A DNA stretch of 8,003 bases, taken from the IMG/VR virus record IMGVR_UViG_2660238346_000006, positions 1-8,003 of that record; one strand, written 5' to 3'. This document shows, one piece after another, positions 1-8,003 of this stretch. The position numbers and the translations under genes are program-made. The notes below the pieces were generated by a model. It did not search any database, was not told where the DNA came from, and saw nothing but the letters and a program-made list of their open reading frames with translations. This DNA is from a virus. Its lineage: Duplodnaviria; Heunggongvirae; Uroviricota; Caudoviricetes. Within the stretch, counting starts at the first letter, position 1, and the number at the start of each line of letters is the position of its first letter.

Positions 1-67
1 CGCTTTACGTGCGACATATTCCCGTCCATGAACCCTTCACCACACCCCAAAGTTCACTTTGGTTATT

Positions 68-82
68 GCGCTTTGTCAGCGC
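68..82 (-). promoter_or_regulatory. Putative nutL boxB hairpin (P22-type, GACAA loop) on the leftward transcript
   Basis: Plus strand reads GCGCTTTGTCAGCGC, so the minus strand reads GCGCTGACAAAGCGC: a 5-bp GC stem with a GACAA loop, matching the P22-type boxB as I recall it. It lies left of the OL-like operators, where a pL transcript would carry nutL. Confidence 0.5.
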
Positions 83-149
83 CGTAGATTCATATTCGAA
101 TCGTTGTATATTCACCGCCCTGGTGAGTAGTGCGTCCTGCTGATGGGTG

Positions 150-270
150 AACTTTATCGGAATGATAAATTAATGGCAATAGCAAAATGATAAATTCTCT
201 TGGTTTTCAAATATCGTATTGATTCTTATGGTGTTTTATTTTGTTGTAGGAATTCGACAGGATAAATAAA
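150..270. promoter_or_regulatory. Putative OL/pL operator region with repeated TGATAAAT-type half-sites
   Basis: ATGATAAATT occurs at 162-171 and again at 187-196; TTTATC-N5-GATAAA inverted repeat at 154-170; GATAAAT at 261-267. The same motif family recurs in the cI/cro intergenic region (2621-2694). No sizeable ORF here. Confidence 0.45.
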
Positions 271-373
271 GAGATTTGAGGGAGATCTGGATTGCGTTGT
301 TTAGCAAGTTGTATCTATCAGTTTTTCAATAAATACAATCGATTATGTGTTTTTAGGTGGGCGAACGTGGGGC

Positions 374-399
374 AAAGAAAACCCGGCGCTGAGGCCGGG
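374..399 (-). terminator. Rho-independent terminator closing the leftward cI / toxin-antitoxin-chaperone operon
   Basis: Minus strand reads CCCGGC-CTCAGC-GCCGGG followed by TTTTCTTTG, starting about 10 nt after the stop of the SecB-like gene (409): GC-rich 6-bp stem, 6-nt loop, T-tract. Confidence 0.6.
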
Positions 400-408
400 T
401 GGGGAATT

Positions 409-813
409 TCACTTATTACTGTTCGTTTCCATGGGATTGGCCAAGAAATCAAAATAAGGCAGAGTGAACCTACCAAGGTTTGACATGAGGATAATTTGCT
501 CGGCATATGTTTTTATATAGGGATATGCCATATTGGGAGCAATGGACCTTACCTCATATGATTTTGCCATTTCATGAGAAAAATCATCTTCTGACCGGAA
601 GTCAAAGTCGTATGTGATGTCCATCTCAAGCCTGCCTTCAATAGTTACGGAGGCAAAATATCTCACTCTAAATAGCTTTGAATCCTTCACATTAGTGTAA
701 AGTTCATTATTTAGATTAACGGTTGTTTTTATGGATTTTTTTGCTGTTGAATCGCCTTCTAGCCGTGTCATAACCAAGCGTTCAACTTTTTTGCTAATGA
801 GTTCAATTTTCAT
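409..813 (-). CDS. SecB-like chaperone (third gene of the TAC-type module), 134 aa
   Basis: C-terminal segment APNMAYPYIKTYAEQIILMSNLGRFTLPYFDFLAN parallels the conserved E. coli SecB segment ([35 protein letters not shown], recalled from memory). Size is right for SecB-like chaperones. Start ATG overlaps the upstream antitoxin stop (ATGA at 810-813). Confidence 0.7.
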   Translation of the reverse strand: MKIELISKKVERLVMTRLEGDSTAKKSIKTTVNLNNELYTNVKDSKLFRVRYFASVTIEGRLEMDITYDFDFRSEDDFSHEMAKSYEVRSIAPNMAYPYIKTYAEQIILMSNLGRFTLPYFDFLANPMETNSNK

Positions 814-1466
814 GGTAATAATAAGTAATTTCCGTCAGAAGTCATTTCGTCATTCAGGTTGCTAGCCGCTGTGAAACTTGATGACAAGTTACTTATCAAA
901 GAAAAAACATTCCGTTTTTCTTTGCATTTGCCGTTACCCCTTACTGCGCTGAACAACATTTTTGAAAAGTAAGATTCTGTAGCCTTTTCAGCGAAATAAG
1001 CAGAAGGTGATGTGACGGCTGACTCACACCGAGCAATGACGCTAGTCATGGCTGTTTCTTCTTCCTCTGCGTCAACTAGGCTCCATTCAATTGCGCTCAT
1101 ATCTTGAATTAAGATATCTGCAGGAATTCCAAGTCCGTCATGTAGTCTACGGATCATTGAAAGACTTAATGGACGCTTACGATTTAAGACCTCAGATACT
1201 TTAGATGCTGAGCCAATGTATTGTTTCATATCGGCATAAGAGAGGCCTTGTTGATCCATACGGAACTTGATTGCTTCTATGGGATCTGGCTTGTCCATAG
1301 GGAACTCGCGTGACTCATAGTGCTCGATAAGCAAGCCTAGTAGTTCAAACTCATCAAAATCTTCAGTTCCAGGTTGTAAATCACTAGACGCAAGTTCAAT
1401 GAGCCTTTCCATAGCTGCAGCATGCTCTTCACTATTTTTAATGATGCGCCAGCTAGTTCGATTCAT
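810..1466 (-). CDS. higA: HigA-type antitoxin (XRE-family HTH) with ~90-aa C-terminal extension, putative chaperone-addiction region, 218 aa
   Basis: Residues ~95-130 (GSASKVSEVLNRKRPLSLSMIRRLHDGLGIPADILIQD) match the C-terminal HTH of E. coli HigA (GSKSMVSRVLSGKRKLTLEHAKKLATRFGISPALFID, recalled). The ORF then continues ~90 aa beyond where HigA normally ends. ATGA overlaps with higB upstream and the SecB-like gene downstream. Confidence 0.75.
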   Translation of the reverse strand: MNRTSWRIIKNSEEHAAAMERLIELASSDLQPGTEDFDEFELLGLLIEHYESREFPMDKPDPIEAIKFRMDQQGLSYADMKQYIGSASKVSEVLNRKRPLSLSMIRRLHDGLGIPADILIQDMSAIEWSLVDAEEEETAMTSVIARCESAVTSPSAYFAEKATESYFSKMLFSAVRGNGKCKEKRNVFSLISNLSSSFTAASNLNDEMTSDGNYLLLP

Positions 1467-1750
1467 TTAAGCCTCCACTTGTCGTACTCTGCATGAGTTC
1501 CAACTCTTTCAACTATGACCATTCCTGCCTGGTAAACAACTTGGACAACGAGCCGATAGTTATTGCCTTTTATATTAAAAATTACCCTGTTGTTAGGAAG
1601 GAAGTCGGCAGAATTAAATCTATTCCGTATGTCTTGAGTCGTTTTCCAGTTTTCTCTTATCACTTCATCATACCAAGAGTCTAAAGCCCCCTTGGCCTGA
1701 TTGTGCTTCTGGCTAAAACTGTGAAGCTTCTCTACGTTTAAGACCTTCAT
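1463..1750 (-). CDS. higB: HigB-family toxin (ribosome-dependent mRNA interferase, RelE superfamily), 95 aa
   Basis: FNIKGNNYRLVVQVVYQAGMVIVERVGTHAEYD aligns with E. coli K-12 HigB FNVGGNELRVVAMVFFESQKCYIREVMTHKEYD (recalled). Toxin-first gene order is typical of HigBA. Stop overlaps antitoxin start. Confidence 0.8.
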   Translation of the reverse strand: MKVLNVEKLHSFSQKHNQAKGALDSWYDEVIRENWKTTQDIRNRFNSADFLPNNRVIFNIKGNNYRLVVQVVYQAGMVIVERVGTHAEYDKWRLK

Positions 1751-1762
1751 AATCCGATTTTG

Positions 1763-1804
1763 TTCCCTCTTTGGGAATTATAGATTCATTTCCCATAAAG
1801 GGAA
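1763..1804. promoter_or_regulatory. Twin palindromes TTCCC-N5-GGGAA upstream of higB; candidate operator/promoter of the TAC module
   Basis: TTCCCTCTTTGGGAA at 1763-1777 and TTCCCATAAAGGGAA at 1790-1804 lie 13-54 bp upstream of the higB start, inside the 136-bp cI-higB intergenic gap. Type II antitoxins commonly autoregulate through palindromic operators. Confidence 0.45.
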
Positions 1805-1886
1805 TCTGTATTTTTATCCAGAAATGCTATGTACATCACCCAAACGTCTCTTCAGGCCACTGGTTACCAGCTATGTGACGATGAAG

Positions 1887-2591
1887 TCACGAACTTTTCA
1901 GCCACTCCCTTGCCTCGATGTCATCCAGATGGCGAGATTGCTTCAGAATACCAGCTACATACTCCACCTTTGCTACTTGATGATAAGGCAACGTTATAGG
2001 CCTGTGATCCTGGTTAATGCTTGTAAATTGGTATTCTCCATCTCTGTCATAGCCAAGAACCTTAATCATGTTGTGTCCTTCAACGGTTCTGACAAACACC
2101 TCATCACCCGGGAATACTTTGGTGTTAGGCTCAATGAGTACATATTCTCCTGATTTTATTCTGGGCCACATGCTGTCTCCTTTCACACGAAGACCAAAGG
2201 CATCTGGATCATCGCTATAAATTTTGAGCCACCCATCGCGCTCTTCGGTCATCTCGATGGCACCATCAACACCAAGAATTGCCTCACCAACCACGCGCAC
2301 TAACCCTTTTCTTACCTGACCGACAAAAGTTAAAGAATCTGAGAATGATGCAATTGGTGTTACATCATGTACCAAATCAAGCCACCCATTAGGTAACCCA
2401 AGCGCGGCTTCAAATTTTCTTGCTAGTTTATCCCCTATGTTTCGAGTGCTTTTTTCACCGGAGACTTGCGTGAGTTGAGAAGGGCTAACCCCAAGCTTAT
2501 CGGCAAAGCTTGCATTAGTGTTACCCGCGATTTTTTTATGCTCATCTAGCAAAAACGCCAGATTCGATTTGCGAATATCTTTGTTTTCCAT
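1887..2591 (-). CDS. cI: CI-like prophage repressor (N-terminal HTH, C-terminal S24/LexA-like autopeptidase), 234 aa
   Basis: HTH-like N-terminus (FADKLGVSPSQLTQVSG). C-terminal domain has the S24 catalytic-Ser motif (VKGDSMWPRIKSGEYVLIEP) and a downstream Lys (NMIKVL). Divergent from the cro-like gene across an operator-rich spacer. RBS GAGGGA upstream of ATG. Confidence 0.85.
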   Translation of the reverse strand: MENKDIRKSNLAFLLDEHKKIAGNTNASFADKLGVSPSQLTQVSGEKSTRNIGDKLARKFEAALGLPNGWLDLVHDVTPIASFSDSLTFVGQVRKGLVRVVGEAILGVDGAIEMTEERDGWLKIYSDDPDAFGLRVKGDSMWPRIKSGEYVLIEPNTKVFPGDEVFVRTVEGHNMIKVLGYDRDGEYQFTSINQDHRPITLPYHQVAKVEYVAGILKQSRHLDDIEAREWLKSS

Positions 2592-2704
2592 CTCACAATT
2601 TTCCCTCTATTTAGCAAATGGATAAATACGCAATATGATAAATTTACATTGCGGTTGATTTATCAAAATGGTAAAGTTGTTCTGTGTGATAAACGGAGGC
2701 ACTA
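2592..2704. promoter_or_regulatory. OR-type operator / divergent promoter region (PRM-like leftward, PR-like rightward)
   Basis: 113-bp spacer between divergent cI and cro-like genes containing GATAAAT (2621-2627), inverted TGATAAAT (2636-2643) and ATTTATCA (2658-2665), and TGATAAAC (2687-2694). Motif shared with the OL-like region at 154-267. Confidence 0.6.
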
Positions 2705-2938
2705 ATGAGTAATGAACTACTACGCTGGCGAAAAGAGGCTTCTAGCGAGGAATGGAAGCGACTCGCCGCATTAGCGAAAACTTCAGTTGGCTATCTTGAC
2801 CAGATTGCATATGGATTTCGAAGAGCTTCCCCTGATAAAGCGAATGCAATCGAAGAAGCTACTCGTAATTTCACGGGTTATAAACCTGTGAAAAAGGAAA
2901 ACCTAGTGTTCGTATCGCGTAGAGCATCGGCTGCATAA
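2705..2938 (+). CDS. cro: Cro-like small DNA-binding protein, 77 aa
   Basis: First rightward gene after the operator region, strong RBS (GGAGG) before ATG, small basic protein. Assignment is mainly positional; family membership not verifiable by eye. Confidence 0.6.
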   Translation: MSNELLRWRKEASSEEWKRLAALAKTSVGYLDQIAYGFRRASPDKANAIEEATRNFTGYKPVKKENLVFVSRRASAA

Positions 2939-2976
2939 GTAACACCGCTATTTTCACAATGGACATTCGTCCTACG

Positions 2977-2991
2977 TCGCTGACAAAGCGA
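2977..2991 (+). promoter_or_regulatory. Putative nutR boxB hairpin (GACAA loop), with possible boxA-like CGCTATTTT at 2946-2954
   Basis: TCGCTGACAAAGCGA: 5-bp stem with GACAA loop, near-identical to the minus-strand element at 68-82. Located between cro-like and cII, where lambdoid nutR sits. Confidence 0.5.
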
Positions 2992-3076
2992 GTCCCAATA
3001 TATCTGACCAACTAAGGCCATATGCGTTTCCACGCATACCTTTCAACTAACTATTCACTATTGGAAATATTAAGAA

Positions 3077-3442
3077 ATGACACAAACAAGTTACAGCAAA
3101 CTATCACAGCGTGACGTTGATCGCGCAGAAACAGATTTACTCATCAACCTATCAACGCTTACCCAGCGCGGTCTGGCAAAGATGATTGGCTGTCATGAAT
3201 CGAAGATAAGCAGAACGGACTGGAGACTTACCCAGCGCGGTCTGGCAAAGATGATTGGCTGTCATGAATCGAAGATAAGCAGAACGGACTGGAGATTTAT
3301 TGCTTCGGTCTTGTGTGCTTTCGGAATGGCATCAGACATCAGTCCGATTAGCAGGGCTTTTAAGTATGCGCTTGCTGAAATCACAAAGAAAAAACGCCCG
3401 GCGGCAACCGAGCGTTCTGAACAAATCCAGATGGAATTCTGA
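3077..3442 (+). CDS. cII: CII-like transcriptional activator carrying an in-frame 23-codon tandem duplication, 121 aa
   Basis: C-terminus [18 protein letters not shown] matches the lambda CII C-terminus as I recall it. Position between cro and O. Internal repeat [23 protein letters not shown] occurs twice consecutively. Confidence 0.85.
3158..3295 (+). repeat. Perfect 69-bp direct tandem duplication (2 copies) inside cII
   Basis: 3158-3226 and 3227-3295 are identical (cttacccagcgcggtctggcaaagatgattggctgtcatgaatcgaagataagcagaacggactggaga). Flanking bases differ on both sides. 69 bp = 23 codons, so the frame is preserved. Confidence 0.9.
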
Positions 3443-3474
3443 GGGAATTACTGGATCAATCCACAGGAGTAATT

Positions 3475-3621
3475 ATGACAAAACAACTCAGTCCTTACCA
3501 GGACAAAATTCACAAACACATACTACGTGATCGCTTCCTGTCCAGCTTCAAGCAGCCTGGTCGATTCCGGGCTGGGTTGGAAAAAGTGAAGCTGATGCAG
3601 AAGGAGAAAGGTCATGAGTAA
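3475..3621 (+). CDS. Small hypothetical protein (48 aa) between cII and O; below the ORF-track length cutoff
   Basis: ATG at 3475 preceded by GGAG (7-nt spacing); translates [48 protein letters not shown] with stop TAA 3619-3621, overlapping the O start. Hand-translated. Confidence 0.35.
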
Positions 3622-4519
3622 TCTTGCAACCGTAACACATTTAAGGCCTTCACAACGGCCTGTGGAGCGTCGTGTGGCAGAAGTTGAAGATGGTTATACC
3701 CGTCTTGCAAATGCCCTGTATGAAGAGCTTATCGGCGCAGATTTAACGAAAAATCAGAGCAAGGTTGCCCACGCCATATGCCGTAAAACATACGGCTACG
3801 GTAAAAAGATGGATCGCATCTCTGATAGTCAGTTAGCTCAAATTACCAGGCTGCCAAGACAGAAGGTAAACAAGGCCAAGAATGAGCTTATCGCGATGAA
3901 GGTTATCCTTCGCGAAGGCCAGCAAATCGGGCCTAACAAGAACATCGAGGAATGGCAAATCGAAGGGTGTCACTACTCTGGTGATAATGTCACTGCATTG
4001 GTGACAAAAAGTGTCACCAAAACGGTGACAGCGCTGTCACCAAAACAGGGACACACAAAAGAAACTATTACAAAAGAAAAAAGAAAAGATTATTCGTCCG
4101 AGAATTCTGGCGAATCCTCTGACCAGCCAGAAAACGATCTTTCTGTGGTTAAACCGGATGCTGCAATTCAGAGCGGCAGCAAGTGGGGAACAGCAGAAGA
4201 CCTGACCGCCGCAGAGTGGATGTTTGACATGGTGAAGACCATCGCACCATCAGCCAGAAAACCGAATTTTGCAGGGTGGGCTAACGATATCCGCCTGATG
4301 CGTGAACGTGACGGACGTAACCACCGCGATATGTGTGTGCTTTTCCGCTGGGCCTGCCAGGACAACTTCTGGTCCGGTAACGTGCTGAGTCCGGCCAAAC
4401 TCCGCGACAAGTGGACCCAGCTCGAAATCAACCGTAACAAGCAACAGGCAGGCGTGACAGCCAGCAAACCAAAACCCGACCTGACAAACACTGACTGGAT
4501 TTACGGGGTGGATTTATGA
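3614..4519 (+). CDS. O: Replication initiator protein O (lambda O family), 301 aa
   Basis: C-terminal half ([39 protein letters not shown]...[11 protein letters not shown]) matches lambda O as recalled. Contains iteron-like repeats plus an AT-rich tract mid-gene. Stop overlaps P start (ATGA). Confidence 0.9.
3968..4090. repeat. Putative replication origin: four iteron-like repeats with TGTCAC...GTGACA symmetry followed by an AT-rich tract, inside O
   Basis: Repeats begin near 3968, 3989, 4012 and 4034 (about 21-23 bp apart): TGTCACtactctgGTGATA, TGTCACtgcattgGTGACA, TGTCACCaaaacGGTGACA, TGTCACCaaaacagGGACAC. Followed by an A-rich stretch 4055-4090 (acaaaagaaactattacaaaagaaaaaagaaaag). Same architecture as ori-lambda, different iteron sequence. 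Confidence 0.6.
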
Positions 4520-5217
4520 AAAACATCGCCGCACAGATGGTTAACTTTGACCGTGAGCAGATGCGTCGGATCGCCAACAACATGCCGGAACAGTACGACG
4601 AAAAGCCGCAGGTACAACAGGTAGCGCAGATCATCAACGGTGTGTTCAGCCAGTTACTGGCAACTTTCCCGGCGAGTCTGGCTAACCGGGACCAGAACGA
4701 ACTGAATGAAATCCGCCGCCAGTGGGTTCTGGCTTTCCGGGAAAACGGGATCACCTCGATGGAACAGGTTAACGCAGGAATGCGCGTAGCCCGTCGGCAG
4801 AATCGACCATTTCTTCCATCACCCGGGCAGTTTGTTGCATGGTGCCGGGAAGAAGCATCCGTTATCGCCGAACTGCCAAACGTCAGCGAGCTGGTTGATA
4901 TGGTTTACGAGTATTGCCGGAAGCGTGGCCTGTATCCGGATGCAGAGTCTTATCCGTGGAAATCAAACGCGCACTACTGGCTGGTTACCAACCTGTACCA
5001 GAACATGCGGGCCAATGCGCTGACTGACGCGGAATTACGGCGCAAGGCTGCCGATGAACTGACCTGTATGATAGCACGAATTAACCGTGGTGAGACGATA
5101 CCTGAACCAGTAAAACAACTTCCTGTCATGGGCGGCAGACCTCTAAATCGAGCACAGGCTCTGGCGAAGATCGCAGAAATTAAAGCTAAGTTCGGACTGA
5201 AAGGAGCAAGTGTATGA
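4516..5217 (+). CDS. P: Replication protein P (DnaB helicase loader), 233 aa
   Basis: Sequence [44 protein letters not shown]... is essentially lambda P as I recall it. Translationally coupled to O and ren. Confidence 0.9.
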   Translation: MKNIAAQMVNFDREQMRRIANNMPEQYDEKPQVQQVAQIINGVFSQLLATFPASLANRDQNELNEIRRQWVLAFRENGITSMEQVNAGMRVARRQNRPFLPSPGQFVAWCREEASVIAELPNVSELVDMVYEYCRKRGLYPDAESYPWKSNAHYWLVTNLYQNMRANALTDAELRRKAADELTCMIARINRGETIPEPVKQLPVMGGRPLNRAQALAKIAEIKAKFGLKGASV

Positions 5218-5504
5218 CGGGCAAAGAGGCAATTATTCATTACCTCGTGGCGCATAAGAACTTCTGTGCACAGGACGTTTCCGCGGTAACAGGCGCAACC
5301 GTAACCAGTATAAATCAGGCTGCGGCTAAAATGGCGCGGGCAGGAATCCTTGTCATTGATGGTAAGGTCTGGCGAACGGTGTATTACCGGTTTGCTACCA
5401 GGGAAGAACGGGAAGGAAAGGTGAGCACGAACCTGATTTTTAAGGAGTGTCGCCAGAGTGCAGTGATGAAACGGGTATTGGCGGTATATGGAGTTAAAAG
5501 ATGA
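5214..5504 (+). CDS. ren: Ren protein (lambda ren homolog), 96 aa
   Basis: MTGKEAIIHY...VTSINQAAAKMARAG...VWRTVYYRFATREEREGK...KRVLAVYGVKR closely matches lambda Ren (96 aa) as recalled. Start overlaps P stop. Confidence 0.85.
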   Translation: MTGKEAIIHYLVAHKNFCAQDVSAVTGATVTSINQAAAKMARAGILVIDGKVWRTVYYRFATREEREGKVSTNLIFKECRQSAVMKRVLAVYGVKR

Positions 5505-5528
5505 CCATCTACATCACTGAGCTTGTAA

Positions 5529-5560
5529 CAGGCCTGCTGGTAATCGCAGGCCTTTTTATT
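5529..5560 (+). terminator. Putative rho-independent terminator downstream of ren (tR2-like position)
   Basis: CAGGCCTGC-tggtaatc-GCAGGCCT followed by TTTTTATTT: GC-rich 8-9 bp stem and T-run. Lambda has tR2 just downstream of ren at the start of the nin region. Confidence 0.5.
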
Positions 5561-5589
5561 TGGGGAAGAGTAATTGGAGGCTTTAAGAA

Positions 5590-5805
5590 ATGAGTACGAT
5601 AGCTGAGCTTGTCAGGGCTAATTTTCGTGAAGAGTTGGTGCGTTGGTATCGGTATCGTTCATCGTCCAGTTTGCCGCTTGATGAGTTGTATGAGCATTCA
5701 CCTGCCGCACGACGCTATCCGCGTGACCGTGTTCTTCGACGGTTGTTCAAACTCAACAATGAGTTTCAGCGCAACAGAATTATCCGGAGTCTGGATTTAA
5801 AGTGA
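5590..5805 (+). CDS. Hypothetical nin-region protein, 71 aa
   Basis: ORF with GGAGG 9 nt upstream of ATG; charged, helix-like composition. Preferred over the overlapping alternate-frame ORF 5609-5800, which is Cys/hydrophobic-rich and lacks an RBS. No recognised family. Confidence 0.4.
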   Translation: MSTIAELVRANFREELVRWYRYRSSSSLPLDELYEHSPAARRYPRDRVLRRLFKLNNEFQRNRIIRSLDLK

Positions 5806-5815
5806 AGGAGTGAGC

Positions 5816-6052
5816 ATGAGCGACCTATCATTAACCCAGCCAAAGCTAAAAGAATGTCCGTTTTGCGGCGGTAATGCTCGTCTGTGGGTTGAGGCCGGAA
5901 TAAATATTGATGTGTGGGGCTATGCAGAATGTGACCTCTGTGAAGCCAGGGGGGCATGGGCACCATCAGTTGCTGCGGCGGCTGAAAAATGGAACCGGAG
6001 AGCAGGAGATGAAGCAAACCTTTCTGCTTCGCAACGAAGCAATCAGAAATAA
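5816..6052 (+). CDS. Lar-family restriction alleviation protein-like (CPFCG zinc-ribbon), ~78 aa
   Basis: KECPFCGG near the N-terminus and EKWNRRA near the C-terminus match the Lar-family pattern as I recall it. ATG at 5816 has AAGGAG 5 nt upstream; the ORF-track start at 5810 is a GTG two codons earlier. Confidence 0.55.
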   Translation: MSDLSLTQPKLKECPFCGGNARLWVEAGINIDVWGYAECDLCEARGAWAPSVAAAAEKWNRRAGDEANLSASQRSNQK

Positions 6053-6455
6053 CGCCATAGACGCCATTCTCTCACTACCCATCGACGACAAGTCACCCCA
6101 CGAAGTCCACGTTAAAGAACCCAAGCGCAGCAAAGCGCAGAATGACCGTATGTGGCCGATGCTGAACGATGTTTCGCGTCAGGTGCTATGGCATGGTCAA
6201 CGGCTGGCGCCGGAAGACTGGAAAGACCTGTTCACTGCCCTGTGGCTTAAGACCAAAAAACTGGAGCAACGAAGTGTGCCTGGTATCGACGGTGGCGTTG
6301 TCATGCTTGGTGTGCGTACCAGCAAAATGCGAAAGGCCAACATGACTGAGCTTATCGAAATCATGTTCTGGTTCGGCTCAGAGCGCAACGTGCGGTGGAG
6401 TGATGACTCCTGGCGAGAGTATGAATGGTCACAACGAAAAGGGAAGGCTGCATGA
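6009..6455 (+). CDS. ninB: NinB (Orf family recombination mediator), ~148 aa
   Basis: KAQNDRMWPMLNDVSRQVLWHGQRLAPEDWKDLFTALWLKTKKL...MLGVRTSKMRKANMTELIEIMFWFGSERNVRWSDD resembles lambda NinB. Start chosen at ATG 6009 (GGAG upstream, lambda-like length) rather than the ORF-track start at 5907, which would add an N-terminal extension running through the Lar-like gene. Confidence 0.8.
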   Translation: MKQTFLLRNEAIRNNAIDAILSLPIDDKSPHEVHVKEPKRSKAQNDRMWPMLNDVSRQVLWHGQRLAPEDWKDLFTALWLKTKKLEQRSVPGIDGGVVMLGVRTSKMRKANMTELIEIMFWFGSERNVRWSDDSWREYEWSQRKGKAA

Positions 6456-6979
6456 CTATCAAATCAAATACGCCAGCACACGACAAGGACTGCTGGCAAA
6501 CGCCGCTTTGGCTTTTTGATGCACTGGATATTGAGTTTGGATTCTGGCTGGATTCGGCAGCGAGCGACAAAAATGCTCTGTGTGCTCACTGGCTAACTGA
6601 GGCCGACGACGCGCTCAATTCTGAGTGGGTAAGCCACGGTGCAATCTGGAATAACCCACCGTACAGCAATATCAGGCCGTGGGTGGAAAAAGCCGCTGAG
6701 CAGTGCATACAACAACGACAGACGGTAGTGATGCTTGTGCCAGAGGATATGTCTGTCGGATGGTTCAGTAAGGCTCTGGAGAGTGTTGACGAAGTTCGCA
6801 TCATCACTGATGGACGGATTAATTTTATCGAACCATCGACAGGGCTGGAGAAGAAGGGAAACAGCAAAGGTTCCATGCTGCTGATTTGGCGACCGTTCAT
6901 CAGTCCTCGACGGATGTTTACTACCGTATCCAAAGCGGCATTGATGGCGATCGGGCAGGGCGTCAGGAGGGCGGCATGA
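6452..6979 (+). CDS. Phage Dam-type DNA N6-adenine methyltransferase, ~175 aa
   Basis: NPPY catalytic motif ([10 protein letters not shown]); size and organisation typical of small phage N6-adenine methyltransferases. Start ATG 6452 overlaps ninB stop (ATGA); the ORF-track start at 6425 adds 9 codons. Confidence 0.8.
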
Positions 6980-7158
6980 GGCGACAGCGACGAAGTATCA
7001 CCGACATCATCTGCGAAAACTGCAAATACCTTCCAACGAAACGCTCCAGAAATAAACCCAGGCCAATCCCAAAAGAATCTGACGTTAAAACCTTCAATTA
7101 CACGGCTCACCTGTGGGATATCCGGTGGCTAAGACATCGTGCGAGGAAAACAAGGTGA
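6976..7158 (+). CDS. ninE: NinE, 60 aa
   Basis: [60 protein letters not shown] matches lambda NinE as recalled. ATG 6976 overlaps the methyltransferase stop (ATGA), in frame with ORF 6886-7158. Confidence 0.75.
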
Positions 7159-7298
7159 TTGACGTGATGATTTATTCGGGGCTATATTCCTCACGCGCCA
7201 GCAAAATCTGGCGTCGGGATTTGCACCCCGGATATTCAACCGCGACAGACACACGCCGCGAGCGTGTTTTTTGTTGTCGTAAGCACACGCACATCTGA
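7155..7298 (+). CDS. Small hypothetical protein at the ninF position, ~47 aa
   Basis: In-frame GTG at 7155 overlaps ninE stop (GTGA) with GAGGA upstream; alternative ATG at 7167. Product [47 protein letters not shown]; family not recognised. Confidence 0.35.
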
Positions 7299-7436
7299 AT
7301 TATGGTGGGGCGTATGGGGGAGCCGAAAGGCTCGCCGGTTGGTTGATCCGGTAGTGCAAACCCTGTACGTCTCACCACCCAAAGATTTGCACCTGACGGT
7401 GGTGATAGTTAAATTCATCAACCAGAGGGCGTTGTC

Positions 7437-8003
7437 ATGGCGACTCAAATTTCCGTTGAAACTCTTTCCCCAATTGCCTACAACCAGATCCCCGTAATTA
7501 CTACAGAATTATTGGCGCAATTGTATGGCACTGAAACAGTCAATATAAAAATGAATTTTTCCCGTAACTCTGCGCGATTTGTACAGGGAAAACATTTCTT
7601 TAAGTTGGAAGGGAATGAACTACGTGAGTTCAAGCACAGACTATCTTTAAGCGAGTCTGTTAGCCGCGAGGTAACAGAAAGTTACTCTGTGAAAATCGCC
7701 CGCAATGTTCGCTCCCTCATCCTCTGGACAGAACGAGGCGCAGCCCGTCACGCAAAAATGCTCGAAACTGATCAGGCGTGGGAAGTGTTCGAAAAACTGG
7801 AAGACTGCTATTTCAGCCAGTGCGAGAAAAATACTGGCAAACAAGAGAAGAAGCTCAACGGACTTTCCGCAAAAGAAGCAAACAGCCTTGTATGGCTATG
7901 GGATTATGCTAACCGTTCACAGGCATTATTCCGCGAACTGTATCCGGCGCTAAAGCAAATTCAATCGAACTATTCTGACAGGTGCTACAACTACGGTCAT
8001 GAG
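7437..8003 (+). CDS. ORF6N-domain / Roi-like DNA-binding protein, 5-prime partial (runs off the window end)
   Basis: Hand translation from ATG 7437 (GAGGG 8 nt upstream) is open to the end: [66 protein letters not shown]... The PVIT-x-LAxLYG-x-E-x-RN-x-RF-x-G-x-FFKL pattern is typical of ORF6N-domain proteins. Absent from the ORF track, presumably because it has no stop in the window. Confidence 0.55.

Follow-up and report, generated by a model that had tools for sequence, protein, structure and literature searches.

A pair of GACAA-loop hairpins matching nutL and nutR of H-19B-type lambdoid phages

Results and Discussion

The two near-identical hairpins in the lambdoid immunity region analyzed here are almost certainly the nutL and nutR boxBs of an H-19B/933W/HK97-type lambdoid prophage. 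The window, a whole draft contig of 8,003 nt, carries pL/OL, a cI operon with HigBA-like cargo, cro, cII, O, and P (Table 1). An earlier note, made from the sequence alone, had read the hairpins as a matched nutL and nutR pair, and this interpretation is supported; the sites belong specifically to the H-19B/933W/HK97 N-nut system, already characterized experimentally. The N-nut system of H-19B-type phages has been dissected by both genetics and biochemistry, and work on Rho and N routinely uses H-19B nutR as a standard substrate. The importance of the finding is small.

Immunity region and early promoters

A Peptidase_S24 domain in cI, with cro, CII, O, and P alongside, points to a lambdoid immunity context, and positions 1 to 3100 share 99.1% identity with Stx1a-converting phages and BP-4795. 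Compared with H-19B, the prophage has a BP-4795-type immunity module, HigBA-like cargo, and a cII duplication (23 aa of CII) whose junction had no match in scans of genome contigs and metagenome contigs. The ATGATAAAT/ATTTATCA operator motif of OL recurs in OR (2618 to 2670). The layout of pR, which was read from the sequence by analogy with pL, is that of pL; pR was missed by the promoter scan because its -35 hexamer matches at only 3 of 6 positions. A match to a PHROG transcriptional repressor was obtained for cro. An Rfam scan of the window (E up to 1) gave isrK and C4, both elsewhere in the window, as its sole matches and no family for nut or boxB sites; since Rfam has no nut family, there is no independent model-based call of the nut sites.

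Table 1. Coordinates of early-region features in the window
Feature	Position	Strand	Sequence or detail	Basis
N leader RNA, 5′ part, downstream of nutL	1..67	-		By-eye listing beside lambda pL leader
nutL boxB	68..82	-	GCGCU-GACAA-AGCGC; same 15-mer as P22 nutL boxB and PDB 1A4T RNA (PMC11480772)	
nutL spacer hairpin	87..102	-	GAUUC-GAAUAU-GAAUC; then CUACG directly 5′ of boxB	Fold
pL transcript start (putative)	~144	-	AUCAGCAGGACGCACU	Homologous to annotated P22 and lambda pL starts
pL (putative)	144..179	-	-35 TTGCCA, 179-174; -10 TAAAGT, 156-151	Promoter scan
OL operators	161..196	.	AATGATAAATT copies at 161-171 and 186-196	
pR (putative)	2649..2677	+	TTGCGG, 17 nt, TAAAGT; operator between hexamers	
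cro, 77 aa	2705..2938	+	Upstream of nutR	ORF list; annotated cro in BP-4795
nutR boxA-like	2946..2954	+	CGCUAUUUU	By eye corresponds to lambda nutR boxA CGCUCUUA
nutR spacer hairpin	2961..2972	+	GGAC-AUUC-GUCC	Fold
nutR boxB	2977..2991	+	UCGCU-GACAA-AGCGA	Fold
tR1 region, nutR to cII	2992..3076	+	Hairpin UAUGCGU-UUCC-ACGCAUA at 3021-3038	Fold

Two boxB hairpins with GACAA loops

The near-identity of the hairpins is read directly from the sequence, with GCGCTGACAAAGCGC on the minus strand at 68 to 82 (plus strand, GCGCTTTGTCAGCGC) and TCGCTGACAAAGCGA on the plus strand at 2977 to 2991. In the RNA fold check that had been proposed, each hairpin taken alone was predicted to adopt, as its minimum-energy structure, a fully paired 5-bp stem closed by a 5-nt GACAA loop, with fold energies of -8.5 kcal/mol (68 to 82) and -6.6 kcal/mol (2977 to 2991) and a z of about -2.4. 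Both fit the boxB pattern that we used, in which a short stem rich in G+C carries a GNRA-like loop of 4 to 5 nt. The nutL and nutR boxBs differ in the outermost pair only (G-C versus U-A, a compensatory difference), and among 12 unique boxBs the stems co-vary, with an outermost pair of G-C, U-A, C-G, or A-U depending on the phage. These pairs were counted directly, the MAFFT alignment of the 12 boxBs being left unused because it set the loop gap wrongly and moved one sequence out of register. The expected nut positions also held up and are canonical: the minus-strand hairpin lies 63 nt into the putative pL transcript, and the plus-strand hairpin follows the cro stop by 39 nt and precedes the cII start by 86 nt. 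GACAA reads along early transcription at both sites, leftward at nutL and rightward at nutR.

It is extremely improbable that the hairpins are functionless chance inverted repeats, short as they are (only 15 nt) and even though a similar GACAA hairpin in O seems to be a coding coincidence. A perfect Watson-Crick 5-bp stem with a GACAA loop was observed twice, versus a mean of 0.02 in dinucleotide-preserving shuffles, and 0 of 2,000 shuffles contained two such hairpins. The 11-mer common to both, GCTGACAAAGC, occurs twice in the window versus 0.19 expected (≤1 mismatch). Chance is also opposed by the canonical positions, by the sense orientation of each hairpin in its own transcript, by the invariance of the hairpins in hundreds of mosaic relatives and their linkage to N class, and by the nutR sequence being that of an experimentally footprinted site.

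Nor do we give much more credence to the hairpins being intrinsic terminators, or DNA palindromes for a dimeric protein such as the repressor, instead of RNA sites for N. They are G+C-rich inverted repeats near promoters and operators, but the stems are followed by AAUAACC and GUCCCAAU rather than by a U-run, and the terminator scan did not call them. The operators of the window phage have another motif, ATGATAAAT; the asymmetric loop, which lies on a different DNA strand at each site, always reads GACAA along transcription; and the loop co-varies with the arginine-rich motif of N, not with repressor type.

nutR and its published counterpart

Positions 2934 to 3017 are an exact match (84 of 84 nt covered) to four published H-19B nutR oligonucleotides, RS662 to RS665, which target, in turn, boxA, the spacer, boxB, and the sequence that follows in H-19B nutR. 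The individual matches are RS662 ("antisense to nutR boxA of H-19B") at 2934 to 2957, RS663 ("nutR spacer of H-19B") at 2955 to 2976, RS664 ("nutR boxB of H-19B") at 2973 to 2996, and RS665 at 2992 to 3017, downstream of boxB. BoxA was sought as the consensus CGCUCUUUA lying 5′ of boxB with a spacer between; the match of CGCUAUUUU, taken alone, is not above chance, and this sequence lies inside RS662. H-19B nutR has two hairpins, and H-19B nutR/tR1 is a Rho-dependent terminator overlapping the nut site; in the footprint with N and NusA/NusG, the spacer and boxB were protected and boxA was not (PMC3526286). N-dependent terminator read-through has been reported at this sequence-identical H-19B nutR/tR1 (PMC3526286).

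The nutR boxB was found in all 101 H-19B/Oslo-class loci with enough flank, as the exact 15-mer in 96 and as the Oslo-type UCGCU-GACAA-GGCGA in 5. It is kept across 61 N-to-nutR distances with the same N, that is, in many different immunity modules. Spacer stem-loops, present at both sites of the window, are a feature of the H-19B/933W/HK97 system. The stem-loop between boxA and boxB is the reported "reducer" of Neely and Friedman, and the H-19B N-nut system is reported to be independent of NusB/S10. Neely and Friedman (2000), a study cited in PMC3526286, reportedly found boxA dispensable for H-19B N.

nutL and the N leader

All 79 loci with sufficient flanking sequence have the nutL boxB, 143 to 276 nt upstream of N. 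The nutL sites of epsilon34, Oslo, and Sakai have a spacer hairpin at the equivalent place, with another sequence. No boxA within 2 mismatches was detected at 83 to 144 on the minus strand, where nutL reads AAUAUACAAC and lambda reads CGCUCUUAA. Two elements of the N leader, the hairpin CCAAAGUGAACUUUGG (47 to 62) and the G-rich arm GGGGUGUGGUG, have homologs in the lambda N leader. The N leader of the window continues beyond the contig end in the sister contig L419 and in L002. A literature search found nothing on 933W boxB or nut or on Shiga-phage nutL plus nutR. Since it also yielded no statement of the H-19B nutL sequence, only nutR is tied directly to experiments.

The predicted N gene to the left of the window

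No N gene lies in the window contig, which breaks off within the N leader 98 nt short of the N start codon; the case for N in the window strain rests on sister contigs. L419, which is 100% identical to window positions 1 to 4349 (4,349 nt), shows an N ATG 98 nt to the left of window position 1, on the side where the earlier note had placed an N-like gene. H-19B-type N starts 180 nt past the nutL boxB in every one of the 160 retrieved loci that carry the 82-nt boxB-plus-leader string and enough flank (the sets overlap, and some loci are from the same contig). Eight of these have N motif variants or one frameshift, with N still at the same place.

A P22-type specificity had been proposed for this N, and the protein is of P22 type: the N of relatives scores 58.5 bits against PF25694, a family centered on P22 gp24 (cut-off, 27.9; P22 gp24 itself, 152 bits), and its arginine-rich motif, the feature to be looked for, aligns with that of P22 (FKGNSRSRRRER versus FAGNAKTRRHER). 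A sequence search of N against PDB chains gave one spurious match (E = 1.5) and did not retrieve the P22 N peptide. The N of the nearest relatives is 99 to 100% identical to HK97 and 933W N, and that of the window lineage has three substitutions, A21V, I67V, and A89T.

An unlikely, though by no means negligible, alternative is that the nut sites are genuine but orphaned, with an inactive cognate N, and are either relics or served in trans by the identical N of a co-resident prophage. The sister assembly L418 (the same as L406; 99.98% identity over 5,081 nt) shares the rare cII duplication, and an IS1203-linked deletion cuts its N after codon 96, fusing it to the interior of the IS1203 transposase gene with loss of the invariant C-terminal LPNVALYAAGYRKSKQLTAR region. 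The CII duplication of the window prophage and a frameshifted N in one other locus (L407) point the same way. However, N in L419 is intact to at least codon 109, past the L418 break point, which tempers the idea of an L406-like truncation of N in the window strain itself. Neither the boxBs nor the leader carry mutations when compared with functional phages, HK97 and 933W among them. Because one near-identical sister assembly has a truncated N, the N of the window strain can be called only presumptively functional.

Loop type and N motif class

In a set of 331 loci, the type of boxB loop, GACAA or GAAA, varies together with the N motif class, and there are no exceptions: GACAA loops accompany H-19B/Oslo and P22 motifs (five Oslo-type nutL sites read GUCAA), and GAAA loops accompany Sakai and epsilon34 motifs. 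The GAAA tetraloop is present at the two sites in 77/77 and 57/58 loci of the Sakai class and in 37/37 and 33/33 loci of the epsilon34 class. The third residue after a conserved Gly is Lys or Arg in GACAA-class motifs (G-N-A-K, G-N-S-R, and G-T-S-R) and Ala in GAAA-class motifs (G-T-A-A and G-S-A-A). We judge the chances about even that the PF25694 N family in natural phages falls into separate classes of RNA specificity that a single loop nucleotide determines, in which case the window is one ordinary GACAA-class member. If the classes were orthogonal, a 933W-type and a Sakai-type Stx prophage in the same cell would each leave the early operons of the other inactive, and deletion or insertion of the single loop C would switch control. 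A distinct BoxB specificity of epsilon34 N has already been predicted (PMC2629481).

Comparison with known N-nut systems

The nut sites of the window show no difference from those of H-19B, whose N is the same in 933W, HK97, BP-4795, and phi24B; at nutR, the boxA-like sequence, spacer hairpin, and boxB of the window follow one another as the H-19B elements do, with nutR overlapping the Rho-dependent tR1. The description of the loop as P22-type and not lambda's agrees with the annotated P22 sites, as both nutL and nutR of P22 have GACAA (PMC11480772, PMC12550061), whereas lambda has GAAGA and GAAAA. P22 gp24 and H-19B-type N share F-x-G-N-[AS]-[KR]-[TS]-R-R-x-E-R where the motif begins and VALYAAGxRKSKQxTAR at the C terminus, with ~40% identity overall and divergence of the motif after E-R. 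P22 differs from the window in having the consensus boxA GCUCUUUA at each site, in lacking a spacer hairpin, and in its nutR boxB, which has another stem (CCGC) and C-C at the loop-closing position. Since the RNA is identical at nutL, P22 gp24 would be expected to cross-recognize the window nutL boxB, or H-19B N the P22 one.

Lambda and the window share the genome positions of the nut sites, a 5-bp boxB stem, the pL leader backbone (AUCAGCAGGACGCACU..., a hairpin before boxA, and a G-rich leader arm), and, by eye, a homologous cro-to-boxA context. In contrast to the window, the lambda loops sit on a GCCCU stem and boxA is present at both sites. Lambda N belongs to an unrelated family by Pfam, and PF25694 was matched here only by P22 gp24 and H-19B-type N. 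VT2-Sakai- and epsilon34-type N proteins are homologous to window-type N (41 to 71% identity), and their sites share the CUACG-boxB context and the nutR spacer hairpin, the VT2-Sakai nutR flank being nearly identical to that of the window. Their boxBs differ in having a GAAA tetraloop, one C shorter than GACAA, at both sites, and their motif, G[TS]AA[SG]RRR[AE]RRA..., has Ala at the position that Lys or Arg occupies in the GACAA classes.

Proposed mechanism and use in annotation

From the literature on the identical H-19B nutR, we infer that N binding and antitermination also occur in the window strain. Once the repressor is lost, RNA polymerase would start leftward at pL and rightward at pR and transcribe the nut sites into RNA. 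N, supplied by the gene 180 nt downstream of the nutL boxB, just past the left contig end, would bind the GACAA pentaloop hairpin through its N-terminal arginine-rich motif and join the elongating polymerase, with NusA on the spacer and the N C terminus on the polymerase. The polymerase would then resist the terminators that lie farther on, among them the Rho-dependent tR1 overlapping nutR, which would allow expression of the delayed-early genes cII, O, P, nin, and Q. For annotation, the sites fix the pL and pR early transcription units of the window contig and predict that the adjoining contig begins with N. They also assign the prophage to the 933W/HK97 class of N specificity, a point relevant to possible trans-activation between co-resident prophages at induction.

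One more GACAA hairpin, weaker than the other two, containing one G-U pair, and absent from the earlier note, lies on the plus strand at 4401 to 4415 inside O. It was considered as an extra nut site and rejected: it is coding sequence (LRDKWT) and is present with both GACAA- and GAAA-class N. It appears to be a coding coincidence.

Paired boxB hairpins and their placement

The two near-identical hairpins that the earlier note had reported on opposite strands were confirmed by sequence, fold prediction, and shuffling. Folded alone, each was predicted to form a perfect 5-bp stem with a GACAA loop (−8.5 kcal/mol at nutL, −6.6 kcal/mol at nutR), and the sole difference between them is the outermost pair, G-C versus U-A, a compensatory change. 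The 11-mer core common to both occurs twice in the window against 0.19 expected occurrences, and none of 2,000 dinucleotide-preserving shuffles (mean, 0.02) contained as many as two GACAA hairpins with perfect Watson-Crick stems. Each boxB has a spacer hairpin beside it, that of nutL being analogous to that of nutR; the former is followed, directly 5′ of boxB, by the same CUACG as at nutR.

The window is the whole of contig CCCD01000182.1 (8,003 nt; NCBI draft assembly GCA_000939215.1), with the gene content of a lambdoid immunity and replication region; positions 1 to 3100 have 99.1% identity to Stx1a-converting phages and phage BP-4795. Since the pL-like promoter precedes AUCAGCAGGACGCACU, a 5′ end conserved in the pL transcripts of both lambda and P22, the pL start was placed near 144, and the nutL boxB begins at ~+63 from it. 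The nutR boxB lies 39 nt past the cro stop and 86 nt ahead of the cII start. Given this spacing, both hairpins occupy the canonical nutL and nutR positions, as had been claimed, and each reads in the sense direction of its transcript.

Features of the window
Feature	Position	Strand	Details
nutL boxB	68-82	minus	plus strand GCGCTTTGTCAGCGC, minus strand GCGCTGACAAAGCGC
nutL spacer hairpin	87-102	minus	GAUUC-GAAUAU-GAAUC
Leader hairpin	112-126		UCACC-AGGGC-GGUGA
pL-like promoter	179-151	minus	TTGCCA, 17 nt, TAAAGT
Operator motif			AATGATAAATT, repeated in OL and again in OR
Intrinsic-terminator-like hairpin	381-400	minus	end of cI-unit cargo, just before pL
134-aa ORF	409-813	minus	downstream of cI; only match an unknown-function PHROG, no Pfam match
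218-aa HTH protein	810-1466	minus	downstream of cI; may be a HigA-like antitoxin
HigB toxin	1463-1750	minus	downstream of cI; Pfam, 104 bits
cI repressor	1887-2591	minus	Peptidase_S24 domain
cro	2705-2938	plus	
nutR spacer hairpin	within 2936-3080	plus	GGAC-AUUC-GUCC, predicted
nutR boxB	2977-2991	plus	TCGCTGACAAAGCGA
cII	3077-3442	plus	
cII tandem duplication	3158-3299		69 bp, in frame, 2.1 copies, 98% matching
O, P, ren-like, ninB, dam-like genes			after cII
Terminator-like hairpin	3391-3418	minus	strong, with U-run; antisense to cII 3′ end
GACAA hairpin in O	4401-4415	plus	O sense strand; 5 bp, TCCGC-GACAA-GTGGA, one G-U pair
C4 a1/b1 target	7182-7234	plus	Rfam, 45.8 bits, just below gathering score
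isrK	7195-7272	plus	Rfam, 76 bits
C4 antisense RNA	7298-7382	plus	Rfam, 74 bits
Antirepressor-like ORF	7437-8003		directly downstream of isrK/C4 matches; runs off contig end

A P22-type loop in an H-19B-type nut system

The loop is indeed P22 type, unlike that of lambda. The P22 record annotates nutL as GCTCTTTAACTTCGATGATGCGCTGACAAAGCGC and nutR as GCTCTTTACCAATCTGAACCGCCGACAACGCGGT, both with GACAA, whereas the annotated lambda boxBs are GCCCUGAAGAAGGGC and GCCCUGAAAAAGGGC. The P22 nutL boxB 15-mer is identical to the nutL boxB of the window, and the same RNA, GCGCUGACAAAGCGC, was used in PDB 1A4T, the complex with the P22 N peptide, where the loop has a GNRA-like fold from which its C is extruded (PMC11480772, PMC12550061).

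The nutR of the window has the same sequence as the experimentally studied site of phage H-19B. Four oligonucleotides antisense to H-19B nutR are listed in the supplement of a 2012 study from the Sen laboratory (PMC3526286), and their reverse complements match the window exactly: RS662 (boxA) at 2934-2957, RS663 (spacer) at 2955-2976, RS664 (boxB) at 2973-2996, and RS665 (the region just beyond) at 2992-3017. The H-19B site contains two hairpins, and its nutR/tR1 has been used as a Rho-dependent terminator overlapping the nut site; in RNase H and T1 footprints with N and NusA/NusG, spacer and boxB were protected while boxA showed no protection (PMC3526286). The predicted fold of 2936-3080 contains the same two hairpins, spacer and boxB. 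Judged by sequence, the nut sites of the window are thus those of the H-19B/933W/HK97 N-nut system with a P22-type boxB loop, and the finding is both correct and already known.

If the window's strain follows the mechanism established in H-19B, P22, and lambda, transcripts from pL and pR would carry the boxB hairpins, the arginine-rich motif of N would bind the GACAA loop, NusA would bind the spacer, and the N C terminus would engage RNA polymerase, which in its N-bound form would read through tR1 and then later terminators (PMC3526286).

The two sites have little that resembles boxA. At nutL, nothing boxA-like was found within two mismatches (window 83-144, minus strand), and AAUAUACAAC stands at the place of lambda CGCUCUUAA; the leader hairpin ahead of it and the leader beyond boxB are homologous to lambda. 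The only boxA-like sequence at nutR is CGCUAUUUU. Neely and Friedman (2000), a study cited in PMC3526286, reportedly found that H-19B N has no need of boxA, NusB, or S10, and are said to have described the spacer hairpin as a "reducer" that brings flanking elements together. The missing nutL boxA and the mere CGCUAUUUU at nutR fit such boxA independence.

The N gene in relatives and its intactness

The left end of the contig (position 1) falls within the N leader, with the N gene beyond it, and the right end (8003) within the antirepressor-like ORF; such ends would fit an assembly broken at repeats, the genome having several lambdoid prophages. The N-like gene that the earlier note had expected to the left was found in relatives. 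A sister contig, L419 (GCA_000936105.1), has 100% identity to window 1-4349 and 425 nt more on the left; its N (MTRRTQFKGNSRSRRRERLKVKALANG...) begins 98 nt left of window position 1, and its reading frame stays open for at least 109 codons, up to the contig end. The 82-nt string of boxB and leader (window 1-82, minus strand) was present in 166 fetched loci, some of which represent the same contig because fetches overlap. The N ATG lies exactly 180 nt from the boxB 5′ end in all 160 loci with ≥500 nt downstream, including eight that comprise motif variants and one frameshifted copy. Conversely, GCGCU-GACAA-AGCGC is found upstream of H-19B-type N in 79 of 79 viral contigs encoding N with enough flank.

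The N of these relatives has 99 to 100% identity to N of HK97, 933W, phi24B, and many Stx phages and matches Pfam PF25694 (N_peptide; 58.5 bits versus a cutoff of 27.9), a family that P22 gp24 matches over its whole length (152 bits). It also has the arginine-rich motif sought in the left-hand gene, aligning with P22 gp24 both there (FKGNSRSRRRER versus FAGNAKTRRHER) and at the C terminus (LPNVALYAAGYRKSKQLTAR versus LPGVALYAAGHRKSKQITAR).

The N of the window's strain may not be intact, given a truncated N in a second sister contig and a cII duplication in the lineage. In that contig (L418, the same as L406; GCA_000941535.1; 99.98% identity over 5,081 nt), the left flank (positions 1-505) holds an N that breaks off after codon 96, where it is joined to an internal part of the transposase gene of IS1203 (IS3 family). 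In E. coli O157:H7 strain F7349, N is intact and IS1203 follows it after ~65 nt (L416 5518-6940 compared), so the junction corresponds to a 719-nt deletion, by which N loses its invariant C-terminal region. Set beside the open N of L419, these observations leave it unlikely, in our judgment, that the window's nut sites are an orphaned variant. The in-frame duplication repeats 23 aa, giving a CII of 121 aa versus about 98 aa. The repeated segment lies in what is likely the helix-turn-helix region, as weak HTH-family Pfam matches suggest, and the duplication likely impairs or alters CII. Since the identical protein occurs in 6 contigs from at least five NCBI draft assemblies, the duplication is a real lineage marker and not an assembly artifact.

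Loop type and N motif class

Loop type tracked N motif class without exception among 331 N loci, all non-identical, that four N queries had retrieved; they were deduplicated by sequence, with some contigs perhaps counted twice. The H-19B/Oslo class had GACAA (135 loci) or GUCAA (5) at nutL and GACAA at nutR (101/101), and the P22 class had GACAA at both (71/71 and 67/67). GAAA was found at nutL and nutR in the epsilon34 class (37/37 and 33/33) and in the VT2-Sakai class (77/77 and 57/58, with none detected in the other). Within the H-19B class, 61 distinct N-to-nutR distances (1,430 to 3,680 nt) were found; nutR has therefore been kept across many different intervening immunity modules. Stems covary among 12 unique boxB variants, the outermost pair being G-C, U-A, C-G, or A-U, the second C-G, G-C, or U-G, and the third G-C or U-A.

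Homologous N proteins with the motif G[TS]AA[SG]RRR[AE]RRA... use a GAAA tetraloop boxB at both nut sites. The VT2-Sakai nutR flank is nearly identical to that of the window except for the single loop C. For Oslo-type N, the nutL loop is GUCAA, closed by C-C, and the nutR loop is GACAA. These comparisons covered VT2-Sakai (L004), epsilon34 (L003), Oslo (L005), and loci L087-L324. The epsilon34 genome paper had already equated variants in the N-terminal part of N with separate BoxB specificities, and the footnote to its Table 1 names HK97 as one reference phage for the specificities predicted (PMC2629481). We put at about even chances the reading that each motif class keeps strictly to GACAA or to GAAA because the specificities are orthogonal, with one nucleotide of the loop as the switch, which, if true, would be a modest refinement of a known system.

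Other features of the window

The third GACAA hairpin, in O, was rejected as a nut site: it encodes LRDKWT and travels with its O allele in phages of GACAA-class and GAAA-class N alike. It is probably a coding coincidence and serves as a negative control. The hairpin antisense to cII corresponds in position and orientation to the terminator of oop RNA in lambda and P22 and had no Rfam match. In the cI transcription unit (381-1750, minus strand), cargo occupies the place of rex in lambda. At the right end, 7182-8003 looks like the known P1/P7-type C4-controlled ant module.

Follow-up and report, generated by a model that had tools for sequence, protein, structure and literature searches.

GATAAAT repeats as very probable operator half-sites of an H-19B-type immunity region in a mosaic lambdoid prophage

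The Shiga-toxin (Stx1) phage H-19B provides the closest described counterpart of the locus studied here, and its immunity region (GenBank AF034975) was reportedly described by Neely & Friedman 1998 and Shi & Friedman 2001. According to a sentence in one review, which cites Shi & Friedman 2001, OR of H-19B holds four operator sites (PMC8065619), and another review describes a C-terminal domain common to the H-19B and 933W repressors, which is tied to non-cooperative binding in 933W (PMC3202840). Phage lambda has TATCACCGC-type operators, and 933W/phi24B have operators of the CGTACTGAAAGTACG type, with two sites in OL.

We analysed a window of 8,003 nt, the whole stretch of DNA presented here. 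We computed how enriched and how palindromic the motifs are, how closely the region matches H-19B and its annotated operators, what is conserved in relatives and which domains are present; the placing of the promoters, the register of OR2, the parts that sites play in activation and repression, and operator binding by Cro were inferred. Comparing cI and the operators with characterised lambdoid groups, as a sequence-only reading of the window had advised, led to H-19B. The two cI proteins were identical at 233 of 234 residues, the single change lying in the linker (F83 here, C83 there), and the seven operators annotated in GQ499358 (OL1-3 and OR0-3) were found base for base in both the window and AF034975. 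Positions 43-3100 were 98.6-99.1% identical to H-19B, BP-4795, ST2-8624 and many Stx1a phages; the module also occurs in many Stx2a phages, and GQ499358 is the ST2-8624 record. Cro matched H-19B Cro at 76 of 77 residues, HigB/HigA-like genes and a 134-aa ORF occupied the same place between OL and cI, and the nutL/nutR boxB sequences lay in a stretch 98.4% identical to H-19B. The OR spacer differed by one base (T2655 here, A in H-19B), and neither the O N-terminal/iteron segment (3483-4040) nor the nin region beyond ren was H-19B-like. The cI and cro genes are divergent, operators overlap the predicted PR and PRM, and upstream of N another group of operators overlaps the predicted PL (Table 1). 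We consider it very probable that positions 150-2940 form the immunity region of an H-19B-type lambdoid prophage, with GATAAA(T) as the operator half-site; judged by identity, the immunity type is one already characterised. Repressor binding at these sites is predicted from the GenBank annotation and the single review sentence cited above (PMC8065619).

Table 1 Regulatory features of the immunity region. Promoters are predictions; scores out of 12 are matches to the 17-mer operator consensus.
Feature	Position	Strand	Sequence	Remarks
PL (predicted)	151..179	-		-35 TTGCCA (179..174), 17-nt spacer, -10 TAAAGT (156..151), start ~144
OL1	153..169		TTTATCGGAATGATAAA	12/12, perfect palindrome; "OL1 repressor binding site" of GQ499358 and H-19B
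OL2	178..194		AATAGCAAAATGATAAA	annotated in GQ499358
OL3	210..226		AATATCGTATTGATTCT	weak site, 7/12; annotated in GQ499358
Third left GATAAAT	261..267	+		lone half-site; 8/12, chance level
cI	1887..2591	-		234 aa; N-terminal DNA-binding module (aa 1 to ~83), C-terminal S24 autocleavage domain
PRM (predicted)	2598..2626	-		-35 TTTATC (2626..2621, within OR3), 17-nt spacer, -10 GAAAAT (2603..2598)
OR3	2610..2626		TTTAGCAAATGGATAAA	11/12; annotated in GQ499358
OR2 (proposed)	2626..2642		ATACGCAATATGATAAA	unannotated in any record examined; basis conservation and likeness to OL2
OR2 (GenBank)	2634..2650		TATGATAAATTTACATT	per GQ499358; 4/12 in register; register doubtful
PR (predicted)	2649..2677	+		-35 TTGCGG (2649-2654), 17-nt spacer, -10 TAAAGT (2672-2677), start ~2684
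OR1	2659..2675		TTTATCAAAATGGTAAA	11/12; annotated in GQ499358
OR0, fourth right operator	2677..2693		TTGTTCTGTGTGATAAA	10/12; annotated in GQ499358
cro	2705..2938	+		77 aa; PHROG 35 "transcriptional repressor", E=4.4e-7

The sequence-only reading had proposed a non-lambda repressor and operator set in a phage whose O (C-terminal half), P, ren and ninE look lambda-like, and the comparison with lambda bore out both parts. Homology by blastn was limited to 282-400, 1835-1862, 3381-3482, 4041-5570 and 6983-7163; 4041-5570 comprises the C-terminal half of O, P and ren (94.7% identity) and 6983-7163 is ninE (96.7%). Since these genes stand beside a non-lambda immunity region, the phage is a mosaic. 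The locus falls outside lambda immunity, with no blastn homology at 100-281 or 1863-3380 and no TATCACCGC-type operators. The cI protein resembled lambda cI only across a 45-aa part of the protease domain (36% identity); the N-terminal domain showed no detectable similarity, and the C-terminal domain is of a different type. The gene order is nevertheless that of lambda, and both phages have 17-bp pseudo-palindromic operators, three at OL and no fewer than three at OR. The TTTATC-N5-GATAAA operators, however, are unrelated to those of lambda, a fourth operator lies across the PR start, and PR and PRM are 93 bp apart, compared with 83 bp in lambda.

The C-terminal domain of cI matched Pfam Peptidase_S24 (E=3.8e-16, 59.3 bits, cut-off 23.3), and the N-terminal domain matched HTH_3 below the curated 23-bit cut-off (E=0.0049, 17.3 bits). 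The protein also matched PHROG "transcriptional repressor" (E=3.7e-38), and PHROG repressor families matched aa 1-78. Searching proteins with the 85-aa N-terminal domain yielded just four fragments, named "helix-turn-helix transcriptional regulator" by NCBI, and a PDB sequence search gave only spurious pseudoazurin matches and a marginal match to a phage CI N-terminal domain (E=0.063). AlphaFold2, run on cI as a single sequence without an alignment, reached a mean pLDDT of 37, too low for use. The C-terminal domain is shared with 933W/phi24B (aa 81-234, 94.8% identical; DNA 1838-2340, 97.8%), whereas the N-terminal domain and operators of those phages are unrelated to the ones here. With homology to phi24B/933W-type cI ending at 2340 and operators unrelated to the CGTACT type, the locus is not of the 933W immunity type. 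By these alignments, cI has an N-terminal module specific to H-19B immunity and a 933W-type C-terminal domain, joined at ~2340.

GATAAAT repeats in the left region and the cI/cro spacer had been pointed out from the letters alone, and the count agrees: six copies in the whole 8-kb window (164, 189, 261 (+), 2621, 2637 (+) and 2658 (-)), all confined to the two regulatory regions. Shuffles gave an expectation of 1.23, and a count of six was attained in 1 of 200. The near-identical agcaaa(a)tgGATAAAT contexts on the two sides were likewise confirmed, as TAGCAAAATGATAAAT (180-195) and TAGCAAATGGATAAAT (2612-2627) were 88% identical, and GCAAAATGATAAATT (182-196) and GCAATATGATAAATT (2630-2644) 93%. 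The significant unit was a 17-mer pseudo-palindrome, TTTATC-N5-GATAAA, or in relaxed form TTTA(T/G)C-N5-G(A/C)TAAA; four sites scored at least 10/12, against 0.44 expected, all within OL/OR. The half-site first proposed, TGATAAAT, is a fair approximation, but the fuller half-site is G(A/C)TAAA within this palindrome, and the palindromic partner half-sites and OL3 were operator parts that the sequence-only reading had not recognised.

Conservation was followed in two sets of relatives. Unannotated Pantoea prophages (L006-L008) encode a cI N-terminal domain 61-63% identical to that here, joined to a lambda-cI-like C-terminal domain. Their cI-cro spacer is colinear: OR3, a site of the 2626-2642 type and OR1 follow one another at unchanged distances (16 and 33 bp), and OL1, OL2 and OL3 stand 25 and 33 bp apart. 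They share the G(A/C)TAAA half-site, with GCTAAA preferred there and GATAAA here, and the 5' end of cro is homologous. In E. coli prophages whose spacers have diverged but whose cI N-terminal domain is identical, OR3, OR1, the GATAAAT at 2637-2643, OL1 and OL2 were retained.

On the left, OL1 spans -9 to -25 of the predicted PL, as in lambda, and was kept in the E. coli variants and the Pantoea relatives. OL2, centred at -42 and overlapping the predicted PL -35 by 2 bp, was invariant in all relatives except for A/C at the second base of its right half-site. The weak OL3 retained AATATC and GATT in the E. coli variants and its position in Pantoea, as TTTAGC..GATTTA. The predicted PL was the best minus-strand promoter match; the 15 nt that follow it (ATCAGCAGGACGCAC) also open the lambda PL transcript, and TGGCAA, the complement of its -35, was invariant across all relatives. 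Among the left-region motifs read earlier as operator half-sites, those at 164 and 189 stand, whereas the copy at 261-267 is probably no operator: two E. coli prophages sharing the cI N-terminal domain have AAGGAAT in its place.

On the right, OR3 covers -19 to -35 of the predicted PRM and was invariant at 17 of 17 positions in the E. coli variants, as were both of its half-sites in Pantoea. The PRM -10 hexamer was conserved at 5 of 6 positions (GAAAAT or GAGAAT) and the remaining spacer at 3 of 12. Transcription from PRM would start at or adjoining the A of the cI ATG (2591), giving a leaderless mRNA, as for lambda PRM. The predicted PR, with a TG just upstream of its -10 (2669-2670), mirrors PL in a 31-nt inverted repeat (150-180 and 2648-2678, 74% complementary), and its TTGC and TAAA(G/C)T were kept in the Pantoea relatives and E. 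coli variants, except in L008, where the -35 is TTGATT. OR1 lies at -25 to -9 of PR, again the lambda position, and was invariant in the E. coli variants. OR0 straddles the predicted PR start (-7 to +9); its centre and right half were invariant in the E. coli variants, and it was not present in the Pantoea relatives. Four consensus-type sites are thus found at OR (2610, 2626 or the annotated 2634, 2659 and 2677). Cro had no match in Pfam. The predicted promoters are weak consensus matches (7-9/12), and because a generic scan found 6 promoter-like sites against 7.3 in shuffles, the promoter calls rest on homology and conservation. A plus-strand promoter-like match at 2611-2639 (TTAGCA-17-TATGAT) was rejected as the operator sequence itself, with no downstream gene logic.

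Both motif-bearing regions are AT-rich (GC 0.37 and 0.33), and the repeats might be intergenic coincidences without a sequence-specific role, an outcome the sequence-only reading had itself raised. Relaxed searches would fit such an outcome, as TGATAAAT with one mismatch tolerated was not enriched (14 vs 9.3) and 17-mer matches at 8/12 stayed at chance level (36 vs 30). However, when local composition was simulated for the two AT-rich intergenic stretches (144-408 and 2592-2704, 378 nt in total), eight GATAAA/TTTATC hexamers stood against 0.53 expected, a number attained in 0 of 5000 simulations, and three sites of at least 11/12, all within OL/OR, stood against 0.027. Among the E. coli variants and in Pantoea the half-sites are moreover fixed, whereas the 5 bp between them and the spacers from site to site diverge, and coincidence is contradicted to the point of being vanishingly unlikely. 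A role of the repeats in promoter function or host-factor binding (-10-like, UP or IHF-like AT boxes), with the repressor bound elsewhere, is also highly improbable. GATAAA-type hexamers do look like -10 elements, one of them is the predicted PRM -35, and OR1 overlaps the PR -10, but seven to eight copies with a fixed 5-bp gap between inverted half-sites go well beyond the need of three promoters. Relative to PL and PR they are placed, to the base pair, as OL1, OL2 and OR1 are in lambda; they change together with the cI N-terminal module, mEp043 and 933W-type phages having other N-terminal domains and entirely different palindromes; and GenBank annotates them as repressor binding sites. The repeat search grouped five copies in one direct-repeat family, the copies at 2612-2627 and 2628-2643 are exactly tandem, and every strong right half has the same plus-strand orientation despite the divergent PL and PR, all of which would suit 16-bp head-to-tail repeats of the TAGCAAAATGATAAAT type rather than palindromes for a symmetric dimer. 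That arrangement is highly improbable: the 17 bp of OL1 form a perfect palindrome and those of OR1, OR3 and the Pantoea O1 sites a near-perfect one (e.g. TTTAGCGTTATGCTAAA), the left halves TTTA(T/G)C are as strongly conserved as the right halves, and conservation is lowest in the central bases, on which a direct-repeat reader would depend.

Within the preferred reading of the motifs as palindromic operators, the register of OR2 is less settled. The database layout, with a lambda-like OR2 at 2634-2650, 24-25 bp spacing and the GATAAAT at 2637-2643 merely inside it, is a real possibility, though short of probable. It is the GQ499358 annotation, which may stem from footprints, and its centre at -42 of the predicted PR, 25 bp from OR1, mirrors OL1-OL2 and lambda. 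Against it, the site matches the consensus poorly in register, its right half, TACATT here, is replaced by TTCATT or TCCATT in E. coli phages that share the repressor, and only 2 of the 8 positions of 2643-2650, the part outside 2626-2642, were invariant across the Pantoea relatives. The register 8 bp away, 2626-2642, has a full right half-site that is invariant in the E. coli variants, is 93% identical to the OL2 core, was conserved at 14 of 17 positions in Pantoea and is centred at -43 of the predicted PRM, close to the -42 of lambda OR2. It overlaps OR3 by one base pair, an unusually close packing of two 17-bp operators. Phage mEp043 was rejected as a guide to OR2, because, despite 50% overall identity of its cI, the N-terminal domain and the operators (TACCT-N4-AGGTA type) are of a different specificity. 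Comparison across the E. coli variants and Pantoea points to 2626-2642, rather than the annotated OR2, as the conserved site, which goes beyond database content. That it is also the true OR2, adjoining OR3 and with its centre 43 bp upstream (-43) in a leaderless PRM, with the GenBank entry 8 bp off register, we put forward tentatively and think somewhat unlikely. The OR spacings would then be 16, 33 and 18 bp; OR1 and the extra OR0 would repress PR, the OR2-like site would serve solely for PRM activation, and such a layout would suit a non-cooperative repressor with a 933W-type C-terminal domain. If the original footprints already placed OR2 at 2626-2642, the discrepancy would simply be a GenBank slip.

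We propose the following switch. The region comprises OL/PL, three accessory genes placed like rexAB, then cI, OR/PRM/PR and cro. A cI dimer, and later Cro, would bind the 17-bp operators through an N-terminal helix-turn-helix module. In the lysogen, cI at OL1/OL2 would occlude PL and cI at OR1/OR0 would occlude PR, while from the site beside the PRM -35, most likely 2626-2642, cI would activate synthesis of its own leaderless mRNA, and OR3, overlapping that -35, would shut PRM off at high repressor levels. Upon DNA damage, RecA-stimulated self-cleavage of the S24 C-terminal domain would lead to prophage induction.

Though correct, the finding is an ordinary one that mostly confirms known biology, since the motifs belong to the already characterised H-19B immunity region of a mosaic, lambda-like prophage. 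The H-19B immunity type was present in 216 of 5426 complete E. coli genomes (~4%) and controls induction of Stx1/Stx2 prophages, and thereby toxin release. What goes beyond the databases is the conserved site at 2626-2642, set against the annotated OR2, and the lack of conservation at 261-267. The comparative footprint suggests that 261-267 is dispensable and OR0 lineage-specific, and by flagging such sites and casting doubt on where OR2 is annotated it could aid modelling of the H-19B switch.

Two further observations were made in the window. A C4-RNA/antirepressor module is present, and cII, compared with that of H-19B, carries a 69-bp in-frame tandem duplication (121-aa CII, against 98 aa in the form lacking it), which might alter the establishment of lysogeny by this particular prophage.

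The immunity feature of the window is already known: it is of the type carried by the Stx1 phage H-19B (AF034975). Megablast gave 99% identity between positions 1-3100 and many Stx1a-converting phages; over positions 43-3100, identity was 99.1% with BP-4795, ST2-8624 and Stx2a_WGPS9 and 98.6% with H-19B. Seven 17-bp repressor binding sites, left operators OL1-OL3 and right operators OR0-OR3, are annotated in the ST2-8624 immunity region (GQ499358, 'similar to bacteriophage H19-B'), and all seven were found exactly in the window and exactly in H-19B itself. The relevant passage of a review (PMC8065619, citing Shi & Friedman 2001) describes four operator sites in H-19B OR. Compared with H-19B, cI differed at one residue (F83 here, C83 there), as did Cro, and OL was identical as far as 278. 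Across the cI-cro spacer, the window departs from H-19B and ST2-8624 at a single base, T2655, which is A in both. What is modestly new is limited to a doubtful OR2 annotation and comparative evidence on the constrained sites. Of 5426 complete E. coli genomes, 216 carried the module (2345-2940), in every case on the chromosome. The chromosome of E. coli strain H19 (NZ_AP027165.1) holds the cI-N-terminal/OR/cro module at two places, which means that one cell harbours two prophages sharing this immunity type.

Features of the window, with operator matches (x/12, to the 17-bp consensus) and conservation in the E. coli and Pantoea relatives
Feature	Coordinates	Strand	Observation
Likely nutL boxB	68-82	-	
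PL/OL	150-230		
OL1	153-169		exact GQ499358 match; 12/12; retained
OL2	178-194		exact GQ499358 match; retained
OL3	210-226		exact GQ499358 match; retained
GATAAAT	261-267		AAGGAAT in both E. coli variants
Terminator-like hairpin	400-381	-	
134-aa ORF	409-813	-	PHROG 10298
218-aa HTH (HigA-like) protein	810-1466	-	annotated elsewhere as HigA-family antitoxin
higB (HigB toxin)	1463-1750	-	Pfam E=4.5e-30
cI	1887-2591	-	
OR3	2610-2626		exact GQ499358 match; 11/12; invariant within E. coli; half-sites retained in Pantoea, central 5 bp variable
OR2 as annotated	2634-2650		exact GQ499358 match
GATAAAT	2637-2643		retained in E. coli variants; GCTAAA(T/C) in Pantoea
Segment	2644-2648		free variation
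OR1	2659-2675		exact GQ499358 match; 11/12; conservation as OR3
OR0	2677-2693		exact GQ499358 match; 10/12; centre and right half retained within E. coli; missing from Pantoea
cro	2705-2938		
cII	3077-3442		
O	3614-4519		
Lambda-like stretch	4041-5570		94.7%; O from fourth iteron onward, P, ren
P	4516-5217		
ren	5214-5504		
nin-type block	5590-7158		DUF7301, Lar, NinB, Dam, NinE
DUF7301	5590-5805		
Lar restriction-alleviation protein	5810-6052		
NinB	6009-6455		
Dam-type N6-adenine methyltransferase	6452-6979		
NinE	6976-7158		lambda-like
Lambda-like stretch	6983-7163		96.7%; ninE
a1/b1 targets of C4	7182-7234		Rfam, 45.8 bits, just below 46.7 gathering cut-off
isrK	7195-7272		Rfam, 76 bits
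C4 antisense RNA	7298-7382		Rfam, 74 bits
Antirepressor gene	from 7437		ORF6N + P22_AR_C; runs off window

The sequence-only reading had reported repeated GATAAAT in the left region and the cI/cro spacer, and all six copies (164, 189, 261, 2621, 2637 and, on the minus strand, 2658) indeed fell there, against 1.23 by shuffling. The near-identical left and right contexts that it quoted were recovered as repeat families D1 and D6. Eight GATAAA/TTTATC hexamers were observed against 0.53 expected, and none of 5000 simulations attained 8 when only the local base composition of both AT-rich intergenic stretches was preserved, so a high AT content is no explanation for the motifs. The informative unit was a 17-bp pseudo-palindrome, TTTATC-N5-GATAAA, with four sites matching at 10/12 or better (0.44 expected) and three at 11/12 or better (0.027 expected). 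Matches of 8/12 were at chance level, and the third left-hand motif, read as 250-266, was among them.

Homology to lambda (blastn against lambda 34800-44000) was limited to 282-400, 1835-1862, 3381-3482, 4041-5570 and 6983-7163, and the alignment of lambda cI with the window cI was confined to 45 residues surrounding the catalytic serine; the earlier interpretation of a non-lambda immunity on a mosaic phage was therefore right. One mosaic joint lies within cI, where 1838-2340 (aa ~84-234, the S24 domain) was 97.8% identical to phi24B/933W-type cI and this homology ended at 2340, at about codon 84. The 933W-type operators are unrelated to those of the window. The H-19B and 933W repressors have a common C-terminal domain, which has been tied to non-cooperative DNA binding in 933W (review PMC3202840). 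The N-terminal half of O (3483-4040) and the origin iterons had a DNA match to neither lambda nor H-19B. Four 19-bp iterons of the TGTCAC-N7-GGTGACA type start at 3968, 3988, 4012 and 4035 within 3968-4053, and it is within the fourth, at 4041, that homology to lambda begins again.

Relatives were sought with the 85-aa N-terminal domain of cI, one genome per species. Three unannotated Pantoea prophages matched it at 61-63% identity, and their C-terminal domain was lambda-cI-like, which indicates that the N-terminal module travels with the operators and not with the C-terminal domain. Two prophages of E. coli strains 20.1 and 2824, with an identical N-terminal domain and diverged spacers, completed a footprint set of five sequences. 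Pantoea retained three OL sites, at 25- and 33-bp spacing, and OR sites whose registers correspond to those of OR3, 2626-2642 and OR1, the left half of OR1 showing one G/T change in two of the Pantoea prophages (L006 and L007). Since the motif at 261-267 was replaced in both E. coli variants, it is probably not an operator.

The putative PL, on the minus strand, comprises TTGCCA (179..174), 17 nt and TAAAGT (156..151). TCACCC and then ATCAGCAGGACGCAC follow its -10, and ATCAGCAGGACGCAC exactly matches the 15 nt with which the lambda PL transcript begins, placing the PL start near 144. Through a 31-nt inverted repeat (150-180/2648-2678) the PR segment mirrors PL, and the candidate PR, on the plus strand, would comprise TTGCGG (2649-2654), 17 nt and TG-n-TAAAGT (2669-2677), and would start near 2684. 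Given these starts, OL1 and OR1 occupy -9 to -25, the very positions of their lambda counterparts, the OL2 centre is at -42 (-41 in lambda), and OR0 covers -7 to +9 of PR. T2655 falls just past the predicted PR -35 and creates TTGATT at 2655-2660. The T-rich block GGTGTTTTATTTT (234-246), just past OL3, is kept in the E. coli variants and Pantoea despite diverged flanks, and one possible role is as an upstream or host-factor element of the PL promoter.

The doubt about OR2 concerns its register. Read in register, the annotated site (TATGATAAATTTACATT) matches the consensus at 4/12, and 2 of its 8 positions outside 2626-2642 are invariant across the Pantoea relatives. The segment 2626-2642 (ATACGCAATATGATAAA), offset by 8 bp, contains a full right half-site, shows 93% identity to the OL2 core and is conserved at 14 of 17 positions. 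In the 18-nt stretch from the cI ATG to OR3, the sole conserved block is GA(A/G)AAT (2603..2598), which lies 6 nt before the ATG and is separated from TTTATC (2626..2621) by 17 nt; if these elements are read as PRM, the cI transcript would be leaderless, like that of lambda, and OR3 would cover -19 to -35. Relative to this PRM the centre of 2626-2642 is at -43, close to that of lambda OR2 (-42), whereas the annotated OR2 has the lambda geometry relative to PR. Because PR and PRM are 93 bp apart here and 83 bp in lambda, no single site can have the lambda geometry toward both promoters. From these sequence features, we consider 2626-2642 a somewhat better candidate for OR2 than 2634-2650.

The evidence is best read as an ordinary lambdoid bistable switch whose specificity is that of H-19B. 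Dimers of cI at OL1/OL2 and OR1/OR0 would silence PL and PR, an OR2-type site adjoining the PRM -35 would give positive and OR3 negative autoregulation of cI, Cro would act through the same sites, and RecA-stimulated cleavage of the S24 domain would lead to prophage induction, the binding, activation and cleavage steps being drawn from homology and the cited literature.

ORF listing and family searches showed that the window is a lambdoid early region. The lambda rexAB position is taken by three minus-strand genes (higB, the HigA-like HTH gene and the 134-aa ORF; 409-1750), and the nin-region cargo differs from that of lambda up to NinE. A boxB-like hairpin core, CGCTGACAAAGCG, P22-like in sequence, occurred twice against a chance expectation of none, on the minus strand in the PL leader and at 2977-2991 (plus strand) between cro and cII; these copies are likely the nutL and nutR boxB.

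A 69-bp in-frame tandem duplication in cII (3158-3299, 2.1 copies, 98% match) repeats a 23-residue CII segment, giving 121 aa versus 98 aa in H-19B. It was found in none of the best phage records listed, in each of which the 231-base query aligned in two pieces to 162 bases, nor in any of the 5426 complete E. coli genomes; one IMG/VR contig (L009), 99.98% identical to window 1-5081, carried it. The isrK, C4 and a1/b1 matches (7182-7382) lie directly upstream of the antirepressor ORF, and 7182-8003 is a P1/P7 immI-like, RNA-controlled antirepressor module, a second control layer with the cI repressor as a possible target.

What the first reader, a model, noticed from the sequence alone, without database searches (positions are those of the whole stretch)
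374..1886. Toxin-antitoxin-chaperone (TAC-type) module occupies the rexAB slot of a lambdoid immunity region
Three translationally coupled leftward genes (HigB-family toxin, HigA-type antitoxin with a long C-terminal tail, SecB-like chaperone) sit immediately downstream of cI and end in a clean intrinsic terminator just before OL. This is the position where lambda carries rexAB, its lysogen-expressed exclusion system. The gene order mirrors the tripartite TAC paradigm from Mycobacterium tuberculosis (Rv1955-Rv1956-Rv1957, as I recall), where a SecB-like chaperone stabilises an aggregation-prone antitoxin. A chaperone-gated HigBA inside a prophage immunity cassette is a plausible superinfection-exclusion, abortive-infection or prophage-addiction system. 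I am not aware of a functional description in this context, but cannot check.
Basis: partly seen in the sequence, partly recalled or inferred. Interest (0 to 1): 0.85.

Follow-up and report, generated by a model that had tools for sequence, protein, structure and literature searches.

The report
Known HigBAC phage-defence cassette beside cI
The three genes are a real toxin-antitoxin-chaperone module sitting where lambda carries rexAB, but it is about 99% identical to the E. coli HigBAC anti-phage system whose function, trigger and genomic position were already published in 2024, so the finding is correct but not new.

Summary
Three leftward genes with 4-nt ATGA overlaps lie between a cI-type repressor and OL, and end in an intrinsic terminator. 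They are higB (1463-1750), higA (810-1466) and higC (409-813).

Family assignments hold:
- The 95-aa protein hits Pfam HigB_toxin (E 4.5e-30).
- The 218-aa protein has a HigA-like HTH core plus a 97-aa C-terminal tail.
- The 134-aa protein has no Pfam hit, but its AF2 model (pLDDT 86) matches the M. tuberculosis Rv1957 SecB-like chaperone and E. coli SecB (TM about 0.73-0.76).

Mets et al. 2024 (bioRxiv 10.1101/2024.02.24.581848; Cell Host Microbe 32:1059) characterised E. coli NT1F31 HigBAC. They explicitly place it "downstream of the cI repressor", where lambda encodes RexAB. E. coli J6 carries the accessions they used (WP_112844288/89/90). The window proteins differ from these at 1, 1 and 2 residues, none at a mapped functional site.

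Their published mechanism: HigC holds the HigA chaperone-addiction tail; lambda major tail protein gpV competes for HigC; HigA fails; HigB shuts down translation.

My additions are minor. The cassette has a conserved promoter with twin TTCCC-N5-GGGAA palindromes, it recurs behind cI in five other enterobacterial lineages, and here it sits in an H-19B/BP-4795-type Stx-phage immunity region.

The parts
1463..1750 (-). higB: 95-aa HigB/RelE-family ribosome-dependent mRNA interferase toxin
   Evidence: Pfam HigB_toxin E 4.5e-30. PADLOC PD-Lambda-2_A E 2e-42. PDB E. coli HigB 5ycl/5ifg E 2.6e-7 with a profile. 93/95 identical to WP_112844290.1, the HigB tested by Mets et al..
1104..1466 (-). higA, residues 1-121: toxin-neutralising N-terminus plus XRE-type HTH domain
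   Evidence: HTH_3 hit at residues 67-118, below the Pfam cut-off. PDB HigA 5ycl_A/5ifg_B match at residues 53-119, E about 6e-5. PADLOC PD-Lambda-2_B match at residues 5-127, E 4e-50. This region is highly conserved across 7 homologues.
810..1103 (-). higA, residues 122-218 plus stop: chaperone-addiction (ChAD) tail with aromatic anchors W128, F158, F188, Y214
   Evidence: The residues named by Mets et al. are present at the same positions. The tail diverges between homologues, but W128 and F158 are invariant and aromatic residues persist near positions 188 and 214. No Pfam domain.
409..813 (-). higC: 134-aa SecB-like chaperone (SecB-TA), the phage sensor
   Evidence: AF2 model with pLDDT 86.1 and pTM 0.78. 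Foldseek PDB hits: 5mtw Rv1957 E 6.5e-7, TM 0.73; E. coli SecB 1qyn TM 0.76. PADLOC PD-T4-9_C (CmdC) E 2.8e-11. Pocket residues Y39, N41, R49 and D71 are present. 133/134 identical to WP_112844288.1.
371..400 (-). Intrinsic terminator of the operon (stem 381-400, T-run 371-380)
   Evidence: Terminator scan: 7-bp stem with 6 G-C pairs, 6-nt loop, then TTTTCTTT.
1763..1804 (-). Candidate higBAC promoter/operator: perfect TATAAT at 1782-1777, flanked by two TTCCC-N5-GGGAA palindromes (1763-1777 and 1790-1804)
   Evidence: The pattern occurs twice in the window, both here, against 0.01 expected. The position relative to the higB ATG (-54, -32, -27) is conserved in loci from Klebsiella, Citrobacter, Serratia and Enterobacteriaceae G50; Pantoea keeps only the proximal palindrome. 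Flanking sequence is not conserved. Function is inferred, not tested.
1833..1886 (.). Conserved junction just 3' of cI, shared by prophages with other cargo in this slot (right edge of the variable locus)
   Evidence: About 300 E. coli genomes match only query positions 1460-1513, at up to 100% identity. Two were inspected. One carries DUF3024 + a hypothetical protein + a Ser/Thr kinase, the other two small hypothetical genes.
1887..2591 (-). cI-type repressor (context)
   Evidence: Peptidase_S24 E 3.8e-16 plus a weak HTH_3 hit. Annotated as cI in BP-4795 and ST2-8624.
153..226 (.). OL1-OL3 operators (context)
   Evidence: Exact matches to the sites annotated in GQ499358.
2610..2693 (.). OR3-OR0 operators (context)
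   Evidence: Exact matches to the sites annotated in GQ499358.

Best explanation
This is an allele of the published HigBAC toxin-antitoxin-chaperone anti-phage system. It is carried as lysogen-expressed cargo in the variable slot between cI and OL of an H-19B/BP-4795-type (Stx-phage) lambdoid immunity region.

Shown experimentally by Mets et al. on proteins differing at 4 of 447 residues:
- HigB specifically blocks translation.
- HigA neutralises HigB only when the SecB-like HigC binds HigA's 97-residue C-terminal ChAD tail through four aromatic anchors (W128, F158, F188, Y214).
- During lambda infection, nascent major tail protein gpV presents a similar aromatic pattern (W36/W67 and a DDED patch), outcompetes the ChAD for HigC, and so frees HigB, which restricts phage production.
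- The system protects against lambda-vir and Bas25.

Inferred here:
- The operon is transcribed from its own promoter (a perfect -10 between two TTCCC-N5-GGGAA palindromes, probably HigA operators). It probably also receives read-through from pRM, since no terminator separates cI from higB.
- ATGA overlaps couple translation of the three genes.
- At least one carrier phage (BP-4795) avoids self-triggering, because its major tail protein lacks the gpV trigger loop.
For: Identity to the tested system: E. coli J6 carries WP_112844288/89/90, the accessions cloned by Mets et al.. The window differs from these by HigC S27T, HigA R185Q and HigB Q14R/I31R, and at 12 of 1513 nt. All named functional residues are conserved.

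Published function, trigger and genomic position.

Independent family and fold tests.

Anatomy.

Promoter and operator: the pattern occurs twice against 0.01 expected, and its register is conserved across genera while the flanks diverge.

Same slot in other lineages: the cassette sits directly behind an S24 repressor in 5 other enterobacterial lineages, and behind a different cI N-terminal domain in J6.

Carrier tail protein: only a marginal 25-residue match between the BP-4795 major tail protein and gpV.
Against: - No experiment was done on this exact allele. The four substitutions are untested, although Q14 recurs in a homologue and HigC position 27 is a variable column.
- Native expression in a lysogen was not measured by Mets et al., who used Ptet. 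Promoter and operator function, and pRM read-through, are therefore inferences.
- The -35 element is weak (TTCCCT).
- The scan tool did not call this promoter at its threshold.
- The window covers only 8 kb, so its own tail genes are unknown.
Confidence: 0.93

Rival explanations
1. The module acts mainly as a prophage-addiction or stabilisation element (post-segregational killing of cells that lose the prophage) rather than as a defence system.
For: HigBA was first found as a plasmid-stabilising locus on Rts1 (background cited). TA modules on mobile elements can do both jobs. The cassette carries its own promoter and travels between prophages.
Against: The near-identical system gives specific, trigger-dependent protection against lambda-vir and Bas25. 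Escape mutants map to gpV S54P. Other inspected occupants of the slot include a Ser/Thr kinase cassette and, in lambda itself, the RexAB exclusion system. Stabilisation was never tested, so a secondary role is not excluded.
Confidence: 0.05
2. This allele is an inactive or decaying copy: the substitutions, or the mosaic context, have disabled the system.
For: Four amino-acid differences from the tested proteins. The same window has an unusual 69-bp duplication inside cII, which suggests this prophage region may be degenerating.
Against: All three ORFs are intact with overlaps preserved. The mapped functional residues, promoter, palindromes and terminator are intact. The exact window HigA sequence is seen on at least 1000 contigs, and the window HigC variant on 218. 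The substituted positions vary naturally among homologues.
Confidence: 0.03

Closest known systems
E. coli NT1F31 HigBAC (Mets et al. 2024; HigB WP_112844290.1, HigA WP_112844289.1, HigC WP_112844288.1)
   Same: Same three genes, order, lengths (95/218/134 aa), ChAD boundaries and all mapped residues. Same location downstream of a cI repressor in a lambdoid prophage. 99.2% nucleotide identity over the cassette.
   Different: Four amino-acid substitutions (HigB Q14R and I31R, HigA R185Q, HigC S27T). The neighbouring repressor here is the H-19B/BP-4795 type. In E. coli J6, which carries the exact WP alleles, the cassette sits beside a cI with an unrelated N-terminal domain.
Mycobacterium tuberculosis TAC (Rv1955 HigB1 - Rv1956 HigA1 - Rv1957 SecB-like)
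   Same: Same toxin-antitoxin-chaperone order and the same ChAD/SecB-TA logic. The HigC model's best structural match is Rv1957 bound to a ChAD peptide.
   Different: Only about 16% identity between the chaperones. According to Mets et al., the ChAD here is more than twice as long. Also according to them, HigA inactivation does not depend on ClpXP, unlike HigA1. The role here is phage defence from a prophage, not a chromosomal stress response.
CmdTAC / PD-T4-9 (Vassallo et al. 2022, 2024)
   Same: A TAC-type defence system with a homologous SecB-like chaperone; the PADLOC PD-T4-9_C HMM hits HigC at E 2.8e-11. The chaperone serves as the phage sensor.
   Different: The toxin is an mRNA ADP-ribosyltransferase and the antitoxin is unrelated. 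It targets T-even phages.
PD-lambda-2 (Vassallo et al. 2022)
   Same: HigB matches PD-Lambda-2_A at E 2e-42, and HigA residues 5-127 match PD-Lambda-2_B residues 3-125 at E 4e-50. Both systems defend against lambda.
   Different: PD-lambda-2B continues into a C-terminal peptidase domain (402-residue profile) instead of a ChAD. Its third gene is P4-antitoxin-like rather than SecB-like. In that system the B component alone is toxic.
Lambda RexAB
   Same: Same genomic slot (between cI and OL) and the same general role as lysogen-expressed exclusion cargo.
   Different: No sequence or mechanistic relationship.

Membership tests
HigB/RelE-type toxin (Pfam PF09907) | Sequence match above the curated family threshold | tested here: met
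   104.2 bits against a cut-off of 27, E 4.5e-30, covering profile positions 2-74 of 74.
HigB/RelE-type toxin (Pfam PF09907) | Homology to structurally solved HigB, including the C-terminal THxEYD region | tested here: met
   The profile hits 5ycl_B and 5ifg_A at E about 3e-7 over residues 5-91. THAEYD aligns with THKEYD.
HigB/RelE-type toxin (Pfam PF09907) | Toxicity through inhibition of translation | not testable with these tools
   Shown by metabolic labelling for the 93/95-identical NT1F31 HigB. Not tested for this allele.
HigA-type antitoxin | XRE-type HTH domain homologous to HigA, encoded immediately downstream of higB (reverse TA order) | tested here: met
   PDB HigA 5ycl_A/5ifg_B at E about 6e-5 over residues 53-119. 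PADLOC PD-Lambda-2_B at E 4e-50. Pfam HTH_3 scores only 20.9 bits, below its cut-off of 23. The gene order and ATGA overlap are shown.
TAC (toxin-antitoxin-chaperone) system | Third gene encodes a SecB-fold chaperone | tested here: met
   AF2 model pLDDT 86. The top 19 Foldseek PDB hits are all SecB or Rv1957, with E from 6.5e-7 to 1.4e-4 and TM 0.66-0.76. No sequence-level PDB or Pfam hit.
TAC (toxin-antitoxin-chaperone) system | Antitoxin carries a C-terminal chaperone-addiction (ChAD) extension beyond the canonical antitoxin domain | tested here: met
   A 97-residue extension with no detectable domain. It diverges between homologues but keeps the aromatic anchors W128 and F158 invariant, with aromatic residues at 188 and 214.
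TAC (toxin-antitoxin-chaperone) system | The antitoxin neutralises the toxin only with the chaperone; deleting the ChAD removes the dependence | not testable with these tools
   Shown for the 217/218-identical HigA and 133/134-identical HigC.
E. coli HigBAC defence system (Mets et al. 2024) | Near-identity to the experimentally tested proteins | tested here: met
   HigB 93/95, HigA 217/218 and HigC 133/134 identical to the WP_112844290/89/88 sequences as carried by E. coli J6.
E. coli HigBAC defence system (Mets et al. 2024) | Functional residues: HigA W128/F158/F188/Y214; HigC Y39/N41/R49/D71 | tested here: met
   All are present at the same positions. R49, F48 and D71 are invariant in 20 HigC homologues.
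E. coli HigBAC defence system (Mets et al. 2024) | Protection against lambda-vir triggered by gpV | not testable with these tools
   Published for the NT1F31 allele. Not tested for this allele.

The most novel reading that the evidence does not exclude
EHEC strains carry many lambdoid prophages. In such strains, the HigBAC borne on an Stx prophage could be triggered during SOS induction by lambda-type gpV tail proteins made by co-resident prophages. It would then decide which prophages complete lytic growth, and might affect Stx-phage yield and toxin release. Its own conserved HigA-operated promoter would keep it expressed independently of cI. I did not test for co-residence of gpV-type prophages.
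Probability: 0.1. Interest if true: 0.5.

Novelty: already known. Interest (0 to 1): 0.12.

Why it matters
The biology itself is interesting: a chaperone used as a sensor for a phage structural protein, carried by a prophage in the classic rexAB slot. But it was published in 2024 with genetics, biochemistry and the same genomic observation.

What this window adds is small:
- The system is standard cargo of H-19B/BP-4795-type Stx1 and Stx2 prophages in O157:H7 86-24, O26:H11 11368 and related EHEC. It is present in 88 of 5426 complete E. coli genomes. This matters for phage-therapy host-range prediction in STEC.
- The cassette moves with its own conserved promoter and operator.
- Its HigB/HigA core is shared with PD-lambda-2, which illustrates module swapping between defence systems.

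Tried and rejected
- Sequence-only searches for HigC failed. Pfam, NCBIfam and PDB searches (phmmer and a 20-sequence profile) found nothing. Only the PADLOC CmdC model and the fold search identified it.
- NCBIfam gave no useful hit for any of the three proteins.
- The exact-sequence cluster look-up did not surface the WP accessions from the paper. The link was made instead through RefSeq annotation of E. coli J6.
I did not run a single-sequence model, because low confidence there would not be informative about disorder.
- The generic promoter scan did not call the higB promoter. The case for it rests on cross-genus conservation and on the palindrome statistics.
- I considered and rejected three readings. 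A plain two-gene HigBA with an unrelated third ORF is rejected by the SecB fold, the ATGA coupling and the conserved three-gene synteny in the six inspected homologous loci. A decayed copy and addiction-only readings are treated under the rival explanations.
- No complete E. coli genome in the collection matches the whole 8-kb window better than 97.2% over 91%, so the exact source strain was not identified.

Full report
**Observation**

The window contains three minus-strand ORFs at 1463-1750 (95 aa), 810-1466 (218 aa) and 409-813 (134 aa). Consecutive genes overlap by ATGA. A GGAGG Shine-Dalgarno sequence precedes higA, whereas higB and higC have weak ones.

Upstream lies a 234-aa HTH + Peptidase_S24 repressor at 1887-2591 (-). 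Downstream, 8 nt after the higC stop, is an intrinsic terminator with stem 381-400 (6 of 7 pairs G-C) followed by TTTTCTTT.

The operator sites annotated in GenBank GQ499358 (phage ST2-8624, "similar to H-19B") match the window exactly. OL1-3 lie at 153-226 and OR3-OR0 at 2610-2693. To the right are cro, cII, O, P, ren, ninB, dam and ninE.

The window is about 99% identical to Stx phages BP-4795 and ST2-8624, and to many Stx1a and Stx2a prophages of O157 and O26. In BP-4795 the order is N - ORF20/21/22 - cI - cro.

**What the proteins are**

- The 95-aa protein is a HigB-family toxin. It scores Pfam PF09907 E 4.5e-30. It aligns along its whole length with E. coli K-12 HigB structures, including the THxEYD motif.
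- The 218-aa protein has a HigA-like HTH core: PDB HigA at E about 6e-5 over residues 53-119. It also has a domain-less C-terminal tail.
- The 134-aa protein has no Pfam, NCBIfam or PDB sequence match. It does hit the PADLOC model for CmdC, the SecB-like chaperone of PD-T4-9/CmdTAC, at E 2.8e-11.
- An AF2 model of the 134-aa protein, built on 20 homologues, has pLDDT 86 and pTM 0.78. Its top 19 PDB matches are all SecB or SecB-like. The best is M. tuberculosis Rv1957 bound to a ChAD peptide (5mtw, E 6.5e-7, TM 0.73), followed by E. coli SecB (1qyn, TM 0.76).

**It is already described**

Mets et al. [quoted passage not shown] Their main findings:
- HigBA is toxic without HigC and is rescued by HigC.
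- HigB specifically blocks translation.
- Deleting HigA residues 122-218 (the ChAD) removes the chaperone dependence.
- W128, F158, F188 and Y214 of the ChAD slot into HigC pockets formed by Y39, N41, R49 and D71, and HigC R49A is inactive.
- The system protects against lambda-vir and Bas25.
- Escape mutants carry gpV S54P.
- gpV binds HigC, competes with a ChAD peptide, and triggers toxicity on co-expression.

All eight named residues, the 218-aa length and the ChAD boundary are present in the window proteins.

The accessions they cloned (HigB WP_112844290.1, HigA WP_112844289.1, HigC WP_112844288.1) are annotated in E. coli J6. Against those sequences the window differs by HigB Q14R and I31R, HigA R185Q and HigC S27T, and at 12 of 1513 nucleotides. 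None of these positions is a mapped functional residue. HigB position 14 and HigC position 27 vary naturally among homologues.

**Mechanism**

The steps shown by the paper for a near-identical allele are as follows. HigC (predicted to act as a tetramer, from AlphaFold modelling) holds the HigA ChAD, which keeps HigA competent to neutralise HigB. During infection, nascent lambda gpV presents an analogous aromatic pattern and diverts HigC. HigA then fails, and HigB shuts down translation and restricts the phage.

The steps I infer from the sequence are as follows.

(i) The cassette has its own promoter.
- A perfect TATAAT (1782-1777, minus strand) lies between two TTCCC-N5-GGGAA palindromes (1790-1804 and 1763-1777).
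- The pattern occurs only at these two places in the window, against 0.01 expected.
- The palindromes and the -10 keep the same register relative to the higB ATG (-54, -32, -27) in loci from K. aerogenes, C. freundii, K. pneumoniae, Enterobacteriaceae G50 and S. marcescens. Pantoea keeps the proximal palindrome only. The sequence further upstream is unrelated between these loci.
- This is the usual layout of a HigA-autoregulated promoter. E. coli K-12 HigA and HigBA are reported to bind promoter palindromes (passage quoted).
- Mets et al. drove the operon from Ptet, and the preprint text contains no mention of "operator" or "autoregulat".

(ii) The scan finds no minus-strand terminator between cI and higB, so read-through from pRM is also plausible, as for rexAB.

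(iii) The major tail protein of carrier phage BP-4795 shares only a marginal 25-residue match with gpV, and it has no tryptophan in the region corresponding to the trigger loop. That phage should therefore not set off its own HigBAC.

**Distribution and modularity**

Eighty-eight of 5426 complete E. coli genomes carry the full cassette.

HigC homologues at 50-88% identity occur across Enterobacterales. Of six such loci inspected, five place higBAC directly behind an S24 repressor in lambdoid prophages whose cro, cII and replication modules differ. In Serratia the cassette sits elsewhere, in a P22-like prophage.

In E. coli J6 the same cassette follows a cI whose N-terminal domain is unrelated; only residues 81-233 align, at 94%.

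About 300 genomes share only the roughly 50 bp just 3' of cI (window 1833-1886) and carry other cargo. Two were inspected: one has DUF3024 + a hypothetical protein + a Ser/Thr kinase in an O157:H7 prophage, and the other has two small hypothetical genes. This fits the "variable defence locus" description.

HigB and HigA residues 5-127 also hit PD-lambda-2 A and B strongly. In that system the antitoxin continues into a peptidase domain, and the third gene is P4-antitoxin-like. One HigBA core is thus wired to two different accessory modules.

**Verdict**

My additions are descriptive: the conserved promoter and operator, the Stx-phage carriage, and the tail-protein comparison. Interest is low.

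Noticed in passing
window 3158-3299 (inside cII, 3077-3442 +): There is an in-frame 69-bp tandem duplication (2.1 copies, 98% match). It gives a 121-aa CII with the HTH segment [23 protein letters not shown] repeated twice. BP-4795 CII is 98 aa, and the eight listed top hits among complete E. coli genomes lack the duplication. I cannot tell whether this is a real mutation that probably disables CII or an assembly artefact.
   Followed up: partly
window 7195-7272 (+) and 7298-7382 (+): Rfam finds isrK (76 bits) and C4 antisense RNA (74 bits) downstream of ninE. This region matches antirepressor (ant / antA-antB) regions of PhiR12 phages and Nil2. It looks like a P1 immI-like antisense-controlled antirepressor module in the nin region.
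   Followed up: partly
window 1104-1750 (-): HigB and the HigA N-terminal domain (residues 5-127) match PADLOC PD-Lambda-2_A and PD-Lambda-2_B at E 2e-42 and 4e-50. PD-lambda-2 replaces the ChAD with a peptidase domain and SecB with a P4-antitoxin-like gene. One HigBA core therefore serves two anti-lambda systems. The phrase 'PD-lambda' does not occur in the Mets preprint.
   Followed up: partly
window 1833-1886; L014 and L015: A conserved junction of about 50 bp just 3' of cI is shared by about 300 E. coli genomes that carry different cargo in the slot. One O157:H7 prophage has DUF3024 + a hypothetical protein + a Ser/Thr kinase. Another prophage has two small hypothetical genes.
   Followed up: partly
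L002:19317-20030 (phage BP-4795 major tail subunit): The carrier phage's major tail protein is essentially unrelated to lambda gpV in the HigC-trigger region (no W36/S54/DDED/W67 equivalents). This would avoid self-triggering on induction. The window's own tail genes are not available.
   Followed up: partly
window 319-370: Ten of the 35 differences from BP-4795 over window 43-3230 cluster in the 50 bp just beyond the terminator. This suggests a recombination boundary at the left edge of the cassette.
   Followed up: no
window 5810-6052 (+), 6425-6979 (+): A Lar-like restriction-alleviation protein (PF14354, E 1.9e-10) and a phage Dam methyltransferase (PF05869, E 7.6e-65) lie in the nin region. 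Both are ordinary counter-defence cargo.
   Followed up: no

Follow-up and report, generated by a model that had tools for sequence, protein, structure and literature searches.

The long C-terminal tail of a prophage-encoded HigA antitoxin is very probably the chaperone-addiction element of a HigB-HigA-HigC phage-defence system

Introduction

How can a toxin-antitoxin pair be made to depend on a chaperone? In TAC systems, which are three-gene operons encoding a type II toxin, an antitoxin and a SecB-like chaperone, the dependence resides in a chaperone-addiction segment (ChAD) at the antitoxin's C-terminus. The described system closest to the locus considered here is HigBAC of E. coli NT1F31, which is carried by a lambdoid prophage downstream of cI, at the position of rexAB (Mets et al. 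2024, bioRxiv 10.1101/2024.02.24.581848). NT1F31 HigA is 218 aa long, its ChAD comprises residues 122-218 and was described as over double the length of the M. tuberculosis ChAD, and the protein was noted to end in Leu-Pro and to be ClpXP-independent (10.1101/2024.02.24.581848). Mets et al. found that HigBA is toxic alone and that co-expression of HigC rescues, and that HigA delta122-218 neutralises HigB without HigC. A HigA 121-148 peptide binds HigC with a KD of 1.3 uM as measured by ITC, and the W128A substitution abolishes this binding. Four aromatic residues, W128, F158, F188 and Y214, slot into HigC pockets of Y39, N41, R49 and D71; when W128, F158 and Y214 are substituted together rescue is lost, when all four aromatics are substituted addiction is lost, F188A lowers HigBA toxicity, and HigC R49A does not rescue (10.1101/2024.02.24.581848). 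A CamSol solubility analysis was published in the same work, as was a wrap-around 1:4 HigA-HigC geometry, which is an AlphaFold-Multimer model rather than an experimental structure, a point that the authors list as a limitation.

What triggers HigBAC, and what does the tail do to HigA? Lambda escape mutants map to gpV S54P and nascent gpV and the ChAD compete for HigC; peptide competition also implicates gpV as the trigger (10.1101/2024.02.24.581848). On the effect of the tail, the published signals concerning aggregation versus proteolysis are mixed. HigC raises the level of mNeonGreen-ChAD 5-fold and no visible aggregates form without HigC, a result taken by the authors to mean that HigC protects from proteolysis, and deletion of clpP, clpX or lon leaves HigBA toxic (10.1101/2024.02.24.581848).

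The same principle is found in the M. tuberculosis TAC system HigB1-HigA1-SecB^TA (Rv1955-Rv1957), in which a disordered ChAD is bound through aromatics by a SecB-fold tetramer and in which, as in NT1F31 HigBAC, ChAD removal makes the toxin-antitoxin pair chaperone-independent. The M. tuberculosis ChAD is approximately 42-47 aa long and has one main site (W108, R110, Y114), bound 4:2 (Bordes 2016; Guillet 2019); other early ChADs are 30-41 aa long. It also contains a ClpXP degron with a Val-Ala end, and the system was presented as a stress module rather than a phage-defence one. Likewise, the E. coli systems CmdTAC (PD-T4-9) and MqsRAC are TAC phage-defence systems (Vassallo et al. 2022; PMC11618068) that share with HigBAC a SecB-like third gene, a ChAD-bearing antitoxin and defence by abortive infection. 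However, their toxins (an ADP-ribosyltransferase and MqsR, respectively) and antitoxins are unrelated to HigBA, CmdA ends in Ala-Ala and is ClpXP-dependent whereas HigA ends in Leu-Pro, and they target T-even phages rather than the lambda-type siphoviruses targeted by HigBAC. The PD-lambda-2 system (Vassallo et al. 2022), also an anti-lambda defence, has a toxin of the same HigB family and shares the N-terminal core of HigA, but here the core continues into a peptidase domain at the C-terminus (profile length 402) with no ChAD, and the third gene is related to a P4 antitoxin, not to SecB. Between them, PD-lambda-2 and HigBAC show one HigBA core joined to different sensor modules at its C-terminal end. 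Finally, E. coli K-12 HigBA (YgjN/YgjM; structures 5ifg and 5ycl) shares the helix-turn-helix (HTH) antitoxin architecture, but it consists of two genes, its 138-aa HigA ends with the HTH, and it has neither a tail nor a chaperone.

Here, we analyse a HigB-HigA-HigC locus within a window of 8,003 nucleotides, by which we mean the whole stretch of DNA that was studied (positions 1 to 8,003 of the Caudoviricetes record IMGVR_UViG_2660238346_000006 in IMG/VR). We propose, with a probability of roughly 0.93, that residues 122-218, the HigA tail, form the chaperone-addiction element of a HigB-HigA-HigC phage-defence system that is carried by a prophage and triggered via gpV. The architecture, the boundaries, the predicted disorder, the HigC fold, the co-occurrence of tail and third gene and the sequence match come from the present analysis, and the chaperone dependence, the binding and the trigger come from Mets et al.

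Results

On its minus strand the window carries three open reading frames arranged head to tail. The first is the toxin gene higB (1463-1750), whose 95-aa product is a RelE-like mRNA interferase by its matches to Pfam PF09907 HigB_toxin (E=4.5e-30) and to the PADLOC profile PD-Lambda-2_A (E=2.2e-42), and by its RefSeq orthologue, which is labelled HigB family toxin. It is followed by higA (810-1466, with the stop codon at 810-812), encoding 218 aa, and by higC (409-813), encoding a SecB-like chaperone of 134 aa; the locus has the three genes of a TAC operon. The higB stop and the higA start overlap in the sequence TAAATGA, and the higA stop and the higC start overlap in ATGA, junctions of the pattern typical of a translationally coupled operon. 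Nine nucleotides past the higC stop, on the same strand, lies an intrinsic-terminator-like hairpin (381-400) with a 7-bp stem that contains six G-C pairs and is followed by TTTCTTT; this candidate terminator is a consensus match. A 21-bp repeat called by TRF across the higA/higC junction (780-819; 1.9 copies, 78% match) was judged to be a weak repeat that arose by chance.

The prophage setting of the operon is clear from its neighbours. Directly upstream of higB, on the minus strand, is the gene of a cI-like prophage repressor of the LexA/S24 family (1887-2591, 234 aa), whose annotation is LexA family regulator in strain 86-24 and cI in phage BP-4795. The genes on the opposite strand are cro-like, cII, O, P, ren, ninB and dam. 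The arrangement is that of a lambdoid prophage's immunity region, in which the operon sits where lambda has rexAB, that is, in the variable defence-locus position downstream of cI that is also occupied by HigBAC in NT1F31.

Upstream of higB we identified two TTCCC-N5-GGGAA palindromes (1763-1777 and 1790-1804) that flank a TATAAT on the minus strand (1777-1782), and we regard the segment 1763-1804 as holding candidate HigA operators together with the operon's own candidate promoter. These two matches compare with 0.01 expected by chance. Five related loci, three-gene and two-gene higBA ones alike, have this palindrome immediately upstream of higB. On this pattern, the palindromes are probably HigA operators. 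A consensus promoter scan upstream of higB flagged no promoter, and the TATAAT between the palindromes has a poor -35. It is possible that higB, higA and higC are co-transcribed with cI, as rexAB is in lambda.

Where does the folded part of HigA end and the tail begin? The Pfam HTH_3 domain spans residues 67-118. The E. coli HigA structures 5ycl and 5ifg align to residues 53-119 with E values of about 5e-5 and reach their own C-termini there. Similarly, in an AlphaFold model of HigA built on 41 homologues the pLDDT is approximately 90 over residues 11-120 and the last helix is formed by residues 116-119, and the PADLOC profile PD-Lambda-2_B aligns to residues 5-127 over its positions 3-125 (E=3.8e-50). 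The folded part, which consists of an N-terminal helical domain and the HTH, ends at about residue 121 (residues 1-121; 1104-1466, minus strand) and not near residue 130, where the original prediction had placed the end of the HTH. The C-terminal extension is made up of residues 122-218 (97 aa; 813-1103, minus strand), and its boundaries equal those of the published ChAD. The stretch on which that prediction had focused, 813-1091, translates to residues 126-218 and does contain the DAEEEETAMTS segment and the Ser/Phe/Tyr-rich end that had been described. The extension is also predicted to be disordered: in the AlphaFold model, residues 130-218 have pLDDT values below 50 and no secondary structure.

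Within the extension, 94-96% of 79 long homologues retain E127 and W128, and the remaining tail is variable. In 65 homologues, further aromatics are seen some 27-30, 60-66 and 86-90 residues past W128, in clusters near 28, 63 and 88, and the aromatics named by Mets et al. fall on this spacing. The first anchor, W128 (codon 1083-1085), lies in the sequence E-W-S and is the residue replaced in the published W128A peptide. The second anchor, F158 (codon 993-995), is named in the paper and belongs to the cluster at 27-30; the third, F188 (codon 903-905), belongs to the cluster at about 60-66, lies in the aggregation-prone patch NVFSLISNL and is the site of the published F188A substitution; and the fourth, Y214 (codon 825-827), belongs to the cluster at about 86-90. 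All four codons are on the minus strand.

Is the product of the third gene a SecB-like chaperone? RefSeq labels the higC product a hypothetical protein, and no SecB match to the 134-aa HigC sequence was returned by Pfam, by NCBIfam, by phmmer against the PDB or by a 20-sequence profile against the PDB. The AlphaFold model of HigC (pLDDT 86.1) displays four strands followed by a long helix, and when it was compared with the PDB using Foldseek the top 19 matches were all SecB or SecB^TA, with TM scores of 0.66-0.76 and E values of 6.5e-7 to 1.4e-4. The best match is 5mtw, M. tuberculosis Rv1957 with a ChAD peptide (E=6.5e-7, TM 0.73), a chaperone that shares 16-17% identity with HigC, and E. coli SecB (1qyn) matches with a TM score of 0.76. 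Identity between HigC and the SecB structures is 12-17%, with which the failure of the sequence-level SecB searches is consistent. HigC also matches the PADLOC profile PD-T4-9_C, that is, CmdC (E=2.8e-11), and it carries Y39, N41, R49 and D71, the last three of which do not vary among 20 homologues. The earlier proposal that the gene next to higA is SecB-like was borne out by fold and not by sequence models. The hypothetical-protein label on the third gene hides a SecB fold, which independent computation confirms.

Do the tail and the chaperone occur together? Among the best 120 HigA homologues the lengths are bimodal, approximately 120-145 aa or approximately 180-245 aa, and the short homologues cover only the first 53-56% or so of the query. 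We examined six loci that encode a long homologue, one in Pectobacterium, two in Klebsiella, one in Rosenbergiella and two in Salmonella. All six contain a repressor, higB, a long higA and then a gene of 131-138 aa (higB is uncalled in one), and one of these third genes has a weak Pfam SecB match. Two short homologues, in turn, sit in plain two-gene higBA loci. A short homologue from Serratia symbiotica was set aside because its locus looks degraded, with a 62-aa product at the higB position. The C-terminal extension is missing from the two-gene HigA relatives.

How closely does the locus resemble NT1F31 HigBAC? All eleven sequence landmarks named by Mets et al. are present in the window proteins, and the published synthetic peptide HigA121-146, QDMSAIEWSLVDAEEEETAMTSVIAR (Dataset S1), is identical to window residues 121-146. 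The three-gene operon, the prophage position, the HigA length, ChAD, anchors and Leu-Pro end, and the HigC residues are the same, and on the landmarks and the 26-residue peptide no difference was detected. From 26 consecutive residues and eleven landmarks we infer that the window HigBAC is the NT1F31 system and that its proteins are probably identical over their full length to WP_112844288-290, with single-residue allelic differences occurring among carriers at position 14 of HigB and position 27 of HigC; these accessions were not among the matches listed in the HigA cluster look-up.

Discussion

Could the tail be an annotation or sequencing artefact, in which a frameshift or a lost stop joined non-coding or out-of-frame sequence to a HigA of some 125 aa? 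Short homologues, 120-145 aa in length, are indeed common, and the tail looks the part: 16% of its residues are Ser, it is low-complexity-like, it matches no Pfam family, and it is poorly conserved, with a mean identity to the window of 0.26 compared with 0.75 for the body. However, the identical 218-aa HigA is present on at least 1000 contigs, 88 complete E. coli genomes contain the operon at a coverage of at least 80%, and the Klebsiella and Salmonella orthologues keep the frame open at 218-222 aa. At the base composition of the window, 97 codons would stay open by chance with a probability of about 0.0015; moreover, the higA stop overlaps the higC start (ATGA), and the published tail deletion has a phenotype. 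In the Klebsiella and Salmonella orthologues the dN/dS of the tail is 0.17-0.31 at dS values of 0.8-1.6, as against 0.02-0.04 for the folded domain; in the closest pair, which offers low counts, the tail dN/dS is 0.71. On these findings the tail is translated and under purifying selection that is real, though much more relaxed than on the body, and the weaker constraint is as expected for a disordered region carrying short motifs. Copy number, the kept frame and dN/dS agree with the initial assumption that the tail is real open reading frame sequence, free of a frameshift or stop artefact, and we rejected the opposite explanation on conservation, dN/dS and copy number as scarcely credible.

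A real tail might still act mainly as a degron for a protease or as a regulatory linker, in the manner of M. tuberculosis HigA1 and CmdA, whose ends are targeted by ClpXP, with the third gene an accessory that does not bind the tail. The end of the ChAD is a ClpXP degron in other TAC systems (10.1101/2024.02.24.581848), and the 5-fold gain of mNeonGreen-ChAD with HigC, with no visible aggregates in its absence, was read as proteolysis protection. Nonetheless, the window HigA ends in Leu-Pro, not in Ala-Ala or Val-Ala, and in the published system HigBA remains toxic when clpP, clpX or lon is deleted. Direct, W128-dependent binding of the tail peptide to HigC has been measured, and HigC has a SecB fold and the conserved pocket residues. 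We rejected a purely degron-based role on the Leu-Pro end and the protease-deletion data, and we consider this reading of the tail very unlikely. Alternatively, the window could carry a diverged HigBAC allele whose trigger specificity is unlike that of the NT1F31 system: the tail is the fastest-evolving part of HigA, close relatives that share 94% identity have SLVS at their ends where the window HigA has LLLP, and HigB and HigC are each one residue off the alleles of Shiga-toxin (Stx) phages. Yet all of the published landmarks and the 26-residue peptide match exactly, including the Leu-Pro end of the LLLP type, which sets this allele apart from its nearest relatives, and a difference in trigger specificity is very unlikely.

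We favour the chaperone-addiction element, and we propose that it would operate as follows. The disordered, aromatic-studded tail would leave lone HigA unstable, such that HigB, which cleaves mRNA, is not neutralised. A SecB-like HigC tetramer would bind the tail and keep HigA functional, with the four anchors W128, F158, F188 and Y214 spaced about 30 residues apart and apparently contacting one chaperone subunit each. Upon infection by a lambda-like phage, nascent gpV, the phage's major tail protein, which has a similar aromatic/acidic pattern, would compete for HigC; HigA would be lost, HigB would shut down translation, and the infection would fail.

The idea that the tail is the chaperone-addiction segment of a TAC system, with which the original prediction began, is well supported, and for a protein matching at every landmark it is published. 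All four of the checks that it called for were carried out by Mets et al. (10.1101/2024.02.24.581848), with the outcomes it had expected: the truncation after the HTH corresponds to delta122-218, which neutralises HigB without the chaperone; the proposed binding of the tail to the chaperone has its counterpart in the ITC measurement; and the solubility analysis and the model of the antitoxin-chaperone complex, as foreseen, are both in print as CamSol and AlphaFold-Multimer results. The suggestion that the tail might be a distinct or expanded variant holds as regards expansion. At 97 aa the tail is longer than the ChADs of 30-47 aa described from 2016 to 2019, and it displays four spaced anchors on one chain in place of the one main site of the M. 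tuberculosis ChAD; it is not undescribed, having been reported in 2024. The finding is correct but already known, since the system was characterised experimentally in that year, its unusual tail length included. The NT1F31 study reportedly appeared later in Cell Host & Microbe (2024).

More broadly, HigBAC exemplifies how a disordered tail makes an ordinary toxin-antitoxin pair a phage sensor, the chaperone being lured off by a nascent phage tail protein. This insight was published in 2024 for the same system, and the additions made here are modest. The HigBAC genes still bear generic labels in RefSeq (PGAP) and in phage GenBank records. For example, in the Stx1 phage BP-4795 the operon corresponds to ORF20-22, all of which are labelled hypothetical.

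The operon also occurs, at 99.2% identity, in Shiga-toxin phages, and this HigBAC allele sits in phages of medical relevance. The carriers include BP-4795, many Stx1a phages and the Stx2 phage ST2-8624, which comes from the O157:H7 strain 86-24. In these phages HigA matches the window HigA at 100% identity, and HigB and HigC differ from those of the window at one residue each (HigB Q14 in the window is R there, and HigC S27 is A there). Stx phages are not mentioned in Mets et al. (10.1101/2024.02.24.581848). The major tail protein of BP-4795, ORF64, displays no similarity to the trigger region of lambda gpV, as compared with a gpV sequence of which only the N-terminus was checked, against the landmarks and peptide of the paper. 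A tail protein dissimilar to gpV could explain how BP-4795 tolerates its own defence system. We tentatively suggest, as a scenario that is somewhat improbable in its entirety, that HigBAC in the immunity region of Stx phages may exclude lambda-type siphoviruses, that the resident phages may avoid triggering it themselves because their tail-tube protein lacks a gpV-like aromatic/acidic loop, and that the fast-evolving ChAD/HigC pairs of different lambdoid prophages may set different trigger specificities. This exclusion role in Stx phages is the only reading offered here that goes beyond the published work considered.

Finally, a separate observation concerns the cII gene of the window (3077-3442). 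It carries an in-frame 69-bp tandem duplication that is missing from its best-matching counterparts in complete E. coli genomes, which are 297 bp long.

The HigBAC operon in Shiga-toxin phages

Where else does this toxin-antitoxin-chaperone operon occur? The window's HigBAC (409-1750) is 99.2% identical in DNA to an operon carried by Shiga-toxin-converting phages, where it lies in the immunity region. HigA is 100% identical between the two, and the sole protein changes are Q14R in HigB and S27A in HigC. The operon is present in the Stx1 phage BP-4795 (locus L011, 8720-10061) and in the Stx2 phage ST2-8624 of the O157:H7 strain 86-24 (locus L001, 6111-7452), and many Stx1a phages also carry it. 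The genes are labelled merely as hypothetical proteins in the Stx phages, and the HigBAC paper (Mets et al. 2024, bioRxiv 10.1101/2024.02.24.581848) makes no mention of these phages.

In RefSeq/PGAP and phage GenBank records, HigC (409-813) is a "hypothetical protein" and HigA is named "helix-turn-helix domain-containing protein" or "transcriptional regulator". HigC is recognised by none of the models in Pfam and NCBIfam, and a characterised defence system therefore escapes standard annotation.

Does a resident prophage set off its own HigBAC? The published trigger is the lambda major tail protein gpV, which competes for HigC. With a gpV query checked against the paper's landmarks alone, similarity between the putative major tail subunit of BP-4795, ORF64 (L011, 36187-37032), and the HigC-triggering region of gpV was undetectable; the sole match spans 25 aa (E=0.002) and lies outside that region. 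Because ORF64 has no detectable similarity to the trigger region, we propose from these sequence comparisons that the prophage would build its tail while its own HigBAC stays untriggered.

A shared core and a putative operator

Within 1104-1750, HigB matches component A of the PD-lambda-2 defence system (E=2.2e-42), and the folded part of HigA, residues 5-127, matches component B (E=3.8e-50). Whereas the HigA core of PD-lambda-2 is fused to a C-terminal peptidase, the window's HigA has the chaperone-addiction tail (ChAD) in that place. Thus, different C-terminal sensor modules are joined to one shared toxin-antitoxin core.

Directly upstream of higB, two perfect TTCCC-N5-GGGAA palindromes (1763-1777 and 1790-1804, 27 bp apart) flank a minus-strand TATAAT, compared with a chance expectation of 0.01 matches. 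Related loci of E. coli, Pectobacterium, and Klebsiella carry this palindrome upstream of higB as well, and so do 2 two-gene higBA loci. The pair is probably the HigA operator.

Other features

Within the cII-like ORF (3077-3442), 23 residues are repeated by a 69-bp in-frame tandem duplication (3158-3299; 2.1 copies, 98% match), giving a CII of 121 aa versus 98 aa unduplicated. When 5,426 complete E. coli genomes were searched, the best matches without exception had the unduplicated 297-bp cII. The duplication is either an artefact of assembly or a rare mutation with a possibly crippling effect on CII.

Finally, we note that a Serratia symbiotica locus (L006, 2291-3164) encodes a 128-aa HigA homologue downstream of a cI-like repressor, an adjoining 62-aa product at the expected higB position, and then an 86-aa ORF. 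The arrangement has the appearance of a HigBA(C) locus that has decayed in the symbiont's genome.

Follow-up and report, generated by a model that had tools for sequence, protein, structure and literature searches.

The window, i.e. the whole stretch of 8,003 nucleotides analysed here, comes from a Caudoviricetes record (IMG/VR IMGVR_UViG_2660238346_000006, positions 1 to 8,003). The 2.3-kb stretch around the palindromes that are the subject of this work shares 99.4-99.5% identity with Stx-converting lambdoid phages whose immunity is of the H-19B type, among them ST2-8624, BP-4795 and many Stx1a/Stx2a phages. Along the minus strand come the OR operators (near 2610-2693), then cI, an intergenic gap, higB, higA, higC, a terminator and OL/pL. 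The coordinates of the features are collected in Table 1.

Judged by the proteins it encodes, the module downstream of cI is the HigBAC toxin-antitoxin-chaperone (TAC) system. We count it as already known because the proteins are near-identical to those of the validated NT1F31 HigBAC. The HTH_3 match of HigA is under the Pfam curated cutoff (20.9 vs 23 bits, E = 3.6e-4), and HigC gave no match in Pfam or NCBIfam and nothing above chance level against the PDB. The identity of HigA and HigC was settled via PADLOC, where the matches were PD-Lambda-2_A, PD-Lambda-2_B and PD-T4-9_C, and via an NT1F31-type prophage locus (L007) that encodes WP_112844290, WP_112844289 and WP_112844288, i.e. the HigB, HigA and HigC of Mets et al. 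The best PDB matches for HigA are E. coli K-12 HigA and also Shigella HigA, and its HTH segment hardly varies within the family. All residues that Mets et al. examined by experiment are kept, i.e. the aromatic W128, F158, F188 and Y214 of the C-terminal tail of HigA and Y39, N41, R49 and D71 of the HigC binding pocket.

Table 1. Genes and predicted control elements of the cI-higBAC region, in window coordinates.
Feature	Position	Strand	Remarks
pL	179->151
Intrinsic terminator	381..400	-	strong; ends the operon, upstream of OL/pL
higC, SecB-like chaperone, 134 aa	409..813	-	1 residue off WP_112844288.1
higA, antitoxin, 218 aa	810..1466	-	HTH and C-terminal chaperone-addiction (ChAD) tail; 1 residue off WP_112844289.1
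higB, toxin	1463..1750	-	PF09907; 2 residues off WP_112844290.1
O-proximal, putative proximal operator	1763..1777	-	TTCCC-AAAGA-GGGAA on the coding strand; from the last T of the -10, over the predicted start
Predicted transcription start	1770..1772	-	5-7 nt after the -10; inferred from the -10 position
-10 hexamer TATAAT (6/6)	1777..1782	-	from the sequence; invariant in relatives
O-distal, putative distal operator	1790..1804	-	TTCCC-TTTAT-GGGAA on the coding strand; left arm is the -35-like hexamer
-35-like hexamer TTCCCT (3/6)	1799..1804	-	16-nt spacer to the -10
A/T-rich CTG-N10-CAG element CTGGATAAAAATACAG	1806..1821	-	next to the -35; may be a LexA box and/or an UP-like element
Relic of a lambda-type cI 3' end (…QWPEETFG*)	1836..1863	-	old stop 1836-1838; left edge of the cargo slot
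cI repressor, H-19B type	1887..2591	-	Peptidase_S24 domain

A gap of 136 bp (1751-1886) separates the cI stop (1887) from the start of higB (1750). The initial annotation gave this size exactly, but the TAC cassette owns just 85 nt of it (1751-1835). Two near-identical palindromes had been described in the gap, and their coordinates and sequences are exact: on the plus strand, 1763-1777 reads TTCCCTCTTTGGGAA and 1790-1804 reads TTCCCATAAAGGGAA. The near-identity holds for the 5-nt arms, which are the same in both copies, but not for the central 5 nt, which differ; the two palindromes are complementary to each other at 13 of 15 positions. They span 13-54 nt upstream of higB, with their ends 13 and 40 nt from the ATG, and the distance from centre to centre is 27 bp. 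Both copies have an A/T-rich centre, and in each the half-sites are 10 bp apart, so that a palindrome would suit one dimer of the HTH antitoxin HigA.

The uniqueness of the palindromes was investigated by searching for TTCCC-N5-GGGAA. The 8-kb window contains the two matches and no others, even if one mismatch is allowed. The chance expectation is 0.18, and two or more matches were reached in 2 of 200 shuffles. The same two palindromes are the sole matches within the 50 kb scanned of the 62.8-kb genome of the near-identical phage ST2-8624, i.e. no further sites of this type, which could be extra HigA targets, were found in those 50 kb.

The minus-strand sequence of the leader is …CTGGATAAAAATACAG-A-TTCCC-TTTAT-GGGAA-ATGAATC-TATAAT(T)CCC-AAAGA-GGGAA-CAAAATCGGATT-ATG. 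It is conspicuous that the predicted promoter, which we denote P_higBAC, is interlaced with the palindromes: the -10 stands between them, and the last T of TATAAT is the first base of the proximal one. In many relatives the -35-like TTCCCT is replaced by TTCCCA (4/6). The predicted transcript would begin with some 20-22 nt of leader, in which the ribosome-binding site is weak, before higB. A strict consensus promoter scan called no minus-strand promoter in the cI-higB gap; it missed P_higBAC because the -35 matches at only 3 of 6 positions and there is no extended -10. A graded position weight matrix (PWM) and comparative data were used in its place. With the graded matrix P_higBAC ranks 4th of 39,860 minus-strand positions, just behind pL, and its score is level with those of the candidates in the pR region. 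The gap has no predicted terminator-like site on its minus strand, which makes read-through from cI into higB plausible; in the lysogen, transcription from PRM may thus feed higBAC.

Conservation was assessed in 11 enterobacterial loci. Since these were gathered through the HigA protein, the set is unbiased with respect to the DNA motif. The four arms and the -10, 25 nt in all, are 100% identical in 11 of 11 loci, and the substitutions fall in the N5 centres and the linker, with none in the arms. The surroundings vary considerably in the same loci. Identity to the window goes down to 0.65 in the central N5 and the linker taken together, to 0.17 in the 12-nt leader, to 0.21-0.63 farther upstream and to 0.40-0.56 at the third codon positions of higB.

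The motif is also found far outside the enterobacteria. A scan with a HigA profile yielded at least 80 distant loci from many phyla, in which HigB is 29-69% identical to that of the window. Among the matches listed, the higB start could be placed in 65 distant loci, and in 50 of these an exact TCCC-N5-GGGA lies no more than 100 nt upstream of higB. The density of this motif, again among the matches listed, is 53 sites in 6.5 kb of upstream sequence vs 2 in 308 kb of flanks (Poisson P ~1e-143). Gammaproteobacteria (Oleispira, Motiliproteus and others) have the twin layout, i.e. a distal palindrome, 7 nt, and a TATAAT fused to the proximal palindrome. A different arrangement is seen in 20 betaproteobacterial loci among the matches listed, where a single GTCCC-N5-GGGAC fills the 17-nt spacer of TTGnnn-TAnnnT; three of these loci have ATCCC as the left arm. 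In 18 of the 20 loci (among the matches listed) a -10 with at least 4 of 6 matches follows directly after the palindrome. To judge from these arrangements, the palindrome is part of the predicted core promoter across the family.

The reverse approach starts from the DNA. The pattern TTCCC-N5-GGGAA-N7-TATAATTCCC-N5-GGGAA was used to scan 2.9 million viral contigs of IMG/VR, without reference to any protein. There were 31 matches, and in each of the 31 a higB homologue (68-100% identical) starts 12 nt downstream. The higB homologue is followed by higA in 31 of 31 cases, and a higC homologue was detected in all except one locus (L118).

The outer base of the half-site covaries with the predicted recognition helix of HigA. 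The helix SKVSEVL occurs with the arms TTCCC/GGGAA, NRVYEVL with GTCCC/GGGAC, GRVSEVL with CTCCC/GGGAG, and SMVSRVL, the helix of E. coli K-12, with TTGCC/GGCAA. We regard this covariation as supportive of a link between the palindromes and HigA rather than as proof, because each variant is essentially confined to one clade and phylogeny is thus a confounding factor.

The mobility of the element is evident from a comparison of E. coli genomes that match a 201-bp query taken around the gap: 88 of them contain the whole stretch including higB. In the remaining matching genomes the homology ends about 49 nt past the cI stop, with the break at window position 1833-1838, and other cargo lies past the break, e.g. 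DUF3024 and the Stk kinase in 933W-like prophages. The shared 49 nt include the relic of the lambda-type cI 3' end. The locus L005 contains a true lambda cI (…VIASQWPEETFG*) that ends at the TGA corresponding to window 1838-1836, and higBAC stands after it with the 85-nt leader in between. The leader (1751-1835) together with higBAC is found behind H-19B-type, 933W-like and lambda cI alleles in E. coli and behind S24-type and short non-S24 repressors in Klebsiella, Salmonella, Serratia and Citrobacter. Counted by type, the promoter-operator element is found after at least five kinds of repressor, and a single locus of Serratia marcescens has the leader and cassette but no adjacent repressor gene. 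By this distribution, the predicted P_higBAC belongs to the HigBAC cassette, not to cI. The alternative cargo of locus L004 begins 10 nt after the relic stop with a ribosome-binding site only, and must rely on PRM. A self-supplied, regulated promoter would be an explanation for the portability of the cassette, and in Stx phages the defence module would not need to follow the expression of cI.

We consider it highly probable, with a rough probability of 85%, that the palindromes are the operators of an autonomous, autoregulated sigma-70 promoter, P_higBAC, and are bound by HigA. By its sequence architecture P_higBAC belongs with the autoregulated promoters of type II modules that have an HTH antitoxin: the position, the dyad sites, the predicted overlap with the core promoter, the HTH antitoxin, and the co-occurrence and co-evolution with the toxin-antitoxin (TA) genes were all found at this locus and its relatives. 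Both suggestions of the initial annotation, a promoter of the module's own and an autoregulatory operator, are supported by the comparative data. The promoter is supported by the TATAAT and TTCCCT hexamers, the PWM rank, the layout of the K-12 homologue (see below) and the mobility with the cassette, and the operator by the invariant arms, the family-wide motif, the covariation with the helix and the DNA-only scan.

The mechanism that we envisage is as follows. One HigA dimer would bind per palindrome, and two dimers would occlude the -35 and the start site so that the operon is repressed. The dimers would probably act within HigB-HigA or HigB-HigA-HigC complexes; HigA might also repress by itself. 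Titration of HigC by a phage protein would lead to the loss of HigA and to derepression of P_higBAC. In the lysogen, read-through from PRM would be a second input to higBAC.

What is new here is descriptive, namely the operator motif, its family-wide spread, the helix-linked variants and the control region borne by the cassette. The 85-nt leader with its -35, -10, two operators and predicted start site provides a map that can be tested. The operator code (TTCCC-N5-GGGAA with the variants GTCCC, CTCCC and TTGCC) could be used for annotating the promoters of HigBA and HigBAC modules, and it could serve the design of orthogonal repressor-operator pairs. The general picture of type II TA autoregulation is unchanged.

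The palindromes could also be thought to act at the level of RNA, i.e. to fold in the PRM read-through transcript as a signal for processing, stability or attenuation. Single palindromes fold at -5.8 to -6.6 kcal/mol, and both together form a 14-bp interrupted stem (-17.7 kcal/mol, z = -4.3) that is seen in a 161-nt fold too; moreover, most enterobacterial relatives keep a T-rich distal and an A-rich proximal N5, which are complementary. We nevertheless find this explanation very improbable. The betaproteobacterial palindrome lies between the -35 and the -10 and so outside the transcript of the module's promoter, and in the twin layout the distal site precedes the predicted start. Distant twin-layout loci (e.g. 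L027) and K-12 lack the complementary N5, an A/T-rich centre with invariant arms agrees with contact by a protein and bending of the DNA, and the covariation with a protein helix has no explanation in terms of RNA. An intrinsic terminator of the cI transcript was considered as well and rejected: the sequence after the stems on the minus strand is AUGAAUC or CAAAAUC, with no U-tract, so that the palindromes are not a minus-strand terminator. On the plus strand, the palindrome or palindromes are followed by TCTGTATTTTTAT and could form an antisense terminator that halts rightward transcription into cI. The terminator scan does mark 1790-1804 and the T-run as terminator-like on this strand, the stem between the palindromes would strengthen the hairpin, and the A-tract is conserved in the enterobacterial relatives. 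However, no convincing rightward promoter or gene lies upstream on the plus strand, a 5-bp stem is weak, distant relatives have the palindromes without the A-tract, and the -10 and the covariation would be left unexplained, all of which makes such a terminator extremely unlikely.

It is also conceivable that the sites are operators, but for cI, Cro or a host factor instead of HigA. They are situated in the immunity region directly after cI, the adjacent LexA-like box suggests a host input, and the right half of OR3, TGGATAAA, recurs in the leader. On the other hand, the annotated OR/OL 17-mers are of the type TTTAnC-N5-GnTAAA and do not resemble TTCCC-N5-GGGAA, the palindromes follow higBAC across unrelated repressors and are also found at chromosomal higBA loci in many phyla, and the arm sequence tracks the recognition helix of HigA. 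We thus give only a slight chance to another binding protein; cI in particular was rejected, as the sites are unlike OR/OL and independent of the cI allele. Finally, the region is a hotspot of cargo exchange, which might suggest that the palindromes are a product of chance or a scar of recombination with no regulatory role. This is the case that we regard as practically negligible: the chance expectation is 0.18 matches per 8 kb, and the statistics of conservation and enrichment exclude neutrality. The exchange junction is at 1833-1838, and a recombination scar was rejected because this junction is 30 nt away from the palindromes.

The favoured reading, an autoregulated P_higBAC with HigA at its operators, leaves room for a further input through the element next to the -35. 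The LexA scores were calculated with a provisional position-specific matrix (PSSM) built from known LexA sites, and those sites themselves score 12.9-27.0 bits. With this matrix, CTGGATAAAAATACAG has the top score in the window, 16.2 bits, a value reached in 4 of 300 shuffles. The element is 71-94% conserved in relatives; the TG-N10-CA register is kept, and the outer C or G is gone in several of them. On the same scale, the E. coli and Citrobacter variants score 16-18 bits and most variants from Klebsiella, Salmonella and Serratia 7-12 bits, with one locus (L123) at -2.3. In several of the latter variants CTG has become ATG or CAG has become CAT. The cassette type represented by L108, together with three identical loci, has no LexA box (-8.0 with the provisional matrix). 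Two readings of the element at 1806-1821, as a LexA box and as an UP-like A-tract, are conceivable, and both may apply.

A rather doubtful extension of the HigA model is that P_higBAC is a dual-input defence promoter, in which a LexA box is combined with the HigA operators and titration of HigC gives a feed-forward burst of toxin. If this were true, LexA and HigA would both hold the module down in the quiet lysogen. DNA damage would remove LexA and boost the module, while cleavage of cI would end the PRM read-through, and the loss of HigA after titration of HigC by the tail protein of an invader would bring about the feed-forward toxin burst. The leader of 85 nt would in that case amount to a portable unit with all of its own control, and this might account for the ability of the cassette to be placed behind any repressor allele.

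Essentially the same module is the NT1F31 HigBAC (Mets et al., bioRxiv 10.1101/2024.02.24.581848), which is 99.5% identical to the window at the nucleotide level and occupies the same slot downstream of a lambdoid cI. The differences amount to 2, 1 and 1 amino acids in HigB, HigA and HigC, respectively, and the 42-bp promoter-operator block of the NT1F31-type locus L007 is identical to that of the window. In that work HigBAC was validated as an anti-phage defence system, and the sensing of lambda gpV and chaperone addiction were studied. The cassette was expressed from Ptet or PBAD, the Ptet construct including 150 bp of native upstream DNA; because the cassette was driven from Ptet, the data are silent on the activity of the native promoter. 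The terms 'operator' and 'autoregulat' do not occur in the text of the preprint, so the native promoter and operators are not described there. In the literature searched we found no description of the native control of HigBAC and no match to the exact operator sequences, and a review of TAC systems (PMC3581621) contains nothing on promoters. A search for literature on Stx, prophage and HigB returned only a study of EDL933, a strain without the HigBAC cassette.

Among autoregulated promoters of this kind the closest is that of higBA (ygjNM) of E. coli K-12, a homologous module whose toxin (PF09907) and antitoxin are 26-41% identical to those of the window. Its upstream region reads TTGCC-AATCT-GGCAA-CGGATGT-TATCAT-A-TTGCC-AATTT-GTCAA. 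The two regions share one layout: the distal left arm is the -35 (TTGCCA), a 16-nt spacer leads to the -10 (TATCAT), and the second palindrome follows directly. The K-12 locus has a single promoter, as mapped by primer extension, which is repressed by HigA; lacZ fusions gave activity only when the TA locus was absent, HigA silenced them, and the inverted repeats were named as putative binding sites (PMC2814082). The differences are in the arms and the helix (TTGCC/GGCAA with SMVSRVL in K-12 vs TTCCC/GGGAA with SKVSEVL here) and in the proximal site, which is shifted by 1 nt. Furthermore, K-12 higBA is a two-gene chromosomal module without a chaperone, a ChAD tail or a prophage context.

The cI-rexA-rexB arrangement of lambda is similar in that defence cargo occupies the same slot between cI and OL/pL, and in the L005 prophage higBAC stands where rexAB would be, after the lambda cI. 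Both loci may have two inputs, i.e. PRM read-through and an internal promoter. The proteins are unrelated, however, and in the window the internal promoter stands ahead of the complete module and has putative operators. The rex internal promoter is not known to be autoregulated by its own product. The comparison with the rexB promoter made in the initial annotation is fair as an analogy only.

The TAC system of M. tuberculosis (Rv1955-Rv1957, HigBA1-SecB-like) likewise joins a toxin of the HigB type to a SecB-like chaperone and an HTH antitoxin that bears a ChAD tail. Its antitoxin reportedly binds a palindrome in its own promoter, and a DNA-damage-responsive promoter is said to lie upstream of the module (both attributed to Fivian-Hughes and Davis, 2010). 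It differs from the module of the window in the sequence families of the toxin and the antitoxin, in the operator motif and in the promoter arrangement, and it is chromosomal rather than prophage cargo.

Past the stop codon of the present cI lies a remnant of the 3' end of a lambda-type cI, and it marks the edge of the cargo slot. In a prophage with true lambda cI (L005, 2846-2950), higBAC, i.e. the toxin, antitoxin and SecB-like chaperone genes, occupies the exact place that rexAB has in lambda. Some phages carry other cargo behind the same cI 3' end, namely DUF3024, a hypothetical protein or the Stk kinase, and there the first cargo gene begins about 10 nt past the relic stop, as seen in the 933W-like prophage L004 (about 2480-2550). 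In that region no promoter-like leader precedes the first alternative cargo gene, only a ribosome-binding site. The DUF3024/Stk cargo differs in this respect from higBAC, which has a promoter-like leader.

Features of the window discussed in the text
Feature	Position	Strand	Description
Strong intrinsic terminator	381-400	minus	ACCCGGC…GCCGGGT and T-run, directly 3' of higC
Inter-palindrome stem	1758-1810		14 bp, interrupted
LexA-box-like element	1806-1821 (20-mer 1804-1823)	minus	CTG-N10-CAG; CTGGATAAAAATACAG
OR3 half-site in higBAC leader	1813-1820		TGGATAAA
Relic of cI 3' end	1836-1863		QWPEETFG + TGA
Right half of OR3	2619-2626		TGGATAAA
cII	3077-3442		121-aa product
Tandem duplication in cII	3158-3295		exact, 69 bp
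Second LexA-like match	3449-3468		between cII and O gene; TACTGGATCAATCCACAGGA

The LexA-box-like element adjoins the -35 of the predicted higBAC promoter. With a matrix built from known LexA sites it has the top LexA score in the window (16.2 bits), a value that was reached in 4 of 300 shuffles. The element is strong in the E. coli and Citrobacter cassettes and weaker in those of Klebsiella, Salmonella and Serratia, and one cassette type is without it. The second match scores 13.2 bits with the same matrix, near the bottom of the range that known sites span, and may be due to chance. The right half of OR3 is also found in the higBAC leader; this is probably a coincidence, since only a half-site recurs and the leader occurs with other cI alleles too.

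The two palindromes upstream of higB can pair with one another in a read-through transcript (-17.7 kcal/mol, z = -4.3). The T-rich and A-rich palindrome centres that enable this stem are present in most enterobacterial relatives and absent from distant ones. On the plus strand the stem is followed by TCTGTATTTTTAT, which makes it terminator-like for antisense transcripts.

The duplication inside cII keeps the reading frame, so that a segment of 23 residues, into which the HTH region falls, is present twice; in close relatives cII is 297 nt long, as against the 121-aa protein encoded here. The duplication could be genuine or could have arisen during assembly. The deposited annotation of the near-identical Stx phage ST2-8624 (L135/L002; KU238070.1, 12444-12863) has no higB CDS, i.e. 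the toxin gene is unannotated there, and HigA and HigC are entered as hypothetical proteins.

The terminator behind higC ends the cI-higBAC transcription unit ahead of OL/pL, and it is placed as is the immunity-region terminator of lambda.

Follow-up and report, generated by a model that had tools for sequence, protein, structure and literature searches.

The cII gene of a lambdoid prophage of E. coli contained a perfect tandem duplication of 69 bp which doubled, in frame, the DNA-binding region of the encoded activator. This architecture is probably the product of a single recent duplication, neutral in the lysogen and likely weakening or abolishing CII, which is carried by one small E. coli clonal group. 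The window analyzed (the whole stretch of DNA, 8,003 nt) corresponded to the entire contig CCCD01000182.1 of E. coli assembly GCA_000939215.1. Its genes were arranged in the order HigB module, cI, cro-position gene, cII, DUF2740 ORF, O, P, ren, ninB, dam, C4/isrK RNAs and ant.

The gene located at 3077..3442 (+ strand) encoded a phage-21-type CII of 121 aa (WP_044695199.1), the usual length being 98-99 aa, and its C-terminal 17 residues were those of lambda CII. The Pfam family Phage_CII (PF05269) was matched with 143.1 bits against a cut-off of 21.3, in two stretches split at the junction between the copies, the best of which aligned CII residues 51-115 with profile positions 24-91. Structures of lambda CII (1xwr, 1zpq and 8igr) were matched at E=1e-9, and the protein collapsed to a single copy (98 aa) matched 1xwr_A at E=9.8e-10, residues 13-98 aligning on residues 9-97. 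The preliminary description had called the gene cII from the DNA letters and their translations, and the Pfam score (143 bits) and the lambda CII structures (E=1e-9) agreed with this assignment. The gene was also found at the lambdoid position of cII, between the cro-position ORF and O and downstream of the divergent cI. The RefSeq record WP_044695199.1 is labelled "CII family transcriptional regulator", without mention of a doubled DNA-binding motif.

Positions 3158-3226 and 3227-3295 were 69-nt units arranged head-to-tail, with 100% identity by string comparison. Tandem Repeats Finder (TRF) recovered the same repeat in cII (period 69, copies 2.1, score 277), and in a repeat-family search of the window the two 69-bp units of cII formed a family at 100% identity (D1). 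A perfect 69-nt match within 8 kb cannot have a chance origin. Unit boundaries were exact, because the bases beyond the unit differed on either side: the base 5' of copy 1 was G and that 5' of copy 2 was A, while the base 3' of copy 2 was T and the first base of the unit C. The extension by 4 bases to 3299 proposed by TRF was a 3/4 match only (TTTA vs CTTA). The duplication created a new junction, GGAGA/CTTAC, at 3226/3227 (in longer form, GGACTGGAGA at the end of copy 1 followed by CTTACCCAGC at the start of copy 2). No microhomology was found at this junction (flanks G/A on the left and C/T on the right), only an offset 3-nt TTA match being present. As 69 nt correspond to 23 codons, the reading frame of cII was kept. 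A perfect in-frame tandem duplication of 69 bp, repeating 23 residues in cII, was what had been described at the outset, and string comparison, TRF and the repeat search reproduced every detail of it. The number of two copies is that read in draft contigs, and the copy number could be higher than two.

At the protein level, copy 1 (3158..3226, + strand) encoded residues L28-R50 of CII, covering helix 2, the turn and helix 3 of the helix-turn-helix (HTH), and a Pfam HTH_3 match was obtained at residues 27-46. Copy 2 (3227..3295, + strand), identical in sequence, encoded residues L51-R73, with Pfam HTH_31, Cro and HTH_Crp_2 matches at residues 47-70. The repeated 23 residues aligned with residues 24-48 of lambda CII, the HTH of which we take to be residues 26-45. 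The earlier placement of the duplicated residues in the DNA-binding region was thereby supported, both by this alignment and by the HTH models matching each copy. Judged by its sequence, the doubled unit is a predicted complete HTH, running from 2 residues before alpha2 to about 1 residue after alpha3, and the order of helices encoded by the gene was alpha1-(alpha2-turn-alpha3)-(alpha2-turn-alpha3)-alpha4-tail. Helix boundaries were taken from the alignment to PDB chains, from the low-confidence model of a single-copy control and from the residues given above for the lambda HTH. In the AlphaFold2 model of this control (low confidence), helix 2 spanned residues 30-37.

AlphaFold2 was run on the 121-aa variant with an alignment of 94 sequences, and on the 98-aa single-copy control with 93 sequences. 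The resulting models, with a mean pLDDT of 44.8 (variant) and 56.1 (control), were too poor to use. Foldseek searches of these low-confidence models against the PDB gave no significant match for either protein; the top match of the control was lambda CII with a non-significant E-value of about 1.7, while the variant did not retrieve any CII.

Within the CII family of the lambda/21/P22-C1 type, monomers of about 91-100 aa contain one HTH and the length from alpha1 to alpha4 is fixed, while the protein encoded here reached 121 aa and contained two identical HTH. An alignment of 93 CII cluster representatives (91-100 aa), spanning Escherichia, Cronobacter, Enterobacter, Klebsiella, Serratia, Yersinia and others, showed no indel over residues 1-68, and 12 of the 23 duplicated positions were invariant among these representatives. 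By sequence, synteny and predicted target promoter, the 121-aa allele belongs to the CII family, from which its architecture deviates in a single defining trait. We regard it as a mutant allele, a structurally altered form of a known gene.

Single-copy alleles of this gene were common, and the duplicated form was restricted to a few near-identical contigs. Among 5,426 complete E. coli genomes, 1,366 held this cII at a coverage of at least 80%, and each top match was 292-300 bp long, i.e., a single copy. A 70-nt probe of the junction returned no match in the same 5,426 genomes other than split, two-piece matches to single copies. The junction was likewise absent from 50,697 phage records, where single copies only were found, from GTDB species representatives (searched both as an exact and as a codon-degenerate pattern) and from JGI metagenome contigs. 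In IMG/VR, it was matched in one record only, which aligned to the window in the same way as the NCBI contig CDQY01000435.1. At the protein level, 191 close homologues of CII were obtained among 5.8 billion protein clusters, and none of the longer ones inspected (103-200 aa) contained an internal repeat. These longer homologues (103-200 aa) were considered as candidate duplications and rejected, their length being due to N-terminal extensions or alternative starts, frameshifts, read-throughs and fusions. A HMMER pass over 1.84 billion 50%-identity representatives retrieved 35 proteins, none of which had a duplicated HTH. One protein of 164 aa (P0159) aligned over both copies and was discarded as an unrelated leucine-rich-repeat-like protein. 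A search of open-access literature text gave no report of a naturally occurring CII in which the HTH is duplicated.

The protein minus one copy is 98 aa long and was already present in databases as NEN67111.1. The preliminary description had proposed comparing related prophages for single-copy versions, and these were found, as NEN67111.1 and in the prophage of O26:H11 str. 11368. It had also considered that the duplication might occur in many independent genomes and represent a conserved variant; this was not observed, the duplication being confined to one lineage and its junction occurring nowhere else in the collections searched. From these sequence comparisons, the duplication is derived, unique and limited to one near-clonal lineage.

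Six contigs, belonging to at least five assemblies, encoded the exact 121-aa protein, and several of these contigs recurred in 2-3 samples. The carrier assemblies listed were GCA_000939215.1, 000941535.1, 000936105.1, 000947375.1 and 000936775.1, and the five carrier contigs listed (8003, 5684, 4774, 2564 and 2246 bp) differed in their starts and ends. All six contigs displayed exactly two copies of the unit, without heterogeneity. Overlaps with the window were 99.96-100% identical, with 0-1 SNP over 2-5 kb, and private SNPs were located at window position 4916 in one contig (L003) and at 4683 in another (L005). Contig L003 (CDQY01000435.1) also contained, at its positions 1-217, an IS3-family element of the IS1203 type located 386 bp upstream of window position 1. 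At the same upstream point, a further carrier (L004) displayed the sequence of the O26:H11 prophage without the IS, revealing an IS insertion polymorphism between near-identical prophages. Because SNPs and the IS insertion differed among them, the carriers were considered as distinct isolates of one prophage lineage, in which the duplication had been inherited.

The repeat could also have been created by assembly or finishing, through the joining of overlapping contig ends or the mis-resolution of a repeat of co-resident lambdoid prophages, the same pipeline reproducing the error in clonal isolates. The perfect identity of the copies would agree with such an origin, as would the nature of the carriers, which were short-read drafts with similar accession series and contigs of 2-8 kb. 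Contig ends fell inside prophage genes, so that further prophages of similar sequence must be assumed in these genomes, and the protein was known from NCBI-derived sources only, being absent from Logan and ENA assemblies. The similar accession series suggests one submitter and one pipeline, which leaves the independence of the carriers with respect to a systematic artefact incomplete. However, a novel junction cannot be produced from the de Bruijn graph of a single-copy sequence and must therefore occur in the reads. The 69-bp unit was constant despite contig breaks that differed among assemblies (i.e., different graphs, k and coverage), while the length of an overlap concatenation would vary with k. 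No Ns were present in the carrier contigs, including at or near the repeat, and the SNPs and the IS insertion pointed to different isolates. Absence from Logan would be expected, as contigs built with k=31 should break at a 69-bp tandem repeat. The assembly artefact, which had been put forward in the preliminary description as the alternative to a real event, was thus disfavored by the six carrier contigs, which came from at least five assemblies and showed differing ends, no Ns, private SNPs and an IS insertion, and it is considered improbable.

The recency of the duplication was deduced from its distribution, because the only carriers differed by at most 1 SNP in 2-5 kb. The preliminary description had derived a very recent event from the zero divergence between copies; the recent age was retained on account of this narrow clonal distribution, while the identity of 69 bp was weak evidence for it. 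At commonly quoted E. coli substitution rates, two copies of 69 bp could go without a single difference for over ten thousand years. In E. coli, RecA-independent template switching readily causes deletions in tandem repeats of about 100 bp (PMC8378479), and for this reason a neutral duplication is unlikely to last indefinitely. The maintenance of two copies in every carrier would fit a young neutral allele, of which it is expected, and would also be compatible with selection for the duplication. As no microhomology was present at the junction, the event is attributed to illegitimate recombination or template switching rather than to slippage between short repeats; one such event would have duplicated exactly the HTH unit, once.

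The genes and regulatory elements surrounding the duplication appeared intact. The cI-type repressor (234 aa, Peptidase_S24/LexA-like) was encoded at 1887..2591 (- strand) by an intact ORF, the establishment transcription of which would be the target of CII. The cro-position gene (2705..2938, + strand, 77 aa) was also intact; it had no Pfam match at E<=0.01 and is annotated as "hypothetical protein" in O26:H11 str. 11368. Downstream of cII, the ORF of O (Phage_rep_O) was located at 3614-4519 (+ strand), and those of P, ren, ninB and dam were intact as well. A predicted CII binding site, TTGCTGTAACTTGT (TTGY-N6-TTGY), was located at 3086..3099 (- strand), over nucleotides 10-23 of cII and outside the duplication; this motif had a single occurrence in the window. 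A predicted -10 hexamer, TAATAT, followed at 3067..3072 (- strand), its spacing of 13 nt to the CII box being that of lambda. The window thus displayed a putative PRE-like promoter consisting of a predicted CII box and -10, with the geometry known from lambda and phage 21. A strong intrinsic terminator of the oop type was found at 3391..3418 (- strand), antisense to the 3' end of cII and outside the duplication, and positions 3381-3482 were 92% identical to the cII 3' end and the cII-O intergenic (oop) region of lambda. The "ice" site of lambda is located downstream of the stretch equivalent to the duplication, and none of PRE, oop and "ice" overlapped the 69-bp repeat. The Rfam scan gave no match within or near cII. 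A terminator-like match on the + strand at 3286-3311, at the boundary between copy 2 and its flank, was weak and was set aside, the scan having returned an unremarkable total of 3 such matches vs 1.2 expected. The decay of lysogeny functions, with which the duplication had been thought consistent, found no support: the ORFs of cI, the cro-like gene, O, P, ren, ninB and dam, together with the PRE-like promoter and the oop region, were all intact.

Several other features were noticed in this neighborhood. In the A-run of cII (around 3386-3400, KKK codons), which is the antisense of the U-tract of the oop terminator, many homologues longer than 105 aa were frameshifted or read through at or just past KKK/KKN (e.g., P0038, P0042, P0048, P0049 and P0050). 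The homopolymer common to cII and the oop terminator may therefore be a hotspot at which slippage or sequencing errors recur. Between cII and O, a DUF2740 ORF of 48 aa (3475-3621, + strand) overlapped the beginning of O. No match to the N-terminal part of O (around 3486-4040) was present in the O26:H11 prophage, which was elsewhere 97-99% identical, and a mosaic joint inside the replication gene was therefore deduced. Directly downstream of cI, where lambda has rexAB, three ORFs occupied 409-1750 (- strand). They encoded a HigB-family toxin (1463-1750, - strand, PF09907), an HTH protein of 218 aa (810-1466, - strand) overlapping the HigB ORF and annotated in some genomes as a HigA-family antitoxin, and a protein of 134 aa without Pfam match (409-813, - strand), the ORF of which overlapped that of the 218-aa HTH protein. 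At the other end of the window, Rfam models of isrK (7195-7272, 76 bits) and of the C4 antisense RNA (7298-7382, 74 bits) matched upstream of an ORF at 7437-8003 (+ strand), and a c4 a1/b1 target element was found at 7182-7234, slightly below the gathering score. The O26 homologue of the gene right after the C4/isrK RNAs (7437-8003) is annotated as phage antirepressor Ant. Positions 7182-7382 and ant are thus predicted to be a P1/P7-style C4-ant antirepressor control module within a lambdoid prophage.

Lambda CII is a tetrameric activator recognizing a direct repeat at PRE (PMC9986795), and the two DNA-binding domains of the tetramer are placed to read this direct repeat (PMC9986795, citing Datta 2005 and Jain 2005). 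It acts after infection only, on PRE, PI and PaQ, and is unneeded and off once lysogeny is set (PMC9986795). In the duplicated protein, one HTH copy only could pack natively on alpha1, and the other would constitute an insertion of 23 residues. This insertion would be located either in the linker between alpha3 and alpha4, lengthening the short spacer which fixes how the DNA-binding domains are arranged on the tetramer core, or in the loop between alpha1 and alpha2. The extra HTH would expose hydrophobic surface and loosen the placement of the two domains on TTGC-N6-TTGT. Activation of PRE would then be reduced or lost, possibly with quicker proteolysis, and the phage, if induced, would lysogenize poorly and be of a clear-plaque type. 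The 121-aa CII is therefore likely a hypomorph or a null, with an induced phage lysogenizing poorly. Because CII is needed only for establishing lysogeny, the mutation is considered neutral in the lysogen; judging from lambda biology, cII would be unexpressed in a repressed prophage, and the mutation would be invisible to selection and passively inherited.

Residual or even full activity of CII is possible, as the in-frame doubling of a complete unit leaves the native contacts available. The second HTH could be tolerated, as an extended linker or an extra hairpin, or could add DNA contacts, the allele being kept by selection on the phage with an activity either retained or altered in affinity, spacing tolerance or stability. 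The conserved frame and the duplication of a complete HTH unit are in line with such a functional variant, as are the intact C-terminal tail, PRE box and oop region. In T4 lysozyme, tandem repeats introduced by engineering are often accommodated by the structure, and the allele stayed uncollapsed through at least 2 SNPs and an IS insertion although tandem repeats are prone to deletion. However, a duplication would keep the frame by chance in one case out of three, a length change at this place was seen in no other CII of the collections searched, and the allele was limited to one near-clonal lineage. A resident prophage, moreover, puts no selection on cII. A functional variant is viewed as rather unlikely, and the weakened or inactive CII of a recent, neutral allele is the reading preferred here.

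The duplication might also act as a reversible off-switch, inactivating cII until the frequent, RecA-independent loss of one copy restores it, which would produce a mixed prophage population. The precise loss of one copy would give exactly the 98-aa allele of other strains, and in E. coli deletions within tandem repeats of about 100 bp are frequent and do not depend on RecA (PMC8378479). However, heterogeneity was not observed (two copies on six of the six contigs), and the event was single, in a single lineage, without recurrence in thousands of genomes. The junction also offered no microhomology to make the duplicating step frequent, which would render the switch one-way. Such switching is deemed highly improbable. 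That the double-HTH CII works with altered DNA recognition or stability, or that it is a revertible off state of cII biasing lysis and lysogeny, is, taken as one proposition, very improbable too. If a functional or reversibly switching variant were true, it would be of moderate interest for phage biologists, and a revertible off state would amount to a heritable yet reversible shift in the lysis/lysogeny bias of a prophage lineage.

For a recent, neutral and probably debilitating duplication, the importance beyond annotation is little, as gene, family, promoter and role all belong to textbook lambda biology. The duplication provides a clean natural marker of one prophage lineage or clone, and the 121-aa entry WP_044695199.1 should be regarded with caution, being unfit as a typical CII. 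The allele also represents a natural experiment on the tolerance of a small tetrameric activator to the duplication of its whole HTH.

Among known systems, the closest named relative was the CII of phage 21 (UMO75467.1, 99 aa; OL657228.1), which had the same type of N-terminal region and HTH. Its cII DNA was about 94% identical to that of the window, and the order cro, cII, O was common to both. The same 23-residue segment was present once in phage 21 CII and twice in the CII of the window. In the annotation of OL657228.1, the CII site (ttgynnnnnnttgy) is located over nucleotides 10-23 of cII, as in the window, and the annotated -10 of pRE, 5-10 nt upstream of the cII ATG, is equivalent to that predicted here. 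The two proteins differed in their C-terminal tail, which was the lambda version in the window, while phage 21 CII has its own different tail.

Lambda CII (P03042; 1XWR, 1ZS4/1ZPQ, 8IGR) belongs, as the CII of the window, to family PF05269. The last 17 residues were the same in both proteins and the alignment identity was about 42%, but lambda CII has a single HTH in 97 aa, in contrast to the two HTH in 121 aa encoded in the window. Of what bears on the family traits of tetramerization, DNA binding, PRE activation and FtsH-dependent instability, the lambda-type C-terminal tail was the feature seen in the window protein. Lambda PRE (TTGCGTTTGTTTGC, 13 nt, AAGTAT) had the same position and geometry as the predicted promoter of the window (TTGCTGTAACTTGT, 13 nt, TAATAT). 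In lambda, oop runs antisense to cII and overlaps its 3' end by 52 bases (PMC5869508), and the window has an equivalent stretch of the oop type.

The prophage of O26:H11 str. 11368 (WP_000438542.1) shared the HigB module, cI, cro and the 5' part of cII with the window, at 98.9% identity over window positions 1-3230. Its cII allele contained one copy of the 69-bp unit, and it differed from the window in the C-terminal tail and in the N-terminal part of O. NEN67111.1 (98 aa) was the CII of the window less one copy.

Follow-up and report, generated by a model that had tools for sequence, protein, structure and literature searches.

Gene content and organization of the replication region

The stretch of DNA analyzed here (the window) corresponds to the complete contig CCCD01000182.1 (8,003 bp) of draft E. 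coli assembly GCA_000939215.1 and covers the early-right region of a lambdoid prophage. Read from the left end, the window contains genes for a HigB-type toxin, an HTH protein and an S24 (cI-like) repressor, followed by cro, cII, orf48 (DUF2740), O, P, ren, a DUF7301 gene and the genes for Lar, NinB and Dam. Comparison of the whole window with known phages revealed a patchwork pattern. Positions 1-3230 share 98.9% identity with the Stx1a phage PV728, and positions 4041-5570 are 98.3% identical to the same phage and 94.7% identical to lambda. The segment 3450-4086, which covers orf48, the N-terminus of O, the iterons and part of the A+T-rich tract, shows 99.7% DNA identity to phage mEp043. The ORFs of O, P, ren and orf48 are each intact in the window. 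The coordinates of all features assigned to the replication region are given in Table 1.

Table 1. Annotated features of the O-P replication region in the 8,003-bp window
Feature	Position	Strand	Evidence
oop-type intrinsic terminator hairpin, lambda-like, cII 3' end / oop region	3391..3418	-	terminator scan (12 pairs, then T run)
Conserved 33-bp box ACTGGATCAATCCACAGGAGTAATTATGACAAA, oop promoter / 5' end; left joint of the mEp043-type block	3450..3482	.	sequence; PMC3349717
orf48-like small ORF, DUF2740, 48 aa	3475..3621	+	Pfam PF10872, 94.9 bits
Hybrid O-type replication initiator gene, 301 aa	3614..4519	+	ORF list; Pfam Phage_rep_O; PHROG 277
mEp043-type O segment, putative N-terminal origin-binding domain (aa 1-150) with predicted helix-turn-helix	3614..4063	+	alignments
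Iteron 1, TGTCACTACTCTGGTGATA	3968..3986	.	pattern match
Iteron 2, TGTCACTGCATTGGTGACA	3988..4006	.	pattern match
Iteron 3, TGTCACCAAAACGGTGACA	4012..4030	.	pattern match
Iteron 4, TGTCACCAAAACAGGGACA	4035..4053	.	pattern match
A+T-rich tract, presumed DNA-unwinding element; encodes Lys/Glu-rich interdomain linker	4054..4095	.	base composition
Crossover interval ACTATTACAAAAGAAAAAAGAAA, 23 bp, codons 151-158 (TITKEKRK)	4064..4086	.	multiple alignment
lambda-type O C-terminal domain, presumed P-binding	4087..4519	+	identity to lambda O 149-299
lambda-type P, DnaB helicase loader	4516..5217	+	Pfam PF06992 Phage_lambda_P, 201.3 bits
ren homologue, end of the lambda-type O(C)-P-ren block	5214..5504	+	84/96 aa identical to lambda Ren

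The order cII-O-P-ren is the same as in lambda. Upstream of the replication genes, the cII copy of the window contains a duplication of 69 bp, which preserves the reading frame and may impair cII; a twin prophage (L013) does not have this duplication. Near the 3' end of cII, window positions 3381-3482 are 92% identical to lambda positions 38592-38693. The terminator hairpin found in this segment is presumably that of oop; an Rfam scan at the gathering threshold returned no match to the oop family. The placement of oop was derived from the identity to lambda, the terminator scan and the literature (PMC3349717), and the 33-bp box at the oop promoter / 5' end is described as highly conserved among lambdoid phages (PMC3349717).

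Between oop and O the window contains the orf48-like ORF, which is absent from lambda (PMC3349717). This small ORF overlaps the start of O by 8 nt, is 98% identical to its mEp043 counterpart and 83% identical to P22 orf48, and travels together with the non-lambda N-terminus of O. On the other side of O, the start codon of P overlaps the O stop codon (ATGA), and the P product matches lambda P at 225 of 233 residues (96.6%).

Hybrid structure of the O protein

The product of the O gene matches the winged-helix Phage_rep_O family (Pfam PF04492) over residues 20-114 with 127.9 bits, well above the cut-off of 28.7, and the 'replication initiation O-like' family PHROG 277 spans the full-length protein with 455.6 bits. 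By these profiles, and because the middle of its gene holds palindromic iterons with an A+T-rich tract behind them, the hybrid O belongs fully to the lambda O family.

The two halves of the protein have very different relationships to lambda O (J02459, 38686-39585). Residues 1-150 are only 50% identical to it (72/144), whereas residues 151-301 agree with lambda O 149-299 at 150 of 151 positions (99.3%). The same division is seen at the DNA level, with 52.9% identity to lambda over 3614-4040 and 96.7% over 4065-4519. Conversely, the first 158 residues match mEp043 O at all but one position (157/158), while the C-termini of these two proteins are about 25% identical and thus effectively unrelated. 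A preliminary description of this DNA had proposed an O gene at 3614-4519 with a C-terminal half near-identical to lambda O, a non-lambda N-terminal half with embedded iterons, and a lambda-type P gene downstream. The ORF list, the alignments and the Pfam match of P bear out each of these proposals; in particular, the alignment with lambda excludes an N-terminus and iterons identical to those of the lambda origin. A PDB sequence search with the full hybrid O yielded nothing at E <= 1, and the AlphaFold2 single-sequence model was unusable (mean pLDDT 39.7, pTM 0.25).

Iterons and the A+T-rich tract

The iterons embedded in O are four 19-bp palindromes of the form TGTCAC-N7-GTGACA that together span 3968-4053. 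When the window was searched with the slightly relaxed pattern TGTCAC-N7-GKGAYA, only these four sites were retrieved, compared to an expected number of 0.00 in 200 shuffles. The start-to-start spacing of 20/24/23 bp is equal to that in lambda, P22 gene 18, mEp043 O and the O gene of Proteus phage vB_BPM-V3. At the homologous position, lambda has ATCCCTCAAAACGAGGGA-like iterons (ATCCCTC...GAGGGA), the arms of which differ from those in the window, and the iteron blocks as a whole are 50% identical.

The tract to the right of the iterons has a GC content of 21% and is strongly asymmetric, with 26 A versus 7 T on the + strand. The 40-mer from 4055, directly right of the iterons, is the GC minimum of the entire window (17.5%). 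In the lambda origin, O dimers occupy four inverted repeats, and an A+T-rich region of about 40 bp beyond these repeats is the part that opens (PMC5043065, PMC7466680). Judged by its sequence, the window origin follows the lambda design, and only the iteron arms are different, TGTCAC/GTGACA instead of TCCCTC/GAGGGA. A search of the accessible literature for TGTCAC iterons in lambdoid phages found no published description and returned only primer matches.

Boundaries of the exchanged segment

Multiple alignment of the parental sequences narrowed the joint inside O to a 23-bp interval. The last base that is mEp043-like and non-lambda-like is 4063, and the first base that is lambda-like and non-mEp043-like is 4087; the sequence is of the lambda/Stx-phage type from 4041 rightwards. 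The stretch between these two bases, ACTATTACAAAAGAAAAAAGAAA, does not differ between the parents of the mEp043 type and the lambda type; it lies in the A+T-rich tract and codes for the interdomain linker of O. On the left side, identity to mEp043 begins at 3450, and identity to the Stx1a phage and to lambda stops at 3482, so that the transition coincides with the conserved 33-bp box. The swapped cassette consists of orf48, the O N-terminal domain and the iterons, and it is flanked by two short sequences that are common to the module types. The mosaic joint that had been suspected to fall inside the gene is thereby located, and its donor type is identified as that of mEp043, Sf101 and SEN22.

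Recombination rather than divergence is indicated by the occurrence of near-identical relatives of each half in different phages and by the abrupt transitions. We conclude that the hybrid O is very probably a working initiator of the lambda O family that arose when two lambdoid replication modules underwent homologous recombination. Positions 3450-4063 on the left, with orf48, the N-terminal winged-helix domain and its four embedded iterons, derive from an mEp043/Sf101-type module, and the right part (from 4087), with the O C-terminal domain, P and ren, from a lambda/Stx-phage-type module. The exchange took place within the 23-bp A+T-rich stretch common to both parents, and its left boundary lies in the conserved oop-promoter box. 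Since the presumed DNA-binding domain and its sites moved as one block, the initiator should still fit its own origin.

Comparison with known replication modules

The modules of mEp043, Sf101, SEN22 and vB_EcoP-720R6 are 99.5-100% identical to the window in orf48, the O N-terminal domain, the four iterons and the left part of the A+T tract. However, the next gene in the mEp043-type phages encodes a 626-aa primase-helicase with Toprim and DnaB-like domains, in contrast to P in the window. The hybrid therefore shares the orf48, N-terminal domain and TGTCAC iterons of the mEp043/Sf101 type but is not a full module of this type, because both the O C-terminus and the partner gene are different. By the same reasoning, it falls outside the ori-lambda specificity type represented by lambda, 434, 21 and the Stx phages, as neither its iterons nor its N-terminal domain belong to that type. 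The right half of the gene, judged by homology, belongs to the lambda O(C)-P module.

Other O-type systems combine these elements in different ways. The Stx phages P27 and 933W have the lambda-type C-terminus and P as in the window, but they carry six lambda-type iterons instead of four iterons of another sequence (PMC7466680); for P27, synonymous mutation of the iterons has been carried out (PMC7466680). In P22 (gene 18 / gene 12) and Proteus phage vB_BPM-V3, orf48 is located upstream, and the O-like N-terminal domain and four iterons are present as well; their C-termini, in contrast, are of the P22 type (60% identical to each other and unrelated to lambda), and a DnaB-like helicase takes the place of P as partner. 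Lambdoid phages differ widely in the N-terminal domain of O, of which there are many types showing 26-57% identity; that of phi80 is 26% identical to the domain in the window. No record of phage 82 was found among the near-identical matches.

Close relatives are phages PhiR12_1 to PhiR12_5 and a prophage of E. coli SCU-104. Their hybrid O gene is 99.8-99.9% identical to that of the window in DNA sequence along all 906 bp and has the same joint; P and ren of the lambda type come next. These genomes differ from the window in the immunity (cI/cro) and nin regions and lack the cII duplication. Their annotation calls the hybrid only 'DNA replication protein O' or 'replication protein'; no description of its origin type was found.

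Since the late 1970s, textbooks have described lambda O as a two-domain protein that lends itself to recombination. Furth and co-workers (1978) and Moore et al. (1979/1981) reportedly obtained functional lambda-phi80 and lambda-82 hybrids with crossovers inside O, in which the N-terminal part is said to set the origin (iteron) specificity and the C-terminal part the specificity for P. The classical hybrids were reportedly products of laboratory selection; the hybrid in the window is natural.

Origin specificity and proposed mode of initiation

We compared the iteron arms with the predicted helix-turn-helix segments of six O-type initiators, where the recognition helix was assigned from the alignment pattern alone. 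The arm TCCCTC is paired with the predicted helix-turn-helix KLPVKRCNEAKLELVRMNI in lambda, TTTACC with GMAPTKCSTAKNELIRMGV in P22, TGTCTC with GLSRQNVNKAKKELISMNC in mEpX1 and TGTTAC with RISRSKANIAKNQLIEMGV in phiEt88. The window and Proteus phage vB_BPM-V3 both have the arm TGTCAC, and their predicted 19-residue helix-turn-helix segments are equal. Even though the N-terminal domains of these last two proteins are only 72% identical, the predicted helix segment, the arms and the spacing are the same; within the iterons, the arms are conserved between the two and the centres vary. Compared to the VKRCNEAKLE of lambda, the predicted recognition helix in the window is different. Thus, the arms co-vary with the predicted recognition helix, which supports the view that the N-terminal domain reads the arms and that the origin specificity probably differs from that of lambda.

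The remaining functional assignments are modeled on lambda initiation (PMC5043065, PMC7466680). Dimers of O would bind the four palindromic iterons via the N-terminal domain and bend the DNA, after which the adjoining A+T tract would open. The lambda-type C-terminal domain would then recruit the P-DnaB complex, and DnaB would be freed by host chaperones. In this scheme, recognition of the TGTCAC iterons by O and replication competence are predictions from the sequence. The near-identity to lambda in the C-terminal part suggests contact between O and P and recruitment of DnaB, and homology to lambda likewise points to a conserved helicase-loader interface.

Distribution of the hybrid gene

The exact hybrid protein corresponds to RefSeq WP_044695198.1 and is found on at least 12 draft contigs. 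Among 50,697 phage records, the hybrid occurs only in the five PhiR12 phages (PV340549-PV340554), where it is 99.8-100% identical (99.9% in the search of these records). Its only occurrence among 5,426 complete E. coli genomes is in the SCU-104 prophage (WP_134880859.1, 99.8%). For the two halves taken separately, the same set of complete genomes gave much larger numbers: the lambda-type C-terminal half of O is present in about 3,300 genomes, and the TGTCAC-type N-terminal half (at least 99% identity) in 171-175. In 170 of about 171 genomes, the TGTCAC-type N-terminus is joined to the mEp043-type C-terminus. The latter is also found on other N-termini in roughly 124 further complete genomes, and hence both halves shuffle independently.

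The hybrid O-P-ren block adjoins four different immunity regions, namely those of the window, the PhiR12 phages, SCU-104 and L014/L015. The GenBank records of the PhiR12 phages name K-12 MG1655 or E. coli C in the host field, and from this entry the phages are presumed to be plaque-forming. A literature search found no paper describing these phages, and the candidate publication (PMC12315714) does not mention them; from neighbouring accessions, our guess is that they come from a collection of lambdoid and ECOR-derived phages. The four immunity contexts and the PhiR12 host records argue for a functional hybrid module that is in circulation, if only rarely met with. Its rarity could reflect a less fit combination of halves or a 23-bp homology patch that seldom recombines.

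Alternative explanations

Four alternatives to a working recombinant initiator were considered, and even taken together they are rather improbable. The one that survives best regards the hybrid as a non-functional recombination scar in a decaying prophage, with an O gene that is intact by chance and drives no replication. The very low frequency of the hybrid in complete genomes, the duplication in the neighbouring cII gene and the size of the window, an 8-kb draft contig only, are in keeping with such decay; the twin prophage, however, is free of the duplication, and not only O but also P, ren and orf48 have retained intact ORFs. Furthermore, no mismatch is expected between a DNA-binding domain and iterons that were inherited together. 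Given also the recurrence of an identical protein on at least 12 contigs and next to four immunity types, and its presence in phages whose deposited genomes give K-12 and E. coli C as the hosts used for propagation, we consider a decaying scar unlikely.

The second alternative is that the TGTCAC palindromes are not initiator sites but a by-product of a peptide repeat (VTK...VT), or the sites of another protein, and that the real origin is located elsewhere. The iteron region does encode a repetitive peptide. Nevertheless, the four iterons start in codon phases 0, 2, 2 and 1, and a repeat that begins in three different phases must be kept at the DNA level rather than arise from the peptide; on this ground and because of the lambda-like iteron geometry, the peptide-repeat artefact was rejected. 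As for other proteins, the literature search found no binding data on the TGTCAC iteron type, but the location within the gene, the palindromy, the 19-bp length and the spacing all coincide with those of the experimentally defined lambda iterons (PMC5043065). The conservation of arms over centres in the Proteus phage homologue and the co-variation of arms with the predicted recognition helix point in the same direction and make this alternative very unlikely.

It is still less probable that no recombination occurred and that the N-terminal half diverged rapidly under diversifying selection while the C-terminal half was constrained. The high diversity of O N-termini in lambdoid phages would fit this explanation, but the left and right segments have near-identical counterparts in different lineages (mEp043 and the Stx1a phage PV728, respectively), the boundary is sharp, synonymous sites are near-identical too and the mEp043 C-terminus is unrelated. 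The whole-window comparison and the multiple alignment thus effectively refute gradual divergence. Finally, although the window is a short-read draft contig and the joint lies within a 23-46-bp stretch common to two frequent prophage types, an assembly chimera, in which short reads of two prophages collapsed across the common AT-rich repeat, was rejected as scarcely credible, since the closed genome of SCU-104, five complete phage genomes and independent NCBI and Logan assemblies all contain the same joint.

Implications for lambdoid replication modules

A hybrid O produced by recombination between two lambdoid modules offers little conceptual novelty: RefSeq and sequenced phages already contain this very gene, and the shuffling of phage genes it exemplifies is of the textbook kind. 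Its value is modest and lies in a natural, precisely mapped hybrid, the crossover of which falls in an A+T-rich, presumed unwinding element that doubles as the code for a protein linker. The TGTCAC origin-binding cassette is joined to three different helicase-recruiting modules, lambda P, a hijacker of host DnaB, in the window, the phage primase-helicase in mEp043 and the DnaB-like helicase in the Proteus phage. The mapped joints and these three alternative partners are a useful detail, if no surprise to the specialist. They provide a set of natural chimeras for identifying the residues in the O recognition helix that read the arms of the iterons, and for asking how the O C-termini choose their partners.

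More tentatively, and with considerable doubt, orf48, the O N-terminal domain and the TGTCAC iterons may constitute a portable unit that is bounded by two conserved linkers and that has been combined in nature with mechanistically distinct modules for recruiting a helicase, and the rare switch may represent an escape from origin-directed interference. If so, a P-dependent prophage would evade titration of O or exclusion specific for ori-lambda and keep the lambda-style capture of DnaB; the source of the interference would be the several lambda-type prophages that are often co-resident in one E. coli cell. For annotation, the entries named 'replication protein O' conceal distinct origin-specificity types, and these types matter for predicting replication interference among co-resident prophages, including the Stx phages.

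Recombination around the hybrid O gene

Across the segment at 3384-3449, which spans the 3' end of cII and oop, both lambda and the prophage of E. coli SCU-104 are nearly identical to the window. The Stx1a phage PV728 differs from the window at many positions of this segment, although it otherwise matches the left 3.2 kb, and 3384-3449 is a further small mosaic patch. The left crossover point itself varies slightly among carriers of the hybrid O, since position 3471 has the mEp043 base in the window but the lambda base in the PhiR12 phages and SCU-104.

The C-terminal half of the mEp043-type O corresponds to positions 4477-4861 of the mEp043 sequence. Joined to other N-termini, this half was found at 94-96% identity in about 124 further complete E. 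coli genomes, O157:H7 strains among them, in proteins annotated as 'helix-turn-helix domain-containing protein'. The mEp043-type C-terminal half is therefore also shuffled independently. Compared with lambda, PV728 contains additional copies of the lambda-type iterons, which form an insertion where it is aligned to window positions 3950-3990; this is consistent with the reported Stx origins with six iterons (PMC7466680).

Accessory genes and small RNAs

The ORF encoding a DUF2740 protein extends across the O start codon, with an overlap of 8 nt; such ORFs accompany the non-lambda O N-termini of mEp043, P22 and a Proteus phage. Its label of 'tail protein' in PHROGs and in some RefSeq phage records looks like a misannotation. 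In the immunity region, three ORFs of the same direction lie left of the repressor gene and are likely a toxin-antitoxin or defence insert, in which the 218-aa protein is possibly the antitoxin. Downstream of the nin genes, matches to two small RNAs both exceeded the Rfam gathering score.

Features annotated in the window
Feature	Position	Strand	Remarks
HigB-family toxin, 95 aa	within 409-1750	minus	Pfam 104 bits
218-aa protein	within 409-1750	minus	weak HTH_3 match
134-aa ORF	within 409-1750	minus	no match in Pfam search
cII with tandem duplication	3077-3442		repeat at 3158-3299
DUF2740 ORF, 48 aa	3475-3621		P22 orf48 homologue, 83% identical
isrK Hfq-binding sRNA	7195-7272	plus	Rfam 76.3 bits
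C4 antisense RNA	7298-7382	plus	Rfam 74.4 bits

Tandem duplication in cII

The cII gene of the window contains an in-frame tandem repeat of 69 bp (2.1 copies, 98% matches), and in the resulting CII protein of 121 aa a 23-residue segment that includes the HTH region therefore occurs twice. When 5,426 complete E. coli genomes were compared, each of the best matches covered 297 bp and thus lacked the duplication. It is shared by two further draft assemblies (L017 and L018), while a prophage (L013) lacks it and is elsewhere 99.97-100% identical to the window prophage. The duplication may impair CII and, as a consequence, the establishment of lysogeny.
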